Below are positions 1-64,000 of a stretch of DNA of 64,000 bases, piece by piece. The first letter of the stretch is position 1. Each line of letters starts with the position of its first letter. The notes under the pieces were generated by a model. The model made no database searches and had not been told where the DNA came from. It was given only the letters and a program-made list of their open reading frames with translations. The position numbers and the translations under genes are program-made. The stretch is from Rebecca billardiae RCC1528 (Eukaryota; Protista; Haptophyta), in the NCBI GenBank assembly GCA_965240325.2, contig OZ251239.1, positions 310,001 to 374,000 on the forward strand, read 5' to 3'.

Positions 1-420
1 GCTTGCAGCCGGTGCCCATGTTAATGTACATACGTCCCGACGGTGCCCGGACTGGAGTCGAGACGGCGCATCGCAACTCGCCTCGCATGGGCCACGCGCG
101 CAGCCGGCGAGTGTGCGGGGCGAGAAGGGGCGGGGATGATCATCCGTGTCTCCCGGTGCCATCCGGCCGGCGCGCGCGGGCGTGCGCGCCGTGAGGGCCG
201 CGCATCGGCCTGCGCAGGGCGCGTGGTGCGTGTCAGATTGGTCGCCATCGCCCGATCCTGAGGGTTTGCTCCCGTCCTGGCCGTCCAAGCGGCCCGGCCC
301 GGACGGCGGGGCGGCGGACCCGGCGAGCACTCGAAGCGATTCCGCTGGCCGGCTGGGAATCACACACAGGTCGGTCTGTCGCCCCCCTGTTTCGGTCATT
401 GCGACCTCACCGCCGGCGCG

Positions 421-1275
421 ATGCTAGCAGACCTCGTCGTCGCTGGCTGTGGCATCGTGGGCATGGTCTGTTTTTGTCTTGTATTCGCCCCACAGGCATG
501 GCTGAACGAGAAGCGCAAGACAACCACCGGGCTTAGCATGGCGACCATGTTTGTGTGGCAGTCGGCGGGCATGACGTACGCGGCGTTCCTGCTGTATGAG
601 TCGGCATCAGCGTGGGTCGTGTTTTCGGTGGTGTCGTTCATGGGCGTGGCGGCGGTGATCGATGCCCAGATAGCCGTTTACACGAAAGGGTGGCGCGTGC
701 CAGTGGCCCTTCTCTCTGCGGCCATCATGGTGGCCACCGTGGCCGTGGTGGGCATCCTCTGGTTCGCATATGACTGGCTGCCTGATCCTGTCGCGGTGAC
801 ACTAGGTGACCTGTTGCCAGCGGCCTTGTTCACGGTGGGGTTCTTCCCACAGTTCCAAGTCTTTATTGAGACGTGGTCCGTGGAAGGCTACTCTTTTGGA
901 GTCACGGCGTTGGATCTAGTGGGCTCTGTCGCCAATGCGCTCGTGCTCTTCCTGACGCAGGGCTGGGGAGGCAGGGTATGGCTCTCTGCGCTGCCCTTTC
1001 TGGCCATCGCCGTGCTGCACGTTGTGCTCATCCTCCTCGCTCTCGTCATCATCGACCCGTGCGGAATGAGTCCTCGGCGTTACATCGGCTTCGACGACAA
1101 GGGGGTCGCTGTCGAATCAGGCTCTGCGGATGACTTGACCAAGCAGGTGACGCCTGAAGCCGAGGCTGGGGCTGCGAGTCCCAGCGCCGCAGGAGCAGCA
1201 GATGATGCCGCGGAGTCCCTGGCAGCAGAAGCCTCGGCGTCGTCTGCTACAGCCGCACCGGCAGTTGATGTCTAG
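421..1275 (+). CDS. PQ-loop repeat membrane protein (PQLC/cystinosin-like transporter family)
   Basis: 284-aa hydrophobic ORF with two PQ motifs in the typical context (FAPQAWLN..TTGLS; FFPQFQVF..SVEGYS). Confidence 0.8.
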   Translation: MLADLVVAGCGIVGMVCFCLVFAPQAWLNEKRKTTTGLSMATMFVWQSAGMTYAAFLLYESASAWVVFSVVSFMGVAAVIDAQIAVYTKGWRVPVALLSAAIMVATVAVVGILWFAYDWLPDPVAVTLGDLLPAALFTVGFFPQFQVFIETWSVEGYSFGVTALDLVGSVANALVLFLTQGWGGRVWLSALPFLAIAVLHVVLILLALVIIDPCGMSPRRYIGFDDKGVAVESGSADDLTKQVTPEAEAGAASPSAAGAADDAAESLAAEASASSATAAPAVDV

Positions 1276-1343
1276 TATAATCTGCCGACGCCTAGAGAGA
1301 GAGAGAGAGAGAGATCGAAGAGAGCCAGTCTCTCTCTCTCTCT

Positions 1344-2438
1344 CGGATATCCCACTGCTGTCCTGTGCCATAGGACTGGGTCCTATACTGCACAGGACAG
1401 CCACAGGGACGACTCAGTAGACGACATTTTCTCATATTGCCGAATGGTACGACTGCACCTAGGGGTCGGTAGCAGTGTCGCCACCATCCGCCAGAGCGAG
1501 CTTGTTGTGATTTTCGACCACCACCGCATGTTTTGGGCTCCACGGATGGAGCGCGTGAAGCCGTCGCGGTCGTTGCCGCCTTGCGACTCCACGGCGGCAA
1601 CGGCCGACCGCCATGTGGCACTTGTAGATGACACCCAGCTTGATGCTCACACATCGTGGTTCACTGTGTTCGACCGGAGCCGTATGAGGTTCATCCACAA
1701 TGCGTTTTGGTCCTCGCCAAGCATGGCATTGTACGTCACGCCGGGGCTGCGCGCGCAAGCTGCTGCGGGTCTCTCGCGTCGTCAGGTGGTTGCGATCGAG
1801 CATCGGCGCGCATGTAGAGCAAGCCTCGGAGGTAGCCGGAACATCTTGCCATGTCGCGTGCGTGGATGGTATCGCACCTGTAGACACGCCATGCGTGTGC
1901 CGCAGTCGATTGACGCGACGCTCGACCCGCACGCTATTGGATTCGTGGGCTCATCGTCCACAAGGACGGCTGCCACCATCGTGGGAGGTCCGTGGCCGCT
2001 CGCACAATGGCGGTTGCCCTCTCTTCGCCCCGCCCCAGAATCGGTGTGCTACGGGCAGCAACGCGCCTGGCGGCGTGGGCGGCGGTGCGGGCGGTGGCGC
2101 GGGCATCCGGCGCGAGCACTCGCCTGCGCTGTCCGTGCCCAGGGTCGCCGCTCGGCTGCCAGGGGCGAGCAACTGACGCTGTCATGTGCTGGTTGTGGGG
2201 CCGTCCCTGGACGCCGGTTGTCCCACAACCGAGCGCGCGCGCGCGCGCGTACGCGCGCGCGCGCCCGATCGCTGTAGCAGTGGCGGCAGGCGGAGACGGT
2301 GTGTGTCAATAGCCGGTTGAGTTGTGTGTACGATATAGCCACACCGATGATCGTACGCGCAGAACTGAGGCGCTGGCGCTCTGGTGATCTTGTCCTATGG
2401 CATAGGACTGAGTCCTATCTGTTGCAGGGGGATATCCG
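1344..2438. mobile_element. putative non-autonomous TIR element embedded in a (CT)n microsatellite
   Basis: CGGATATCCCACTGC (1344-1358) and GCAGGGGGATATCCG (2424-2438) are 14/15 inverted matches; a subterminal palindrome ATAGGACT(g)(g/a)GTCCTAT sits near both ends; (CT)n flanks both sides. Confidence 0.5.
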
Positions 2439-2457
2439 CTCTCTCTCTCTCTCTCTC

Positions 2458-2503
<46 letters not shown>

Positions 2504-2549
2504 GTCGATCTCTCTCTTTCTCTCTCTCGATCTCTCTCTCTCTCTCTCT
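2439..2549. repeat. (CT)n microsatellite, interrupted
   Basis: directly visible. Confidence 0.95.
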
Positions 2550-4513
2550 ATACGTATAGCTTGTACATCATCAGATGAATGAGTCATGCAAGACGCTGGC
2601 ACAGCCACAGCTAGTCAGAGAGCCACGCGCACAGGACTCCGAGGAGCCGCCATATCACTGCTTTAAAAGAGTAATTCAAGTATAATAATAAGACGAGCAC
2701 GGCGGCCAGTAGTAGTTTGAGAGATGATATTAGCAGACGAGGCTGAGTCTGAGAGTAATCAGACCGTCCGCGCCGGCGGCGCGCCCCGGGCGGCGGCGCG
2801 CCCGGCGGCCCGCGGTCCCGGCGCGGCCGCGGGCGGCCCGGGGCGGCCCCGGACTGTCCGTCGGCAGCCGCGCCGGACCGGCGCGGGCGCGGCGGCGTCC
2901 GTTGGGCGGCGGTCGGCGTTGCTAAATTGCCACTACTAGCGTGTGCTCATGTCAGGCTGCAGGAGCTGGCGCAACCGCGCGCGCAACGATGGCGGCCGCG
3001 GCGCGCTACCAGCGTGCCGCCTCCCGGCCCGGACTTGCGCGCACCGCCGGACTCGGTCCGGGGCGGCGGCCAGCTCGCGCCCGGTACTCCTGGCCCCCGG
3101 CGTTGCGTTGTTTGGGCTTGGCGCCCGGCTTTGTAGCAGCGAGCAGTTTGTTTATGTTTGGACGAATCGACGATGGAGTTTGGCCCGCTGCGCCTGCCCC
3201 TCCCTCCGCGCCGGCGGCGCGCCGCCGCGGCGACGGGGCCCCGCCAGAGTCCGGGCCAGACCGAGACTGTCCGTCCAGCGGCACGGCTAGACCGCGCGCC
3301 AGCCGCCACCGCGGTGATCGCGATTGGCCACTACCGCATGGTCACTCGTTACAGCCTGGCGTCCGGTCGATCTTCCATATATACATATACATATATATAC
3401 ATATAAATATATATATTATGGCCCGCGGTGAAGGGCGGAGCGCGTAGCGTGGAGCCCCGCCGGGGGCCCTCACTACGTTGTCAAAAAGATCTTTTGATCA
3501 AAGAAAAGGGGACGGGGGACGATTTTGAGGGCTGTTGGAGGGTGAGTTTTCGCTTTTTCGAGGGGTACGTTGGCCCTTTGCTCTCCATTAGCCTCAAGAT
3601 GCGATTGACGAAATAGCCGCGCCCGCTCCAATTCCTGTATCTACGGACGGACGTGAGCCTGTGGACGTGCACTTGTCAGTATATCTGGGTAGTAGTGAAC
3701 GAATATCTAGCTGCGATTTGTTGTAAATATTCATACGGAACAAAACTTGGTCGCCATCAGTCCGGGACCAACCGGACCCAGGGCCGGACGTGTTTTTTAA
3801 AAGTGCATGTGCACGGGGGTCCTACAGTAGCAGGGTATTCTACCAAGGGGGTTCGTCCCGTTCGTTCACGTTCAATCTTCTGCGACGATACGGTTGAACG
3901 TGCATGGTCGTAAATGGACATGGTTCCCGCGGAAGCTCTCCACTAGAGGGCGCACTGCAGGCCGAAAAGATGATCACTCCGTAGGCGGGTATTCGTGACG
4001 AATATACAGCAGACGAAATTGCACTATGGGGCAAGGCCTTGATTGACGACTCGCGGCGCCGGTATGCGCCGGCGCGAGCCGCGACGCGTGGAGCCCCGTT
4101 GACTCGGACCGGGAACTCCGTGCGTGCGCGTGCCGCCGCAGTACGCCGCGGTGCGCGAGGTGGTGGCGGGGGCCGGCCGGCGGCTGCCTCTCGCCCTCGC
4201 ACTCTGCTCTCCCCGAGCGCGCCTGTCGCCTCGCAGGCCCCGCGTCTACTCCGTCCGTCTCGCCCGGCCCTCGCGCTCCGCTCCGTCACCGAGCGCGCCC
4301 GCACCGGTCTGTCGGCGTCTTGCCGGGCCGCGTGGCCGAGTCACGCCGAGTCGGCGCGCGCCCAACAAGGTCCTGCCCGCGGGTGCGTTCGTCGCTCGAG
4401 GAGGAGCGCGCAAGGGCGAGCCGAGTCCGGAGCACTACGCGAGCTCGTCGCTTGATTGAGGAATGAGGACGGGAGCGCGCCGCGACGGCACGCAGCAGCG
4501 GAGATGAGCCAGG

Positions 4514-5003
4514 ATGCGCCCGGAGCTAGCGCGGCTGAAGGGCGAGCTCGAGCTCGCGAGCTCGCTCCTCGACGCCGAGCGCGAGCTCCTCCTCAACTCG
4601 GTCGTCGACCGCGCCGGAGGTGCAGCAGCAGCAACTCGGTGAGCACGCACGGCCACGGGCTGCCGATTATTGTCAGCCTGCCGCGCTGGCTGGCCGCCGC
4701 CGTGGCTTATTCGAGGCCGACGCGGCGGACGAGGAGGCGGCGGGCGAGCACGGCGGCGCGGTGGAGCAGGCGCGCACGCGCGGCGGCAGGCGCGACGCGC
4801 CGCTCGCCTCGTTCCACTCCGAGCTCCTCTCGGTCTCGCCTCTGGCGATCGGTGCGCGGAACCCTGCGCAGCGCAGGCCGGGGCCAGCAATGCCCGCTGG
4901 TAGTTGGGCGCGCGCTCTCGCTCTGTGCCGGCACGAGGCGCGCCGGCTGAGCGACCAGCGGCCCGTCGTCGAGCGCATGGCGCAGCGCGAGCACCTCAAG
5001 CAG
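4514..5003 (+). pseudogene. possible degraded gene fragment
   Basis: codon-like stretches in two frames (MRPELARLKGELELASSLLDAERELLL; ..ERMAQREHLKQ) followed by a CAG|GTGCGC donor like the real introns here; no family recognised. Confidence 0.25.
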
Positions 5004-5262
5004 GTGCGCCCGCACGCCGCCGCACGCGCCGCCCCGCGCCGCGCGGCGCCTCTCGCCCCGTGCGCGCGCGCGCCGCCCGCCGGCGGCCGCGCTTCCCGCC
5101 GCGCGGCACGCGGCGACAGTCCTCGGCCCGCCATATGTCAGTCAGACTGATATCGATGCCAGCAGCCGACGGAGGTTGCACCGCGGGCCCCTAACTACGT
5201 TGGTTCTACGGAAGGACCGCGGAACGCGGTCATATCAGGCCGGTCTCACTCTCACGCGGGCT

Positions 5263-5555
5263 GAGTGCAGCAGACACATAGTTATAGTAGATATAGAACG
5301 TGCCCGTCATCAAGCCGCTTGGCCCGACCAGATCAGGAGCCCTCAACTAGTCAACTGACTGGTGCGCCACTCCGCGGCCTCGCTGCCCTGCCCCCCTACG
5401 GCTACGGCCGGCCGGTACCGCGTGTACGGGGCCGGGGCCGAGATCAGGAGCCGGCTGACCGCCGCGGCGCGGACCTCCGGCCTCCGGGCCGCTGCGGGTG
5501 GGGCACGCCGGCGGCGACGGCAGAGGCCGCCGCCGCGGCCGAGCGCCTATTCCGG
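5263..5555 (+). repeat. dispersed repeat A, insertion-expanded copy
   Basis: collinear with 6063-6233 (GAGTGCAGCAGACACATAG..GCCCTGCCCCCCTACGG..GCCGCCGCGGCCGAGCGCC) but with many small insertions. Confidence 0.8.
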
Positions 5556-5987
5556 CTCGGCTAACCGACTACGCCGGTCTGTGGCCGAGTGGGAGTACTG
5601 GCGTGCTCTTGCGTCTGAGGTCATGGGTTCAAAACCAGTTTCCAGGTCTCTCTTCGGAGAGCGTGCGATGAAGGATGGCGCGGCAACCTGCCACCGTGAG
5701 CCTTACGCACGTTAAAACAAATAAACTGTACTACGGTGGACGACGCCAAATAGTGCCCAATGCGCCTATATTATATTATTATTAAAATAATACTACGTAA
5801 GTAATCGATCGGATTCGGAGGTCGTCAAGCTGTGACAGTAGACGCAGTGATGTACAACACAGCCCATATCTGAATGAATGAAGTCATGTTATATTATTAG
5901 TATAGCTCACTGACCAGCTTAGGCACTAGCTAGTGGCCACTGCTGAAGTGAAAGTCACTGACTAGTTATATCCTCAGTAGATAGCTA

Positions 5988-6058
5988 CTTATAATTACTA
6001 TCCGGGCCAGACGATGACTCGGCCTGAGTCATCGTCTGGCCCGGATAGTAATTATAAG
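5988..6058. repeat. perfect 33-bp inverted repeat with a 5-nt spacer
   Basis: CTTATAATTACTATCCGGGCCAGACGATGACTC-ggcct-reverse complement. Confidence 0.95.
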
Positions 6059-6060
6059 GC

Positions 6061-6233
6061 TCAGAGTGCAGCAGACACATAGAATGCGTCCGCACCTTCC
6101 GACCAGGTCACAGGCAGTGCGCCACCCGCAGCCCTGCCCCCCTACGGGAGCGGGGCCGGGATGAAGCACCGGCCTCGGCCTGAGGCACGCGGCGGCGACG
6201 CGGCAGATGCCGCCGCGGCCGAGCGCCTTCCGG
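6061..6233 (+). repeat. dispersed repeat A, compact copy
   Basis: first ~50 bp nearly identical to 9284-9333; whole length related to 5263-5555. Confidence 0.85.
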
Positions 6234-6847
6234 AGGCACTTGGATGAGGGTGAGGTCGTATCGTCCGGTAGATTTGCATTTGGCACACCTGGCTCTCCCA
6301 GAGCACCTTCTTGGCCGCCGCCGCGACCGAGCTAAGTAGATACGGCGCTCAAACTTGTTCGTGCTTCTTCTACGCTCGCCTAGGAACGCGGCAAAACAAT
6401 CCCGAGCTTGCTACGGTCTGTGGACTGTGGTTCGTGAGATATGACCTCCGCCATTTTACAGTGAAACCACTGGGGAACAGGGCCCAAAAATGACAAGCGG
6501 CACCACGTTTTCGGCCATAACTACCGAACGGGAGCAGATGATATCGAGACGCGGCCTTTGTTTACCCGAGCTCTAAGCTCAGCTTAGGTCTCGCTCGACC
6601 ACCGCGAACCGCGTTGCCGAGGCTACATGGTCATGCCGACTCATGGGCAGCGGCAGCGCGGACAAAAAAGATGCCAAATGATTAAGCAAATGCAAATCCA
6701 TCGGACGCGATAGTCGATGTCGCCGCCCGCCGACCTAGCTAGAATTCGGATCGTCGGGTTAATTATGAATTAACCCGACGATATACAATAATTATTAATT
6801 ATAGTACCTGTACTCCGACGTTTACACTACGCGATATATTTCACAGA

Positions 6848-9269
6848 CCGTGGCATGCTGCCGGGGGGTCCATCAGATTAAATTGAGTTTTGATTTTCTT
6901 TTCTTTTCCATTCAGAACTTGTTCGGCGGGTTTTCGCGATCGGCAGATTCCAAATCCGCGCTCGGCTGGCCCCGGCGCGGGAGCGGAGCTCTGAACGGGG
7001 TCGGCAAGGCTGATGGCCCTCGTCGACGGCCGTCGCTCGCCATTGGGCGCACCCACCTCGGTGCAGGCGCCTCGTCAAGCGGCTGGGCGGCTGCGGACGG
7101 GTAGCCATGACTCGTGCGGACCGGGCTCTCGCTGGGAGTCGTGGTTCAACCGAAGCTCGTGCTTCATAATTTGCATCTGCGTGCTCAACGTGTGCTGCTC
7201 GCGACCAAGGAGCGAGTCCTAGCAGCACGTGCTGGCGACCTACGCGGAGACGAACATGACCTACGCGGTGGGGTGGACATCGACAACGACTCGACGCAGC
7301 CTTCTCGCTCACCCGACACCGCGCTCTCGTGCTCAGACTCTCCCCCGACGCCTCGGCCGCAAGGAGCGCTCGACGCCGACCAACTTGCGGGCCGCCGCGC
7401 CGGGCATGACGAGGTCCAGGGCGTGGCGGATGATGATGTGCGCGTGTCCATGGACATGTGCGACCCGCCCGAGGTCCCCGCCAGCACCGCAGAGGGGCTC
7501 ACCTCCTCCGCGGACGGCCACGATGGCGTGCAGCAGTCAAGGCTCGAGCTGCCGCCAGACATCAACGTCCGCGTGGAGCAGGTCGAGGAGACGGCGGCGG
7601 CGGCGCGCGCCATTCACGTGATGCACACTTTTGGCTGCCGCTTCGTGGCCGGCACGCACCCGCGGTACGCATCGGTGCTCAACTTCGTGCTCCTCGACCT
7701 CCTCCGCACGCTCGTGGACCTCATGCTCGAGAAGAACTTGAGGAAGCGCAAGCAGTTGGTCAGAGTGTTCACCGCGGCGTACGCCCAGACCGCGGGCGAC
7801 GGTGGGATGAGGAAGCCCAAGAAGGTCGCGCACGCCTGCGCGGACGTGCACGGCATCTCGGCGCGCCACGACTCGCCGCGGCTCGAGATGATCGGCAACT
7901 GGCTGATGACCGTGCACAGGTGGTCGAAGGGCAAGCGCCAGGACGTGGAGCGCATCCTGAGCCGGAAGCTGGGCGCGTCGGCGGCGGAGAGGTTGGCGGA
8001 GCTGGACACCGACGACCAGTTGCTGGGCGCCGCCCACGTCAGCTGCCCCTTCCGCGACCTCGACTCGCACCCCGACGCTGACGCGCCGCGCATTTCCGCA
8101 TCAGGCCGCGTGACGGTGCCGCTGCACGAGCAGCGCGTGACTCCTGCTGAGCACGCGATCATCTCGGAGCAGCAGGTGGAGCTGGACTCGTCGCGCAAGG
8201 CGACCGCGCGCGCCGTCGCCGACGCTGCGCGCGCCAGCTTGCGCGCCGACGAAGCCGAGCGCAGCGCGTGCTGTGGCACAGATCGCGCTGCGGCCGAGCG
8301 GGCGGCCATGGCTGCCGACGGCGCCGAGCTCAAGCGCGAGAGGAGAGCGGCGGAGCTTCGGGGCGAGCGCGTGGCGAAGCGCGCGCAGTCCGTCGCAGTA
8401 GTGGTGAACCGGTGGCAGCCTCGCGTGGGCCGGGGTACGACGAACGGCGACGATGCCGGTGACACAGAGTACGGGCTTGGAAGTCGCCGAACGGACCGCG
8501 GCAAGCTTGGCGGCGGCAATCGACTGCCAGTCTGCGCACGCAAGCCTCGACGGCGGAGCCGGAGGGCTCTCCTGCGAGTGTTGGGATGGTGGCATGCTCA
8601 GAGGTGGTCTTGCTAGTGTGCCTTGGCACGCAGCCCGCCGCCCGCATCAGGCCCGTGCGGGCCTGCTGCGGCACTGTTCGAGTGGCATGAGCAGCCGCAG
8701 TGACTGCTCCGCGGCGGCGGCCGCCTATTCGGATGACCCAGTCTCAATATTGAACACGGTACCCACATATAGGCACCAATATGAATATATATAGGAGAGT
8801 GCACCCGTATTATATATAAACGGGTAAGTCTGTGCGTATGTGTGGGTAGGGGATCTCTAATTAAATGGGTAAAATGCTCGATCTTGGAGTAGTTTTTCAC
8901 CGACCGCTACGCGCACTCATCATGCCTACTAAAATTTAGCAATTCCACCTTAATTTTGTTGGGGCGGGTTGCAACGGTTATGAATAAGTAAGTCCGACGA
9001 CATACCGTCATTTAGCCGCCATAACAAGTCCTTGACGTTTGGCTGAATCTGTATGTGACACAGTGGCGCAGCTGGCGTGCGCGCACGACCGCGCGACGGC
9101 GCGCGGAGTCGGTTTTGAGTGCTTCCAACGGCTGGGCTGGGCTCTGGGACATATTTGTAAGTGCCTCCGCAAGCGCCACGCTCGTCAGACACCTAAATCG
9201 CATGGTTGAAGAAAATCACAAATCAATGGGCTGCTGTCATGGACCCCCTACTGATGCTGCATGCAACGG
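6848..9269. mobile_element. possible degenerate TIR transposon
   Basis: CCGTGGCATGCTGC..GGGGGTCCAT..ATTGA..TGATTTTCTT at 6848-6900 matches the reverse complement of ~9208-9269 imperfectly; encloses an orphan ORF; no TSD seen. Confidence 0.4.
7114..8616 (+). CDS. orphan protein, possibly element-borne; start uncertain
   Basis: 500-codon ORF with coding-like GC3 usage in 7450-8400 and a C-terminal coiled-coil-like A/R/E stretch; no motif recognised. Confidence 0.4.
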   Translation: MRTGLSLGVVVQPKLVLHNLHLRAQRVLLATKERVLAARAGDLRGDEHDLRGGVDIDNDSTQPSRSPDTALSCSDSPPTPRPQGALDADQLAGRRAGHDEVQGVADDDVRVSMDMCDPPEVPASTAEGLTSSADGHDGVQQSRLELPPDINVRVEQVEETAAAARAIHVMHTFGCRFVAGTHPRYASVLNFVLLDLLRTLVDLMLEKNLRKRKQLVRVFTAAYAQTAGDGGMRKPKKVAHACADVHGISARHDSPRLEMIGNWLMTVHRWSKGKRQDVERILSRKLGASAAERLAELDTDDQLLGAAHVSCPFRDLDSHPDADAPRISASGRVTVPLHEQRVTPAEHAIISEQQVELDSSRKATARAVADAARASLRADEAERSACCGTDRAAAERAAMAADGAELKRERRAAELRGERVAKRAQSVAVVVNRWQPRVGRGTTNGDDAGDTEYGLGSRRTDRGKLGGGNRLPVCARKPRRRSRRALLRVLGWWHAQRWSC

Positions 9270-9283
9270 GCAAGCGTCAGGAC

Positions 9284-9333
9284 TCAGAGTGCAGCAGACA
9301 CATAGAATGCGTCCGCGCCTTCCGACCAGGTCA
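9284..9333 (+). repeat. dispersed repeat A, short copy
   Basis: TCAGAGTGCAGCAGACACATAGAATGCGTCCGCGCCTTCCGACCAGGTCA, one mismatch to 6061-6110. Confidence 0.9.
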
Positions 9334-9463
9334 GGCATAAATAAATAAATAAGTAAACAAACAAACAAATAAATAAATAAATATAAAACGTACATGTTCG
9401 TCATAATACGGCGCGGACGATGCCGGATGCGGATCATCGTCTCACCGCCGACGACGCCTATAC

Positions 9464-10717
9464 TCAGTACTGAGCAGCGTCGGAGAGAACGCGCTGGACG
9501 ACCCACTTGTTGAAGGAGTGCGTGTTGGACTCAGAGTGGGCGTACACCCCAGGCCGGTAGAAGGGCGAGTTCACGCTCCGCTGCTGGTTCTCGGCGATGG
9601 AGTTGTCTTCGAGAGCTAGGACGTGCAATCGGTGCTTGTACAGCGCGAGCTTCTCCTCCGTGAAGTCGGGTGACTCGACCGTCGCGCGCGGGAGGAGCAG
9701 GCCGGTGGACAGGCGCGACTGGCCCGGGCTCGTCGAGGGCAGCATGCGCAAGAAGTAGGCGCAGTCGTGCGTCAGGTTGATCTGCAGACCAGCAAAGAAG
9801 AGGTTGGTGAAGTACGTGCCATCGCTGACGGAGGGGAAGGTAGGCTCCCCAGGCAGCGGTACGACCGACTCGTTCTCGATGTATGCGGCGATCGCGTCCC
9901 ACTCGCCCGTCGGCGCCTCGCCGTGCGCCTCCTCCACCGTGCACGCCTTCATGCTCCCGATCGTCGTCTTGTGCACCGCGTCGAGGTGGTACCACTCGCA
10001 CGTGTTGTCGAAGACAAACTTCCAGTTGCACTGCACGTCGTACTCGCGGCGGCTCACGGTGACCATGTCCTCGAGCGGCCACCGGTCGAGCACCAGGCGC
10101 GGGCAGTTCCCCAGCGAGTCCGCAAGAGGTGGTGGATCGCTGCCCTCGGCGCCGCCACCGTGCACAAACAGCAGTCCGCGATGCTCGGCGAGGTGCACGG
10201 GCACGAGTGGGAAGTCAGCCTTGCACAGCTTGCGGCCCATCTTCGGCGCACCGCGCAGGCCCCCCTTCGAGTCGTAGGTCCATGCGTGATACGGGCAAAC
10301 GATCAGGCCAGCCTTGAGCTTGCCCCGCCCCTCGGCGAGAAGCTTGGCGCCGCGGTGGCGGCACACGTTCGCGAACGCGCGCAGTTGCATGTCATCGCCG
10401 CGCACGGCGACGACAGGGCCCAGGCCGGGGAGGTCGTCGGCGAGATACTCGCCCGGCTGGGCGATCTCGTCAGCGCGCCCGAGAAACACCCACGTGCGCG
10501 CGAATATGGACTGGATCTCGGCGTCAAGCCACGCTCGTGACGTGTAGCACTCGGCCGGGAGCGTGTGCGCATCCGCGCGAGGGAGGCAGGTGCGATCGAG
10601 GGCTTCGCGCGGCGGAAGGCGCTCGCCAACCATGCTGGTGGAGAGGCTTCGAAGAGCGCAGCGGCGACCGGTCGCCCGGCCCGTCGCCGCCGCCAGCCGC
10701 GCCGCTCGGATGCTCAT
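9464..10717 (-). CDS. Rieske non-heme iron oxygenase alpha subunit (choline monooxygenase/ring-hydroxylating-like) with a mitochondrial-type presequence
   Basis: Rieske CRHRG..CPYHAWTY; NWK..E-WYHLDAVH mononuclear iron site; C-terminal ED..IAENQQ; N-terminus MSIRAARLAAATGRATGRRCALRSLSTS. Confidence 0.9.
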   Translation of the reverse strand: MSIRAARLAAATGRATGRRCALRSLSTSMVGERLPPREALDRTCLPRADAHTLPAECYTSRAWLDAEIQSIFARTWVFLGRADEIAQPGEYLADDLPGLGPVVAVRGDDMQLRAFANVCRHRGAKLLAEGRGKLKAGLIVCPYHAWTYDSKGGLRGAPKMGRKLCKADFPLVPVHLAEHRGLLFVHGGGAEGSDPPPLADSLGNCPRLVLDRWPLEDMVTVSRREYDVQCNWKFVFDNTCEWYHLDAVHKTTIGSMKACTVEEAHGEAPTGEWDAIAAYIENESVVPLPGEPTFPSVSDGTYFTNLFFAGLQINLTHDCAYFLRMLPSTSPGQSRLSTGLLLPRATVESPDFTEEKLALYKHRLHVLALEDNSIAENQQRSVNSPFYRPGVYAHSESNTHSFNKWVVQRVLSDAAQY

Positions 10718-11447
10718 GGTGATCATATCTTCGCGTTCCCCGGTCCGGCGGCACAAGCAAGGGTCGCGCACCCACGCCCGCGGTCCATGGCGCGCGCGCG
10801 CGCGGCGTATTATTGTACCGGCGCATCCCACTTCAAGATTGAAGATCCCACCCCGGCACGCCCGCCGCCACGCGCCCGCCCGGCCACCCACCTGGAGGGT
10901 CTGAAAGCCCTGAGATTATATTGAATCAGGCGCGGGATTGTTCGGGATGAAATGTTGCGTTAGGGATTGTTCGGGATGAAATGTTGCATTAGGGATGAAT
11001 TGAGGCGGCCGTTGGGCAGTTGCAGATTAATACGGATCCGTCCTCACCTGCTAGCAACCGGCTCTATTTATAGGGAGCGCATTCGAGCAGATATAAACCC
11101 CGTCGTTCCATTGTTCGAAAATGGGCGTCGCCGCCTTCCCGGGGGGGCTTTCAAATCAAGAGATCGATGACTTCTTATGTGACGCGCCTCGCTAATATAA
11201 TAGTACTGGTTCTCCGTCGGACGCGATTTAATCGTCGCGAAGCGCTTTTAACTTATTTTCGTGAATAGACGAACCGCTACCCGAATACTAGACGGGGAGG
11301 GCCCTCGGTGGAACGCCCTGGTACCTCGAACAGGACGACTTTGGCGCGCGTCGACGAGGCTGCCCAGCGCGCGTGTTCGGCCCTCCAGCCGATCCCACCC
11401 GCTCTGCCGCGATTCCGCGAAGCGTCACCGTCGCGTCCCCGCGCCCG

Positions 11448-12350
11448 ATGGTGCGCAGCAGCCCTGCCGAGAACCTGAAAGACCTCTGGGCCTCGGAGCC
11501 GTCCCTCCTGATCGGCCCAGCCGTCGCGTCGCTGGCGCTCGGTGCGCTTTGGACACTGCCCAGCTTCGCCGCGTTCGCTTCCGTGCGCGGCATCGAGCCG
11601 TGGGGATGGGCGCCGGCCCTGCAGTACACCGTCTTCGCGATCCTGCTGTCGTTCGGCTTCCACGGCGCGGTGAGCACGTTCGTCGAGGATGATCTCAAGC
11701 TGCAGGCCACGCCGCGCACGCCTCTCCGCTCGACCGCCACGCGCTCAACCGCCGTCCTGCTCACGTCGCTCGTGTACACCGCGTTGCCGCTCCGCCCGGT
11801 CTCGGCATCGTGGTGGGAGTTCCTCTGGACCTGCGCGCTCTACGCGGTCTTCTGGGACGCTGAGTTCTACACCCTCCACCGGCTGTCCCACCGCTACGGC
11901 TGGATGTACCGCACCGTGCACAAGCTCCACCACACGATCAAGGACCCCAACTGCTTCACGGCCTACTACGTCACGTATGCGAGCCACTTCTTGCTTGAGC
12001 AGGCCCCCACCATCGCGTGCTGCATCGCGTTCCTGCCACGCGATGCCTTCATCTTCTCGATCTACCTCGCCACGCTTAGCACGTACGTCGACCACGGCGG
12101 CTTCGACGTGAAGGACAAGAAGCTGTTCGGCGAGCTCACGTTCGGTCAAGTGCTCACCTTCCTGTACGCCAACGTTGCGCCGCTTGGCCTCGTCGAGACG
12201 TGCCACCACGACTACCACCACGAGCGCTTCAACTACAACTACTCGCTCTACTTCACCTACCTGGACAAGCTCTTCGGCACCTATCACCAGGGGCGCACGG
12301 CTCCAGCAAAGGCTGCGGCTTCAACGGCTGCTGACGACAAGGAGGATTAG
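11448..12350 (+). CDS. fatty acid hydroxylase/sterol desaturase superfamily membrane enzyme (ERG3/ERG25-like)
   Basis: His boxes HRLSH, HKLHH, DH, HHDYHH followed by NY..YFTYLDKLFGT. Confidence 0.9.
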   Translation: MVRSSPAENLKDLWASEPSLLIGPAVASLALGALWTLPSFAAFASVRGIEPWGWAPALQYTVFAILLSFGFHGAVSTFVEDDLKLQATPRTPLRSTATRSTAVLLTSLVYTALPLRPVSASWWEFLWTCALYAVFWDAEFYTLHRLSHRYGWMYRTVHKLHHTIKDPNCFTAYYVTYASHFLLEQAPTIACCIAFLPRDAFIFSIYLATLSTYVDHGGFDVKDKKLFGELTFGQVLTFLYANVAPLGLVETCHHDYHHERFNYNYSLYFTYLDKLFGTYHQGRTAPAKAAASTAADDKED

Positions 12351-13932
12351 TTAGTCTTGTTTGCGGATTGAGAAGACGCGATGCCGATGGCGTCGATGGG
12401 GTTCGAGAGGTGGCTGGTGGTTCAGCCGGTGGCTGGAGCGTTACTAGTACATCGATCGATAGCTTGATAATAACATGGAGATCGGCTGGCGGATGGCGCC
12501 GTACTCTGAATCTGATTATTGATTGTCGATATGATCTGCTACTTATTGTAATACTTATTACTGATTATCGGGCTCCCGCCGCCCCGCCAGACCCGCGGCC
12601 CGTCGGGCTCGGCCGTCCGGCCCGTAAGTATGACCTAACCCTGGCAGGCGGCTATGCCGCGAATCAAGGCCTATATGACCGGCCATGACCGATGATATTG
12701 GCCGCTAGGTGGCCATGGCCGATGGATAGCGGTCGATCAGCCATCTGGCATCTCTGGCCGATGGGTATTGGCCGATGGCCGTCCGGCAGGCCGCGCCGGA
12801 CGGCCATCCTGCCGGACGGCACCGCGGCCACGGCGCCGTGGCGCGTGGCCGCGTGCGCACGCCACGCGGGCTGCAGCACTGTCCGAATCTGCACGGTCGT
12901 AGTCCGAGAGGGCGGCCCCGGGGCTTGGCCGACCCAACTCGGGCAACTGGTGGACTTGTTGAGCCCCAGAGTGGCGGTCTCGACCGAGCGTGGCAGGTGA
13001 CGGTGTGTGTGTGTGTGTTATTAATCTGATCAGATATTCAGAGTAATAATCATATTCAGACTATTAGCAGATGTCTATTGTAGCAAGATATCTGCGCGCC
13101 GGCCCGGCGAGTGAAGGACGCGAGGTGCAGGCGGCGAGCCCGGTGAGACTCCGAGGGCGAGTCAGCGGCCGCACCCGCGACCGCGACCGCGCCCACTCCC
13201 GCGCCCACGACCCCTACTTCTGCCACGGCACTGCCAGCAGCGCCATTGGTCTGCCGCGACGCGGCGACTGCTGCGGCAGCCTCAGGGCGAGCGGACGAGC
13301 GGTGGCTGCCGCAGCACAGTAGTCGGCTGCAAGCAGCTTCTGCGACGAAGTCATGCCCAGACAGAGTCGACGAGCTGACTGACCAGACAGCAGCTGACCT
13401 CGTTGGGGCCTGCCAGGATACGTTCTGCGCCCGAGTGGTGAATAACAGTGCGACGAAAAAGAAAATAAAGTAGTATATATGATTATTGTTATATAATACA
13501 TTTTATTCATTTGTTCGTCGTCGGCCACTGGCCGATGAACGGGCGAAAGTGGGCATCTTGTGGCCGACGGGTTGGCCGACGCAAGTCGAGGCTTGATTCG
13601 CACACAGGCAGGCGGTCTGCCCACAATTAATGGACTACTACGAATATATGATGACAGCGCCATATTAGGCGCCATATCAATAGTTAGATGGATCATCAGC
13701 CAAGTTACCGCTCCAATATGTTCATCATGATTCAGACTCTATTTCGACAACTAACTACCCAGTCTTAGTCCAGTGCCATTTTTGCATTTGTATACAGCAG
13801 GTGTCCCGCGGATCGCTGGCCCGCCGGATTCCATCCGCGGATTCGGGCAATTCGGCGCGGGATTGTGCGCTGAGACCTGAGAGTACAAGGGACGGGTAAT
13901 TGAAACACAGTAATAATAAAATAGAGTCTGAA

Positions 13933-13934
<2 letters not shown>

Positions 13935-14003
<69 letters not shown>
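13935..14003. repeat. (TA)n microsatellite
   Basis: directly visible. Confidence 0.97.
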
Positions 14004-14005
<2 letters not shown>

Positions 14006-14180
14006 TTGGGAGGTCGTGACAGACGTGGTCTGATGCCCCATCATTTCTCGTAGTACTCGTAGTTGATGAAGACATCAATCAATTCCGGGGGGACGGGGGG
14101 GTTCGGAAGGGTCAAGGGACTCGGCTCGGCATGGTCCGCTTGGTTGGCTTATTCGGCTCAGGCCCAAGACGTAACGGAGC

Positions 14181-14230
14181 TACAGTTTACTACTAGAATA
14201 AGAGACGCACACAGCTCAGGCAGGCGAGAT
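14181..14230 (-). repeat. dispersed ~50-bp repeat B
   Basis: ATCTCGCCTGCCTGAGCTGTGTGCGTCTCTTATTCTAGTAGTAAACTGTA; related copies at 53349-53400 (+), 59949-59991 (-), 63895-63940 (+). Confidence 0.85.
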
Positions 14231-14797
14231 TGACGCCCGCCAACTGTCACCGCCCATGATGATGAAGCCGTCGCCGATGGTAGCGCCGCCGGAAAAATTC
14301 GTTCAGCCGTCCGCCTGCGAGGTCTGGATGAGGGCTGCGGCCACCTCGCGGCGCGCCAGCGCCCGTCGTCCTCGCCCCACCGTCGTCCACAAAACGTCGT
14401 CGTCCGAACTCGCCGACTGGGCGCCGATGCGACAGCGCGCCGACAGGATGAGGATGTAGCGGTAGGGATAATGTAGAGCCCTGGCACTGTCGGTAGGGGC
14501 CGGTCACCACGGCGAGCTGGAGCCTGCAGCCGGCAGGTCAAGTGTTAAATATACTTATTATAATTTAAATAACACCAGTGACGATATATATATAAGCTCA
14601 TCAGTATAAGTGTACCAGCCGCCAAGTGCTCGGCGTTTATTGAATAATTTATTTTAAAATAATGTTTTATAATTATATATATAATATATAATTAATAATA
14701 CCAGCAGTCGTCAGACGAAATATACGTGCGGTAAGGCCAGCGTCAGTGTTAGTAGTGTTCGAAACTAGACGCAGTCGTCATTTGCACGGCTCCGCTT

Positions 14798-16582
14798 TCA
14801 TCCTCGATTCCTCGTCCGTGCAGTCTCGGCTCTCGCCACCGTGCCATCGGCGGAGCCTGCGCGTGGCTGCAGGACCGGAGGCGGTGGCGGGGAGCCCTCG
14901 ACGACTGCCCGCTGCGACGGTAATGGCGACGCGCCTGGCCGCGCCGCCACCCGATCGGCACTTCCTTGCCCTGCCTGCGCCGACGGCCCGCCGCCGCGTG
15001 CGCGCTGCCGGGCCAGCCTGCGCGCGACCGCCGCCTCCGCGTGCAGGCGCGGCGCTTTGGGCGGCTCGACAGGCACGCCGCGTGCGTCGAGCCGAACCGG
15101 CAGCGGCTCGGGCTCGACGGGTGGCGGCTCGTCCGAGCGCAGAGCGTGCGCGCCGACCAGCGGCGCCCCGTCCACGCCCGCGCTACCGCTCCGCGACGTA
15201 CTGCGGCGGCGCGACGCTCGCGCATGCCGCAGCTTCTCGGCAAACTCGAGGGCGCGCTCGCGGGCGTGCGCGGCGCGCGCTTCGCGCTCCTCCTGCGCCT
15301 TGCGCATCTTGGCGACGATGTCGTTCTCGCTGGGGGCGCCGCCCTGGCAGCGGCGGAGGCAGCGGTCGCCCATCGTCCCCGCGATGTCCACGAGCGCGCT
15401 CACCAGCAGCGCCGTCACCCCGAGCGCGAGCAGGTAGAACCACAGGCCCCACGTTGCAAAGTGCTCGATCGAGGGCGAGAGGTCGCCCAGCCCGATGGTC
15501 GTGAACGTGATCAGCGAGAAGTAGAAGGCGTCGCCGACGCTCCAGCCCTCGGCGGCGGCGTTGAGCAGGCTCGAGCTGAGCAGCATGAGCACCGCGAGGC
15601 ACACCGCCGTGTACCAGCGGTACGACGCCATGCTCTGGCTCAGCACCGCCTGCTTGAGCGCCGGACGCTTCGCGAGCGCGTGCGAAAAGGCCGCGTATGT
15701 GACGTGCTGCTCGGAGGCGTGCGCGCCCTCGGTGCTGGGGGAGGCATGCGGCGCAGCGTGGCCGGCCTCGGCGCGCGCCGCGCCCTGCGCGCCCACCGCC
15801 CCGCCGCCGCCCTCCGCCTCCGCCTCCGCCTCCGCCTCCGCCTCCTTCGCGTCCTCCATCAGCTGCTCGAACTGCGCAAGCGTGAGGCGCGCGTCGAGTG
15901 ACGTGAGCATCTGCGCCATCTCGTCGCGCGAGAGCGAGCCCGAGCTGTCGACGTCGAAGAGGTCGAAGGCCATCTTGAGCCGGTCGACGCGCATGAGCGC
16001 GAACGCCGTCAGCTCGACCAGCGAGACCAGCCGCTCCGCCAGCTTCACGTACGTCGTCGCCGTGATCGCGATCCCCAGCGGTGCGTACACGCACGCAAAC
16101 GCGCGCCCCGCGCCCGTCTGCGGCGTGAACGAGCCGTAGCCGATGGTGGTCATCAGCGTGAAGGAGAAGAGCGCGGCGCCGTCGAAGGACCAGTTCACGC
16201 TCCACGGCTTTCTCCACGTCTCGTCGCCGATGTACCCCTCGAGCTGAGCGAACAGCTCGGGCTCAGTCCGCTCCTCAACCGCGAGCAGCACGTCGCGCCG
16301 AGCGCGCCGCTCCTGCACCTCGGCGGGGAGCTCGAGGAAGGGGAAGACGCACGCGCCCATGTACAGGTAGAGCACAAATATCGCGAGCCAGCGCAGCAGC
16401 GCCATCACCTCGGGCAGCCTGCGGCACGAGAAGCGTGCGCCGATCAGCACGACAAGGTAGAGGCCCGTGAGCTGGCCCGCGTGGTTGAGCACGTCGCCCG
16501 TGATGTGGTTGCGGTGCATCATCTGCTCGTCATCGACGACGTCTTCCTCGGGTGCGTGCAGGAGCGTCGGGTGGTTCCCCAT
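14798..16582 (-). CDS. two-pore-domain (K2P) potassium channel with an internal EF-hand
   Basis: pore signatures TTIGYG and TTIGLG, each preceded by W...A..F; EF-hand DVDSSGSLSRDE between the pore domains; C-terminal extent uncertain. Confidence 0.9.
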   Translation of the reverse strand: MGNHPTLLHAPEEDVVDDEQMMHRNHITGDVLNHAGQLTGLYLVVLIGARFSCRRLPEVMALLRWLAIFVLYLYMGACVFPFLELPAEVQERRARRDVLLAVEERTEPELFAQLEGYIGDETWRKPWSVNWSFDGAALFSFTLMTTIGYGSFTPQTGAGRAFACVYAPLGIAITATTYVKLAERLVSLVELTAFALMRVDRLKMAFDLFDVDSSGSLSRDEMAQMLTSLDARLTLAQFEQLMEDAKEAEAEAEAEAEGGGGAVGAQGAARAEAGHAAPHASPSTEGAHASEQHVTYAAFSHALAKRPALKQAVLSQSMASYRWYTAVCLAVLMLLSSSLLNAAAEGWSVGDAFYFSLITFTTIGLGDLSPSIEHFATWGLWFYLLALGVTALLVSALVDIAGTMGDRCLRRCQGGAPSENDIVAKMRKAQEEREARAAHARERALEFAEKLRHARASRRRSTSRSGSAGVDGAPLVGAHALRSDEPPPVEPEPLPVRLDARGVPVEPPKAPRLHAEAAVARRLARQRARGGGPSAQAGQGSADRVAARPGASPLPSQRAVVEGSPPPPPVLQPRAGSADGTVARAETARTRNRG

Positions 16583-16934
16583 CCTGCCCACCCCCGCGCG
16601 CGCTCGAGCGCGCGCGGGCCGCCGGTGGGTGTGATGAGCAGGGCACGTTTGGGCAGCAGCCAAGCAGCCCACCGCTCGCCACTGCAGCTGCACACCTCCA
16701 CCGGGGCGGCGTGATGGCTGTGAATATGGCGGCGCCGTTCAGCCGAGATCGATGATTGGTCACAGCCCAACGGACGAATACAGCGCGCTGAGCAACCACC
16801 GACGAGCTCGTCGCGTCCCGAAGACGAAGTGCGTGTTGTCGTGCGGCATGCGGCTCTTCCTTCGAGCCGTGCGCGAGCTCTTGCTGCGCGTTTCAGTCGT
16901 CTCACGCGCCCCCCTCTTCCTTGCGCTCCTGAAG

Positions 16935-17663
16935 ATGGACAGGAAGATTGAGATCGGATACTGGGGGATCCGCGGCCTTGCGGCGCCGCTGCGCATGATG
17001 TGCGTGTACAAGTCGGCAAACTGGGTGGACGTCGCCTACAACACCTCACGCAAGGCGGATGGCAGCTGGGACCAGGACGGCTGGTTCGAGGAGGCTAAGC
17101 CCAAACTGCGCGAGATGAACCCCCTCATCAACCTGCCATACGTGAAGACGGGCGACGACGAGATCGTGTCGCAGTCGAACGCGTGCCTGCTCTACCTCTC
17201 CCGCCGCTTCGGCCTCGCCGGTCTGACAGAGCGTGAGCAGAGCGACAACGAGCAGTGCCTCTTCCAGGTCTTCGATCTTCGTAACGACCACATCGCTCTC
17301 GTGTACACGGACTCTGAGCTCGAGAGCGCGGAGAGCCCCACCGCGCACTTTGACGCCAACAAGGGCGCGTACCTCGAGAGCACGGTGCCGACGCACTACG
17401 CCAAGTTCGAGGCGTGGCTGGGGAAGTACGGCCGCAAGTTCCTGGTCAAGGACGAGCCGCTCGCCGCGGACTTCCACCTGTGGGAGATGCTCGACCAGCA
17501 CGAGGCCTTGGCGAAGAGTCTCAGCAAGCCGTCGCTGCTGGACGGCTACCCGCAGCTCAAACGGTACTACGCGGACTTCCGGTCCCTCCCGCAGATGAAG
17601 CCCTACTTCGACTCGCCGATGAGCAAGTACCCCATCAACCTGCCCATGGCTACGTTCATGTAG
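16935..17663 (+). CDS. glutathione S-transferase, mu-like
   Basis: IGYWGIRGLAAPLR, NLPY, SQSNA, mu-loop-like WDQDGWFEEAK; in-frame upstream ATG at 16848 could add a 29-aa targeting peptide. Confidence 0.9.
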   Translation: MDRKIEIGYWGIRGLAAPLRMMCVYKSANWVDVAYNTSRKADGSWDQDGWFEEAKPKLREMNPLINLPYVKTGDDEIVSQSNACLLYLSRRFGLAGLTEREQSDNEQCLFQVFDLRNDHIALVYTDSELESAESPTAHFDANKGAYLESTVPTHYAKFEAWLGKYGRKFLVKDEPLAADFHLWEMLDQHEALAKSLSKPSLLDGYPQLKRYYADFRSLPQMKPYFDSPMSKYPINLPMATFM

Positions 17664-18861
17664 GCCCCGTGTTGAACTGCGGCTGACGTGGATGGGAAGC
17701 ACGCGCGACGATGACACTGCTGCGGACTAGTCGGCGCGCTGATGATATACAGGCCAATCGCGGGCAATAAGAAGTCAGAGGTCTCACGGCTAGTTTCGGT
17801 TTCTTAGCCGTTCGGTAGCCCGAGCGCCTACGGAGTCTCCGTTTCTTAGCTAGGTCCGCCCGCCGCGCAGGCGCGGGGCGGGCGCAGGGGGGCAGAGCCT
17901 CTCCGCAGTCGGAGCCCCCCGCCGAGTGGCCGCTGACGGTCTTTAGGCCCGGCCGGCGAGGCGCCGAGAAAATTTTGGCGGGCTTTTTTGAGCAAATCTG
18001 GCATATGATGTTGCATGGATGCTGCGGTGCACTGGCCAGGAGTCAGTCATCAGGAGAAGTCGGGCCTTGGCCTGTACTCGTAGTCGGGCCGCGCACCGCG
18101 TCCCCGACGCGGGCCGACTGCGGCCTCGCCCTCGGCGGACCACTCCGCACTCGTCAGCCGGGACGACGTAGTCCCGGGTTCTTAGTGTGACTATGCGTAT
18201 AGCGCGAACCAGCCAATCGCTAGTCTCAGTTTCTAGGCCAGATCCGCAGATAGCAAGCCCCAGTTTCTTAACGTGACAGCTCCCGTTATTGCCCGCGATT
18301 GCCTGTATGTATGATGATGCTCGGACAGCTCCGGGTAACTGCGTTGCACTGATGATTATTGACGATATTGATATGATTCTTGAATGATGAGTGATGACCG
18401 CGCTGCCGAGAGCACTCACACTACATATATATGTATATATACACATATATATAATATACGTCTCACTCGGAAGTCGCGCAGACCGCTCGTCGAGCCGAGT
18501 AGACTCTGAGTTAGTAGTCGCCATGTCTCGGACTCGGTCCGAGATATGCATATCATATAGTTATTGCATGATGCTCAATCAGCATCAAATAATCTGTCAA
18601 TCCTCATGCGGCGTAGACGACCCGGACCGATCGGTACTGCGCGATGCAGGCTAGCTCAAGTCTGAGTGAGACTGAACGTGCCGTGCAGCACGCGGCCACG
18701 AGTGGCCTGCCAGTCAGTCGCTCAGGCGCTGTCAGCGTCGCCGGCGCCGCCCGGCGCGCAGCCTACCCGAGCAGCAGCAGCATCTTCTCAGACGAATCAG
18801 AATTCAGAATATTGTTCGATCATCATCATCGGATGATATCCACATCAGTCATCAGCGCAGA

Positions 18862-18938
18862 CTGGCCAGTGCAGGGCTGGAGGCTTCGGCAGCCGGTCTG
18901 ATCACGGTCCGGAGCCCGTTATTATAAAGGGGAATTTA
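18862..18938 (+). repeat. repeat C, inverted partner of 27548-27618
   Basis: CTGGCCAG..AGGGCTGGAGGCTTCGGC..GTCTGATCAC..CCGGAGCCCGTTAT..AAAGGGGAATTTA on opposite strands. Confidence 0.85.
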
Positions 18939-20124
18939 TAAACTCTATTTTTTGTCTAATCAGGAGCCAGGCTGCTGACGATAAGACTCGTGAGGATAAT
19001 AATTTATTATACGTATAACTATATATATTATACAATTGACCGCAGCAGTCATGTCATCCGACAGTGTATGCCTAGATGCCGATGCTGATGCCGGCCGTAC
19101 TGCTGATAGGCGCGGTGCTTTTCAAATATCACGGCTGGAGGCACGGATCTCACTACAGTGGCGAGTGATCTATACTATCGACAATCGGCAACCCCAAGCC
19201 CCGAGCCGCGGGTATCCTAATCCGGGGCTGCCCGCATCGACATTCGACATGTATGTAACGTCCGTCTGCACCGCCCTCCGCCCGGGCTCCGGGGCGGGCC
19301 TCCTTCGCCCCGGCGGCGCCTGGTCGCTTCCCGGCGGTGTGGACCTGACAGCCTGTCGCCGCCACACGCGCGGTAGCTGTAGCCGTAGGGAGGATGTAGA
19401 CTTCTTCTTCAGTCTAACACGCGCTACTACCCGATTTCGTCTTAGCAGCTCAGTCCGACGGTCCGCTGGACCGCATCTGGCGCCGCGGCCGTGCGTCTAC
19501 GGGGCACGACCTGTACGCTCTCGCTGCACTGCCGCTGCGGCACGCGCCACGGTGACCTTGCGCACTCAGCGAGCATGCCATGCGTATCGACGAATGCCTA
19601 CCTCCGGTAGCCTATTGCAGGACACTGCTCGTTGATAGCAAGAAGTGGTAGTTGCTGAGTTGCATCTCCAAGCGAGCGCTTTTCGCATGAGGCCGTCGAC
19701 CGCCATTCGGCCGTCGTCCGACCGCACTTTATTTGCGGTTTTAAAAAAGCCACCAGCATAAAGCTCCCCACGCCGACGACGGGCGGCGCCGAGGTTCACC
19801 AAACGCCTGGCCGCGTGTCTACTGTCGGCCGCAAAATCAGCGATACGCGGTACAATCACGATTCACGAATCACGAACCGCGATGAGTCTCTGCAATTGTG
19901 ACTACGACCCTAAGTAGATACAAAGTAGGAGGCTGCAGCCGCCCGTTGGCCCTTGAAATGCCGCCGCCGGCGCCCGCGCACGCACGCGCAAAAGGCTTTG
20001 CACTACAACTGGAAAAGGCGCGCTCACCCCCGCCGCACTTTCATCGTGCCGCCGCCAAGTCGGACGCCCAAACCGCTCCAACGAGGCGCACGGCGTGCAC
20101 GCGCGGCGCCCGGCGCACAGGGTG

Positions 20125-23100
20125 ATGGCGAAGGCATCGGGGTCAGGCGAGCGTGAGCGCGCGGGTGCGCTCGAGGACGCGATTCGCATTGCTGAGCTCG
20201 AGGCGAGCGACGCCGCCGTCGCGCACCGCGTCGCCGCGTCACGCGTCGGCGCGGTCGCGCCGAGCGCAAGCGCCGCGCACGGCGCGTCCTCTGGCAAGCC
20301 GGCGGGTGTGGACGTGCTGGAGGTGGACGTCTCGCCGACGGACTCGCCGACGGAGACTTCGTCCACCAGCTCCTTCCCCGCGCCGCCGCCCTCCGCCGCG
20401 CCGCCGCGCCGCCGGCGCTGCCGGCTGCCGACGCCGCAGCACGCCGTCGAGCGAGCCGTCTCGCGCGCGTTCGGCCGCGTGGGCCTCTTCGTCGGCCGGC
20501 GGCCCGTGACGTCGATGGTGGGCTCGGTGCTGGTCGCACTGGCGCTCTCGAGCGGCCTGGCCAAGGTCAAGTTCGAGGCGCGCTCGCACAAGCTGTACAT
20601 CCCGCAGAACGACTTCATGGCCGACGACCGGCGCTACATCGAGGCGACGTTTGGCGACACGCCCGAGCCGGGCATCCTGATCGTCGGCCGCAAGGACGGC
20701 GCGCCGATCTCGAACCAGGCGACGATGCTCGCGATGCTCGACCTGCACGAGCGCGTCGCCTCGCTCACCGTCGAGCACGCCGGCGCGAACGTGAGCTACG
20801 CCGACGTGTGCTACCGCCGGTTCGTCGGCATGCTCGGGCGGTACGAGTGCGTGGTGAGCTCGCCGCTCGAGCTGTGGTGGTACCAGCGCGAGCAGCTGCT
20901 GGCCGACACGGAGGTGGGGAGCACGATGCGCGACGCGCTGGAGACGCACAACCAGGACTTTGGCACCGAGGACGGCCGCATCATGGCGCTGCAGCTCAAG
21001 TACTTCTTCGAGCCGCGCGCGCCCGTCGACACGGACGGGCGCTACGGCGCGTACCGCGCGTGGGAGGCGGCGATGCGTGAGAACATTCTCGGCGCGCGCG
21101 CGGAGGGCAGCGGCTCGGGCGAGGCGGACGGCGTGGTGGTGCACGTGCCCGCCGGCGGGTACGACGCGTCGACGAGCCCGCTCGCCGTCGCGTACTGGTC
21201 CACCAACTTCAACGAGGAGGAGGCGCAGTCCTTCGTGCAGGACGACTCGTACCTGATGGCTCTGTCGCTTGTCTTCATCACGGTGTACGTGTGCATCACG
21301 CTCGGCGGCGTCACGGCGGACTGCCGGCAGACGCGGCTGCTGCTCGGCTCGACGTGCGCGCTGTGCACCGGCCTCGCGATGTCGTCGGGCTTCGGCCTCG
21401 CCTCGATGCTCGGCGTGCCGCTCCAGCCCATCTCGCCCATCGTGTGCTTCACGCTGCTCGGCGTCGCGGTCGACGACATGATCATCATCGTGATGGCGTT
21501 TGAGGCGACCGACCCGGCGCGCGACGTGGCGGAGCGGCTGTCGCGCGCGCTCTCGCGCGCGGGCTCGACGATCACGGTCACATCGGTCACCTCCACCGTC
21601 GCCTTCCTCACCGGCTACTTCGTCGACTTCCCCGCGCTCGCGTACTTTTGCGTGCCGGCGTCGCTGTGCATCGTGATGGTGTACTTCCTCCAGATGACCT
21701 TCTTCGCGGCGTGCCTCACGCTCGACGCGCGGCGCGCGGCGGCGGGGCGGCTGGACTGCTGCCCGTGCGCCGTGCTCACCGACGACCAGGTCTACCGCGT
21801 GCCGCGCATGCTCGGGCGCGAGCCCTCGTCCGAGTCCAAGGCGCCGCGCGTGCGGCCGCTGCAGGTGTGCGTGAACAAGCACTGGGCGCGCGTGCTGCTC
21901 TCCAACCCGGTGCGCGTGCTCGTGCTCGTCGGGTTCCTCTCGCTCGCCGGCGTCTCGGCGTACCTGATGAAGCACCTCGCCGTCGGCCTCCCCGCGCGGC
22001 TCTCGCTGCCCGACGGCTCGCCCATCCTCGACTTCATCGACGGCCTCGACGAGTTCTGGCAGGGCACGCAGATGCAGGAGGTGGAGCTCGTGCTCCAAAA
22101 CGTCGACCTGGGCGATGGCGGCACGCTCAAGGCGATCAACCGCACGGTGGGCGCGCTGGAGGAGCTGCCCTTCGTGCTGCGCTTCGCGCCGCGCTGGGAC
22201 CAGGAGTACCTCAAGTGGCGCAACTGCACATGGGCCGAGGTGATGCGCACGGCCGACCTCGGCGCCGGCATCAACATGGACGCCTGGCTCGCGGACGACA
22301 AGGAGCACTCGTGCGGCGCGGACGCGCAGCGCGACGGCGCGGCCGAGGGCGAGGACGGCGAGGACGAGGACGGGGACGACCCGACGTGCGTGGATGACGA
22401 CGAGAGCTTCAAGCGCGTCAGCTCCGGCCGGCCGTGCAGCGTCGCCGTCACCCACTGCAAGCGGCCCGCGGCCGGCTGGCGCATCGTGTCGTCGCGCTGC
22501 CCCAAGACGTGCGGGCTGTGCCCGAAGCGAGGCGCGGCGGGCGCGGACGGCGAGGGCGGCGCGGACGGCGGCAGCGCGCAGGAGAAGGGTATGGCCTCCG
22601 CCGCCGCCGCGCCGCACCGCTCGCGCGCCAGCGCGCGCCGCCGCCACCGCGCCGCGGCGCGCTCCGACGCGCCCCCCATCGACATTGGCCCGAGCTCAGG
22701 GGCCGCCGCGGCCGCGGCCGCGGCCGGCGCGAGCCGCGGCGCCGACGGCGTGGCCGAGGCCGGGGCCGGCGCGCTCGTCGCCGAGCCCGCCGCCGAGCCC
22801 GGCGCGCTCGTCGCCGAGCCGCGCGGCGCGCGCCGCCGCCGTCTGCAGTTTGGGCCGGGCATCGTGCAGGGCGGGCGTCAGTTTGAAGGCGACGTCGTCT
22901 CGGGCGGCGGGCAGGTGGCGGCCGAGGCGCGCTTCTTCTTCTACGTGCGCATGAGCAACGACAACGCGGTCGCGTGGCAGGAGTACCGCACGATGGTGCG
23001 CGTGCTCGAGCGCGAGGCGAAGGCGCTGCCGGGCGCCATCGTGTACCACTTCAAGTACGAGTTCGCCTACTGCGACCTGATGATGCCGCTCTTTGGGCTC

Positions 23101-23968
23101 AAGAACCTGCTGATGGCGGCGGCGACCATCTTCGGCGTGGTCTGCCTCTTCCTGCCCGCGTCGATCGCGTTCGTCTCGACGTTCACGGTGATGTGCATCG
23201 ACGTGATCCTTCTCGGGCTGATCACGGTGATGGGCATGTCGCTCAACACGATCACGCTCGTCACGCTGCTGCTCGCGCTCGCGCTCGCCATCGACTACTC
23301 GTGCCACATCGGCCATGCGTACGTGGTCGCGCCCGGCCGCACGCGCAAGGAGAAGGTCGCGGCGGCGATCGAGACGATCGGCTTCTCGATCATCAACGCC
23401 GCGGGCAGCACGCTGCTCGGCACGCTCTTCCTCGCCGCCTCCCAGTCGCCCGTCTTCCGCATCTTCTTCGTCCTCGTGTGGTCGACCATCTTCCTCGGTG
23501 CGCGCGCTCTGCGCGCGCGCGGCGCTCTGTCGGCGCGCGCGCGCGCCGCGCCGTCCCGTGCGCGCGCGCTCGGCGTGGCGTGCGCCGGCTCACGCGCGTG
23601 CGCGCGGCACGCCTCGCCGCGCACCCCGCGCAGGCCTGATCTCGGGCATGGCCTTCGTGCCCGTCGTCCTCTCCTTCATCGGCCCGATCGATCCGGATGA
23701 CGACCCGGACGGCGGGCTGCATGACCTGCAGCTCGACGCGTCGATGAAGGGCGCCAAGGGCGCCGCGCGCCGCGCGCGGCAGTCGGAGGCGCGCGCGCGC
23801 GCGCACGCGGCCGACGGCGCGGACGAGGACTCGGAGCACTTCTACACGCCGACGGCCACGCGCGCCGAGGCGCACCGCTTGAGCGTCAAGTGGGCGACGG
23901 ACGAGGTGCACGTGGCCGAGTCCGGCGCGAGACGCGCGCCCGTGCCGCACGCGCAGCGCCTGCTGTGA
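20125..23968 (+). CDS. Patched/NPC1-like sterol-sensing RND membrane protein with an ShK-like domain; intron 23498-23633
   Basis: SSD motif LGVAVDDM and second-half ALAIDYSCH; splicing GTGCGC..GCAG restores the terminal helix WSTIFLG-LISGMAFVPVVLSFIGP; six-Cys module ending CPKTCGLC. Confidence 0.9.
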
Positions 23969-25139
23969 GCGCGCGCGCAGTGCGAGCACACGGGCCGGGT
24001 GCGCGCTCGCACCCGGCAGGGGCACGGGGTGGTTTGCGGGGGAGGCGTGGTGCCGCGCCGCCTGAGCGGAGCCGCACCCGATGCCCGCGCACGCAGCCGA
24101 GCACGACTCTCTGGCGCGCAGCCGCTACTCGGCGCAGGCACAGGCGCTGACCGCACACCGCTCCGTGGCGGCCGCGCCTGCGCGGACGGCCGCCCTCGCG
24201 CGCTGGGCGCGGCCATTTGGCGCGCCGGCTGCGACTCATCATGGGCAACGACGCGGGCGCACAGTCTGCGCGCACTCCGCGCAGCATAAGGTCTTGAAGG
24301 ACTACCTCACATCTGATCGATGCGCACACCGAGACACACGCACAGCACTGGCATCACTCTTCCGCTCGCTCGCAGTTGGACCAGCTGGTCGTTGAGCTCG
24401 TGGCCAACACCGAGCAGCCAGCAGCAGGCGCGGAGGCCTCCCGACCGGGCGTGTTTGTCGTCCGGCAGCAGCTCGCTCGCGACCGAGATGCGGACGATCG
24501 GAGTCCGCGAGGCGGAATGTGGCGGGCGGGGAAGCTTCGCCCGCCGCCGCCCGCCGATATCTGTGCCATCCCGGCGCGCCGGTCCTGCGGCACGGGTCCG
24601 GCGTCGGCGTCGGTCCAGTCGGGTCGCGAGTCACTCGCGCTCGGGCGAGTTCAGCAGACTCTGTTCAAGCAGCATATACTAGCTAGTTACTTTATCATAT
24701 CGTCATCAGATAGAATAGCGCATCATCATCTGCATGCTGTATAGTAATCGATCGTGCTATAACTAGAACGCCGGTCGGACACGTGTACGAGACTCAGCGC
24801 TTGGCGTCGCCGTCGGACGTTGCCGACTTGCCGAGCCTGCCGCCTGAGTCTGAGATCTGCAGAGACTGAGAGAGAGCTGACTGGTCCGAGTCGCCCGGAC
24901 TGCCCGGTCATAATGTGCGCCTCACTGCGCACAGTCAGTGCTGCTCAGTGCAGCCGGCGCGGGACGCCGCACGGGCACCGCTGACGACGACGCCAGTTCG
25001 GGTCTTCGGGAGCTACCGCCTGCTGGGCCCGCGGCGAACGCTTGCCGCTGGCCACCCGTCCCAGCCCCCTACATCAAGGCTCCCTGGTATGAAAAATACC
25101 CGCAGCTATTAATCGTTGCCAGCCCATTTCATAGTCACT

Positions 25140-25174
25140 GGGCTCAAAACATGCCGTCGGCATGTTTTGAGCCC
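25140..25174. repeat. perfect 17-bp inverted repeat
   Basis: GGGCTCAAAACATGCCG-t-CGGCATGTTTTGAGCCC. Confidence 0.9.
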
Positions 25175-25717
25175 GCTGAGCCGAAGACGGGCTCAGGGGC
25201 TTTCTGGGACGGGTGGAAAGGTCTGAAAGGAACTGCAGGACCGTCGCTGGCCCCCGCACATCCGACGCCCCGTGGCGCCTCCGACGCCGCACCATGGCGA
25301 TTGCAGACGTGCCCGCTGCAATGGCACACGTGGCATTAGGCACAGGTGCAGCACCGTTCTGTGCGGCCTCTTGAGCCACGAGACTGACGCGCGTCGCCGC
25401 CGCATCTGTGTTCTGTGACGCTGCGCCGCCGTCTCTTAGCTGTGCTGCGCTAGTCCCCGCGGAGGGCATGCGCGCCATTTGCAACCCGATAGCCGCATCC
25501 CATGAGAGGCTGGGCCGTGATGTTACGGTCCCAGAGGGGTGTGTGTAGGGCGGCGCGGTTTGGTGCGGGCGCGTGCGCACTGCTTGCCCACCGGCACCTG
25601 TCGGTGTTGAGCATGCTAAGATGCTTCACTCACCAAAGCGGCCGGCGTGGGGAGTCTGGGAACGTCCATCGGCTCTCCATTTGTGGAGCGATGAGAATCA
25701 GGTTTCCTACCACTAGG

Positions 25718-26130
25718 CTGTTCTGCCCCGCTCGTCCCGGGCGGGCGCGGCCGGCCCATCGGGCAAAGCCGATCATGCGGGCACCACCGCGCATTGACAA
25801 GGGCAGCAACTCGGAGCCCCGCCCGTGGCAGTCACATGTCTGTCAGCCTGTCAAACTGTCTGAGTCATCACTCGACCCGCCGGGCTCCGCGTCCCGGAGT
25901 CGCCGGGCGGCCTGCGTTCCGGGTCACGGCCGTGAGGCGCGCAGCTCGGAAGAGTGCTGCTAAAAGTGTTGTTCGGCCCCACTCGTCCCGGGTGGGGGCG
26001 CCAGGACCTTCGGGCAAAGGATGGCATGCGCCATGCGGGCACCACCGCATTGACAAGCACACCTTGGAGCCCCGCTCGCCACCGGCTGTGAGGCGGCTTG
26101 GAAGAGTGCTGCAAAGTGTTGTTCGGCCCC
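25718..26130. repeat. degenerate tandem duplication
   Basis: blocks CTCGTCCCGGG, CATGCGGGCACCACCGC..ATTGACAAG and GGAAGAGTGCTGC..AAAGTGTTGTTCGGCCCC each occur twice. Confidence 0.75.
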
Positions 26131-26231
26131 GCGCGACCGTGCGCTCGAGGTCGGCGCGTTGTCATAGATAATGCAGCTGGCAAGGCCAACGCCGGTCATA
26201 GCACGCGGTGGGCAAGCCACCCGCGCGCCCT

Positions 26232-26532
26232 GCACGTGCTCGAGCTGCGGCGTCATCGTCATCTCATGCTGAGCTGCCATCGTCCCTGTCTTGCCGGCAG
26301 CCGAAGGGCGAGCTCGAGCGGCGGCGCGCGGCCGCATCCGAGGCGAACGTCAGCGGATGTGCAGCGAGACGGTACGATGCCAGCACGTGCTCGAGCTGCG
26401 GCGTCGTCATCTCATGCAGCTGCCATCGTCCCGCTGTCTTGCCGGCAGCCGAAGGGCGAGCACGACGGCGGCGCGCGGCCCGCATCCGAGGCGAACGTCA
26501 GCGGATGTGCAGCGAGATGGTCCGATGCCAGC
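26232..26532. repeat. tandem duplication, two ~151-bp units
   Basis: units begin GCACGTGCTCGAGCTGCGGCGTC at 26232 and 26383. Confidence 0.9.
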
Positions 26533-27547
26533 TGGACGCTCATGGAGCAGTGCATGTCCCTGCAGAGCTGGCCGTGCTCTGCGGCGGGCCGGCCGCTGCC
26601 GACGCCGACGCACGACGACACGCCGCGGCGCTGGGACGAGTGCTGGCTGGACCATCCGAACGCCCGCGGCCGCGTCGCGCGAGCGAACGCTCGTCGACTT
26701 CGACGGCCTCCCTGTGCCCGCCGGCTCGACCGCCCCGACAACGCCGACGTCGCGAGCACGCCATCACCCAAAGGTTGAGCGCGCGGGGCGCAAGGCACGC
26801 CCGCCATCGCTTTTCGCTCGTCGCGCCCAACCACACAGTCCGGACACGGACAGTCCGGGGAGCGCGGCAGATGTCGATCTGGCAGATGTCGATCTGGTGC
26901 TTAGCGGGTCGAAAAGTCTGAAAGATGCAGATTTCGCCAGATTTTTTGAGTCCGGGTCACTTTTGCCGAGTCGCGCTTCAGTAGAGTGCAGATTCATGAT
27001 CTCTAGGCGTATTCAAAGGCGAAACATTCTGAGAGGATTGTATGTACCAGAGATACTCATCAATAGCGGAAGTTTCTCGCAGTGAGCATATATGAAAAGG
27101 TGAATATGAGTACACGGGAATGCTCGCTTGAAGGAAGTAGTCCATCCCATCTGGCGAAACGATATTGGACCTATGAGTTGAGCAATCATCATCAAACTCG
27201 TCGACGAACAATAATGCCGGGAAGCAGGGAAAGTACCCTGCTGCTAATCAATTATGCTCGGGGAGGGCTGCCCTCCAAATATCAGGTTAAGCGAGATAGT
27301 CGAGGGATGAGCCGCTTACGGCTCTCTCCTGTATGTATCGTTCGTCGACAGTTAGCGCTCAATATATTTGTGGGGGCGAACCGCCGCTCATTGGTTTGCG
27401 CCAACCGATTTTAATCTTGATGACCAGTAATCATACACGTTGAGAATGCCGGCCAAATATCAAACCGATGGGCTGATTGCGGAGAAGCTCAACAGATTCA
27501 TATTTTAAGGCGGCACCCCGTCACTCCCGCCTCGCAGGCGAATTTTT

Positions 27548-27618
27548 TAAATTCCCCTTTATAACGGGCTCCGGGTGATCAGACTGGCGGCCGAAGCCTC
27601 CAGCCCTACCCTGGCCAG
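27548..27618 (-). repeat. repeat C copy just upstream of the RWP-RK gene
   Basis: reverse complement of 18862-18938. Confidence 0.85.
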
Positions 27619-27694
27619 CCCCCAACCAACCACCACCCTCACCCAACCTCGAACCCCTTCCTCGTTCGCACCATACCGATTGCCTCCGCAACGC

Positions 27695-29492
27695 ATGTCC
27701 TTTCCGCATCCGCACATTGACCTCCACGCGGCGTGGTACGGCCCAGCCCGTGACTGCGTGCCACACGCGCCGCCCGAGAGCGAGCCCGCGCCGAGCGTAG
27801 AGCAGCTCGCCGCATGGTCGCTCATTTGCAGCGGCGGCCTCGACGGCGCCCCGGGCCTGCCGATGGACGCGCACGTCGCTTCCAAGGTACAACTCGCTGA
27901 GTACTGCGACGCGCTGTCACAGCAGCTCCCCGGGGGGCTTCGCATGCCTCTGCAGGAGCCTCCCTCGCGAGAGGCGGGCTGGAGTGGGCGGGCGAGCTCC
28001 CCTGACTCCAGCCTGCAACAACTGCTTGCGAGCGCGCTGCAGCATTGCAACCAGCCGCTGCCGCTCACCGCCGAGCCGCACCACCAACCGCAGCTCGGCG
28101 CGCAGATCTCGCAAAGTGCTTTGTCCGCCCGGCTGCCTGCAGCCCTGCCTCCATGGCTACTCTGCCCCGCCGGCGCCCCCGGCTCCGCGCAGGGCGCGGC
28201 GCCGAGCAGGACCAGCCCTGTGGCCGCGCCCTCGCCGCCACCGGCGATGCTGGGCCGCTTCCAGCGCCTTCCGAGCGCCGGCTCCGTCCCGGCCACGTCG
28301 TCGGCGTCAAACGCGGGCGTCTTCACCACGCACGTGCCCCCTGCCACTGCCGCGACGCCGCTCGCGGACGCGAAACCGCGGCTGTGCGTGCGCGCGGTGA
28401 TGTCGGCTGCGCAGGGCGAGCCGCGCGCGCGGCACACCTCGGCTGGGTGGGCTCGCGCAGGGCCGAACGGCAGCACGACGTTCGTCATCCCGCTGCCGAT
28501 GCTGAACGGCAGGCAGCAGCGCGCGTCGCGCACGACGCAGCCACGCGCGCCTGCCGTCGCCGTCGGCAAGCCGCCCACCGCTCAGGCGGTGCCCGGCGGC
28601 GGTACCTCGCGCCGTGTCGGCCGTAGGCCCAAGGAGGTGCCGTTCGAGGTGATCGCGCAGCACTTTGACAAGCCGATCATGCGCGCCGCCCGGGAGCTCG
28701 GCGTGTGCACCACCGTCCTCAAGCGGGTCTGCCGCGCCAACGGCGTGCAGCGCTGGCCGTACCGCAAGATCAACTCGGTCGACCGGCCCATCGCGCGGCT
28801 GCAGCTGCGCGTCGCGCAGGGCATTGCGAGCGCAGACGAGATTGCCGAGCTGCAGCGGCAGGTGCGGGCACGCGCCGCGCTGCCACTGCGCCGCGCGGCG
28901 GGTCGGTGCCGACCGGGTCTCACCGCGCCGCTCGCCCCCGTTGGCCTCACCTTGGCCCCGCATCCGCCCACCCCGGACCGCGCGCGCGCAGACGTTCGCG
29001 CAGCGGCGCCGCCGCGAGGGCGCCGCCACCGAGCCGGACTCTCCGCCTGATCCGCCCGAGGAGCCCTGGGTCACGGGCGGCGACTCGTCGCTCGGCGGCG
29101 ACTCGTCGCGCGACGGCGAGTCAGAGGGCGAAGCCACCGTCCTCGCCGTCGGCAGGGTCTCGCCCACACCCTCGGCGCGCCTGGCCACGTTCGCGCCATC
29201 GGCGCCGCCGCAGCCGCAGCAGCACGCTGCCGACGCGAGCGCGCTGCCGCCACCGCTGCTCGGCAGGCAAACTGAGCAGATGGCGCCGTCTGCGTGGCCG
29301 TCGCCGCCGAGCTTCCTGCCCGTGTCGATGCCGGCGCAGTACCCGGCCGGCGGGGACGCGCGGATGTCTCACACGCAGGCGCTCTTTGCCCATCAGCAGC
29401 AGCAGCAGCAGATGCTGCTGCTGCTGCAGCAGCAGCAGTGGGCCGCGGCCGCGCTCGGCGCTCAGCAGCCGTTCGAGCCTGAGGGCGCCTAG
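27695..29492 (+). CDS. RWP-RK domain transcription factor; intron 28862-28991
   Basis: IAQHFDKPIMRAARELGVCTTVLKRVCRANGVQRWPYRKINS; a phase-0 GTGCGG..GCAG intron joins ELQRQ to TFAQRRR and a Q/P-rich tail. Confidence 0.9.
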
Positions 29493-30235
29493 GGCGCGCC
29501 GCTGGCGCCCTAGGCGGCCACCCTCGCCACCACCGCACACGTCCATCTAGGCGGAGCGCCACGCACCTGCGCAGGCTCGCGCCGACCTCAGCGCGCCCCG
29601 CTCCGCCGCCCACCACGCACACCTCAAGTACCTCAACCTCGTGTCCGCCGTGAGGCGTGACGGCGTGACCAGCCACGTCTAACTGCGATGGTACTGCACG
29701 GCTCGCGTCGAGCCCGGGCCTTGTGCCTCGGCCCCGCCTCGACGCCCGCTGCTCCAGACCGCGTACACAAAGCCGCGTGCCCATCTGGCACGCGCACTGC
29801 CGCACAGCCGCACTCCCGACTCCGCGCTCACTCGCACACGGACACGGCGTTTGCCGTGATCGTGAACTAACTCCGTTCCGGGCACCGCGAGTCCGCCAAT
29901 TATCCGATCGGAGTCCAGCGGAACTTCACGTCGCCGGTGCTCAGCTGCGCACCTCATCATCTGCATGCAGCAGCGCAGCCGCCCTCCGTCGACGCTACTG
30001 TCTTTAGCTAGTCTTAGGCCTGATAGTATTAGCCCCCAAGTCCGGGCTCCGGGGGCAGGCGGGCAGTCGGGCAGCCTGAGCCAGGAGGACTCCGGAGGCC
30101 GTGTGTCCGGACCAGCAGTCCGGCCGCGTCCGGCGCGCGGGGCCCTTGCCGCGCGGCCCGGTGCCTTGCCTCGTCCGCATGGAGGCACGCGTGTCGCGAG
30201 GTCAGCGGCGGCCGGCGAGCTCGGGCTCGGGCTCG

Positions 30236-31504
30236 ATGATGGCGCCGATGCGCTTGGCGTGCACGCTCGCGGTAGCCACAGCAGCTGCATTGCCATGCAT
30301 CCGCGCCGCAGCCGCCACCACGGCGCCGGGGCTGCCGGCGCTTACCGCCGTCCGCACGCGCGCTCGCGCGCGCGCGCCAGTGCGCGCGCTTGCAGGCGGC
30401 GGCGGCGGCGAAGGCGGCGAAGGCGGTGGTGTGCGCGCGCTTCCTGAGCCCGGCACGCCCGCCCGCCGCGACGGGCGCCTCGCGATGCTTGGCTCCGCCT
30501 TCATGTTTGGCTCGATCGCGCCCTCGGTCAAAGCGGTCTTCATGCTGCCCGGCGCGCCCACTGCATCCGCGCTCTCGTTCGCGCGCGGCGCGATCATCTC
30601 GCTGCCGCTGCTGCCCGTGCTGCTCACGCCCGACGCATCCGGCCAGCCCAAGCTCACGCGCGCGCGCGTGCTCGCCGCCGCCGAGCTCGCGTGCTACACG
30701 TTCGCCCTGAATGCGCTTCTGAACGAGGGGCTGGCCGAGGGCGGCTCGGCGACCAAGGCGGCGTTCCTGCTGCAGGGTGCGGTGGTGTTCACGCCCGCGC
30801 TGTGCGCCGCGGCGGGCCAGGCGGTGGCGCCGCGCACGTGGGCCGCGTCCGCGCTCGCCCTTGCCGGCGTCGCGCTGCTTGCGTTCGAGGTGGGCGGCGC
30901 GGGCGCGGGCGCGAGCGTGAGCGCGGCGGCGCTGCCAGCGGCGCTCGACGCACTCGGCGCGGCACCGGGCGGCCTCCCGGCGCTCGAGCGCGCCGACGTG
31001 CTCTTCCTCGGCTCGGCGCTCGCGTGGGCGCTCACCATCGTGCGCCTCGGCGCATTCGCCGCCTCCGCCGAGCTCTCCGAGGGCGCGGTGCTCATCCAGG
31101 GCGCCAAGAACCTGCTGCTCGCAGGGCTGTACGGCGCGTGGCTGGCGCACGACGTGCTGGCGGGCGCGGCGGCGGGCGGGCCGGGCGGGCTGCAGGGCGC
31201 GCTGCTCGCGCAGTGGCCCGGCGGCGTGGGCGAAGGCGCCTGGCAGGCGTGGGGCCTGCTCGCGCTCTCCGCCGCGGGCGGCGGGCTGCTCGGCGACCTG
31301 CTGCAGGCCATTGGCCAGCGCGCAGTGCCGCCTGCCGAGGCCAACGTGCTGCTGACGACAGAGCCGCTCTGGGCGGCGGCGATCACCGCGCTCACGCTCG
31401 GCGAGCGCATGAGCGTGACGGACTGGGTGGGCGGGGCCGTGCTCATCGCGGCCGCGCTGCTGGCCACAGCCGCGCCCCCCGCCGAGCGCAGCAGCGGCGG
31501 ATGA
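30236..31504 (+). CDS. EamA/DMT family transporter, probably plastid-targeted
   Basis: GL..SATKAAFL..VVFTP and GQRAVPPAEANVLLTTEPLWAA..LGE motifs; N-terminal signal-like plus Arg/Ala-rich transit-like segment. Confidence 0.85.
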   Translation: MMAPMRLACTLAVATAAALPCIRAAAATTAPGLPALTAVRTRARARAPVRALAGGGGGEGGEGGGVRALPEPGTPARRDGRLAMLGSAFMFGSIAPSVKAVFMLPGAPTASALSFARGAIISLPLLPVLLTPDASGQPKLTRARVLAAAELACYTFALNALLNEGLAEGGSATKAAFLLQGAVVFTPALCAAAGQAVAPRTWAASALALAGVALLAFEVGGAGAGASVSAAALPAALDALGAAPGGLPALERADVLFLGSALAWALTIVRLGAFAASAELSEGAVLIQGAKNLLLAGLYGAWLAHDVLAGAAAGGPGGLQGALLAQWPGGVGEGAWQAWGLLALSAAGGGLLGDLLQAIGQRAVPPAEANVLLTTEPLWAAAITALTLGERMSVTDWVGGAVLIAAALLATAAPPAERSSGG

Positions 31505-33625
31505 GACTTGCCAGAGGGTCCCCGCCGTCCCCGGAGCTGCTCACCGACACCACTACACCAGTAGCCTGGGCGAGGCTACAGTATTGTACGCGAGAAAGAA
31601 CATCGACAAACGTCGAACTCGAAGCCTGACGACGACGTGCATGACGTACCCCTGCGCGCACGTCCAGGATGCCATGGCTCGCGCTCAGGACACTACAATT
31701 CAGTCGGGGCGGGCTCCAGCCACAGTCCGCAGCCCGCGCACGGCCGGACGGTGCGGCCCGAGGCCGAGTCAGCCACTCAGCCTGGCACGCCCGCGCGGAC
31801 CGCGTCCGGACTCCGGAGTGTCAGTGACCCTATATGCGGCCGCCGGGGGTACGTTTAGACGAACCCCTGGGAGCCAGGGAGCGATGAGGGTACGAATCGA
31901 AAGATCTCCGTGGCGGCGGACGAAGTAACGTAGTCCTCATCGAAGTAATCGACGTCTTCTCACGCCTCGACGTGTTTGAACGCGTCGTCACAGTCGAACA
32001 CGGAGGACTCCATCGTGCTGAACTTTTTTTTGGCCTCCCGGACCGGTCTCCCACGATGGAGTTCCTGGTGGGCGGCGGCACCCTGTTGCGCTCGCGCCCC
32101 GGGTGCACCTTCGTGCACTGAGAGTAACCGATGGGCGAGAAGCTGCTCGTCAACTCGAGCAAGCTGCGCGCTGTCCGCGCGTCGAGCTGCTCGCGCCGGC
32201 GGCCGCGCCTTGAGCTCGCGGCGGTGCGGGCGTGCGCACGAGCTTGTCGGCGTCAAGCTTCTCGCGCCCCGGGCCGCGCCGTCAGCTCGTGGTGGCGCGG
32301 GCATGCGCACGAGCTCGTGCTTGGCTGCAGCTCCTCAGAGGACTGCCACAGCTGGCTGGCTCAGAGCTTGTCCGCGACGGCGCGCCACGAGGTGTGGCGG
32401 CCTTCGCCGCAGCGGTCAATGCGTCGCTCAATCCTGCACTGCGCTACGTCTTGACTCGCGATGGAGGCGCCGATATCGGGGCTGTGTGCAAGGCGTCATG
32501 GCCGCTCGGCGCAGAGCCGACGCTGCACGACGCAGCTCTCAGCCAACACCAGTGAACTCGGTCTGCTAAGTGCAGTAATGAGTGCTACATTATGCATCAA
32601 ATTCTGGCGCCGTGAGTTGGCGCCCTACTTACTGAGGCTCAGGCCGGCGTATTTGTCCTTCGATCGGCTGGGGGGAGCCCCCCCCAGACCCGCCCCCCCC
32701 CGAGAGTCTGAACGTATACCCCTGCTGGAGATTATTATTGAGCCCCCTGCTTGGCTGGACGTAGTCCCCGACAGTGTGACTCAGGCGGGCGACAGTGAGT
32801 ACTGGCAGTGACCGGAGCCGACGACAGTTCACACACAGTAAATAGTAATGTCGTCACAGCGCAGGATCGCCCGCCAGCCACGACCGTAAGCTAATTCGGC
32901 GAACCCATTAAAAAAATCGATAACCGCCGAGTGGCCCCCCCTCGCCGGCAGTTGGACGCGGCCGGCGGACGGCCGGAGTCGACTTGGTCGAGAGCGTCGC
33001 GATGTCGTCGAAATCGCCCATCGCGCGACGAACGTCGCCAGCTGGCGTCGGCCTGGGACCGAGCGGCTTGGCTGGGCCGCGATGGTGCGTGCGCTTCAGC
33101 TGCGCAATACAGTTCCCCGCATTTGCGGCGCGGCGCAGGAATCGCTCCGCCGCATCCATCGTCCACCTGCACCCCGTTTGCACGCGCGGCCATGATTTGA
33201 ACATTCGCGCGCGGAGAGGCGCGCACAGCGCCGAGCCCCTTGGAGATGCGGGTCTGGCGAATAAGTGGCGATGGGCGGGATCGGAGTGTAGATGCCCAAA
33301 ATGCGCATCGCGTATCCTGCATCTGACGCGTTCACCATGCACGCGCGCCCTTTCTGCTGCTCGCCTGCATGTGGCCGCATCTGCCCGCCGCCGCGGATCG
33401 CCGCGCGCGCAGACACTTGGCGTGAAAGAAGGGCGGGGAGAAGGACGTGCGAGGTCTAATGCCGCATACGAAGGGCCCCTCGATGCATTTTCACCGGTAC
33501 ACCAACCAGATCACACAGCAGAGCGTGCTCGCGCGGCAGAAGCGCACTGTTTGTGGAGCTCGCGCGAGGCGGTCGAGGCGGCATGGCAGGCGATGTGTGG
33601 GTCTGGTAGCGCTCTGGCGACGGCG

Positions 33626-34461
33626 ATGAACGCGTTGCACGTCGCGCTCCTCGCTATCTGCATGTCCGCGTGCAGCGCCGCCCTCTTCGTCGCGCAGGTG
33701 CGCAAGATTCATGAGCGGCTGCGGCGTGACTCGGCGACGTGACCGGCAGGGGCCGAAGCGGCTTGACTGCTGCGTTCCTGCGCGAGGCACTGTGTGCGCC
33801 CGAGTTCGTCGCGCTCGGCGGTATGGAGGTGGTGGAGCAGAACGTCCGCTCGGTGTGCACCGTCGCCTGCAGTACCGTTCCTGAGAACCCAGCCTTCCTC
33901 GGCCTCGACGCACGCTGCGAGGCGTGCCGAACAGACTTGGTCTGCTCGTTCAGCGCGGTCATCTCGCTCAAGTTCATGCACAACGGCGAGGTCGTACTTG
34001 CTCTCGTCAACCTCACCACGGCCGTGTCCGAGCCCAACGTGCAGCCCGTGACGACCGTTGCCGCTCGGCGGGACGGTCCGGCATCCCGTGTCACAGCTCA
34101 GCCGCTCTGTGCCCGGACCGCGCGGGCCGCGCGGCTCGCCGCCGTTGAAGCTCCGCCGCCGCAGCAGCAGCCAGCGCAGCAGTCGGCGGCGCGACGGCTG
34201 CCGCCGCTGCCGCCGGCGCCGCGGCTCGCTCGCTGCACGAGACAGACAGAAGTCGGCGCGCGCCACCAGTCGTCGCAGCGGTCCGTACCGGCGCGATCCT
34301 CGCGTGAGGCCATCATGAGAGCTGACTACGGGGACTCTCACTCGCCGCCGGGTCACAATGGCCGAGCGGCCGCGGCCGCGGCAGGGCGGGTCACCGGTGG
34401 CGCGGGTGCCAGTAGCTACCGCCCGGGTGCCAGTAGCTACTGGCACCCGGGGCCTAGCTAG
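33626..34461 (+). CDS. hypothetical secreted Cys-containing protein (tentative intron 33698-33786)
   Basis: signal-like MNALHVALLAICMSACSA, CAG|GTGCGC donor, downstream codon-like exon ALCAPEFVALGG..; the acceptor would be a weaker GAG. Confidence 0.35.
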
Positions 34462-34491
34462 TATCTATAGTATAGCTACTGGCACCCGCGC
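34400..34491. repeat. nested palindrome built from GGGTGCCAGTAGCTA
   Basis: perfect 30-bp palindrome at 34422-34451 inside an outer inverted pair 34400-34418/34473-34491. Confidence 0.9.
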
Positions 34492-34808
34492 GCCCGGGCC
34501 CGGCCGCGGCGTCACGCAGTCAGCACGGCTCACACTACGACTTGACCGGGTTTGGCGGTTACTCGCGCGCGGACCGGTTGGCGGTTGGCCGTTGCCGCCC
34601 GCGTTGGACGTCGAGTTTCATCGCGGACTACGCGGCTGACCGCCCGACGATCGGCCGGCCCCGCGGCGGAGGCGGCAGCGGGCGCGGAGGCTGACCGGAG
34701 GCGCGGAGCGGGTCGGGCGCAGCTGACTCAGCAGCCTCCGCGATGACTCTCACGACGTACGGTCCTACTGGTCGATAATAACACGACTCTAACTTGGTCA
34801 GGCGACTG

Positions 34809-35732
34809 CTACCAGTGAGCCGCGCGGGCCGCCGCGGGCTGACCGCGCCGCACCGCCGGGCGCGGCTGCTGCCGCGAGTCACGACTCAGCGCCGGACGAT
34901 GACCGGGACCGGGACTCAGTCCGACAGCTGCGTGGCAGGCCGTGACCGACGTGAACGGTGAATCTGACTCCGAGCTTTGAAGCACTTCATCACTGCTCGT
35001 CCGACTGGATGGCGCGGCTGCTCGCTGCTCGTGCGCCGCACCGCCGCCACCGCCTCCGCCGCGCTCTCGTGCGCGGAGGCTTGGCGCCAAGTTCTTCGCG
35101 CGCGAGCTCGAGCTTGCACGCGCCTGGGACGCGCGCCCGCACGCCGCACGTGTCACCTCGTGCGCAGTAGCCAGGTCCGCTTCGAGCCGCCCAAGCTCCT
35201 CCGCGCCTTCCTCGCGCGCGGCAGCGCGCTCGGCCACGTGCGCGCGCGCCTCACGCCGAGCAGCAGCGGCAAGCGCGAACGCAGCGGTTTGCCGAGCAGG
35301 CTTGCTCGCGGCGGCATCGGCCGAGGCTGCGCGCCACTTGGCCTCGGCCACGCCGAGCAGCACCCTAAGTGCAGCCATCGTCTCGGCGGCCGCCGCCGTC
35401 CGTTCGGCTGCTGCAGCGCGCTCCGCGTGCAGCTGCTTCTCGAGTCTCGGCACGGCGCTCAGCTCGCAGCTCTTGCGCACGTTCGCCTCCGACAGTTCGG
35501 CAACGTGGATCGCGAGCAGGTCGGCGCTGCCGTCCACGGCAGCAATGCTTGCCGCCGAGAGCTGCGTGCCGTGCGGCGGGCGCCGCGGCGCGGACGTGCG
35601 GGCGGCGGGCGATGAGCAATGGGCCGGGCCAGCGATCGGCGTCTCGTCGACGAGTGCGGGCAGCTGGTGGCGAGCTCCGGCTTGCACGGGCAGCAGGGAG
35701 GTGGAAGGGTGAGAGCAGCGGGCAGTCGGCAC
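34809..35732 (-). pseudogene. coiled-coil-like coding fragment
   Basis: ELSEANVRKSCEL..RLEKQLHAERAAA..EELGRLEADLATAHE; no clear start, family unknown. Confidence 0.3.
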
Positions 35733-37101
35733 GGCCAGGCGGCGGTAGTGACACGACGGCGGTCAACACGGAGGGGTCGAGCCGCGGGCACGTGGTCTCG
35801 GCAGCTGCCGCGCGGGCAGCTGGGTCATGCGGGGCGGCGCTGCAGGTTGCACCCGCCGTGTGAGGCGTCGAGCCGCATCCGCTCTGAGGGCTCGATCTGG
35901 GCGGCGGACACGAACGCCGTAAGCGGAGTGCTGCAGGCGGGGCCGCGAGAGGCGGGGCCGCAACAACTTCCGCCGTTATCGCCGGGCGGCGACGCCTAGT
36001 CGCCGCCCTCCTCGCGCGCCATCGCAGTGATCTGACCCCACACGCCTGGCATCATCGCCTCGGAGTAGAAGTGCTTGCCGCGCAGCTCCAAACTCGAGCG
36101 GCGTGCGTGCTCGGAGCAGCAGCCGGCTGCGGATCAGGCTTCAGTCGAATGCATACGCACCTGTGGCTGCCGTGCATGGCCTCCTCACCGAGGAAGAAGG
36201 GTGTTCTGTGGCCATCCATAAAAAAAGGTGCGCACTGGCGCCCGAGCCGCCCGCGCGGCACGCGACCTCAACTGCACCTGTTCCGATCTCGAGCTGTGGG
36301 CAGGGCGGGGTGTCTTGGATCGATGGGGAGACGCTCGGGGAAATTCGTCGGGGTAGTCTGGGACTGCGCGCGCACGCTCCCCGCCCTTCAGCGCGCCGCG
36401 CGTCGCCATGCTGAATTTCCGCGAGCGGGCGGGTGCAGGGGGGGGCCCGTAACGACATCTTTTCCGAAATCTTGCGCTGTGGTATAATTTGAACTACGTA
36501 CTGTGACTCGTGAGTCAGAGTGAGCTACGGTCCCGACGGTCCGCCACACGCGAGGCGCGATCGACCATCATCACGTCGGACTGAATGGCCATGGGGCACA
36601 AACAATGGTGGCCTCGCCAGCCTTAGCTGCTTAGCAGACCTGCTGCCCGCGCGACGTCCTTGAGGCTCACGTCGGCCGCCCGACTCCCGAGTCCCGACTG
36701 CCGAGCCCGACGGGCGGACGGCGGAGCCTGAGGCCCGGACGAGGTGGGCGGCGCGCGGTGTCATAAAGACAGACACAGACTGATGACTAATAAGTAATGA
36801 TCGGACGATCACTCTGCAGCCAGAGCCGGGTTCATATATATCACATACATATATATTAACCTATATCTAATTCTAATATATTGTTATTGATGAAAAAGTA
36901 CTATAACACATGATGGTCGATCTAATATATGCATAATGCGCGTGTCACTCTCCGCCGCGACTCCGCGGGCCGTCAGCAGTGAGTCTCAGCACCGCCCACG
37001 TGGCGCCGCAGACCGCGGCGAGGCCCGAGCCGCTGCCGCCCGTGCGGCGCAGCCGTGCCCGTGTGGCCACCATCGGCGACAGACGTCCGTGGTGGCCCAA
37101 G

Positions 37102-38103
37102 TTACACGGCGCCCGATCGCGCCGGCGTCGCCTCGCGCGCCGCGGCAAGCGCCTGCGACACCGAGCCCTGCGCGCGGCCGCCGAGCCAGCCGGCACGGCC
37201 GCTGCTCAGCGTGGCCGCCACCTTGGTTTGTGCGGCACGGCGTGAGATGTTGGTGACGCGATAGCGATCGACCCAGCTCGTCGGCTTGGCGGGCAAGGCG
37301 GCGGAATCGCCACGGCCAGCCTCAGCGCTGCTCGGCGCGCTCGGCGCGCTCGTGCGCGGGGCGCGGACGGTGGCGACGCTGCTGCTGCGGCTGCTGTCGT
37401 CGCCGCCGCTCTCGGCGACGGCCGCATCCGCGGAGGGCGCCGCGCGCGGTCCGCGCACGCGGCCGAAGATGCTGCCGACGGCGTTGAGCGCGCCCGTCAA
37501 TGTCGCACGAGACGCGCGCTCGGCATCCAGCGTTGCGCACATGAAGGGCTGCGCGACGGCGCCTGCGGGAAGGACAACGGCGTGCGAGCGCGCCGTGCGC
37601 GACAGCAGCTCGAGCGCGCTGTCAGTGCCGATCTGCTCCCATCTCGTGTCGTGGATGAGGAAGGCGAAGGCATCGAACTCGTCCGGCTCGACGCTCATGC
37701 CCGACATGTCGAGCAGCGCGCCCCACGTGGCCAGCTCCGCGCGGCGGAGCACGACCGGGTCGACGAGCGCCGCGTCGGCGACGAGCAGGAGCATGTTGTC
37801 GTAGCTGCGGTCGTTGCAGAACTTGTCGGCGAGGGTGACGCACGTGGCGAAGTGGAGCGGCGCGTGCGCCGCGAAGAGCTGGGCCGGCTCGCTCGTGCAC
37901 GAGCCCTCGTCCACGCTCGCGAGGAGGCGGCCGAGGTACACGCAGGCGAGGACGAGCGACTCCGGCTTGACGCCATCCGTCCAGCGCATGTCGGTCGGCA
38001 CGCCGTTGGGGCTGATGGCGGCGACGAGCTGCCGCACGCGCTTCTGCACGCGCGGCTCGACGTCGGCGTAGGTGCCCTTGTGCGGCACTGCAGGGAGATG
38101 CAT
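37102..38103 (-). CDS. Pho80/U-type (PCL) cyclin-like protein, copy 1
   Basis: cyclin-box pattern ESLVLACVYLGRL..HFATCVTLADKFCNDRSYDN..LRRAEL..MSVEPDEF. Confidence 0.8.
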   Translation of the reverse strand: MHLPAVPHKGTYADVEPRVQKRVRQLVAAISPNGVPTDMRWTDGVKPESLVLACVYLGRLLASVDEGSCTSEPAQLFAAHAPLHFATCVTLADKFCNDRSYDNMLLLVADAALVDPVVLRRAELATWGALLDMSGMSVEPDEFDAFAFLIHDTRWEQIGTDSALELLSRTARSHAVVLPAGAVAQPFMCATLDAERASRATLTGALNAVGSIFGRVRGPRAAPSADAAVAESGGDDSSRSSSVATVRAPRTSAPSAPSSAEAGRGDSAALPAKPTSWVDRYRVTNISRRAAQTKVAATLSSGRAGWLGGRAQGSVSQALAAAREATPARSGAV

Positions 38104-39541
38104 CGTCGAGGGCGTCGAGGGCGTCGAGGGCGTCGAGGCGTTCGACGGCGAGGGAGGGCTTCTCGTCCTGGTGTTGATGCCCGAGTTGTGAGGGTGGACC
38201 GTGGAGGTTGGCCTTGGAACGATTGTTATTGCCGATTGACGTCGTGTCCAATACGGCAAATACCGCTTCAACCGAGGGAAGGGGGCCCCTTGACGCGGCT
38301 GACGTCATACACGACCCGCGCTCATCATAAAAGCTCGCATACGATCGTTCAAGATTGCGACGGTCTCCACTCTCCAATACCCACCCGATGCGAACCGGTC
38401 ACGACAATCTTGCAATAATTCATGACCTCGCCTGTTTTGGCGGGGCTGTCGCGACGGTTCACAACTTGGCTTTCGTTTCGGGAGAAGAAAGTTGGCTTGC
38501 AATATTTTATATTTCTCCCTTGGCTTGTACATAATAAGCATTGGGGATGCTTGGATGCATCAATTTGCCGAAAAATACTGGAAACCCAAGAGAACAATAA
38601 AGGAACGACGACTTCACGCTCCAATCATGCCAGACCTCCGGATGATCAGCCCGACCGCCAGGGCGAGGCCGCGCGATGTCCAGTAGAGCTTCCGATGGGA
38701 CGCAGCGGGGCGGTAGCGAACGGCGGCGAACTACTCTAGCTTGCGCGTGGCGCAGCGCTTTGCCCCCTCGCACCTCGAAGGTCAACTTGAGGCCCGCGCG
38801 CGAGCGCGAGCTTCAGCTTGCGCCGCCGCCGCATTACACGCGGGCCATGCGGGCACCATGGCGCGCGTCTGGCGCGGGAAGCCGCTGGGCACCATGGCGC
38901 GCGTCCACGACCGTACTGTATACATGGCTCACGCGTTCATGGGAAGCGCGCCTCGGGTTGCTCTCAGCGCGCGCGTACTTTGCGAGGACGACAGCTGAAG
39001 CGAGAGGAAGGTGCGGCGGACGAGAAGATGGACGGTTGCGTGGAAGGTTTGCATCTGTCCAGATGCAGACCAGTGGGGAATCCAAATTGCAGATACACCG
39101 GTTCGTTAAGAGCGTCGTCGATTCTCATACGAAAACATCCGTCAATATTCTTCGTAGATATATGAATTTGAATTGTGAACCGTTTGCAAGGCCCCGCCCA
39201 AACCCAACTAGCCACGGGGTGAACTGTATCGGCTGGTTGGCGGCGGCGGACGGTCGGACGGATGAAGTCGAAGATTCACAACTTGTATTACTTGAGGCGC
39301 GGGGCGGGTCGGGATCTTCGGTGGTCTCAAACCGAAATTTGCGGTTACTTAGAACGAATACGCCGGCTCAGTAGTATGGAGCATCGTAACTACTTTATCG
39401 AACCGCCGTAGTATTGGAGACGACGTCAATCAATCGACAGGAACGAATCGTTTGAAGGCCAACCTCCACGGTCCACCCTCACCGCTCGGTCCAGCACACA
39501 CCCGGGCATCAACACCCCCAAGACCCTCGACGCCCTCGACG

Positions 39542-40534
39542 ATGCATCTCCCTGCAGTGCCGCACAAGGGCACCTACGCCGACGTCGAGCCGCGCGTGCA
39601 GAAGCGCGTGCGGCAGCTCGTCGCCGCCATCAGCCCCAACGGCGTGCCGACCGACATGCGCTGGACGGATGGCGTCAAGCCGGAGTCGCTCGTCCTCGCC
39701 TGCGTGTACCTCGGCCGCCTCCTCGCGAGCGTGGACGAGGGCTCGTGCACGAGCGAGCCGGCCCAGCTCTTCGCGGCGCACGCGCCGCTCCACTTCGCCA
39801 CGTGCGTCACCCTCGCCGACAAGTTCTGCAACGACCGCAGCTACGACAACATGCTCCTGCTCGTCGCCGACGCGGCGCTCGTCGACCCGGTCGTGCTCCG
39901 CCGCGCGGAGCTGGCCACGTGGGGCGCGCTGCTCGACATGTCGGGCATGAGCGTCGAGCCGGACGAGTTCGATGCCTTCGCCTTCCTCATCCACGACACG
40001 AGATGGGAGCAGATCGGCACTGACAGCGCGCTCGAGCTGCTGTCGCGCACGGCGCGCTCGCACGCCGTTGTCCTTCCCGCAGGCGCCGTCGCGCAGCCCT
40101 TCATGTGCGCAACGCTGGATGCCGAGCGCGCGTCTCGTGCGACATTGACGGGCGCGCTCAACGCCGTCGGCAGCATCTTCGGCCGCGTGCGCGGACCGCG
40201 CGCGGCGCCCGCCGCGGATGCGGCCGTCGCCGAGAGCGGCGGCGACGACAGCAGCCGCAGCAGCAGCGTCGCCACCGTCCGCGCCCCGCGCACGAGCGCG
40301 CCGAGCAGCGCTGAGGCTGGCCGTGGCGACTCCGCCGCCTTGCCCGCCAAGCCGACGAGCTGGGTCGATCGCTATCGCGTCACCAACATCTCACGCCGTG
40401 CCGCACAAACCAAGGTGGCGGCCACGCTGAGCAGCGGCCGTGCCGGCTGGCTCGGCGGCCGCGCGCAGGGCTCGGTGTCGCAGGCGCTCGCCGCGGCGCG
40501 CGAGGCGACGCCGGCGCGATCGGGCGCCGTGTAA
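39542..40534 (+). CDS. Pho80/U-type cyclin-like protein, copy 2 (inverted near-identical duplicate)
   Basis: reverse complement of copy 1 apart from about three substitutions and one 9-nt indel. Confidence 0.8.
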   Translation: MHLPAVPHKGTYADVEPRVQKRVRQLVAAISPNGVPTDMRWTDGVKPESLVLACVYLGRLLASVDEGSCTSEPAQLFAAHAPLHFATCVTLADKFCNDRSYDNMLLLVADAALVDPVVLRRAELATWGALLDMSGMSVEPDEFDAFAFLIHDTRWEQIGTDSALELLSRTARSHAVVLPAGAVAQPFMCATLDAERASRATLTGALNAVGSIFGRVRGPRAAPAADAAVAESGGDDSSRSSSVATVRAPRTSAPSSAEAGRGDSAALPAKPTSWVDRYRVTNISRRAAQTKVAATLSSGRAGWLGGRAQGSVSQALAAAREATPARSGAV

Positions 40535-41211
40535 CTTGGGCCACCACGGACGTCTGTCGCCGATGGTGGCCACACGGGCACGGCTGCGCCGCACGGGCGG
40601 CAGCGGCTCGGGCCTCGCCGGGCGCGCCTGCTCATCCGTGACTCCCGATGACCGATCGCGCCGCTGGTGACGCCGCACGGGCGCACGGCCTTAGGACACT
40701 AGTATTGTAGTGCGCAGCACTGAGATACTGAGATTCGATATCGTGCATCAGACGCGCTAATGATGTCTGTTAAGTGACTAAGTAGTCGGACGACTCACGG
40801 GCCGATTGTGCCGTCTACTAACCGTGTGAGCCCGTGTCCGTGCTGGCACACTCTGAAGCCGAGCCCGATTCGATGTCAGCACAGTGTGAGTGTCAGTATC
40901 ACAGTGCGGCCGCCGCGGGGGCTTTAAGGAAAATTAATTGAGTAGCGTATGTAAGCAGCTGAAGCAGCAGCAGATTATTAATTGCCTCATCATTACTACT
41001 AGTAGTATTACTAGTTATTATTAAGCGTGTTACCGTTCTAAGTACTACTGTAAAGTGTAATCGGGGCTATGCGCTAGAGTATGAGCAGTATATATATATA
41101 TATATATTCACTGCTATATTATTCAGTATGCCGCTGACAGCGTCAGCTAGCTGTCTCGCCGCTCGCGGTTGCGGAAACTGAACTCGGTTACTCGGACTGA
41201 GTAATATTCAC

Positions 41212-41212
<1 letters not shown>

Positions 41213-41260
<48 letters not shown>
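41213..41260. repeat. (TA)n microsatellite
   Basis: directly visible. Confidence 0.97.
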
Positions 41261-41267
<7 letters not shown>

Positions 41268-41526
41268 ATGTATACTAGTTACGTCCGCGAGGCAGCTGCC
41301 GTCACGCGCCACTCACGGTCAGCAGGCAGCATAGCCGACGCCGCGACGCGCGTATATCGGCTATCGCCTTACTTATCGCGCCTAACCGCACGCGCAGCAC
41401 TTGAACAGCCCGTTCCGGTTCACAGTATTGCAGTCCGACTCCGAGTCGGCCGCGCGACGACGGCCGATCGCCGTGCGACCCGCCCGGAGCTCCGACGTGC
41501 TCTGCGCCGACGCCGCCGCATCGCAC

Positions 41527-43236
41527 TCACGCGCGGCCATCCCGGCGCGCGGCGTCACCGGCGCGGCCGCACAGCGCGAGGCCCTCGAGCCGGCGCGGCG
41601 CGCGTAGCGGCGACGCGTCGCGACGCGCGCGCGCTCCGTGCCCGAGGGCGGCAAGCTGCGAACCCCACGAGAGGACGCGCCCGTCCGCGCCGATGGCGAG
41701 CGCGTGCGCGGAGCCGAGGCAGACGTCGACGACGCGCGCGCGCTCGAGCGCGCGCACGCGCGTGGGCAGCGCCCGCGGCGCGTCGTCGCCGATCGCGAGC
41801 AGCCCGCACGCCGCCTCCGAGTCCCCTAGCCCGCTGCCCCAGCAGTACGCGGTGCCGCCCTCGGCCAGAGCGAAGCTCGCGCCCCAGCCTGCGCTCGCGC
41901 GCACGACGCGCACGGCGGCGAGTGCGGCGACGCGGCGCGGCGCGGCGCCCCGCTCGCGGGGCTCGTCGCCGTGGCCGAGCACGCACGTGCGCCCCGCGCC
42001 CGCGTCTTCAGACCGTCCAAACGAGTAGAGCGCTCCGTTCGCGTCCACGACGAGCGTGTACCGAAGGCCAGCGCTCACGTGCACGGCGGCTGCGCTGCCG
42101 AGGCCGCGCACGCGCGCGGGCGCGAGCGCGGCCGCGGCGGCGCGCGCGTCGTCGGGCGGCGCGCGGCCGTCGTCGCCAAACGCGTACACGCCGCCGCCCG
42201 CCGAGAGCAGCACGCTGTGCGCGCCGCCTGCCGCGACGGCGGTCGCGCGCACGCGCGCCGCGCGGAGCGCCTCGATGCGCGAGGGCGCATTCCGCGGCTG
42301 CGTGTCGCCGAGGCCGAGCCTGCCGTCGCGGCCGTCGCCCCACGCGTACACGTCGCCGTCGGCGGTGAGCACGAGGCTGTGCGCGTCGCCCGCCGCGACG
42401 CACACCGCATGCTCGTGCCGCAGCGCCGTCACGCGCGTCGGGAGGGCGACTGTGCACTTGTGCCCGAGACCAAGCTCGCCGTGAGCGTTGGCGCCGAGCA
42501 CGTACACGGCGCCAGCGTGGGTTGCGACGAGCAGGTGGCAGTGCGTGCGGCCCGCGGCGACGGAGCGGACGCGCACGCCGGCGAGCGCGGCCACGGGCCG
42601 CGGCGCGAGCACGGGCGCCGCCTCGCCGCGCGCCTCGTCGCCGACGCCCGCGCCGCCGCCGACGGCCGGAGGCGCGTGCGGCGCGCCGTCTCCGCAGAGA
42701 TACGAGTGCCACTGGTGGCCCCACGCGTGGAGCGCGCCCGCGGCGTCGACGGCGGCGCCAAAGGAGCACGGGCCGTGGGCGCACGCGACGCCCCCTGCGG
42801 CGATCACGCGCGCGTGCGCGCGCGCGCCGCGCCACACACGCTCGCGCGCGAGCAGCAGGGCAAGCCTCGTGCGCGCGCCGCGCGGCGGCGCGGCTGGCGG
42901 CAGCTGGCCGCGGCCGGCGGTGCGCGCGCACAGCGCGCGCTCGAGCGGCGCCTCGAACGCCCGAGCGGTCGCGTGGAGCGCAGCCAGATCGCACGGCGCG
43001 CGCACGAAGCCGATCACGCGCTCGAGCGCCTCAGCCGGCAGCTCGACGAGCACGAGCGCCGCGCGCGCGGCGCGCGCGCGCGCGCGGCCGGCGGCACGCG
43101 CGAGGGTGGCGCCGAGGCGCGCGTGGAGCGCGAAGAGCTCGTTCAGCTCGGGCTGCGGCGGCGCCTCCGACCCGAGCAGCTCGGCCTCCGCCGCCTCGGC
43201 GGCCGCGGCGAGTGCGCAGACGGTGCGACCGCCCAT
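41527..43236 (-). CDS. RCC1-repeat beta-propeller protein with an N-terminal F-box-like motif
   Basis: repeats such as VAAGDAHSLVLTADGDVYAWGDGRDGRLGLG; LVELPAEALERVIGFV..DL is F-box-like. Confidence 0.85.
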   Translation of the reverse strand: MGGRTVCALAAAAEAAEAELLGSEAPPQPELNELFALHARLGATLARAAGRARARAARAALVLVELPAEALERVIGFVRAPCDLAALHATARAFEAPLERALCARTAGRGQLPPAAPPRGARTRLALLLARERVWRGARAHARVIAAGGVACAHGPCSFGAAVDAAGALHAWGHQWHSYLCGDGAPHAPPAVGGGAGVGDEARGEAAPVLAPRPVAALAGVRVRSVAAGRTHCHLLVATHAGAVYVLGANAHGELGLGHKCTVALPTRVTALRHEHAVCVAAGDAHSLVLTADGDVYAWGDGRDGRLGLGDTQPRNAPSRIEALRAARVRATAVAAGGAHSVLLSAGGGVYAFGDDGRAPPDDARAAAAALAPARVRGLGSAAAVHVSAGLRYTLVVDANGALYSFGRSEDAGAGRTCVLGHGDEPRERGAAPRRVAALAAVRVVRASAGWGASFALAEGGTAYCWGSGLGDSEAACGLLAIGDDAPRALPTRVRALERARVVDVCLGSAHALAIGADGRVLSWGSQLAALGHGARARRDASPLRAPRRLEGLALCGRAGDAARRDGRA

Positions 43237-44055
43237 TGGTTACTGCTACTTTCTCGTTAAGCACGGCGGTGATTCATCATACTGCACCAACATTCGTCCG
43301 CCTCATTCGGTTATCGAAACGACATACTGTACAAGTACTCGGGCCGAGAGGAAACTAGGAAAGCGAGTTCTATCGCCAGATGTACATTCCTGTGGTGTCC
43401 CAAAACAAAATGATAGGACGCCACGCGTAGGGGTACCGGATCATATCCGATGACATATGGGATGCCACTCCGCCCGGCGCCCCGACCCGAAATTTAAGCG
43501 TCATCGCTATCCCCTCGACAGCCCATTAGGCAAATGGTGCAGTGTGAGCGAATTGTGAGCAAGCGTTCAAATCGGTTCAGCTTTGAGCTGCACAGCTTTC
43601 CACCGTTTCAAACGTTTCATGGGGGCGACTAACCAAGTTCGCCAAACGGTTGTGTGGCCGCGTCAACTCCGGCATGCTTTAATCGGCAGGGCGGTACATA
43701 AACCCATATCTTACCAGTACTTTAATCATCTGCGCATCGTCAAGTCCAGGATACCGTCCAACTTGGACAGGTGCGCGCTGATTGGTTTGGACCTCAACCC
43801 TCGCGGGTTCTCAGGTTTCCAGGGGGTGAAGACCATACAATACTGCGCACCTTCTCGCCAACATCTGCCCTATGTGCGAGTATCGGACGCTCGTCGGGGT
43901 TGGGAAACGGTAGGGAAAGTCGTGTGCAAGCTTGCGCAAAGTTTCTCAAATAAGAGGTAGTGTCGCGGTACCCTCGACTTATTTTCGTCAGCGGCGCGAA
44001 CTTCGCGCACCCGAACCCGTGACCCGCAACATCGACCACGACGCCGTCACACACC

Positions 44056-45132
44056 ATGCACCTCCCCGAAGTCCCGCTGGCGGGCACCTACGCCGACGTC
44101 GCGCCGCGCGTGCAGAGGCGCGTGCGGCAGCTCGTCGCCGCCATCAGTTCCAACGGCGTGCCGACCGACATGCGCTGGACCGCAGGCGTCAAGCCCGAGT
44201 CGCTCGTCCTCGCCTGCGTGTACCTCGGCCGCCTCCTCGCGAGCGCGGACGAGGGCTCGTGCACGAGCGAGCCGGCCCAGCTCTTCGCGGCGCACGCGCC
44301 GCTCCACTTCGCCACGTGCGTCACCCTCGCCGACAAGTACTGCAACGACCGCAGCTACGACAACATGCTCGCGCTCGTCGCCGACGCGGCGCTCGTTCTG
44401 CCGGCGGTGCTGCGCGCCGCGGAGTTTTCGACGCTCAGCGTGCTACTCGACACGTCGGGCATGAGCGTCGAGCCGGACGAGTTCGATACCTTCGCGTTCC
44501 TCATCCACGACACGAGATGGGAGGAGCTCGGCGTCGACTCCGCGCTCACGCTGCTCGCGCACATGACGCGCATGCATTCGACTGTCCTGCCGGCGGGCGC
44601 CGTCACGCAGCCGCTCGTGAGGTCAGGCGCAGAGCTGGACGGCGAGGCGCACCCCAAGCCCACCGGCGCAATGCAGGCCATGGGCAGCCTTTTCGACCGC
44701 GTGCGCGGCGCGCGCTCTGTGCACGCCGCCGACCGCACGAGCAGCCGCATCAGTGGCGGCAGCAGCAGCGGCAGCAGCAGCAGCAGCAGCAGCAGCGGTG
44801 GCAGTAGCAGCGGCGGCGGCAGTGGCCACGCTCGGCAGCGCAGTCGCAGCCGTAGCCGCGCGACTGTCGGTGTCGCGGGCGCCACGTCCAAGAGCGTGGA
44901 CGTCTCGGCGCCGAAGCCACCCACCTTTGTCCACCGCATGCGCGTCACCCAAATCCTCTCGCTCGGCGCCCCAGTGAGACGGTCGGCGCCGCATGCGAGC
45001 GACAGCACCTGCACCGCAGCCGGCGCACGTGCGACGAGTGTCCGCGGCCGGTCGTGGGCACACGGCGGCTCGCTCGCGCAGGCACTCGCTGCTGCGCGGG
45101 CGATGCCTGTGCGAGTGACCGCCGCCTTCTGA
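44056..45132 (+). CDS. Pho80/U-type cyclin-like protein, copy 3 (diverged C-terminus)
   Basis: cyclin box nearly identical to copies 1 and 2; different Ser/Gly-rich tail. Confidence 0.8.
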   Translation: MHLPEVPLAGTYADVAPRVQRRVRQLVAAISSNGVPTDMRWTAGVKPESLVLACVYLGRLLASADEGSCTSEPAQLFAAHAPLHFATCVTLADKYCNDRSYDNMLALVADAALVLPAVLRAAEFSTLSVLLDTSGMSVEPDEFDTFAFLIHDTRWEELGVDSALTLLAHMTRMHSTVLPAGAVTQPLVRSGAELDGEAHPKPTGAMQAMGSLFDRVRGARSVHAADRTSSRISGGSSSGSSSSSSSSGGSSSGGGSGHARQRSRSRSRATVGVAGATSKSVDVSAPKPPTFVHRMRVTQILSLGAPVRRSAPHASDSTCTAAGARATSVRGRSWAHGGSLAQALAAARAMPVRVTAAF

Positions 45133-46152
45133 ATGCCGCATGTCATCGTAACACTTGGGTCCTAGAGCTCTTCACTCTTCAGGAGTGGACTCTCCGAAGT
45201 AGCGGCAGCGCACGGCTGAACATGAACATCGGCAGCTCGGGGTGCGCAGCCTCGCGGGAGCCGTGTGGGTAGTTCGGGTCAGTGAGATCTGCATCTCACT
45301 CTGATTAGTATTGACGTCATCAACCTCAAACTACAAGTATCTCAATAAGGTCTGGCGCTCTGCAGTGGCGGATGCCAGCTGAAACTGGGGCTTTTGGCCC
45401 AGTTTGCGATGGCACAGTGGGGGGCTTCGCGGGTCAGTAAACTGGGGAAAAGCCTCAGTTTCAGATGGCACGCGCCCACTGCGGCCGTGCCATCGCAAAC
45501 TGGGCCGAATCGCCCAGTTTGCGTGCGGGGACGCACTGCGGCCGGCTGCAACTTGGCTCAGCATGGGGCAGCTGTCCACAGCCCAGGCGGGGCGTCACCG
45601 CCTGCGGGCCGCCGGTGGGCAGGGCCGACGGCGTCGCAGAGCTCATGCGTGGGAGCGGCGCGTTGAGAAGGCAACCAAGGTCGAGAAGGAGGGGGCAAGG
45701 CCGGCAAGCAGCAGGGGCCACCGGTACGTTCGTACATGCCTCCACACCGGTGCACATCACCCTTGCTCGCGGCCGTGACCTGTGCTGGCACTCACCTCAT
45801 CATCGCCCACCATGCAGTGGCGGCCGAGCTAAGGCGAATACTCACAGGCACCGAACACGCATCGGCGGTGCCCACTGGTGCTGGCATGCTGTCCTCTACT
45901 TGCTGTCGGACAGCAAGCGGAGACGGCACCGCCGCAGCTGCGAGCGGGTGAGGTGCTGCTCTGCTCAGCGAGGCTGAGAGGCTGAGCACGGATCACGGAT
46001 GGTGAGCCCTGGTCTCTCAACGCATCCAGGAGAGCAGTTGGTGCATAACTGTGCTCAGGCGTGCAGGACCAACCATCCGGTGCTGCTTCAAGCACCCGCG
46101 CCAACAGCGGCGGTACTCAACTCCACGCTGCTCATGCGGCCACACAGCTGCA

Positions 46153-48900
46153 GGGATGGTGCCACGGCGGGCGGCGGCGGTCGACGCAGCTGTCAGCTCG
46201 GCGGTGCGCGCCCGAGGGGCCTAGGCGACGAACGCGCCGAGCGCGGTGTGGCTGCTCGCTTCGCCCAGCGCGCGCGAGCCGCTGCCATCGGGTGCCGCTG
46301 CGCCCGCGCCCAGCGCGGGCAGCAGCAGCTGTACTCAACTCCTCGCCGAGTGCGGCGGCAGCAGCAGGGATGGTGCCACGGCGGGCGGCGGCGGTCGCTG
46401 CAGCTGGCAGCTCGGTGGTGCGCGCCCGAGGAGCCTGGGCGCTGGGCGCACCGAGCGCGGTGACGCTGCTCGCCTCGCCCAGCGCGCTGGAGCCGCTGCC
46501 ACCGGGCGCCGCTGCGCCCGCGCCCAGCCGGGGCAGCAGCAGCTGCGCTCGACTCCGCGCCGAGTGCGGCGGCAGCAGCGGGGATGGTGCCACGGCGGGC
46601 GGCGGCGGTCGCTGGAGCTGGCAGCTCGGTGGTGCCTGCCCGATGGGCCTGGGCGCTGGGCGCACCGAGCGCGGTGACGCTGCTCGCCTCGCCCAACGCG
46701 CTCGAGCCGCTGCCATCGGGCGCTGCGCTGCCCGCGCCCAGCTTGGGCAGCAGCAGCTGCGCTCGACTCCGCGCCGAGTGCGGCGGCAGCAGCGGGGATG
46801 GTGCCACGGCGGGCGGCGGCGGTCGCTGCAGCTGGCAGCTCGGTGGTGCCTGCCCGATGGGCCTGGGCGCTGGGCGCACCGAGCGCGGTGACGCTGCTCG
46901 CCTCGCCCAACGCGCTGGAGCCGCTGCCATCGGGCGCTGCGCTGCCCGCGCCCAGCTTGGGCAGCAGCAGCTGCGCTCGACTCCGCGCCGAGTGCGGCGG
47001 CAGCAGCAGGGATGGTGACACGGCGGGCGGCGGCGGTCGCTGGAGCTGGCAGCTCGGTGGTGTGCGCCCGAGGAGCCTGGGCGCTGGGCGCACCGAGCGC
47101 GGTGACGCTGCTCGCCTCGCCCAGCGCGCTGGAGCCGCTGCCATCGGGCGCTGCTGCGCCCGCGCCCAGCTTGGGCAGCAGCAGCTGCGCTCGACTCCGC
47201 GCCGAGTGCGGCGGCAGCAGCGGGGATGGTGCCACGGCGGGCTGTGGCAGGTGCTGGAGCTGGCAGCTCGGTGGTGCGCGCCCGAGGAGCCTGGGCGCTG
47301 GGCGCACCGAGCGCGGTGACGCTGCTCGCCTCGCCCAGCGCGCTCGAGCCGCTGCCATCGGGCGCTGCTGCGCCCGCGCCCAGCCGGGGCAGCAGCAGCT
47401 GCGCTCGACTCCGCGCCGCGTGCGGCGGCAGCAGCAGGGATGGTGCCACGGCGGGCGGTGGCGGTCGCTGGAGCTGGCAGCTCGGTGGTGCGCGCCCGAG
47501 GAGCCTGGGCGCTGGGCGCACCGAGCGCGGTGACGCTGCTCGCCTCGCCCAACGCGCTGGAGCCGCTGCCATCGGGCGCGGCTGCGCCCGCGCCCAGCTT
47601 GGGCAGCAGCAGCTGCGCTCGACTCCGCGCCGAGTGCGGCGGTAGCAGCAGGGATGGTGCCACGGCGGGCGGCGGCGGTCGCTGGAGCTGGCAGCTCGGT
47701 GGTGCGCGCCCGAGGAGCCTGGGCGCTGGGCGCACCGAGCGCGGTGACGCTGCTCGCCTCGCCCAGCGCGCTCGAGCCGCTGCCACCGGGCGCGGCTGCG
47801 CCCGCGCCCAGCTTGGGCAGCAGCAGCTGCGCTCGACTCCGCGCCGAGTGCGGCGGCAGCAGCAGGGATGGTGCCACGGCGGGCGGCGGCGGTCGCTGGA
47901 GCTGGCAGCTCGGTGGTGCGCGCCCGAGGAGCCTGGGCGCTGGGCGCACCGAGCGCGGTGACGCTGCTCGCCTCGCCCAACGCGCTGGAGCCGCTGCCAT
48001 CGGGCGCTGCTGCGCCCGCGCCCAGCCGGGGCAGCAGCAGCTGCGCTCGACTCCGCGCCGCGTGCGGCGGCAGCAGCAGGGATGGTGCCACGGCGGGCGG
48101 CGGCGGTCGCTGCAGCTGAAAGCTCGTTGGTGCCTGCCCGATGGGCCTGGGCGCTGGGCGCACCGAGCGCGGTGACGCTGCTCGCCTCGCCCAGCGCGCT
48201 CGAGCCGCTGTCACCAGGCGCCGCTGCGCCCGCGCCCAGCCGGGGCAGCAGCAGCTGCGCTCGACTCCGCGCCGCGTGCGGCGGCAGCAGCAGGGATGGT
48301 GCCACGGCGGGCGGCGGCGGTCGCTGCAGCTGAAAGCTCGTTGGTGCCTGCCCGATGGGCCTGGGCGCTGGGCGCACCGAGCGCGGTGACGCTGCTCGCC
48401 TCGCCCAGCGCGCTCGAGCCGCTGTCACCAGGCGCTGCTGCGCCCGCGCCCAGCCGGGGCAGCTGCAGCTGCGCTCGACTCCGCGCCGAGTGCGGCGGCA
48501 GCAGCAGGGATGGTGCCACGGCGGGCTGTGGCAGTCGCTGGAGCTGGCAGCTCGGTGGTGCGCGCCCGAGGAGCCTGGGCGCTGGGCGCACCGAGCGCGG
48601 TGACGCTGCTCGCCTCGCCCAGCGCGCTCGAGCCGCTGCCATCGGGCGCTGCTGCGCCCGCGCCCAGCTTGGGCAGCAGCAGCTGCGCTCGACTCCGCGC
48701 CGAGTGCGGCGGCAGCAGCAGGGATGGTGACACGGCGGGCGGCGGCGGTCGCTGGAGCTGGCAGCTCGGTGGTGCGCGCCCGAGGAGCCTGGGCGCTGGG
48801 CGCACCGAGCGCGGTGACGCTGCTCGCCTCGCCCAGCGCGCTGGTGAGTCGCTGCCACCCGGCGCTGCGCTGTCTGCGCCCAGCCGGAGCAGCTGCAGCA
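46153..48900 (+). repeat. tandem array of 214-bp units (13 unit starts, innermost degenerate)
   Basis: the ATG in GGGATGGTG recurs every 214 bp from 46156 to 48724. Confidence 0.97.
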
Positions 48901-49734
48901 GCTCAGATCAGCACCGTCGCGACTGCTCGGTCGATGCGTATGATGAACTAGATGAGTGACCCGCTGACTCGCTGTCAGCAGTCGCAGCCTCGCAGCGCGG
49001 CCGGCCGCCGCGTTAACCCGCCGGTAAACGACCGCGCGCGGTCGGTTATTGCGGGGGCGGGGCAGCCGGTCAGAGCCGCGAGCCGAGCGGCTACTGAGTA
49101 CTGTGTCATCACCGTCCGGTCTCCGACTCCGGAGTCGCGTCCCGCCGTCCGATCGGGGATATTCGGGCGATCCGGTTACGCGGACCCGATCTCCGAGGAG
49201 TTGGTCATAATGTACTATATATATATGCAGCAGACCGACAACTGGTATAGAGGGCTCATGGCACTGCATGCGCAGCCGCAGCAGCTATATATATATATAT
49301 ATAATGCGCGCCGCTCGGTCATCGGAGCAGAGTGATGAATTCGTCTGGCGTCATCTGCGCTACTATACTTATTATAAATTCTTAGCTGCGCTCAAATTCG
49401 CGCCGTCATATTCGGAGCAGACTACGGTATTCGATGCTGATGATGATGCTGATGATGCCGATGTATCGCGCGACGACGATATAGCAGTCGTCCATATCCG
49501 CCAATACCGGCCGGGCTGTGCTCGGCACTCCGCGACTCGCGAGTCCGGATCACCTACGGGCACGGCACTACTCCAGCCCCGAGTACGACCACTGACTACG
49601 CCATCCGAGGCATCGGCACGGCTGGGCTGCTGCCTGCGGCCCGGCACAAGCGACTCGCTCATCTACTTCACACGCAGCGACCGAGCAGCAGTCGCAGTAA
49701 TCTGCTGAGCAGCAGCAGTTAATCACCAGCCTGC

Positions 49735-52523
49735 TGCTGCTGCTGCCTGCCACGACACGGCACGCGGCGTGGAGTCGAGCGCAGAGTCTGCAGCTGCCCG
49801 GGCGGTGCAGCAGCATCAGATGGCAGCGGCTCGAGCGCGGTGGGCGAGGCGAGCAGCGTCACCGCGCTCAGTGCGTCCACCGCCCAGGCCCCTGAAGCAC
49901 GAACCGCCGGGGTGTCAGCTCCAGCGACCGCCGCCGGCCGCCGTGGCACCATCCCCGCTGCTGCCGCCGCACGCGGTGGGAAGTCGAGCGCAGCTGCTGC
50001 TGCCCAAGCGGGGCGCAGGCGCAGCAGCATCGGATGGCAGCGGCTCCAGCGCGCTGCGGGAAGCGAGCGGCGTCACCGCGCTCGGTGCGCCAAATGCCTA
50101 GCCCCCTCGGGCGCGCACCGCCGGGCTTTGAGCTCCAGCGACCGCCGCCGCCAGACGTGGCACCATCCCTGCTGCTGCTGCCGCACGCGGCGCGGAGTTG
50201 AGCGCAGCTGCTGCTGCCCCGGCTGGGCGCGGGCGCAGCAGCGCCCGATGGCAGCGGCTCGAGCGCGCTGGGCGAGGCGAGCAGCGTCACCGCGCTCGGT
50301 GCGCCCAGCGCCCAGGCTCCTCGGGCGCGCACCACCGAGCTGCCAGCTCCAGCACCTGCCACAGCCCGCCGTGGCACCATCCCCGCTGCTGCCGCCGCAC
50401 TCGGCGCGGAGTCGAGCGCAGCTGCTGCTGCCCAAGCTGGGCGCGGGCGCAGCAGCGCCCGATGGCAGCGGCTCGAGCGCGCTGGGCGAGGCGAGCAGCG
50501 TCACCGCGCTCGGTGCGCCCAGCGCCCAGGCTCCTCGGGCGCGCACCACCGAGCTGCCAGCTCCAGCGACTGCCACAGCCCGCCGTGGCACCATCCCTGC
50601 TGCTGCCGCCGCACGCGGCGCGGAGTCGAGCGCAGCTGCTGCTGCCCAAGCTGGGCGCGGGCAGCGCAGCGCCCGATGGCAGCGGCTCCAGCGCGTTGGG
50701 CGAGGCGAGCAGTGTCACCGCGCTCGGTGCGCCCAGCGCCCAGGCCCATCGGGCAGGCACCAACGAGCTTTCAGCTGCAGCGACCGCCGCCGCCCGCCGT
50801 GGCACCATCCCTGCTGCTGCCGCCGCACGCGGCGCGGAGTCGAGCGCAGCTGCTGCTGCCCCGGCTGGGCGCGGGCGCAGCAGCGCCCGGTGGCAGCGGC
50901 TCGAGCGCGCTGGGCGAGGCGAGCAGCGTCACCGCGCTCGGTGCGCCCAGCGCCCAGGCTCCTCGGGCGCGCACCACCGAGCTGCCAGCTCCAGCGACCG
51001 CCGCCGCCCGCCGTGGCACCATCCCTGCTGCTACCGCCGCACTCGGCGCGGAGTCGAGCGCAGCTGCTGCTGCCCAAGCTGGGCGCGGGCAGCGCAGCGC
51101 CCGATGGCAGCGGCTCCAGCGCGTTGGGCGAGGCGAGCAGCGTCACCGCGCTCGGTGCGCCCAGCGCCCAGGCTCCTCGGGCGCGCACCACCGAGCTGCC
51201 AGCTCCAGCGACTGCCACCGCCAGACGTGGCACCATCCCTGCTGCTGCTGCCGCACGCGGCGCGGAGTTGAGCGCAGCTGCTGCTGCCCCGGCTGGGCGC
51301 GGGCGCAGCAGCGCCCGATGGCAGCGGCTCGAGCGCGCTGGGCGAGGCGAGCAGCGTCACCGCGCTCGGTGCGCCCAGCGCCCAGGCTCCTCGGGCGCGC
51401 ACCACCGAGCTGCCAGCTCCAGCACCTGCCACAGCCCGCCGTGGCACCATCCCCGCTGCTGCCGCCGCACTCGGCGCGGAGTCGAGCGCAGCTGCTGCTG
51501 CCCAAGCTGGGCGCGGGCGCAGCAGCGCCCGATGGCAGCGGCTCGAGCGCGCTGGGCGAGGCGAGCAGCGTCACCGCGCTCGGTGCGCCCAGCGCCCAGG
51601 CTCCTCGGGCGCACACCACCGAGCTGCCAGCTCCAGCGACCGCCGCAGCCCGCCGTGTCACCATCCCTGCTGCTGCCGCCGCACTCGGCGCGGAGTCGAG
51701 CGCAGCTGCTGCTGCCCAAGCTGGGCGCGGGCAGCGCAGCGCCCGATGGCAGCGGCTCGAGCGCGTTGGGCGAGGCGAGCAGCGTCACCGCGCTCGGTGC
51801 GCCCAGCGCCCAGGCCCATCGGGCAGGCACCACCGAGCTGCCAGCTCCAGCGACCGCCGCCGCCCGCCGTGGCACCATCCCTGCTGCTGCCGCCGCACTC
51901 GGCGCGGAGTCGAGCGCAGCTGCTGCTGCCCAAGCTGGGCGCGGGCAGCGCAGCGCCCGATGGCAGCGGCTCGAGCGCGTTGGGCGAGGCGAGCAGCGTC
52001 ACCGCGCTCGGTGCGCCCAGCGCCCAGGCCCCTCGGGCGCGCACCACCGAGCTGCCAGCTCCAGCGACCGCCGCCGCCCGCCGTGGCACCATCCCCGCTG
52101 CTGCCGCCGCACTCGGCGCGGAGTCGAGCGCAGCTGCTGCTGCCCCGGCTGGGCGCGGGCGCAGCGGCGCCCGGTGGCAGCGGCTCCAGCGCGCTGGGCG
52201 AGGCGAGCAGCGTCACCGCGCTCGGTGCGCCCAGCGCCCAGGCTCCTCGGGCGCGCACCACCGAGCTGCCAGCTGCAGCGACTGCCGCAGCCCGCCGTGG
52301 CACCATCCCTGCTGCTGCCGCCGCACTCGGCGAGGAGTTGAGTACAGCTGCTGCTGCCCGCGCTGGGCGCGGGCGCAGCGGCACCCGATGGCAGCGGCTC
52401 GCGCGCGCTGGGCGAAGCGAGCAGCCACACCGCGCTCGGCGCGTTCGTCGCCTAGGCCCCTCGGGCGCGCACCGCCGAGCTGACAGCTGCGTCGACCGCC
52501 GCCGCCCGCCGTGGCACCATCCC
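49735..52523 (-). repeat. mirror tandem array of 214-bp units (13 unit starts)
   Basis: CACCAT ends every 214 bp from 49952 to 52520. Confidence 0.97.
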
Positions 52524-53541
52524 TGCAGCTGTGTGGCCGCATGAGCAGCGTGGAGTTGAGTACCGCCGCTGTTGGCGCGGGTGCTTGAAGCAGCACCGGA
52601 TGGTTGGTCCTGCACGCCTGAGCACAGTTATGCACCAACTGCTCTCCTGGATGCGTTGAGAGACCAGGGCTCACCATCCGTGATCCGTGCTCAGCCTCTC
52701 AGCCTCGCTGAGCAGAGCAGCACCTCACCCGCTCGCAGCTGCGGCGGTGCCGTCTCCGCTTGCTGTCCGACAGCAAGTAGAGGACAGCATGCCAGCACCA
52801 GTGGGCACCGCCGATGCGTGTTCGGTGCCTGTGAGTATTCGCCTTAGCTCGGCCGCCACTGCATGGTGGGCGATGATGAGGTGAGTGCCAGCACAGGTCA
52901 CGGCCGCGAGCAAGGGTGATGTGCACCGGTGTGGAGGCATGTACGAACGTACCGGTGGCCCCTGCTGCTTGCCGGCCTTGCCCCCTCCTTCTCGACCTTG
53001 GTTGCCTTCTCAACGCGCTGCTCCCACGCATGAGCTCTGCGACGCCGTCGGCCCTGCCCACCGGCGGCCCGCAGGCGGTGACGCCCCGCCTGGGCTGTGG
53101 ACAGCTGCCCTGTTGCCCCATGCTGAGCCAAGTTGCAGCCGGCCGCAGTGCGTCCCCGTGCACACGCAAACTGGGCGATTCGGCCCAGTTTGCGATGGCA
53201 CGGCCGCAGTGGGCGCGTGCCATCTGAAACTGAGGCTTTTCCCCAGTTTACTGACCCGCGAAGCCCCCCACTGTGCCATCGCAAACTGGGCCAAAAGCCC
53301 CAGTTTCAGCTGGCATCCGCCACTGCAGAGCGCCAAACCTGGCTGAGTATCTCGCCTGCCTGAGCTGTGTGCATGCGTCTCTTGTTCTTAGTAAACTGTA
53401 TTCGGTGAGTCGGTGACAACCAAATAACGTCGCGGAGATTCATACAGCAAGGGTGGCATACAGTATATTCCCAAAGTTCCTGTTCGATCAGGCCATCAGG
53501 GTTCGCGATGGGTGGTCTCAGGCCACGGCTGACTCAAAGAG

Positions 53542-55497
53542 ATGATGCGCGATCGATGGCCGTCCTCCCCCGCCCCGGCGGCGCTCGTGCTAGTGCTGCT
53601 GGCGACGGGCGCGCGGTGCGCGGCTCGCGGTGAGGAGGTGTGGTTCGACAGCCCCGTCGACCACTTCGACGCCGTCGCCAACGCCACTTTCCGCCAGCGC
53701 TGCCTGGTTGACGCGGCCGCACTCGGCCCGCGCGCCTCGGCGCCGCTCTTCCTGTACACGGGGAACGAGGGGCCGATCGAGGAGTTCGCGTCGAACGCCG
53801 GCTTCGTGTACGAGCTCGCCGCGCGTGCTGAGTTCCGCGCGCTCGTTGCCTTCTGCGAGCACCGCTACTACGGCAAGTCGCTGCCATTTGGCCGAGCCTC
53901 GTTTGCGCGCGAGCGCATCGGCAAGCTCTCCGTCGAGCAGGCGCTGGCGGACTTTGCGCTGCTCGTGCCGAAGCTCAAGCGCGCGCATGGCCTGCCAGAG
54001 CACGCGCCCGTCGTCGCATTCGGCGGCTCGTACGGCGGCATGCTCGCCGCGTGGCTGCGCCTCAAGTACCCCGCGGCCGTCGACGGCGCGATGGCCGCCT
54101 CTGCGCCGCTCGCGCTGCCAGTGGGGGCGCGCGCCAAGCCGGGCTTCTACGAGGCGGTGGGCGCAGACCTGCGCGGCGCCGACGGTGCGTGCCCGGTGCG
54201 CGTGCGCGCTGCCTTCGCCGAGCTCGGCCGCCTCTCGCGCGGCGACATGTGCGCGCGCGCAGAGCTCGGGCGCGCGCTCGGCCTTTGCGCGCCGCCGGAC
54301 GGCAGCGCCGCCTCAGCCGAGCTGCTACAGCTGTGGGCGCGCAACGCATTCGTCGTGCTCGCGATGTGCGACTACCCGTACCCGAGCAGCTTCCTCGCGC
54401 CGCTTCCCGCGTGGCCGATCGACGCCGCGTGCGCGGCGCTCGCGCGCGCCCCGTCGCCGCTGCTCGGCCTGCGCGGCGTACTGGAGCTTGCTTACGGCGG
54501 CGGTGGCGGCGGCACCGGCGGCGGCACCGGCGGCGGCACCGGCGGCGGCATCGGCGGCGGCATCGGCGACGACGGCTCGCACACCGCTGGCGCTGCTGCA
54601 CTCGCCGCTGGCGCGTGCGCTGATGCGCGCGCGAGTGCGCGTGCTGCTGTGCGCGCTGGCGGCGTGGGCGATGACGCGGGCAAGGGCGTGGCGGAAAGCT
54701 GGGCGGCGCTTGGCGCGCACGCGCGGGCGCACAGCACGGCGCGCACGGCACGCGCCGCGCGCAGGGCGGGCACGCGAGGCGCGGCTCCGCGCTGCCACGC
54801 GCCCGCCGCCGAGTACCGACCCTGCGCCGACCAGACTGGCTGCGGCGATGGCGACGCCGCGCTGGCGTGGGACTACCAGGTCTGCTCGGAGATGGCGCTC
54901 CTCGTCTCAACCGACAACGTAACCGACCCGTTCCCGCCGCGCCGGTGGGGTCTGGCTGAGCTGCGGGAGTACTGCCAGGCGACGTGGGGCGTCGCGCCGC
55001 GGCCGGAGTGGGCGCGCGTGGCGTTCGGCGGCACTCCGGAGGAGCCGGGCCGAGGCTTTGCGCGCGGGGGCAGCAACATCGCCTTCTCGAACGGGCTGCT
55101 TGACCCGTGCGCGCGCGCGCGCGCGTTCGCCACACCTTGTGCGAAATGGCTGGGCGACTGGGCTGGCCCAAGGCTGCCCGCCCCGCGCGCTGAGGCCGAG
55201 TGCGCGCGCGGCGCCCTCCGCCCCTGGCGTGTCCGCGCGCGCCTTGGCAGGTGGCACGGCGGCGGCTTCCTCAAGGGCCTCGGGCCGAGCATGCCGGCGG
55301 TGCTGCTGCCGCACGGTGCTCACCACCTCGACCTGCGCGCCGCGCACCCAGCCGACCCACCGAGCACGCGCGCGGCGCGTGAGAAGGAGCTTGGCCTCGT
55401 GCGGGCGTGGGTGCGCGAGGCGCGCGCGCGCGCGGCGCAGCCGCAGGCAGACGGCGGGCCAGGGCCGAGCGGAGCGGCGGCGACCCTCGCGGCGTGA
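53542..55497 (+). CDS. S28 serine peptidase (lysosomal Pro-X carboxypeptidase/DPP7-like); intron 55107-55250
   Basis: VDHF, YTGNEG, EHRYYGKS, GGSYGG, NGLLDP|WHGG after splicing, AHHLDLR; signal peptide. Confidence 0.93.
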   Translation: MMRDRWPSSPAPAALVLVLLATGARCAARGEEVWFDSPVDHFDAVANATFRQRCLVDAAALGPRASAPLFLYTGNEGPIEEFASNAGFVYELAARAEFRALVAFCEHRYYGKSLPFGRASFARERIGKLSVEQALADFALLVPKLKRAHGLPEHAPVVAFGGSYGGMLAAWLRLKYPAAVDGAMAASAPLALPVGARAKPGFYEAVGADLRGADGACPVRVRAAFAELGRLSRGDMCARAELGRALGLCAPPDGSAASAELLQLWARNAFVVLAMCDYPYPSSFLAPLPAWPIDAACAALARAPSPLLGLRGVLELAYGGGGGGTGGGTGGGTGGGIGGGIGDDGSHTAGAAALAAGACADARASARAAVRAGGVGDDAGKGVAESWAALGAHARAHSTARTARAARRAGTRGAAPRCHAPAAEYRPCADQTGCGDGDAALAWDYQVCSEMALLVSTDNVTDPFPPRRWGLAELREYCQATWGVAPRPEWARVAFGGTPEEPGRGFARGGSNIAFSNGLLDPCARARAFATPCAKWLGDWAGPRLPAPRAEAECARGALRPWRVRARLGRWHGGGFLKGLGPSMPAVLLPHGAHHLDLRAAHPADPPSTRAAREKELGLVRAWVREARARAAQPQADGGPGPSGAAATLAA

Positions 55498-55901
55498 GGG
55501 CCAGCGGTTGTACGGTGTCCTCTGATACCAAGGCCAAGCTGCGACTGCTCTCAGACTTTTCCCGCGGGACATTTTCCGGCGGCATCACACCGTCGCTACT
55601 AGACCGGCGACGGCAGCGGCCAGCGGGGCAGGACGCGGCGCGGCATCAATATTGTATATATATATATATTCGGCTATCGTCGCGCGAGAACCGTAGATCA
55701 TATGTCGTCGACATGATGTGATCGACGGCTGATGACGCATCGTCGTCACGGCCACGCCCACTCGGCCACTCGGGGCGGCGGCGGAATTCGTCAGGCTGCG
55801 CCAATAGTCGACGAAGATATGCATGAGACGCCGGACTACTACGCAGGCGCCGTGCGCCGGCATGCCATGGCAGCGCCGACCGGAGGCCCCAAGCCTGCCG
55901 G

Positions 55902-57194
55902 CTACTCGTCCAGCCTCCCTGCGCCCACCACGGCGCCCTCCTCCGCGCCCGCACCGTCCGTCGGCGCGCTCGCCGCGAGCGCGAGCGCAGCCGCGACCAC
56001 GGCAGCGCCGCCCGCCTCCTGCGTGGTGAGCGTCTCGCCGAGCAGGGCGTACGCGCACAGCGCCGACCAGAGCGGCTGCGTGGTGTACACCAGGTTGGCG
56101 TCGGTCGCGCTGATCGGCCCGCCCTGCCCGTACGACTGCGCCCAGATCGTGTACGCACACGTGACGGCGCCGCACCACGCCGCGCTGCCGCCAAGTCGCA
56201 GCAGCGCGTCAGGCGGCAGGCTCGGCAGCTCGGCGGCAAAGGCGCGCGTGGCCACGGCGAGCTCACTGCCCGGGAGCAAGAAGAGCGCGGCGCCAAGCGC
56301 GGCGCTACCTAGCACCAGCTCGCTCAGCGCCTTGCGCACGGCGAGCGTGATCGGCGGCAGCGCGGGCGCGAGCGCGCTCAGCCGCAGCACGTGTGCGCTG
56401 TAGATCGCGGCGGCGCCGAGGACAAGGAGGTCACCGCTGCTCAGCAGGCTGCTGCCCGCCCATGCGGCAGCGTTGGCGGCGGCGGCGGGGTGCTCCTGCG
56501 CGGAGGACATGAGCACCACGCCGCCGAACGCGAGCGCGCACGCCGCCCACGTGCGCGCGGGCAGCTTGCCCAGCCCGCCGCTGAGCGCCGCCTGTCCGAG
56601 CGGCACGAGCAGCGTCGTCGTCTGCACGAGGAAGGCCGCACGGTCGGTCGGTACGGACTGCAGCCCGCGCACCTGCAGCTGGTTGGCGACGAAGAGGTAG
56701 CCGCCGAGCTCGAGGCCCGCGAGCCACGCCTTTGCGCCGCCAGCCCAGCCCGCCGCGTTCGCCGCCTCCGATGGCTGCGGCGGCGGCTGCGGTGGCGGCG
56801 CGCTTGCAAGAGCTGCGACAAGCAGGCAGCCGCTCGCGACGACATACTGGCCGAGCGCGATGAGGAGGCCGGGGACGGGCGGGTCGGTCGCCGCGGCGTA
56901 CGCAATCTTGACCGCCGGCGCGTACGTGCCCCACGCCATGGGCACGCTCACCAGCACGGCCAGCCGTGCAGCGCGCGAGCCGTCGAGGGGCGGCGGCGTG
57001 AGCAACGGCGCTCTCTCGTCCTCCGCATCGCTGCCGGCGTCGATCGAGGCGCGAGGCGCCAGCGCGCGTGCGCGCGGCGTCAAGCGTCTGATCGACAGCC
57101 CGCGGCATCCGCCGCCGCCGCCGGCTGCCTTGTGCGGCGCGCCGAGTTCGGCGGCGGCGAGCATCAGCACGAGCGTCAGCCCGTGCGGGCGCAT
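55902..57194 (-). CDS. EamA/DMT family transporter, probably plastid-targeted
   Basis: WGTYAP..K, AGLELGGYLF..LQVRGL..RAAFLVQTTTLLVP, AQSYGQ..ATDANLVYTTQPLWSA..LGE; signal peptide. Confidence 0.9.
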   Translation of the reverse strand: MRPHGLTLVLMLAAAELGAPHKAAGGGGGCRGLSIRRLTPRARALAPRASIDAGSDAEDERAPLLTPPPLDGSRAARLAVLVSVPMAWGTYAPAVKIAYAAATDPPVPGLLIALGQYVVASGCLLVAALASAPPPQPPPQPSEAANAAGWAGGAKAWLAGLELGGYLFVANQLQVRGLQSVPTDRAAFLVQTTTLLVPLGQAALSGGLGKLPARTWAACALAFGGVVLMSSAQEHPAAAANAAAWAGSSLLSSGDLLVLGAAAIYSAHVLRLSALAPALPPITLAVRKALSELVLGSAALGAALFLLPGSELAVATRAFAAELPSLPPDALLRLGGSAAWCGAVTCAYTIWAQSYGQGGPISATDANLVYTTQPLWSALCAYALLGETLTTQEAGGAAVVAAALALAASAPTDGAGAEEGAVVGAGRLDE

Positions 57195-57410
57195 GCTGAT
57201 GCCTCCGTGATGCGCTGCCGAAAAATCGCCCCCTCCGTCCTCCGGCGTGCAGCGACCGGACGCACAGGACGCACGCCACGACGAGGCCGACCGGCATCGT
57301 GGGTCCTGATCTCGAGCCGCTGCAGCGGTCCCGCCTCACGCCTGGGCCTTGTCCGCGCCAGCGACTTCCGCCGGAGGTTGGGCGGCGGCGGCGACGGCCA
57401 GCGGCGCGCG

Positions 57411-57839
57411 ATGAGCTACCTGCTGCCGCACCTCAACTCGGGGTGGGCCGTGGACCAGGCCATCCTCTCCGAGGAGGACCGCGTGGTCGTCATCCGCTTC
57501 GGCCACGACTACGACCCCGTGTGCATGCGGATGGACGAGACGCTCTACTCGATCGCGGAGCTCGTGAAGAACTACGCCGTGGTGTACCTCGTGGATATCA
57601 CGCAGGTGCCCGATTTCAATTCGATGTACGAGCTCTACGATCCGTGCACGGTGATGTTCTTCTTCCGCAACAAGCACATCATGATCGACCTTGGCACAGG
57701 CAACAACAACAAGATCAACTGGGCGCTGACCGACAAGCAGGAGATGATCGACATTATTGAGACGATATATCGTGGCGCGCGGAAAGGGCGTGGTCTGGTG
57801 GTCAGCCCGAAGGACTACTCCACCAAGTACAGGTACTAG
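57411..57839 (+). CDS. DIM1: U5 snRNP thioredoxin-like protein Dim1/TXNL4A
   Basis: 142 aa from MSYLLPHL..VDQAILSEEDRVVVIRFGHD to GRGLVVSPKDYSTKYRY, a highly conserved sequence. Confidence 0.99.
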   Translation: MSYLLPHLNSGWAVDQAILSEEDRVVVIRFGHDYDPVCMRMDETLYSIAELVKNYAVVYLVDITQVPDFNSMYELYDPCTVMFFFRNKHIMIDLGTGNNNKINWALTDKQEMIDIIETIYRGARKGRGLVVSPKDYSTKYRY

Positions 57840-59337
57840 GGCCAGCTGTGGCCTTGCAGTGCACGGCTAGCGGCGCAGGACCGCAGCCGAGACTCTCAGG
57901 GGTCTGGCGCCGCAAGTCTTAGGGAGCCTGGTCTCGCGGTTCAAGGATGATGCGCCGTCAGCTTCAGTATTGATCTGCCGTCTGTGCCTGACACTGCTGC
58001 ACCGCGTGATCTTGAGATCGTCCAGGACGACACGCTTCTTGTCCATGCGGCACGCGGGCTGATAGTGTACGGTGACCGTGTCATAATCATTCGCCTCACG
58101 CCCTGCCCCTGGCCACGGTGCGCCGGGCCGCCGGGCGGGCCGGCCGGCGGTCTGCCAGTCCGACTCACTGACCGCGTCTGCGACCGTGCGGTCCGGCAGC
58201 GGACAGACACACGCCGGTCTGCACGGACATGAATGACAGACAGTCCGTAGCCTCGCGGTAAGCAGTGGCGACTCGCGGTCCGCCCGCGGCCGCGCGGCCG
58301 ATCACGGACACGATGACGATGCCCGCCGATTCGCCCGAGTTGCGCACTTGCGGATTGGCGATTGCCCGCCTGCCCGGAGTCGGCCGCCGGCGGACTCGGA
58401 TTGGTACTGCTGGGACAGGCAGCGCAACGACGACTCGGTCTGTCGGCAACTAACTAACTAGCTAGATCACTGGCACCGACAGTGGCGCTGGCCGGGATCT
58501 AGCACGCCGGTCATGCCGCAGCGGCGTCAGTGCAGTGATCTAGACGGTGCGATTCTGGTGCAAATAGCGAGATCACCTTGGAGATCGTGTATCTCCCCTA
58601 CTAATGTTGCCGAGATCGCGACGAGATTGAGGTCGTATATCTCCAGTATGTGACATTTTTTCGCATGAACTTGTCAGCGTGACCCCAGCTCGTTTCAGGC
58701 GAATATTGACATCCCGAAGTTTGAGAGCCTCATCTCAAGACGACAGGAAGTTGGATTTTGGGCCACGCACCCCCCAGTGGGGCTCTGACCCCTCTACTGA
58801 GTCAGTGCTGACTGACTGCTCGGCTAGCTAGTATTCTTTGAGAATTGAGTCCGGGCCCGCGACATCCGTTATCCGTCCCGGGTCGGGCCTCAGACCCAGT
58901 CACAGTGCGGCAGTGCCCTCAGGGACTCAGGCTCAAAGTGACCCGCCAGTCGGTCGGGCAGTCGGACTCCGCGACTACTCAGACTAGTCCGAGCGGCCGC
59001 CCTTCGGCTTCAGTCGCCGTCGGCGGCGGCGGGCCCGCCGCCGCGGCTCAGACAGGAGTGGGCCCAAGACAGCAACTGCAACGGGCAGGCGGACTGTAAC
59101 CAGCGTTCGCATTGCCAGCTGTACTGCTGCGCGGTGTGACAGGGCTCAGCACGGCCCGGATGGCCGCGTGCGCGTGGGCCTGCATCCATCCGTGACAGCT
59201 GGTCGCAATCAAAGTGACCAGGCAGCACGACCATCCGAGATATCCAGCTGCGACCCCAGCCAGCGCAGAGCCTGGCCTGCGCTGCTGGGTGCCTGCCTTC
59301 CTCCTGCGCGTGTGCGTGCGCGCGCGCGAGCGCCCGC

Positions 59338-59760
59338 CTACTTCCGCCACGTGTTGGTCAGGTCAGGCATGCGGAACTCCTGCGTGATCTCGAGATCGTC
59401 CAGGACGACGCGCTTCTTGTCCACGTCGTAGCGGCACTCGACGTAGCCCGAGAGCGGGAAGTCCTTGCGGAACGGGTGGTCCTTCATGCCGTAGTCCGTG
59501 AGGATGCGCCGCAAGTCCGGGTGGTCGCGGAAGAGGATGCCGTACAAGTCGTAGATCTCGCGCTCGAGCCAGTTGCACCCCTGGTACACGGAAGTGAGCG
59601 ATGGCAGAACCTCGTCCTCGGAGTGCAGCGCCTTGAGGCGCAGCCGCGTGTGGTACTTGACCGAGCGCAGTTCATAGTGCGTCTCGTACCACCGTGCGCC
59701 CTTTGACGCCTCCACCGCGCTCGTGCTGCTCAGCGCGCGCCGCGCGATGCGGCCGAGCAT
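59338..59760 (-). CDS. NDUFS3: complex I 30-kDa subunit (Nad9/NDUFS3), C-terminal portion only, with a mitochondrial-type presequence
   Basis: WLEREIYDLYG..HPDLRRILTDYG..HPFRKDFPLSGYVECRYD..QEFR; preceded only by MLGRIARRALSSTS. Confidence 0.9.
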   Translation of the reverse strand: MLGRIARRALSSTSAVEASKGARWYETHYELRSVKYHTRLRLKALHSEDEVLPSLTSVYQGCNWLEREIYDLYGILFRDHPDLRRILTDYGMKDHPFRKDFPLSGYVECRYDVDKKRVVLDDLEITQEFRMPDLTNTWRK

Positions 59761-60395
59761 GGCGCCCCAGTGAGCCGTCGACACCACTTGCGGCGCTTCG
59801 GCCTTGCGAGAAGCCGCTGGCGGAATCAGCATGGCGGCGCCCAAATATGGCAATTGCCAATACCCGTAGATGATAGTGAATCCCCGCCTGAGGCTTGAGT
59901 TGAGAGTGATCAGACGCAGTTTCGTGTTGCAAGTCTTCTAGATGTAACTACAGTTTACTAATCGAATAAGAGACGCAGACAGCTCAGGCAGTATGAGTAG
60001 GCATGCACTGATGCAGTTCTAGCTGACACTGACTGATCGACTAAGCCGGTCACTAGAGTACCGACGCAGCCGCGACGTCGCGGACACTCGGCGGCGCAGC
60101 ACGGCGGCAGCAGCATGTTCCAGCCCGTTCCAGGCCGGCGCGATCGACCGCTATCACCTCGGCGACGCCCGCGCCAACGGGCACGGCATGACGCATGTTG
60201 CATGCAAGACACCAAGTTGCAAGTCTTCACTTGCAAGACGTGACCCGCGGGGCCGCGGTCGTCGGACAGCCGTCGCCATCGCGCCACGCGTCGTGAATCC
60301 GTCATGGCATCGAGCGCCGTCGTGGCCGCACCTGCAAGTACCCTCTCGAAGCGGCGCTCTGGTGCCGATGACGAACGTCACGTTCACCGTTACGT

Positions 60396-61826
60396 TCACT
60401 CCTTGAGGACGAGCTTGGCGAGGTCGCGCGCGATCGCGTCGGTTGCGTCTGGCCGCGCGGCCGCCTGCGCGCGCACCTCCATCGCGCGCAGCGCGGCCTC
60501 GTCGGCGAGCCAGCCGGCGACGGTCTCGCCGATCTGCGCAGGCGACGACTTGAACACGCCAAACCCGGCCTCCTCCACGAAGTCGACGTTGCCCGCCTCC
60601 TGCCCGGGCAGGAACGAGGAGAGAACGGTGGGCAGGCCCATGGCCGCCGCCTCGGCAATCGTTCCGGGGCCCGCCTTCGAGACCATCGCGTCCGCCGCGG
60701 CCATGTAGCGCTCCATGTCGGAGACGAAGCCGACGGCGCGCACGCCCACGCCGGCGGGCCAGCTCGCGGCCTCGAGCTGCGCGCGCGCCGCCTCGTTGCG
60801 CCCGCATACCACCACCATCTGGGCGCCTCCTGGCACGCGCGCGAGCGCGGCGCCTGTCGCTGTTGCCACGTCTGCCAGGCCGCCCATCCCGTCACCTCCG
60901 CCGACGACGAGCACGGTGGGCAGCTCGGGGGAGAGCTCGAGGGCGGCGCGCACCTTGGCACGCTCGCCCACCCCCGTGCGCCCGCCCGCAAACGCCGGGC
61001 GGATGGGCAGCCCATGCTGCACAAGCTGAGGGGCGAGGCGCGCGCGCGGCGAGGCGCGGCCACGCAAGGCGGGGGAGGGTGCGTGCGCGGCGCGGCGGCG
61101 GCGCGCGGCGCGTGAGTGCTCGCACGGCGCGGGCGCGGCGGCGCGCGCGCGGTGCGCGCGCGCGCGCACCTGCCCGTCGCGCAGCCCCGCGTCCTTCGCG
61201 AGCTTGCGCAGCGCGTCGCTCGGCACGAAGCACGCGTCCACCTCTCGGTGGAACCAGGTGGGGTGGGCTGAGCCGAGGTCCGTGACGACGGTGGCGAACG
61301 GCGTGGTGCGCGTGCCGCCGTCGAGGCGCGCGAGCGCGCGCAGGGGCGCGCCTTGGAGGAGCGGGTGCACCGAGACCACGCAGTCGGGCCGCGGCGACGC
61401 GCCGATCAGCTCCTCGCACGCGCGGCCGAGCGCGATCTCGGTCGAAATCTCGTGCAGGCACTGGCCGGGCGGCGACCCGCCCGCCTCGAAGACCGCCGCC
61501 CAGAGGGGCGGGTTCGCGGCGAGCCATTTGTACAGGTCAGGGAATCCGCTGTACGGCGGCACGCCCGACTCGACGAACACGTCGACCAGGTCGCACTCCA
61601 CGCGGCCCGGGTACAGACCCTCGAGGGCACCCTTGAGCGCGAGCGCCGATGCGCGGTGCCCGCCGCCCGTGTCCGAGAAGAGGAAGCGCACGCGCTTGGC
61701 GGCGGAGGCGGCGGCGTAGAGCGCGGCGCGCGGCGTGGTGGCGCGCGCTCGCACAGAGGACGCCACCCGCGCGCCCTCGCACGCGCCGAGGAGCAGCAGC
61801 GCGACCGGCCAGACACGAGCCGCCAT
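60396..61826 (-). CDS. MGD: monogalactosyldiacylglycerol synthase (GT28); intron 61026-61169
   Basis: SDTGGGHRASA, VSVHPLLQ, FATVVTDL, GLPIRPAF, VGGGDGMG, KAGPGTIAEA, PGQEAGNV; signal peptide. Confidence 0.95.
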   Translation of the reverse strand: MAARVWPVALLLLGACEGARVASSVRARATTPRAALYAAASAAKRVRFLFSDTGGGHRASALALKGALEGLYPGRVECDLVDVFVESGVPPYSGFPDLYKWLAANPPLWAAVFEAGGSPPGQCLHEISTEIALGRACEELIGASPRPDCVVSVHPLLQGAPLRALARLDGGTRTTPFATVVTDLGSAHPTWFHREVDACFVPSDALRKLAKDAGLRDGQVRARAHRARAAAPAPCEHSRAARRRRAAHAPSPALRGRASPRARLAPQLVQHGLPIRPAFAGGRTGVGERAKVRAALELSPELPTVLVVGGGDGMGGLADVATATGAALARVPGGAQMVVVCGRNEAARAQLEAASWPAGVGVRAVGFVSDMERYMAAADAMVSKAGPGTIAEAAAMGLPTVLSSFLPGQEAGNVDFVEEAGFGVFKSSPAQIGETVAGWLADEAALRAMEVRAQAAARPDATDAIARDLAKLVLKE

Positions 61827-61898
61827 CCTCGCCCAAATTGCCGGCCGTCCCGGTAGGCCTGACGGCCTGACCACTCCACTTGGGCCCGGCAGTTTGGG

Positions 61899-63470
61899 CA
61901 AGGGAGGTCCGGGCCGGGAGCTCCCAGCGAGCGGCCAGCGCGACCAGGGCTCAAAGATCCGGTGCTCGGTACGCGTACCGGTGCACCGGCGCCGCAGGCG
62001 CCGGTGTACCGGTACACCGGTGCGCGCACCGCGGGGGGGTCCGGGGGGGTGTCCCCCCCGGGGCCCCGCCGGCCCGAGGCGAAGAAAATTTTTGGGCCTA
62101 TTTACTGATATAAATAGCCCAATTATTCAGGACGAAATCGGCCGGCGTATTCGCCTTCCCTGAGTCGGGGCACGGCCTGAGAGTGCCAGCAGTGACTACT
62201 CAGTCTCAGTACTCCGACCTCGGACACTGACAAGTGACAGCTCCGCGAGTAGTCCGTACTCGCGGGTGCTGTGGTCCGGGCGCACACGACCCCTCCCGGA
62301 CTCTCACCGGTGCGCGGCAGTTTGTGGCGGTGCGTACCGGTACGCACCGGTACGCACCGGTACGGTATTTACCGGTGTCCGGTGTACCGTCTTGGAGCCC
62401 TGAGCGCGACATCACCTCAAGGTTTTTTCCTGAGCGCCGGGCGGCAGCGGCGGCGAGGGCGGTGCTCCGCTGGCGGGGCGCGCACGGGGCACGGCGCTGC
62501 GGGCGCGGATGTGCCCGCAGAGCCGGCGCGTGCGGACGGGCTGTTGCGGGAGAGCATCTGGCGCCCTCCTGCGCCGCGCGCATTGCGCCACGCCTCTTTC
62601 GCCTTGACTCAGGGCAGCGCGCACATGCGCGCCGCGTCAAGGCCAGCCTTGCCGCGCCGCAGCCGACCGCGCGCGCGCCGTGCGCGGCGTGGTCGGGAAG
62701 GAACGGGCGTGGCTGCCGGGCGAGATGGCGACATCACGTGCGCACGCCATGCCGCCCCGCCACGCCTTGACGAGCGTGTCGCCGGTCCGTTTGCACGCCT
62801 CTTCGAGTTGTCTCAAATGGTCTGCACGGCCTCGCGGTCGCGACCCTTGTCGGGACGATCATTGAGACACAGAACAGTGCCAGACGGGCACGCGGACTAC
62901 TCTTACATGAATGTCCATCACCACGTGGCCATGTAGAAGTGCTGGGTGCGACGCTTTCCTCGCGCTGATACACTTTCATCATCTTTTTCGAGCTCAGGTC
63001 TGGCTTCAGGCACGGCAAGAAATCAGCACTCGTCAACAGCTGTGCGGATCCGTTATCGCGCCCTTTCGCGGCGCCGCGGGACGACATGGCGTGCGCACGT
63101 GATGTCGCCATCTCGCCCGGCAGCCGCGCCCGTTCCTTCCCGACCACGCCGCGCACGGCGCGCGTGCGGTCGGCTGCGGCGCGGCAAGGCTGGCCTTGAC
63201 GCAGCGCGCATGTGCGCGCTGCCCTGAGTCAAGGCGAAAGAGGCGTGGCGCAATGCGCGCGGCGCAGGAGGGCGCCAGATGCTCTCCCGCAACAGCCCGT
63301 CCGCACGCGCCGGCTCTGCGGACACATCCGCGCCCGCAGCGCCGTGCCCCGTGCGCGCCCCGCCAGCGGAGCACCGCCCTCGCCGCCGCTGCCGCCCGGC
63401 GCTCAGGAAAAACCTTGAGGTGATGTCGCGCTGGCCGCTCGCTGGGAGCTCCCGGCCCGGACCTCCCTTG
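61899..63470. mobile_element. long-TIR non-autonomous element, CAAGG..CCTTG ends, 7-bp TSD (P/Galileo-like)
   Basis: TSD GTTTGGG at 61892-61898 and 63471-63477; arms 61899-61944 plus 62403-~62752 match ~63080-63470 inverted. Confidence 0.85.
61945..62402. mobile_element. hAT-type MITE nested in the left TIR of the previous element
   Basis: TIR CAGGGCTCAAAGA / TCTTGGAGCCCTG; 8-bp TSD AGCGCGAC at 61937-61944 and 62403-62410; subterminal ACCGGT repeats; empty site in the opposite arm. Confidence 0.92.
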
Positions 63471-63569
63471 GTTTGGGGCATCACAAAGAAACAAACTAAG
63501 TATGAGTACTAGGGGGTCGTACAGTAACGATACTTGTACTTGTGCAAGTAAACGGATCATGCACACGAA

Positions 63570-63675
63570 CCCCGCCTGGACCAGGCTGGGAGAGAGGAGC
63601 TACGAGTGGCCGACCGGACGATCCCCGCCTGGACCAGGCTGGGAGAGAGGAGCTACCGAGTGGCCGACCGGACGA
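63570..63675. repeat. tandem duplication, two ~53-bp units
   Basis: CCCCGCCTGGACCAGGCTGGGAGAGAGGAGCTAC(C)GAGTGGCCGACCGGACGA twice. Confidence 0.95.
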
Positions 63676-64000
63676 GAGTGTATAGTCATACTATGCATAA
63701 GCAGGCAGCCTTAGGCTCACTCCCGCGCAGTGAGTGCCCGACTCTGAATGAAGTCTGAGTCTATCTACAGGTCCGGTAGGCGCCAAGGCGGTACTACGGA
63801 GTACGCCTCACCGATTCCCGCCCGTGACTCTAATCATCATTGAATGATTGATTGATCTGCATGATATCAGTCGGCAGTGACTGTATGTACTGTAATCTCG
63901 CCTGCCTGAGCTGTGTGCGACGTCTCGATTCTTCTTAGTAGTTTGTCTTGCAGCTTGATGAGCGATCAGCGAACCGCATTGCCCGCAGACACGACGACGA

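Follow-up and report, generated by a model that had tools for sequence, protein, structure and literature searches.

Target-site duplications (TSDs) differ in length between groups of cut-and-paste transposons: Drosophila FB elements, which have a Mutator-related coding partner, produce TSDs of 9 bp, hAT elements produce TSDs of 8 bp, and a 7-bp TSD is typical of the P superfamily without being exclusive to it, as some Mutator and hAT families overlap. The P-type transposase has an RNase H fold with a GTP-binding insertion and usually a THAP domain, and in the Galileo-like members of the superfamily the binding sites of this (THAP) transposase lie 40-70 bp from the ends. Galileo itself generates 7-bp TSDs and carries tandem repeats of ~210 bp inside its inverted repeats (PMC3573991), while Tetris of Drosophila virilis is composed of a flanking domain that reaches 866 bp, an array with a varying number of ~220-bp repeats and a non-coding middle (PMC4079207). 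The design itself is therefore already known from flies, and a literature search found no published foldback element from pavlovophyte-type haptophytes.

The window analysed here is a stretch of 64,000 nucleotides from the GC-rich genome of the haptophyte alga Rebecca billardiae RCC1528 (assembly GCA_965240325.2, contig OZ251239.1, positions 310,001 to 374,000). At 45343-53345 it contains an 8,003-bp foldback element, a class II transposon of the foldback type by structure, with long inverted arms that account for most of its length, tandem repeats inside them and a middle that is short and non-coding. Its features, in window coordinates, are as follows.

45336-45342, no strand: left copy of the TSD, AGTATCT, an identical 7-mer lying directly outside both termini
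45343-45370, plus strand: A terminus, beginning CAATAAGGTC, ~28 bp conserved between subfamilies; this A-type terminus is common to all copies
45343-46144, plus strand: flanking domain of arm A, 802 bp of unique sequence, matching the A arms in sister copies at 99.8-100% identity; folding z-score of -8.8 for the terminal 218 nt
45382-45405, 45439-45462 and 45497-45520, plus strand: three subterminal palindromes built on AAACTGGG, inside the arm A flanking domain
46145-48899, plus strand: arm A array, 13 units of 214 bp (TRF and unit mapping)
46145-47432, plus strand: probable tract of conversion between the arms, in which units one to six of arm A are of arm B type (identity comparison)
48900-49806, plus strand: core, or middle domain (GC drop; no Pfam match or palindrome)
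49807-52531, minus strand: arm B array, 13 inverted units of 214 bp (TRF, arm complementarity and unit mapping)
52532-53345, minus strand: flanking domain of arm B, 814 bp, with the B terminus CAGCCAGGTT on the minus strand (arm complementarity and constant terminus)
53168-53191, 53226-53249 (degenerate partner) and 53283-53306, minus strand: mirrored AAACTGGG palindromes of arm B (motif mapping)
53346-53352, no strand: right copy of the TSD, AGTATCT, matching the left copy
53542-55497, plus strand: Peptidase_S28 serine carboxypeptidase, the neighbouring host gene (PF05577, E = 2e-67)

An initial annotation had described an 8-kb foldback palindrome with two mirrored arrays of 13 214-bp units, inverted unique arms of ~800 bp and an AT-richer middle, and this architecture was borne out by arm alignment, TRF and unit mapping. 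The inverted arms (45566-48842 and 49834-53110) span 3,277 nt each and are 96% complementary, and the outermost 185 nt (45341-45525 and 53163-53347) are 98% complementary. TRF reports 12.9 copies with 94% matches for the first array and 12.7 copies with 92% matches for the second. The arrays have a GC content of ~0.78, which drops to 0.52-0.57 over 49000-49600, within a core of ~860-900 bp that is unique and non-coding and in which no significant internal palindrome was found. This core occurs in seven copies of the subfamily only and nowhere else in the genome, and in all seven it points the same way with respect to the A and B ends.

A lone, near-perfect palindrome of 8 kb has the classic shape of an assembly fold-back artefact, such as would arise if a long read were chimeric or an inverted duplication had been joined wrongly. 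However, ~11 copies of this subfamily are present on nine contigs at unrelated sites, with constant termini and copy-specific unit counts, and perfect 7-bp TSDs, different in sequence each time and without a target-site consensus, flank all 11 of the element pairs that were read, two of which belong to a sister subfamily. Since a multi-copy element with site-specific TSDs is incompatible with such an origin, the artefact is ruled out, its residual probability being negligible. The ends are thus neither single-copy nor devoid of TSDs elsewhere, one of the two outcomes that the initial annotation had named as fatal to its reading. The A end begins CAATAAGG at 45343 and the B end, which finishes at 53345, has the complementary-strand sequence CAGCCAGG; the AGTATCT repeat noticed outside these CA ends is a perfect TSD. 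The low similarity between the outermost 10 nt of the two ends, flagged in the same annotation, is real and constant: the A and B termini differ at positions 3-5 in every copy. In subfamily 2, the A terminus is CAGTAAGG in place of CAATAAGGTC, positions 6-28 are almost invariant between subfamilies, and both the A/B terminal asymmetry and the 7-bp TSDs recur.

The outer 200 bp at either end are rich in AAACTGGG, which the window contains 12 times where 0.5 occurrences would be expected; 10 of the 12 fall in these two regions as inverted pairs. Two further sites, at 17018 and 18259 of the window, are unrelated to the element. The three palindromes built on the motif 40-180 bp from each end are candidate binding sites only. 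Genome-wide, palindromes of the form AACTGGG-N8-CCCAGTT number 41, all of them in copies of this subfamily and none elsewhere in the assembly; being private to the subfamily, they are not a binding site of general use that an autonomous element of the assembly would share. The initial annotation was right about the presence of motifs in the outer ~200 bp.

Comparison between copies indicates how recently the family has moved. Among six copies, the flanking domains share 99.8-100% identity. A degenerate 18-nt version of the terminus has 111 matches in the genome, compared with 42 for its reversed control, many of them in plus/minus pairs 5.5-15 kb apart, and a third subfamily contributes 17 exact ends. 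Long terminus pairs span 61726-77125 of contig 11, 1773864-1787891 and 1800683-1811297 of contig 15, 1155896-1166213 of contig 10 and 456355-466119 of contig 23. Two composite copies, on contigs 32 and 16, share one internal insertion, and the contig-32 copy has a TSD of its own and therefore transposed after the insertion arose. The 4.6 kb of extra DNA in the contig-32 copy, considered as a coding part, is repetitive, lacks a third-position GC signal and has no Pfam match; it was rejected in favour of a nested element without target duplication. To judge from these sequence comparisons, the element in the window is one real, very young and very recently active copy of a gene-less mobile family.

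In otherwise near-identical copies, the A/B unit counts are 13/13, 14/13, 14/7, 6/14, 12/13 and 10/4. As arms of young copies range from 4 to 14 units while their flanks remain 99.8-100% identical, the arrays change far faster than point mutations accumulate. Exchange between arms has probably contributed as well. The tract at 46145-47432 is 99.1% identical to the B arm of its own copy, without gaps. Its identity with the A arms of sister copies is only 96%, with 10 gap openings, and the distal 1.47 kb of the arm A array matches the A arm of the contig-16 copy at 99.5%. Approximately 1.3 kb of arm A has thus probably been overwritten by arm B in this copy. Such near-identical copies with different unit counts form a clean natural series, which can be used to estimate the rates of transposon-borne array expansion, contraction and inter-arm conversion. 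The 214-bp units number at least 651 genome-wide and are balanced between strands (338 forward and 313 reverse). Many clusters are mirrored in plus/minus fashion between terminus pairs, and about eight, known by their coordinates only, have no recognised terminus nearby; among these are clusters on contig 15 (~2,004,600), contig 18 (~2,095,500), contig 8 (~2,628,500) and contig 5 (~796,200 and ~2,481,900). The suggestion that the element seeds a satellite found no support among the arrays that could be placed, all of which lie inside foldback elements, and no array of more than 14 units was seen.

An autonomous element, encoding an unrecognised protein in its core or arms, would be suggested by the long open reading frames (ORFs), which run across the arrays and reach 833 aa, and by the 2.7-2.9 kb cores of the contig-15 and contig-17 copies. 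However, no Pfam match was found in the ORFs of the arms, arrays and core of this copy, in the larger contig-15 and contig-17 cores or in the subfamily-2 cores, in agreement with the earlier view that no transposase ORF is present; the cores that were searched contain no primase remnant either, and no Rfam family matches the element. Moreover, the length of the 214-bp unit is not divisible by three, long ORFs are expected at 78% GC, and the core is not conserved between lineages of the foldback family and is absent from the rest of the genome. Autonomy is accordingly very improbable, and for annotation, long ORFs across the 214-bp arrays should not be taken as genes. Co-option of the hairpin by the host, whether to supply small RNAs or to regulate the neighbouring peptidase gene, is compatible with a transposon: a hairpin of 3.6 kb in perfect register would be expected if the element were transcribed, and the element ends 196 bp upstream of the ATG of the Peptidase_S28 gene. 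Nevertheless, the sites of the copies are unrelated, selection would not yet be visible in copies so young, and such a role is improbable.

The source of the transposase has been sought within the assembly. A genome search with the PF21787 profile gave a sole match, on contig 21 (32 bits, intact ORF in a frame of 1,322 codons, at about 1,520,000-1,550,000), whose motifs SD.PHLIK..RN and D..EH.FG align to the Drosophila P transposase structure 6p5a. PF21789 matches the same gene only, and weakly, whereas PF12017, PF21788 and PF12596 have no match in the genome. By these profile and motif matches, the contig-21 ORF is the only canonical P-type transposase gene predicted in the assembly, and it is single-copy, given that searches with its protein and with two database relatives return that gene only. 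These relatives are two JGI proteins, ~30% identical, with PF21787 and PF21788; metagenome scans for relatives found nothing. Neither the terminal motif nor AAACTGGG is present in the 3.4 kb read around the gene, and its neighbourhood on contig 21 lacks a terminus at up to 2 mismatches. The only hAT dimerisation-domain match in the genome, on contig 17, is broken. No THAP/P-type or hAT partner of the kind anticipated by the initial annotation could be tied to the element by these searches. Because the contig-21 gene could not be linked to the ends, the label 'P/Galileo-like' derives from the 7-bp TSD and the CA ends only. On that evidence, a P-superfamily (Galileo-like) transposase is the most likely driver, at about even chances, and the TSD length, 7 bp in every case, is within the 7-8 bp of the superfamily.

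The same foldback transposon may instead be mobilised by a transposase of the Mutator or hAT type. Fly and nematode foldback elements are mostly tied to Mutator (PMC4079207; PMC3169594), the assignment given to both Drosophila FB and Tetris, and searches of the 3.4 kb around the contig-21 gene, of termini and of palindromes found no P-type link. Against this stand TSDs of exactly 7 bp in 11 of 11 pairs, where a Mutator/FB type would call for about 9 bp (8-10), as in Tetris with 8-10 bp (PMC4079207), and a hAT type for 8 bp together with a hAT partner, of which there is one broken domain match elsewhere. A Mutator or hAT driver is thus somewhat unlikely. Still more tentatively, the contig-21 gene could drive this and other 7-bp-TSD foldback families in trans, with the 214-bp arrays serving as extra binding or synapsis platforms, although we regard this as unlikely; if true, foldback copies without genes, numbering dozens to hundreds in one haptophyte genome, would all depend on one gene, which the host may have retained, and a Galileo-like P system would exist far outside animals.

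Taken together, the 7-bp TSD, CA ends, subterminal motifs, lack of a transposase and multiple copies agree with the giant non-autonomous foldback element first proposed, and we are highly confident that it belongs to a young, non-autonomous, cut-and-paste DNA transposon family of the foldback type, for which a P-type driver is the leading candidate. In the mechanism we envisage, an enzyme supplied in trans would recognise two slightly different termini of ~28 bp (CA[A/G]TAAGGT... and CAGCCAGGTT...); the duplications show that the element is inserted via a 7-bp staggered cut. As the comparison of copies shows, the arrays quickly gain and lose units, through slippage or unequal exchange, and, judging by the probable tract in this copy, one arm can be rewritten by conversion from the other arm of the same element, the middle domain probably being a non-coding remnant. 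The Galileo/Tetris design, consisting of a flanking domain, a tandem array of ~210-220-bp units and a non-coding middle, thereby extends to a pavlovophyte-type haptophyte, in which it was active very recently.

Among known systems, Drosophila FB likewise has long tandem-repeat arms around a variable middle, but the 7-bp TSD found here does not fit FB. Tetris is nearly identical in layout and also lacks a known autonomous copy (PMC4079207); in contrast, it is Mutator-assigned with TSDs of 8-10 bp rather than 7 bp (PMC4079207), and its repeats form free, kb-size satellite arrays, whereas the placed arrays here are inside elements. Galileo, of the P superfamily in Drosophila, is closest in its non-autonomous two-TIR copies and in the F subfamily of D. 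mojavensis. It differs in having 0-4 repeats, compared with 4-14 units per arm here, in an insect rather than a haptophyte host, in the THAP/P-type transposase known from its nearly complete copies, where no coding copy was found here, and with respect to the two termini, which constantly differ at positions 3-5 in the present family. The two nevertheless share 7-bp TSDs, very long arms with ~210-bp repeats whose number is unequal between the two arms of a given copy, a contrast between short termini that subfamilies have in common and arms that otherwise differ from one subfamily to the next, and a prevalence of copies without transposase, as is true of most Galileo copies (PMC3573991, PMC3688188).

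The assembly comprises 72 Mb in 41 contigs, and the window covers bases 310001-374000 of contig 22. The foldback structure occupies window positions 45343-53345 (8,003 bp), with the best inverted pair formed by 45566-48842 and 49834-53110, which show 96% complementarity over 3,277 nt, and the outermost 185 nt of the two arms reach 98%. Inward of a unique flanking domain of ~800 bp, each arm (A on the left, B on the right) carries an array of 214-bp units, delimited as follows.

Arrays of 214-bp units in the window copy (Tandem Repeats Finder)
46145-48899, arm A, 12.9 copies
49807-52531, arm B, 12.7 copies

Mapping with a reference unit gives 13 units per arm, and in the core between the arrays (~860-900 bp), which has no palindrome of its own, GC drops to 0.52-0.57 compared with ~0.78 in the arrays. 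Within 200 bp of its outer end, each arm holds five AAACTGGG sites in inverted pairs, a motif observed at 12 sites in the window against 0.5 expected, and the terminal 218 nt fold far better than shuffled sequence (z = -8.8). The element starts with CAATAAGG and its opposite end, on the other strand, with CAGCCAGG, while AGTATCT lies directly outside both ends. The initial annotation had described this inverted pair, the arrays, core, motif sites, ends and AGTATCT, all of them correctly. A Peptidase_S28 gene lies next to the element, with its ATG 196 bp downstream of the element end.

That the structure is a mobile element, as had been proposed, was borne out by a genome-wide search with the element end, which recovered copies with 7-bp duplications of their own. 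The terminal 220 bp were found again at 98% identity on contigs 36, 32, 19 (two copies), 16 (two copies), 15, 17 and 34, as oppositely oriented pairs 6.7-13 kb apart. Every copy has two unlike termini, the A end beginning with CAATAAGGTC and the B end with CAGCCAGGTT, and the flanking sequence of copies diverges exactly at the terminal CA. Moreover, in 11/11 pairs with readable duplications, namely nine of subfamily 1 (copies like the window element) and the two elements of subfamily 2 (on contigs 25 and 35), the 7 bp outside one end repeat those outside the other, and each copy has its own 7-bp sequence; by chance, such a match would be expected in about 1 of 16,000 pairs. The insertion-site flanks have a mean GC of ~0.6, compared with 0.67 for the window, and the target sites of the 11 pairs show no clear consensus. 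An assembly artefact is ruled out by the recurrent paired ends at other loci, the constant termini and the distinct duplications of all 11 pairs; the window element is a genuine foldback transposon, very young and non-autonomous.

Some copies depart from the standard termini. In those on contigs 17 and 34 (stretches L010 and L021), 5 extra nt interrupt the A terminus (CAATA-CTGTA-AGG); the 7-bp duplications outside CAATA are nonetheless perfect, indicating that the outermost bases tolerate change. In addition, contig 7 holds a solo 326-bp A-end fragment without a partner end (L061:8780-9105), which may be a truncated copy or a product of aborted repair.

The age of the copies was assessed from the flanking domains of six of them.

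Identity between flanking domains (~800 bp) of the copies on contigs 22, 36, 19 (19a and 19b), 16 (16a) and 34
Arm A versus arm A, 99.8-100%
Arm B versus arm B, 99.8-100%
Arm A versus arm B, 99.2-99.4%

On these identities, the A/B difference is older than the very recent burst in which one master gave rise to the six near-identical copies. The copies on contigs 15 and 17, with 97.7-98.5% identity and different, larger cores, represent older lineages.

Copies with near-identical flanks carry 13/13, 14/13, 14/7, 6/14, 12/13 and 10/4 units per arm. When units were labelled by sequence variant (≤2 differences allowed), the B arms were found to follow a common frame, A B C ... K E Q R, within which units have been lost or duplicated, and the A arms of most copies to start with S T H T U. 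The window copy is exceptional in that its arm A starts with A B C C D E, the B-arm type. Over its first 1.34 kb, the arm A array aligns ungapped to the copy's own arm B at 99.1% identity, while alignment with sister A arms reaches only 96% and opens 10 gaps. Over the distal 1.47 kb, identity is 99.5% with arm A of the contig-16 copy and 95% with its own arm B. The simplest reading of these sequences is an arm-to-arm conversion tract of ~1.3 kb, which would account for the high symmetry of the window copy. In 7/7 copies the core faces the same way with respect to ends A and B, which gives no hint of flip-flop inversion.

Several copies have received insertions. Those on contig 32 (L053:1534-6148) and contig 16 (L057:1-1500) share extra DNA of 4.6 kb and ~6.6 kb, respectively, sited 38 bp inside the B terminus and containing internal direct repeats of a few hundred bp; neither a target-site duplication nor a coding signal was found in it, and it is probably a non-autonomous split-repeat (DIRS/PAT-like) element. 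A 7-bp duplication of its own flanks the contig-32 composite, which therefore moved when the insertion was already in place. The contig-34 copy holds a nested foldback MITE of ~1.05 kb with GAG...CTC ends in the subterminal region of arm A (L060:1643-2689) and, in its core (L060), a ~2.2-kb insertion at TA that starts with CAGGCAATCGCGGGCAATAA and is probably Tc1/mariner-like. A terminus nearly equal to CAGGCAATCGCGGGCAATAA occurs at window ~18280-18330 (minus strand), and by this similarity a copy of that element may lie near 18.3 kb.

The wider family includes subfamily 2, whose two elements (5.6-5.7 kb) have arm flanks of 595-607 bp with 100% complementarity, arrays of 4 + 10 units with ~85% identity to subfamily-1 units, 7-bp duplications, and termini CAGTAAGG and CAGCCAGG with the same A/B asymmetry. 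Between the two subfamilies, conservation extends over about 28 bp from the terminus, beyond which the arms diverge, as in Galileo subfamilies, which likewise have conserved termini and diverging arms (PMC3688188). Across the assembly, a degenerate 18-nt terminus gave 111 matches against 42 for the reversed control (≤2 mismatches), many as +/- pairs 5.5-15 kb apart, and a third terminus variant has 17 exactly matching ends. A conserved 24-mer of the unit occurs at 651 genomic sites (338 forward, 313 reverse; control 0; ≤3 mismatches), equivalent to ~140 kb or 0.2% of the genome, and the strand balance and mirrored clusters fit a location inside foldback elements. No terminus was recognised close to about eight clusters, which are candidates for free satellite arrays; no array longer than 14 units was seen, and metagenome scans for relatives outside this genome gave no match.

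None of the ORFs of the window copy matched Pfam, including an 833-codon frame across the B array, nor did the larger cores of the contig-15 and contig-17 copies or the subfamily-2 cores, and an Rfam search gave no match. Long ORFs are expected at such GC, and the 214-bp unit length is not divisible by three. Elsewhere in the window, an ORF at 56391-57839 (plus strand) with a DIM1 domain at its end overlaps an EamA transporter ORF at 55902-57194 (minus strand); only the last ~130 codons of the former look like a real DIM1 gene, and the overlap illustrates how long ORFs can arise spuriously at such GC content.

Pfam and protein searches found only one canonical P-type transposase gene in the assembly, and other P-element Pfam families revealed nothing further. 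This single-copy gene lies on the minus strand of contig 21 (1532845-1534479), in a frame that stays open for 1,322 codons. The frame is intact and followed by an AT-rich tail (L064; contig 21: 1532470-1535865), the gene matches PF21787 at 32.9 bits, and alignment with the Drosophila P transposase structure (6p5a) covers its motifs SD.PHLIK..RN and D..EH.FG. PF21787 and PF21788 are both present in two database relatives of ~30% identity. The surrounding 3.4 kb contain neither the terminal motif nor AAACTGGG, and the degenerate-terminus search placed no family terminus near the gene on contig 21. The subterminal palindromes are private to subfamily 1 (41 sites, none elsewhere in the assembly), and the core has no match in the genome outside it. 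None of these observations connects the gene to the foldback family. A P/Galileo-like driver is our best guess, not a claim of membership, because the 7-bp duplication, also made by Galileo (PMC3573991), and the CA ends fit the P superfamily; the guess is about evenly poised, the main rival being a Mutator-type or other transposase.

In the paper library searched, nothing relevant turned up on foldback elements of haptophytes or microalgae. The window element shares the layout of Tetris, in which repeats of ~220 bp stand between a flanking domain of at most 866 bp and a non-coding middle (PMC4079207), and its family resembles non-autonomous Galileo, which has ~210-bp repeats, in the per-arm variation of repeat number, independent between the two arms in Galileo, and in the 7-bp duplications (PMC3573991). 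The window family differs in host lineage, in having more units per arm (up to 14), in its constantly asymmetric termini and in that no autonomous copy is known. The foldback design is already known and the window family adds a member, for which the most useful new details are the copy-to-copy dynamics of the arrays and the arm-to-arm conversion.

What the first reader, a model, noticed from the sequence alone, without database searches (positions are those of the whole stretch)
59338..59760. Nuclear half-Nad9 with its own presequence: candidate split complex I subunit
Seen: an intact 140-aa ORF whose Nad9/NDUFS3 similarity starts only at the strand equivalent to RFEVVYNLLS (here RWYETHYELRS). 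It is preceded directly by MLGRIARRALSSTS, an Arg-rich, acid-free presequence-like peptide. Codons are GC3-rich like the neighbouring nuclear genes, and I see no Nad9-like exon between it and the MGD stop. Known: full Nad9 has roughly 70 further N-terminal residues including the D..VD motif, and split respiratory subunits exist elsewhere (COX2 in chlorophycean algae and apicomplexans, SDHB in Euglenozoa). Inference: Nad9 may work here as two polypeptides, with the N-part encoded by another nuclear gene or retained in mtDNA. The conserved DYGFEGHP is changed to DYGMKDHP, suggesting co-adaptation or a new role.
Basis: partly seen in the sequence, partly recalled or inferred. Interest (0 to 1): 0.8.

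Follow-up and report, generated by a model that had tools for sequence, protein, structure and literature searches.

The report
Shortened complex I Nad9 in pavlovophytes
This alga and its whole class (pavlovophyte haptophytes) keep a conserved nuclear gene for the respiratory complex I core subunit Nad9/NDUFS3 that lacks the first ~55 residues of the protein and has a short import signal instead; whether the missing piece is made by another gene is not known.

Summary
A 140-aa minus-strand ORF (59338-59760) is a strong Nad9/NDUFS3 match (Pfam PF00329, 106 bits). The match covers only model positions 24-123, behind a basic, almost acid-free leader.

The short form is not a local accident. All closest relatives are 143-166 aa and, where named, pavlovophyte (Diacronema lutheri, Pavlovales CCMP2436); unnamed contigs and one transcriptome ORF are assigned to the clade by similarity and tree. 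Gene models are single-exon. Each has the same kind of leader with an R-x-[L/M]-[S/C] motif.

The core is under purifying selection (dN/dS 0.08-0.24). The leader evolves freely.

Prymnesiophytes (Emiliania, Prymnesium, Coccolithus) have full-length nuclear Nad9 of 192-194 aa. Published pavlovophyte mtDNAs lack nad9.

No N-terminal Nad9 coding was found in the window or in 12 related loci. Close upstream stops and close upstream genes leave no room for a spliced exon.

About 55 residues are missing (two helices and two strands; a third strand survives only as a remnant), so roughly 70% of the protein remains, not half.

The "two polypeptides" idea could not be tested. My searches for a free N-module were too insensitive to count. 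I lean to loss with compensation (about 0.5) over a true split (about 0.3).

This is a new variant of a known subunit. I found no report of it in four searches of the held paper library.

The parts
59338..59760 (-). Coding sequence of the short Nad9/NDUFS3: 140 aa plus the stop at 59338-59340, in a single exon.
   Evidence: ORF list and translation. Pfam PF00329 at 106 bits. PDB NDUFS3 matches at E about 1e-40. Orthologues are 73-76% identical.
59731..59760 (-). Predicted mitochondrial presequence MLGRIARRAL. The inferred processing site follows R-A-L, leaving S-S at the new N-terminus (R-3 type motif).
   Evidence: Translation. All 15 pavlovophyte sequences checked have a basic leader that is acid-free up to the motif, with R-x-[L/M]-[S/C] at the same aligned place. 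In the leader pN is about equal to pS. The cleavage itself is inferred and was not tested.
59761..59832 (-). Optional in-frame 24-codon extension from an upstream ATG at 59832, giving the 164-aa gene call P0001.
   Evidence: This extension is not conserved in sequence among relatives.
59341..59691 (-). Nad9-homologous core, residues 24-140. It comprises the beta4-beta5 hairpin, helix alpha3 and the C-terminal segment carrying HPDLRRILTDYG, RKDFPLSGY, RYD..KKRVV and QEFR.
   Evidence: HMM positions 56-186. 48 of 67 columns that are at least 85% conserved in full-length Nad9 are kept. dN/dS is 0.08-0.24.
59473..59496 (-). DYGMKDHP, the clade-specific version of the otherwise invariant DYGFxGHP.
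   Evidence: Translation. F92 and G94 are 100% conserved in 101 full-length sequences and are M/T and D in all 11 pavlovophyte sequences.
59761..60395 (-). Spacer between the MGD stop codon and the Nad9 start. It contains no Nad9-like coding.
   Evidence: Three-frame translation. HMM search with filters off and E up to 10 gives no hit.
60396..61826 (-). Upstream neighbour on the same strand: MGDG synthase.
   Evidence: ORF. The gene on locus L001 carries Pfam MGDG_synth and Glyco_tran_28_C.
57411..57839 (+). Downstream convergent neighbour: DIM1 (142 aa). The Nad9-DIM1 tail-to-tail pairing is shared with D. lutheri and with locus L006.
   Evidence: Translation. Pfam DIM1 is found next to Nad9 in L004 and L006.

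Best explanation
This ORF is most likely the working, and probably the only, gene for complex I core subunit Nad9/NDUFS3 in this pavlovophyte haptophyte.

Shown: it is nuclear, with GC3 of 0.94 and flanking nuclear genes. It is single-exon and conserved across Pavlovophyceae under purifying selection. It lacks the N-terminal module that AlphaFold models with high confidence in Emiliania: helix 5-16, strands 21-27 and 30-35, and helix 37-49. Strand 57-63 survives only as a short remnant.

Inferred mechanism: the roughly 10-residue basic leader directs import into mitochondria and is cleaved after R-A-L. The mature protein of about 130 aa joins the Q-module through its intact C-terminal two-thirds, which in solved structures wraps around NDUFS2.

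Inferred origin: a nuclear transfer separate from the one in prymnesiophytes. Rappephyceae still carry nad9 in mtDNA, and the prymnesiophyte nuclear gene is full length. The transfer either carried only the 3' part of the gene or lost its 5' part when the presequence was acquired.

My lean: the missing surface module is no longer made. The complex adapted to its absence through a burst of substitutions on the stem branch and, probably, through accessory subunits covering the exposed face.
For: Family and extent of the match.

Short form across the clade: 143-166 aa in Diacronema lutheri, Pavlovales CCMP2436, an MMETSP transcript ORF and several Logan/JGI contigs, at 73-76% identity.

Gene structure: single exon in loci L004-L011. 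L012 has one 72-nt GT..AG intron inside the core. In-frame stops lie 11 codons before the ATG in D. lutheri and 13 in CCMP2436. The upstream DUF1499 gene ends only 109-203 nt before the ATG in L006-L011.

No N-terminal Nad9 signal in the window or in 12 loci.

Selection: core dN/dS is 0.08-0.24, and in the leader pN is about equal to pS. The leader motif is present in all 15 sequences checked.

Comparison with prymnesiophytes: about 67 clusters of mostly full-length nuclear Nad9 (typically 192-194 aa), and no pavlovophyte full-length copy in the top 120 hits.

mtDNA: nad9 is absent from Pavlovales mtDNA and, among haptophytes, present only in Pavlomulina (PMC9551565; PMC8283788). Pavlovales mtDNAs do encode nad1-6 and nad4L, so complex I is retained.

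Tree: the pavlovophyte clade has 100/100 support, with a stem branch of 1.77 against tip branches of 0.02-0.37.

Substitutions: 19 clade-wide changes at conserved columns, including buried-type L32 to R and R24 to W.

Structure prediction: Emiliania residues 1-60 have block-mean pLDDT of 88-97. The short form alone has mean pLDDT 57.7 and pTM 0.33.

Precedent: accessory subunits compensate for shortened NDUFS3 elements, and NDUFA7 clamps the N-terminal helix of NDUFS3 (PMC8762328).
Against: There is no RNA or protein evidence for this organism; no RNA run was listed. Import, cleavage and incorporation into complex I are all inferred.

The missing module makes up more than half of one compact alpha/beta domain. 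The remaining hairpin is strongly conserved yet models poorly on its own, which would also fit a partner supplied in trans.

A free N-module was looked for only with tools that need shared 5-residue words or that look only near the gene. Its absence is therefore not shown. Absence of a second, full-length copy rests on top-120 lists from capped searches.
Confidence: 0.5

Rival explanations
1. True split subunit. The N-terminal module (about 55 aa: helix, two strands, helix) is made from a separate gene, nuclear with its own presequence or a small unannotated mtDNA ORF. It reassembles with this C-terminal piece inside complex I, as in split COX2 or SDHB.
For: The deleted part is a structurally coherent module that is predicted with very high confidence in Emiliania. 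The retained half-domain is conserved but models poorly alone. An independent and possibly partial transfer from mtDNA is plausible, because Rappephyceae still have mt nad9. The long stem branch could reflect co-adaptation of two pieces.
Against: No candidate was found in the window, in 12 related loci, among proteins of 36-115 aa sharing words with the Emiliania N-module, or in the ESM Atlas look-up. All of these are weak tests. The annotated Pavlovales mtDNAs have only standard genes: the 20 CDS of D. viridis leave no spare ORF, and orf105 of D. lutheri is not conserved. L32 to R and other polar replacements in strand beta4 look more like exposure to solvent.
Confidence: 0.3
2. An ordinary full-length Nad9 whose N-terminal part lies on an upstream exon that is spliced on. 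The ATG at 59760 would then be internal.
For: Weak similarity continues a few residues into the leader. In this window the frame stays open for 59 codons upstream of the ATG. Introns do occur in this gene family, as in L012.
Against: No N-terminal Nad9 signal appears in any frame of the window or of 12 loci. Stops lie 11 to 13 codons upstream in D. lutheri and CCMP2436. The neighbouring gene ends 109 nt upstream in L006. The D. lutheri model comes from an RNA-seq-guided annotation pipeline (BRAKER2; PMC8379373), and the MMETSP transcript ORF P0131 starts at the same leader. The leader itself carries a conserved processing-type motif.
Confidence: 0.04
3. A truncated paralogue with a different role, or a decaying copy, while a canonical full-length Nad9 elsewhere serves complex I.
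For: Invariant residues are changed (F92, G94, R24). Both database searches were capped at 8000 candidates and list only the best 120, so a second copy could have been missed.
Against: Purifying selection and class-wide conservation rule out decay. 48 of 67 conserved columns are kept, including the whole NDUFS2-binding C-terminal segment. No pavlovophyte full-length protein appears between the prymnesiophyte block and fungi in the Emiliania-seeded search, although the D. lutheri and CCMP2436 proteomes are in that database. mtDNA lacks nad9.
Confidence: 0.08

Closest known systems
Canonical Nad9 / NDUFS3 / NuoC (Pfam PF00329), for example Emiliania huxleyi nuclear NDUFS3 (194 aa) and Arabidopsis Nad9 (190 aa, PDB 7a23 chain F)
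   Same: The family is the same (106 bits). The C-terminal two-thirds is the same, with the motifs HPDLRRILTDYG, RKDFPL.GY, RYD..KRVV and QEFR. There is 50-57% identity over the shared part.
   Different: The first ~55 residues are missing (helix, two strands, helix), and a short basic leader stands in their place. There are 19 clade-fixed replacements at otherwise conserved columns, including DYGFxGHP changed to DYG[M/T]KDHP.
Split respiratory subunits: COX2a/COX2b of chlorophycean algae and apicomplexans, SDHB-n/SDHB-c of Euglenozoa, and the split nad2 and rps3 genes of ciliate mtDNA (nad2/rps3: PMC3318907 abstract; the others are recalled from general knowledge)
   Same: This is a gene encoding only the C-terminal portion of a normally single polypeptide, and it begins with its own targeting signal.
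   Different: In those cases both pieces are known. Here only one piece has been found, so membership in this class is unproven.
Structural elements of NDUFS3 that are shortened in mitochondria and compensated by accessory subunits (NDUFA5, NDUFA7), as reviewed in PMC8762328
   Same: The principle is the same: peripheral elements of this core subunit can be lost and their contacts taken over by other subunits.
   Different: Those cases involve loops of a few residues. Here a whole sub-domain of about 55 residues is gone, including the N-terminal helix that NDUFA7 normally clamps.

Membership tests
Nad9/NDUFS3/NuoC (Complex1_30kDa, PF00329) | Significant match to the family profile above the curated cut-off | tested here: met
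   106.4 bits against a cut-off of 22.5. PDB NDUFS3 chains match at E about 1e-40.
Nad9/NDUFS3/NuoC (Complex1_30kDa, PF00329) | Conserved C-terminal motifs that contact NDUFS2 (HPDLRRILTDYG, RKDFPLSGY, RYD..KRVV, QEFR) | tested here: met
   48 of 67 columns that are at least 85% conserved are retained. The contact role itself is taken from published structures and was not computed here.
Nad9/NDUFS3/NuoC (Complex1_30kDa, PF00329) | Complete N-terminal alpha/beta domain (helix, two strands, helix, then three further strands and a helix) | tested here: not met
   Only profile positions 24-123 of 124 match, and only HMM positions 56-186. The elements H5-16, E21-27, E30-35 and H37-49 of the Emiliania model have no counterpart.
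Nad9/NDUFS3/NuoC (Complex1_30kDa, PF00329) | Physical presence in mitochondrial complex I | not testable with these tools
   Requires complexome mass spectrometry or cryo-EM. Pavlovales mtDNAs encode nad1-6 and nad4L, so a complex I exists.
Naturally split respiratory subunit (COX2a/b or SDHB-n/c type) | A second gene encoding the complementary N-terminal piece | tested here: inconclusive
   None was found in the window or 12 loci, in a word-limited database search or in the Atlas look-up. All of these would miss a strongly diverged piece located elsewhere in the genome.
Naturally split respiratory subunit (COX2a/b or SDHB-n/c type) | The C-terminal piece is an independent, conserved gene with its own start and targeting signal | tested here: met
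Nuclear gene for a mitochondrial protein with a cleavable presequence | Basic, acid-poor N-terminal leader with an R-2/R-3 processing motif; the leader is variable in sequence but conserved in character | tested here: met
   15 of 15 sequences have R-x-[L/M]-[S/C], 3-8 R+K residues, and 0-2 D+E residues, none before the motif except in the two extended gene calls. In the leader pN is about equal to pS. No targeting predictor was available, and import was not tested.

The most novel reading that the evidence does not exclude
Nad9/NDUFS3 of pavlovophyte haptophytes is a genuinely split core subunit. The roughly 55-residue N-terminal module would be encoded by a separate, highly diverged gene (nuclear, or a small overlooked mtDNA ORF) and would reassemble with this piece in the Q-module. 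To my knowledge that would be the first split NDUFS3, arising from a partial mitochondrion-to-nucleus transfer independent of the one in prymnesiophytes.
Probability: 0.3. Interest if true: 0.75.

Novelty: new variant of a known kind. Interest (0 to 1): 0.52.

Why it matters
NDUFS3/NuoC is one of the 14 core subunits of complex I. In the roughly 100 full-length homologues compared here, from bacteria to animals, the N-terminal domain was present. A whole algal class that has lived for a long time with about 30% of the protein removed shows that part of this "core" fold is dispensable or replaceable.

It also offers a natural experiment on what the NDUFS3 N-module does, for example as a docking site for NDUFA7 and NDUFA5 or in early Q-module assembly. 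Together with the mtDNA-encoded nad9 of Rappephyceae and the full-length nuclear gene of prymnesiophytes, it gives a three-state series within one phylum for studying how mitochondrial genes move to the nucleus. If the missing module proves to be encoded separately, it would add a new example to the short list of split respiratory-chain subunits.

Diacronema lutheri is cultivable and has a genome sequence, so the question can be tested directly.

Tried and rejected
- RNA evidence: the look-up of sequencing runs listed no RNA run for this stretch, so read laying could not be used. Expression in this species is untested.
- Logan contigs L001-L003 first looked like possible transcripts, because L001 skips 1.57 kb of the window. 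The skipped piece has 46-bp perfect terminal inverted repeats and a 7-bp target duplication, so it is a transposon insertion polymorphism in DNA contigs, not an intron.
- Search for a free N-module with Emiliania residues 1-66 found only five Isochrysidales fragments. The tool needs shared 5-residue words, so this blank says little.
- The ESM Atlas look-up of the N-module gave only sub-threshold bacterial clusters.
- I did not run the one exhaustive HMMER job. It lists only the best 150 hits, which would all be canonical full-length NuoC/Nad9, so it could not reveal a diverged free N-module.
- The DUF1499 gene directly upstream in several relatives was considered as a carrier of the missing module. 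It shows no Nad9 signal and has no homologue in this window.
- The 42-nt copy of the Nad9 3' end at 58004-58045 was checked as a possible second copy or exon. It is an isolated fragment.
- Other short Nad9 entries in the database (P0094, P0104, P0107) have canonical motifs and an AT-rich residue make-up. They look like mis-called or partial mitochondrial genes, not relatives of this form. This was not followed up.

Full report
**What is at the coordinates.** The minus strand of 59338-59760 carries an intact ORF of 140 codons plus a stop.
- It matches Pfam Complex1_30kDa (PF00329) at E 1.8e-30 and 106 bits against a curated cut-off of 22.5. The match covers only profile positions 24-123 of 124.
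- Against solved structures it aligns at E about 1e-40 to residues 67-198 of the 208-aa NDUFS3 chain 7zd6_5 and to residues 62-185 of the 190-aa Arabidopsis Nad9.
- GC3 is 0.94 in a window of 67% GC.
- A second in-frame ATG at 59832 would add 24 residues (gene call P0001). That extension is not conserved in relatives.

**Corrections to the observation.**
- Weak similarity begins before RWYETHYE. The residues AVE, which are A[ILV]D in most relatives, align with the canonical AVD, and the Asp that is invariant in full-length proteins is kept in 8 of 11 pavlovophyte sequences.
- The missing part corresponds to Emiliania residues 1 to about 55, not about 70 residues. The gene encodes roughly 70% of a Nad9, not half.

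**The short form characterises a whole clade.**
- The seven best database hits are all short (145-163 aa) and 60-76% identical. With further cluster members the short forms span 143-166 aa. They include Diacronema lutheri KFE25_008268, Pavlovales sp. CCMP2436 and an MMETSP transcript ORF.
- These short sequences form a 100/100 clade. The window's sequence is sister to the rest of that clade. The window therefore comes from a pavlovophyte haptophyte.
- A search seeded with Emiliania huxleyi NDUFS3 returns about 67 prymnesiophyte clusters (Coccolithus, Chrysotila, Prymnesium and others). The complete ones are typically 192-194 aa. Fungal and other sequences follow, and no pavlovophyte full-length protein appears in the top 120.
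- Published comparisons state that nad9 is absent from all Pavlovales and prymnesiophyte mtDNAs. Among haptophytes it is present only in Pavlomulina, class Rappephyceae (PMC9551565; PMC8283788).
- Those papers report both possible placements of Rappephyceae. Under either one, independent nuclear transfers in the two classes are the simpler reading. This is an inference.

**No upstream exon.**
- An HMM built from 101 full-length Nad9 sequences was run with filters off and E up to 10 against all six frames of the window and of 12 related loci. It hits only the known gene, from HMM position 54-61 onward in the intron-less loci.
- The gene is a single exon in D. lutheri, CCMP2436 and three further lineages. 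One lineage (L012) has a 72-nt GT..AG intron inside the core.
- In-frame stops lie 11 codons before the start codon in D. lutheri and 13 in CCMP2436. In L006-L011 an unrelated DUF1499 gene ends only 109-203 nt upstream.
- The D. lutheri genome was annotated with BRAKER2 using RNA-seq, and 45% of its genes are single-exon (PMC8379373).
- Synteny supports orthology. DIM1 lies tail-to-tail with Nad9 here (57411-57839), in D. lutheri and in L006. An MGDG synthase gene is nearby in all of them.

**The gene is functional.**
- Pairwise dN/dS over the core is 0.08-0.24. In the leader pN is about equal to pS.
- All 15 pavlovophyte sequences examined have a basic leader that is acid-free up to an R-x-[L/M]-[S/C] motif at the same aligned position. 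This fits an R-3 processing site of the mitochondrial processing peptidase. Import and cleavage are inferred.
- Of 67 columns that are at least 85% conserved in full-length proteins and lie in the retained part, 48 are kept. These include the whole C-terminal segment.
- The other 19 columns are changed consistently in the clade: R24W, F25Y, L32R, N37H, W70Y, F92M/T, G94D, V107T, P122D, F132P, P137T and others.
- The tree shows a very long stem branch (1.77 changes per column) followed by short branches within the clade. That pattern indicates one burst of remodelling followed by stasis.

**What is missing structurally.**
- AlphaFold2 on Emiliania NDUFS3 gives block-mean pLDDT of 88-97 for residues 1-60. 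The elements are helix 5-16, strands 21-27 and 30-35, helix 37-49 and strand 57-63.
- The pavlovophyte protein lacks the first four of these elements and keeps only a remnant of the fifth.
- With the same alignment, the short protein alone models poorly: mean pLDDT 57.7 and pTM 0.33. Only a hairpin (residues 25-33 and 38-46), a helix and the C-terminal strands are recognisable.
- According to a structural review, the N-terminal helix of NDUFS3 is clamped by NDUFA7, NDUFA5 sits on the NDUFS2/NDUFS3 interface, and accessory subunits compensate for shortened NDUFS3 loops (PMC8762328).

**Split or lost?** I could not settle this.
- Nothing resembling the N-module was found near the gene, among small proteins sharing words with the Emiliania N-module or in the ESM Atlas.
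- Given the divergence of the retained part, a free N-module would probably escape all of these searches.
- Annotated Pavlovales mtDNAs contain only standard genes. The one spare ORF, orf105 of D. lutheri, is not conserved in D. viridis. An ORF of about 60 codons could still have been overlooked.
- The coherence of the deleted module and the poor stand-alone model of the remnant argue for a partner supplied in trans.
- Polar replacements in strand beta4, such as L32R, and the precedent of accessory-subunit compensation argue for loss.
- My estimate is about 0.5 for loss with compensation, 0.3 for a true split, under 0.05 for a hidden exon and under 0.1 for a paralogue alongside a full-length copy elsewhere.

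**Novelty.** Four full-text searches turned up no description of a truncated or split Nad9 in haptophytes. The D. lutheri genome paper does not mention complex I. I classify this as a new variant of a known subunit.

**Limits.** No RNA run was listed for this organism, so no reads were laid. Both large protein searches were capped at 8000 candidates with 120 listed.

Noticed in passing
window 61899-63470: A 1.57-kb non-autonomous foldback/TIR element sits just upstream of the MGDG synthase ORF. It has 46-bp perfect terminal inverted repeats, an internal 364-bp inverted repeat and a 7-bp target-site duplication (CCCAAAC on the minus strand). It is present in this assembly but precisely absent from Logan contig L001 (ERR14847148), so it is an insertion polymorphism between haplotypes or strains.
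   Followed up: partly
window 58004-58045: A 42-nt copy, 95% identical, of Nad9 codons 113-127 (59382-59423) lies in the DIM1-Nad9 spacer, in the same orientation. No further similarity extends around it. It may be filler DNA from a repair event, or a relic of the gene's former position closer to DIM1: the spacer is about 1.5 kb here against about 0.3 kb in relatives.
   Followed up: partly
window 58520-58831, compared with L001 3195-3302: About 310 nt of the DIM1-Nad9 spacer are replaced by an unrelated stretch of about 109 nt in contig L001. The next 370 nt are only 87% identical and contain many indels. This intergenic region is highly polymorphic.
   Followed up: no
L012 2061-2132 (Logan SRR30664515): The Nad9 orthologue of one pavlovophyte lineage has a 72-nt in-frame GT..AG intron between NWLE and REIY. 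The gene caller read through it, giving the 163-aa protein P0007; the true product would be 139 aa.
   Followed up: partly
L004, L006-L011, compared with the window: In other pavlovophytes a DUF1499 gene lies directly upstream of Nad9 on the same strand, with gaps of 109-203 nt in L006-L011, and MGDG synthase is on the opposite strand. In this window there is no DUF1499 homologue, and MGDG synthase is the direct upstream neighbour on the same strand. A local rearrangement has occurred.
   Followed up: partly
P0133 (Emiliania huxleyi XP_005765939) compared with P0008 (MMETSP transcript): The NCBI gene model has two extra residues (A-P) inside the RFE-V-MYQLLS strand relative to the transcript-derived protein. 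This is probably a mis-placed splice site in the gene model.
   Followed up: no
P0094, P0104 (Logan/ENA contigs): These are short (140-145 aa) Nad9 calls with canonical motifs and an AT-rich residue make-up. They are probably mitochondrial genes cut short by gene calling with the wrong genetic code, not real truncations.
   Followed up: no
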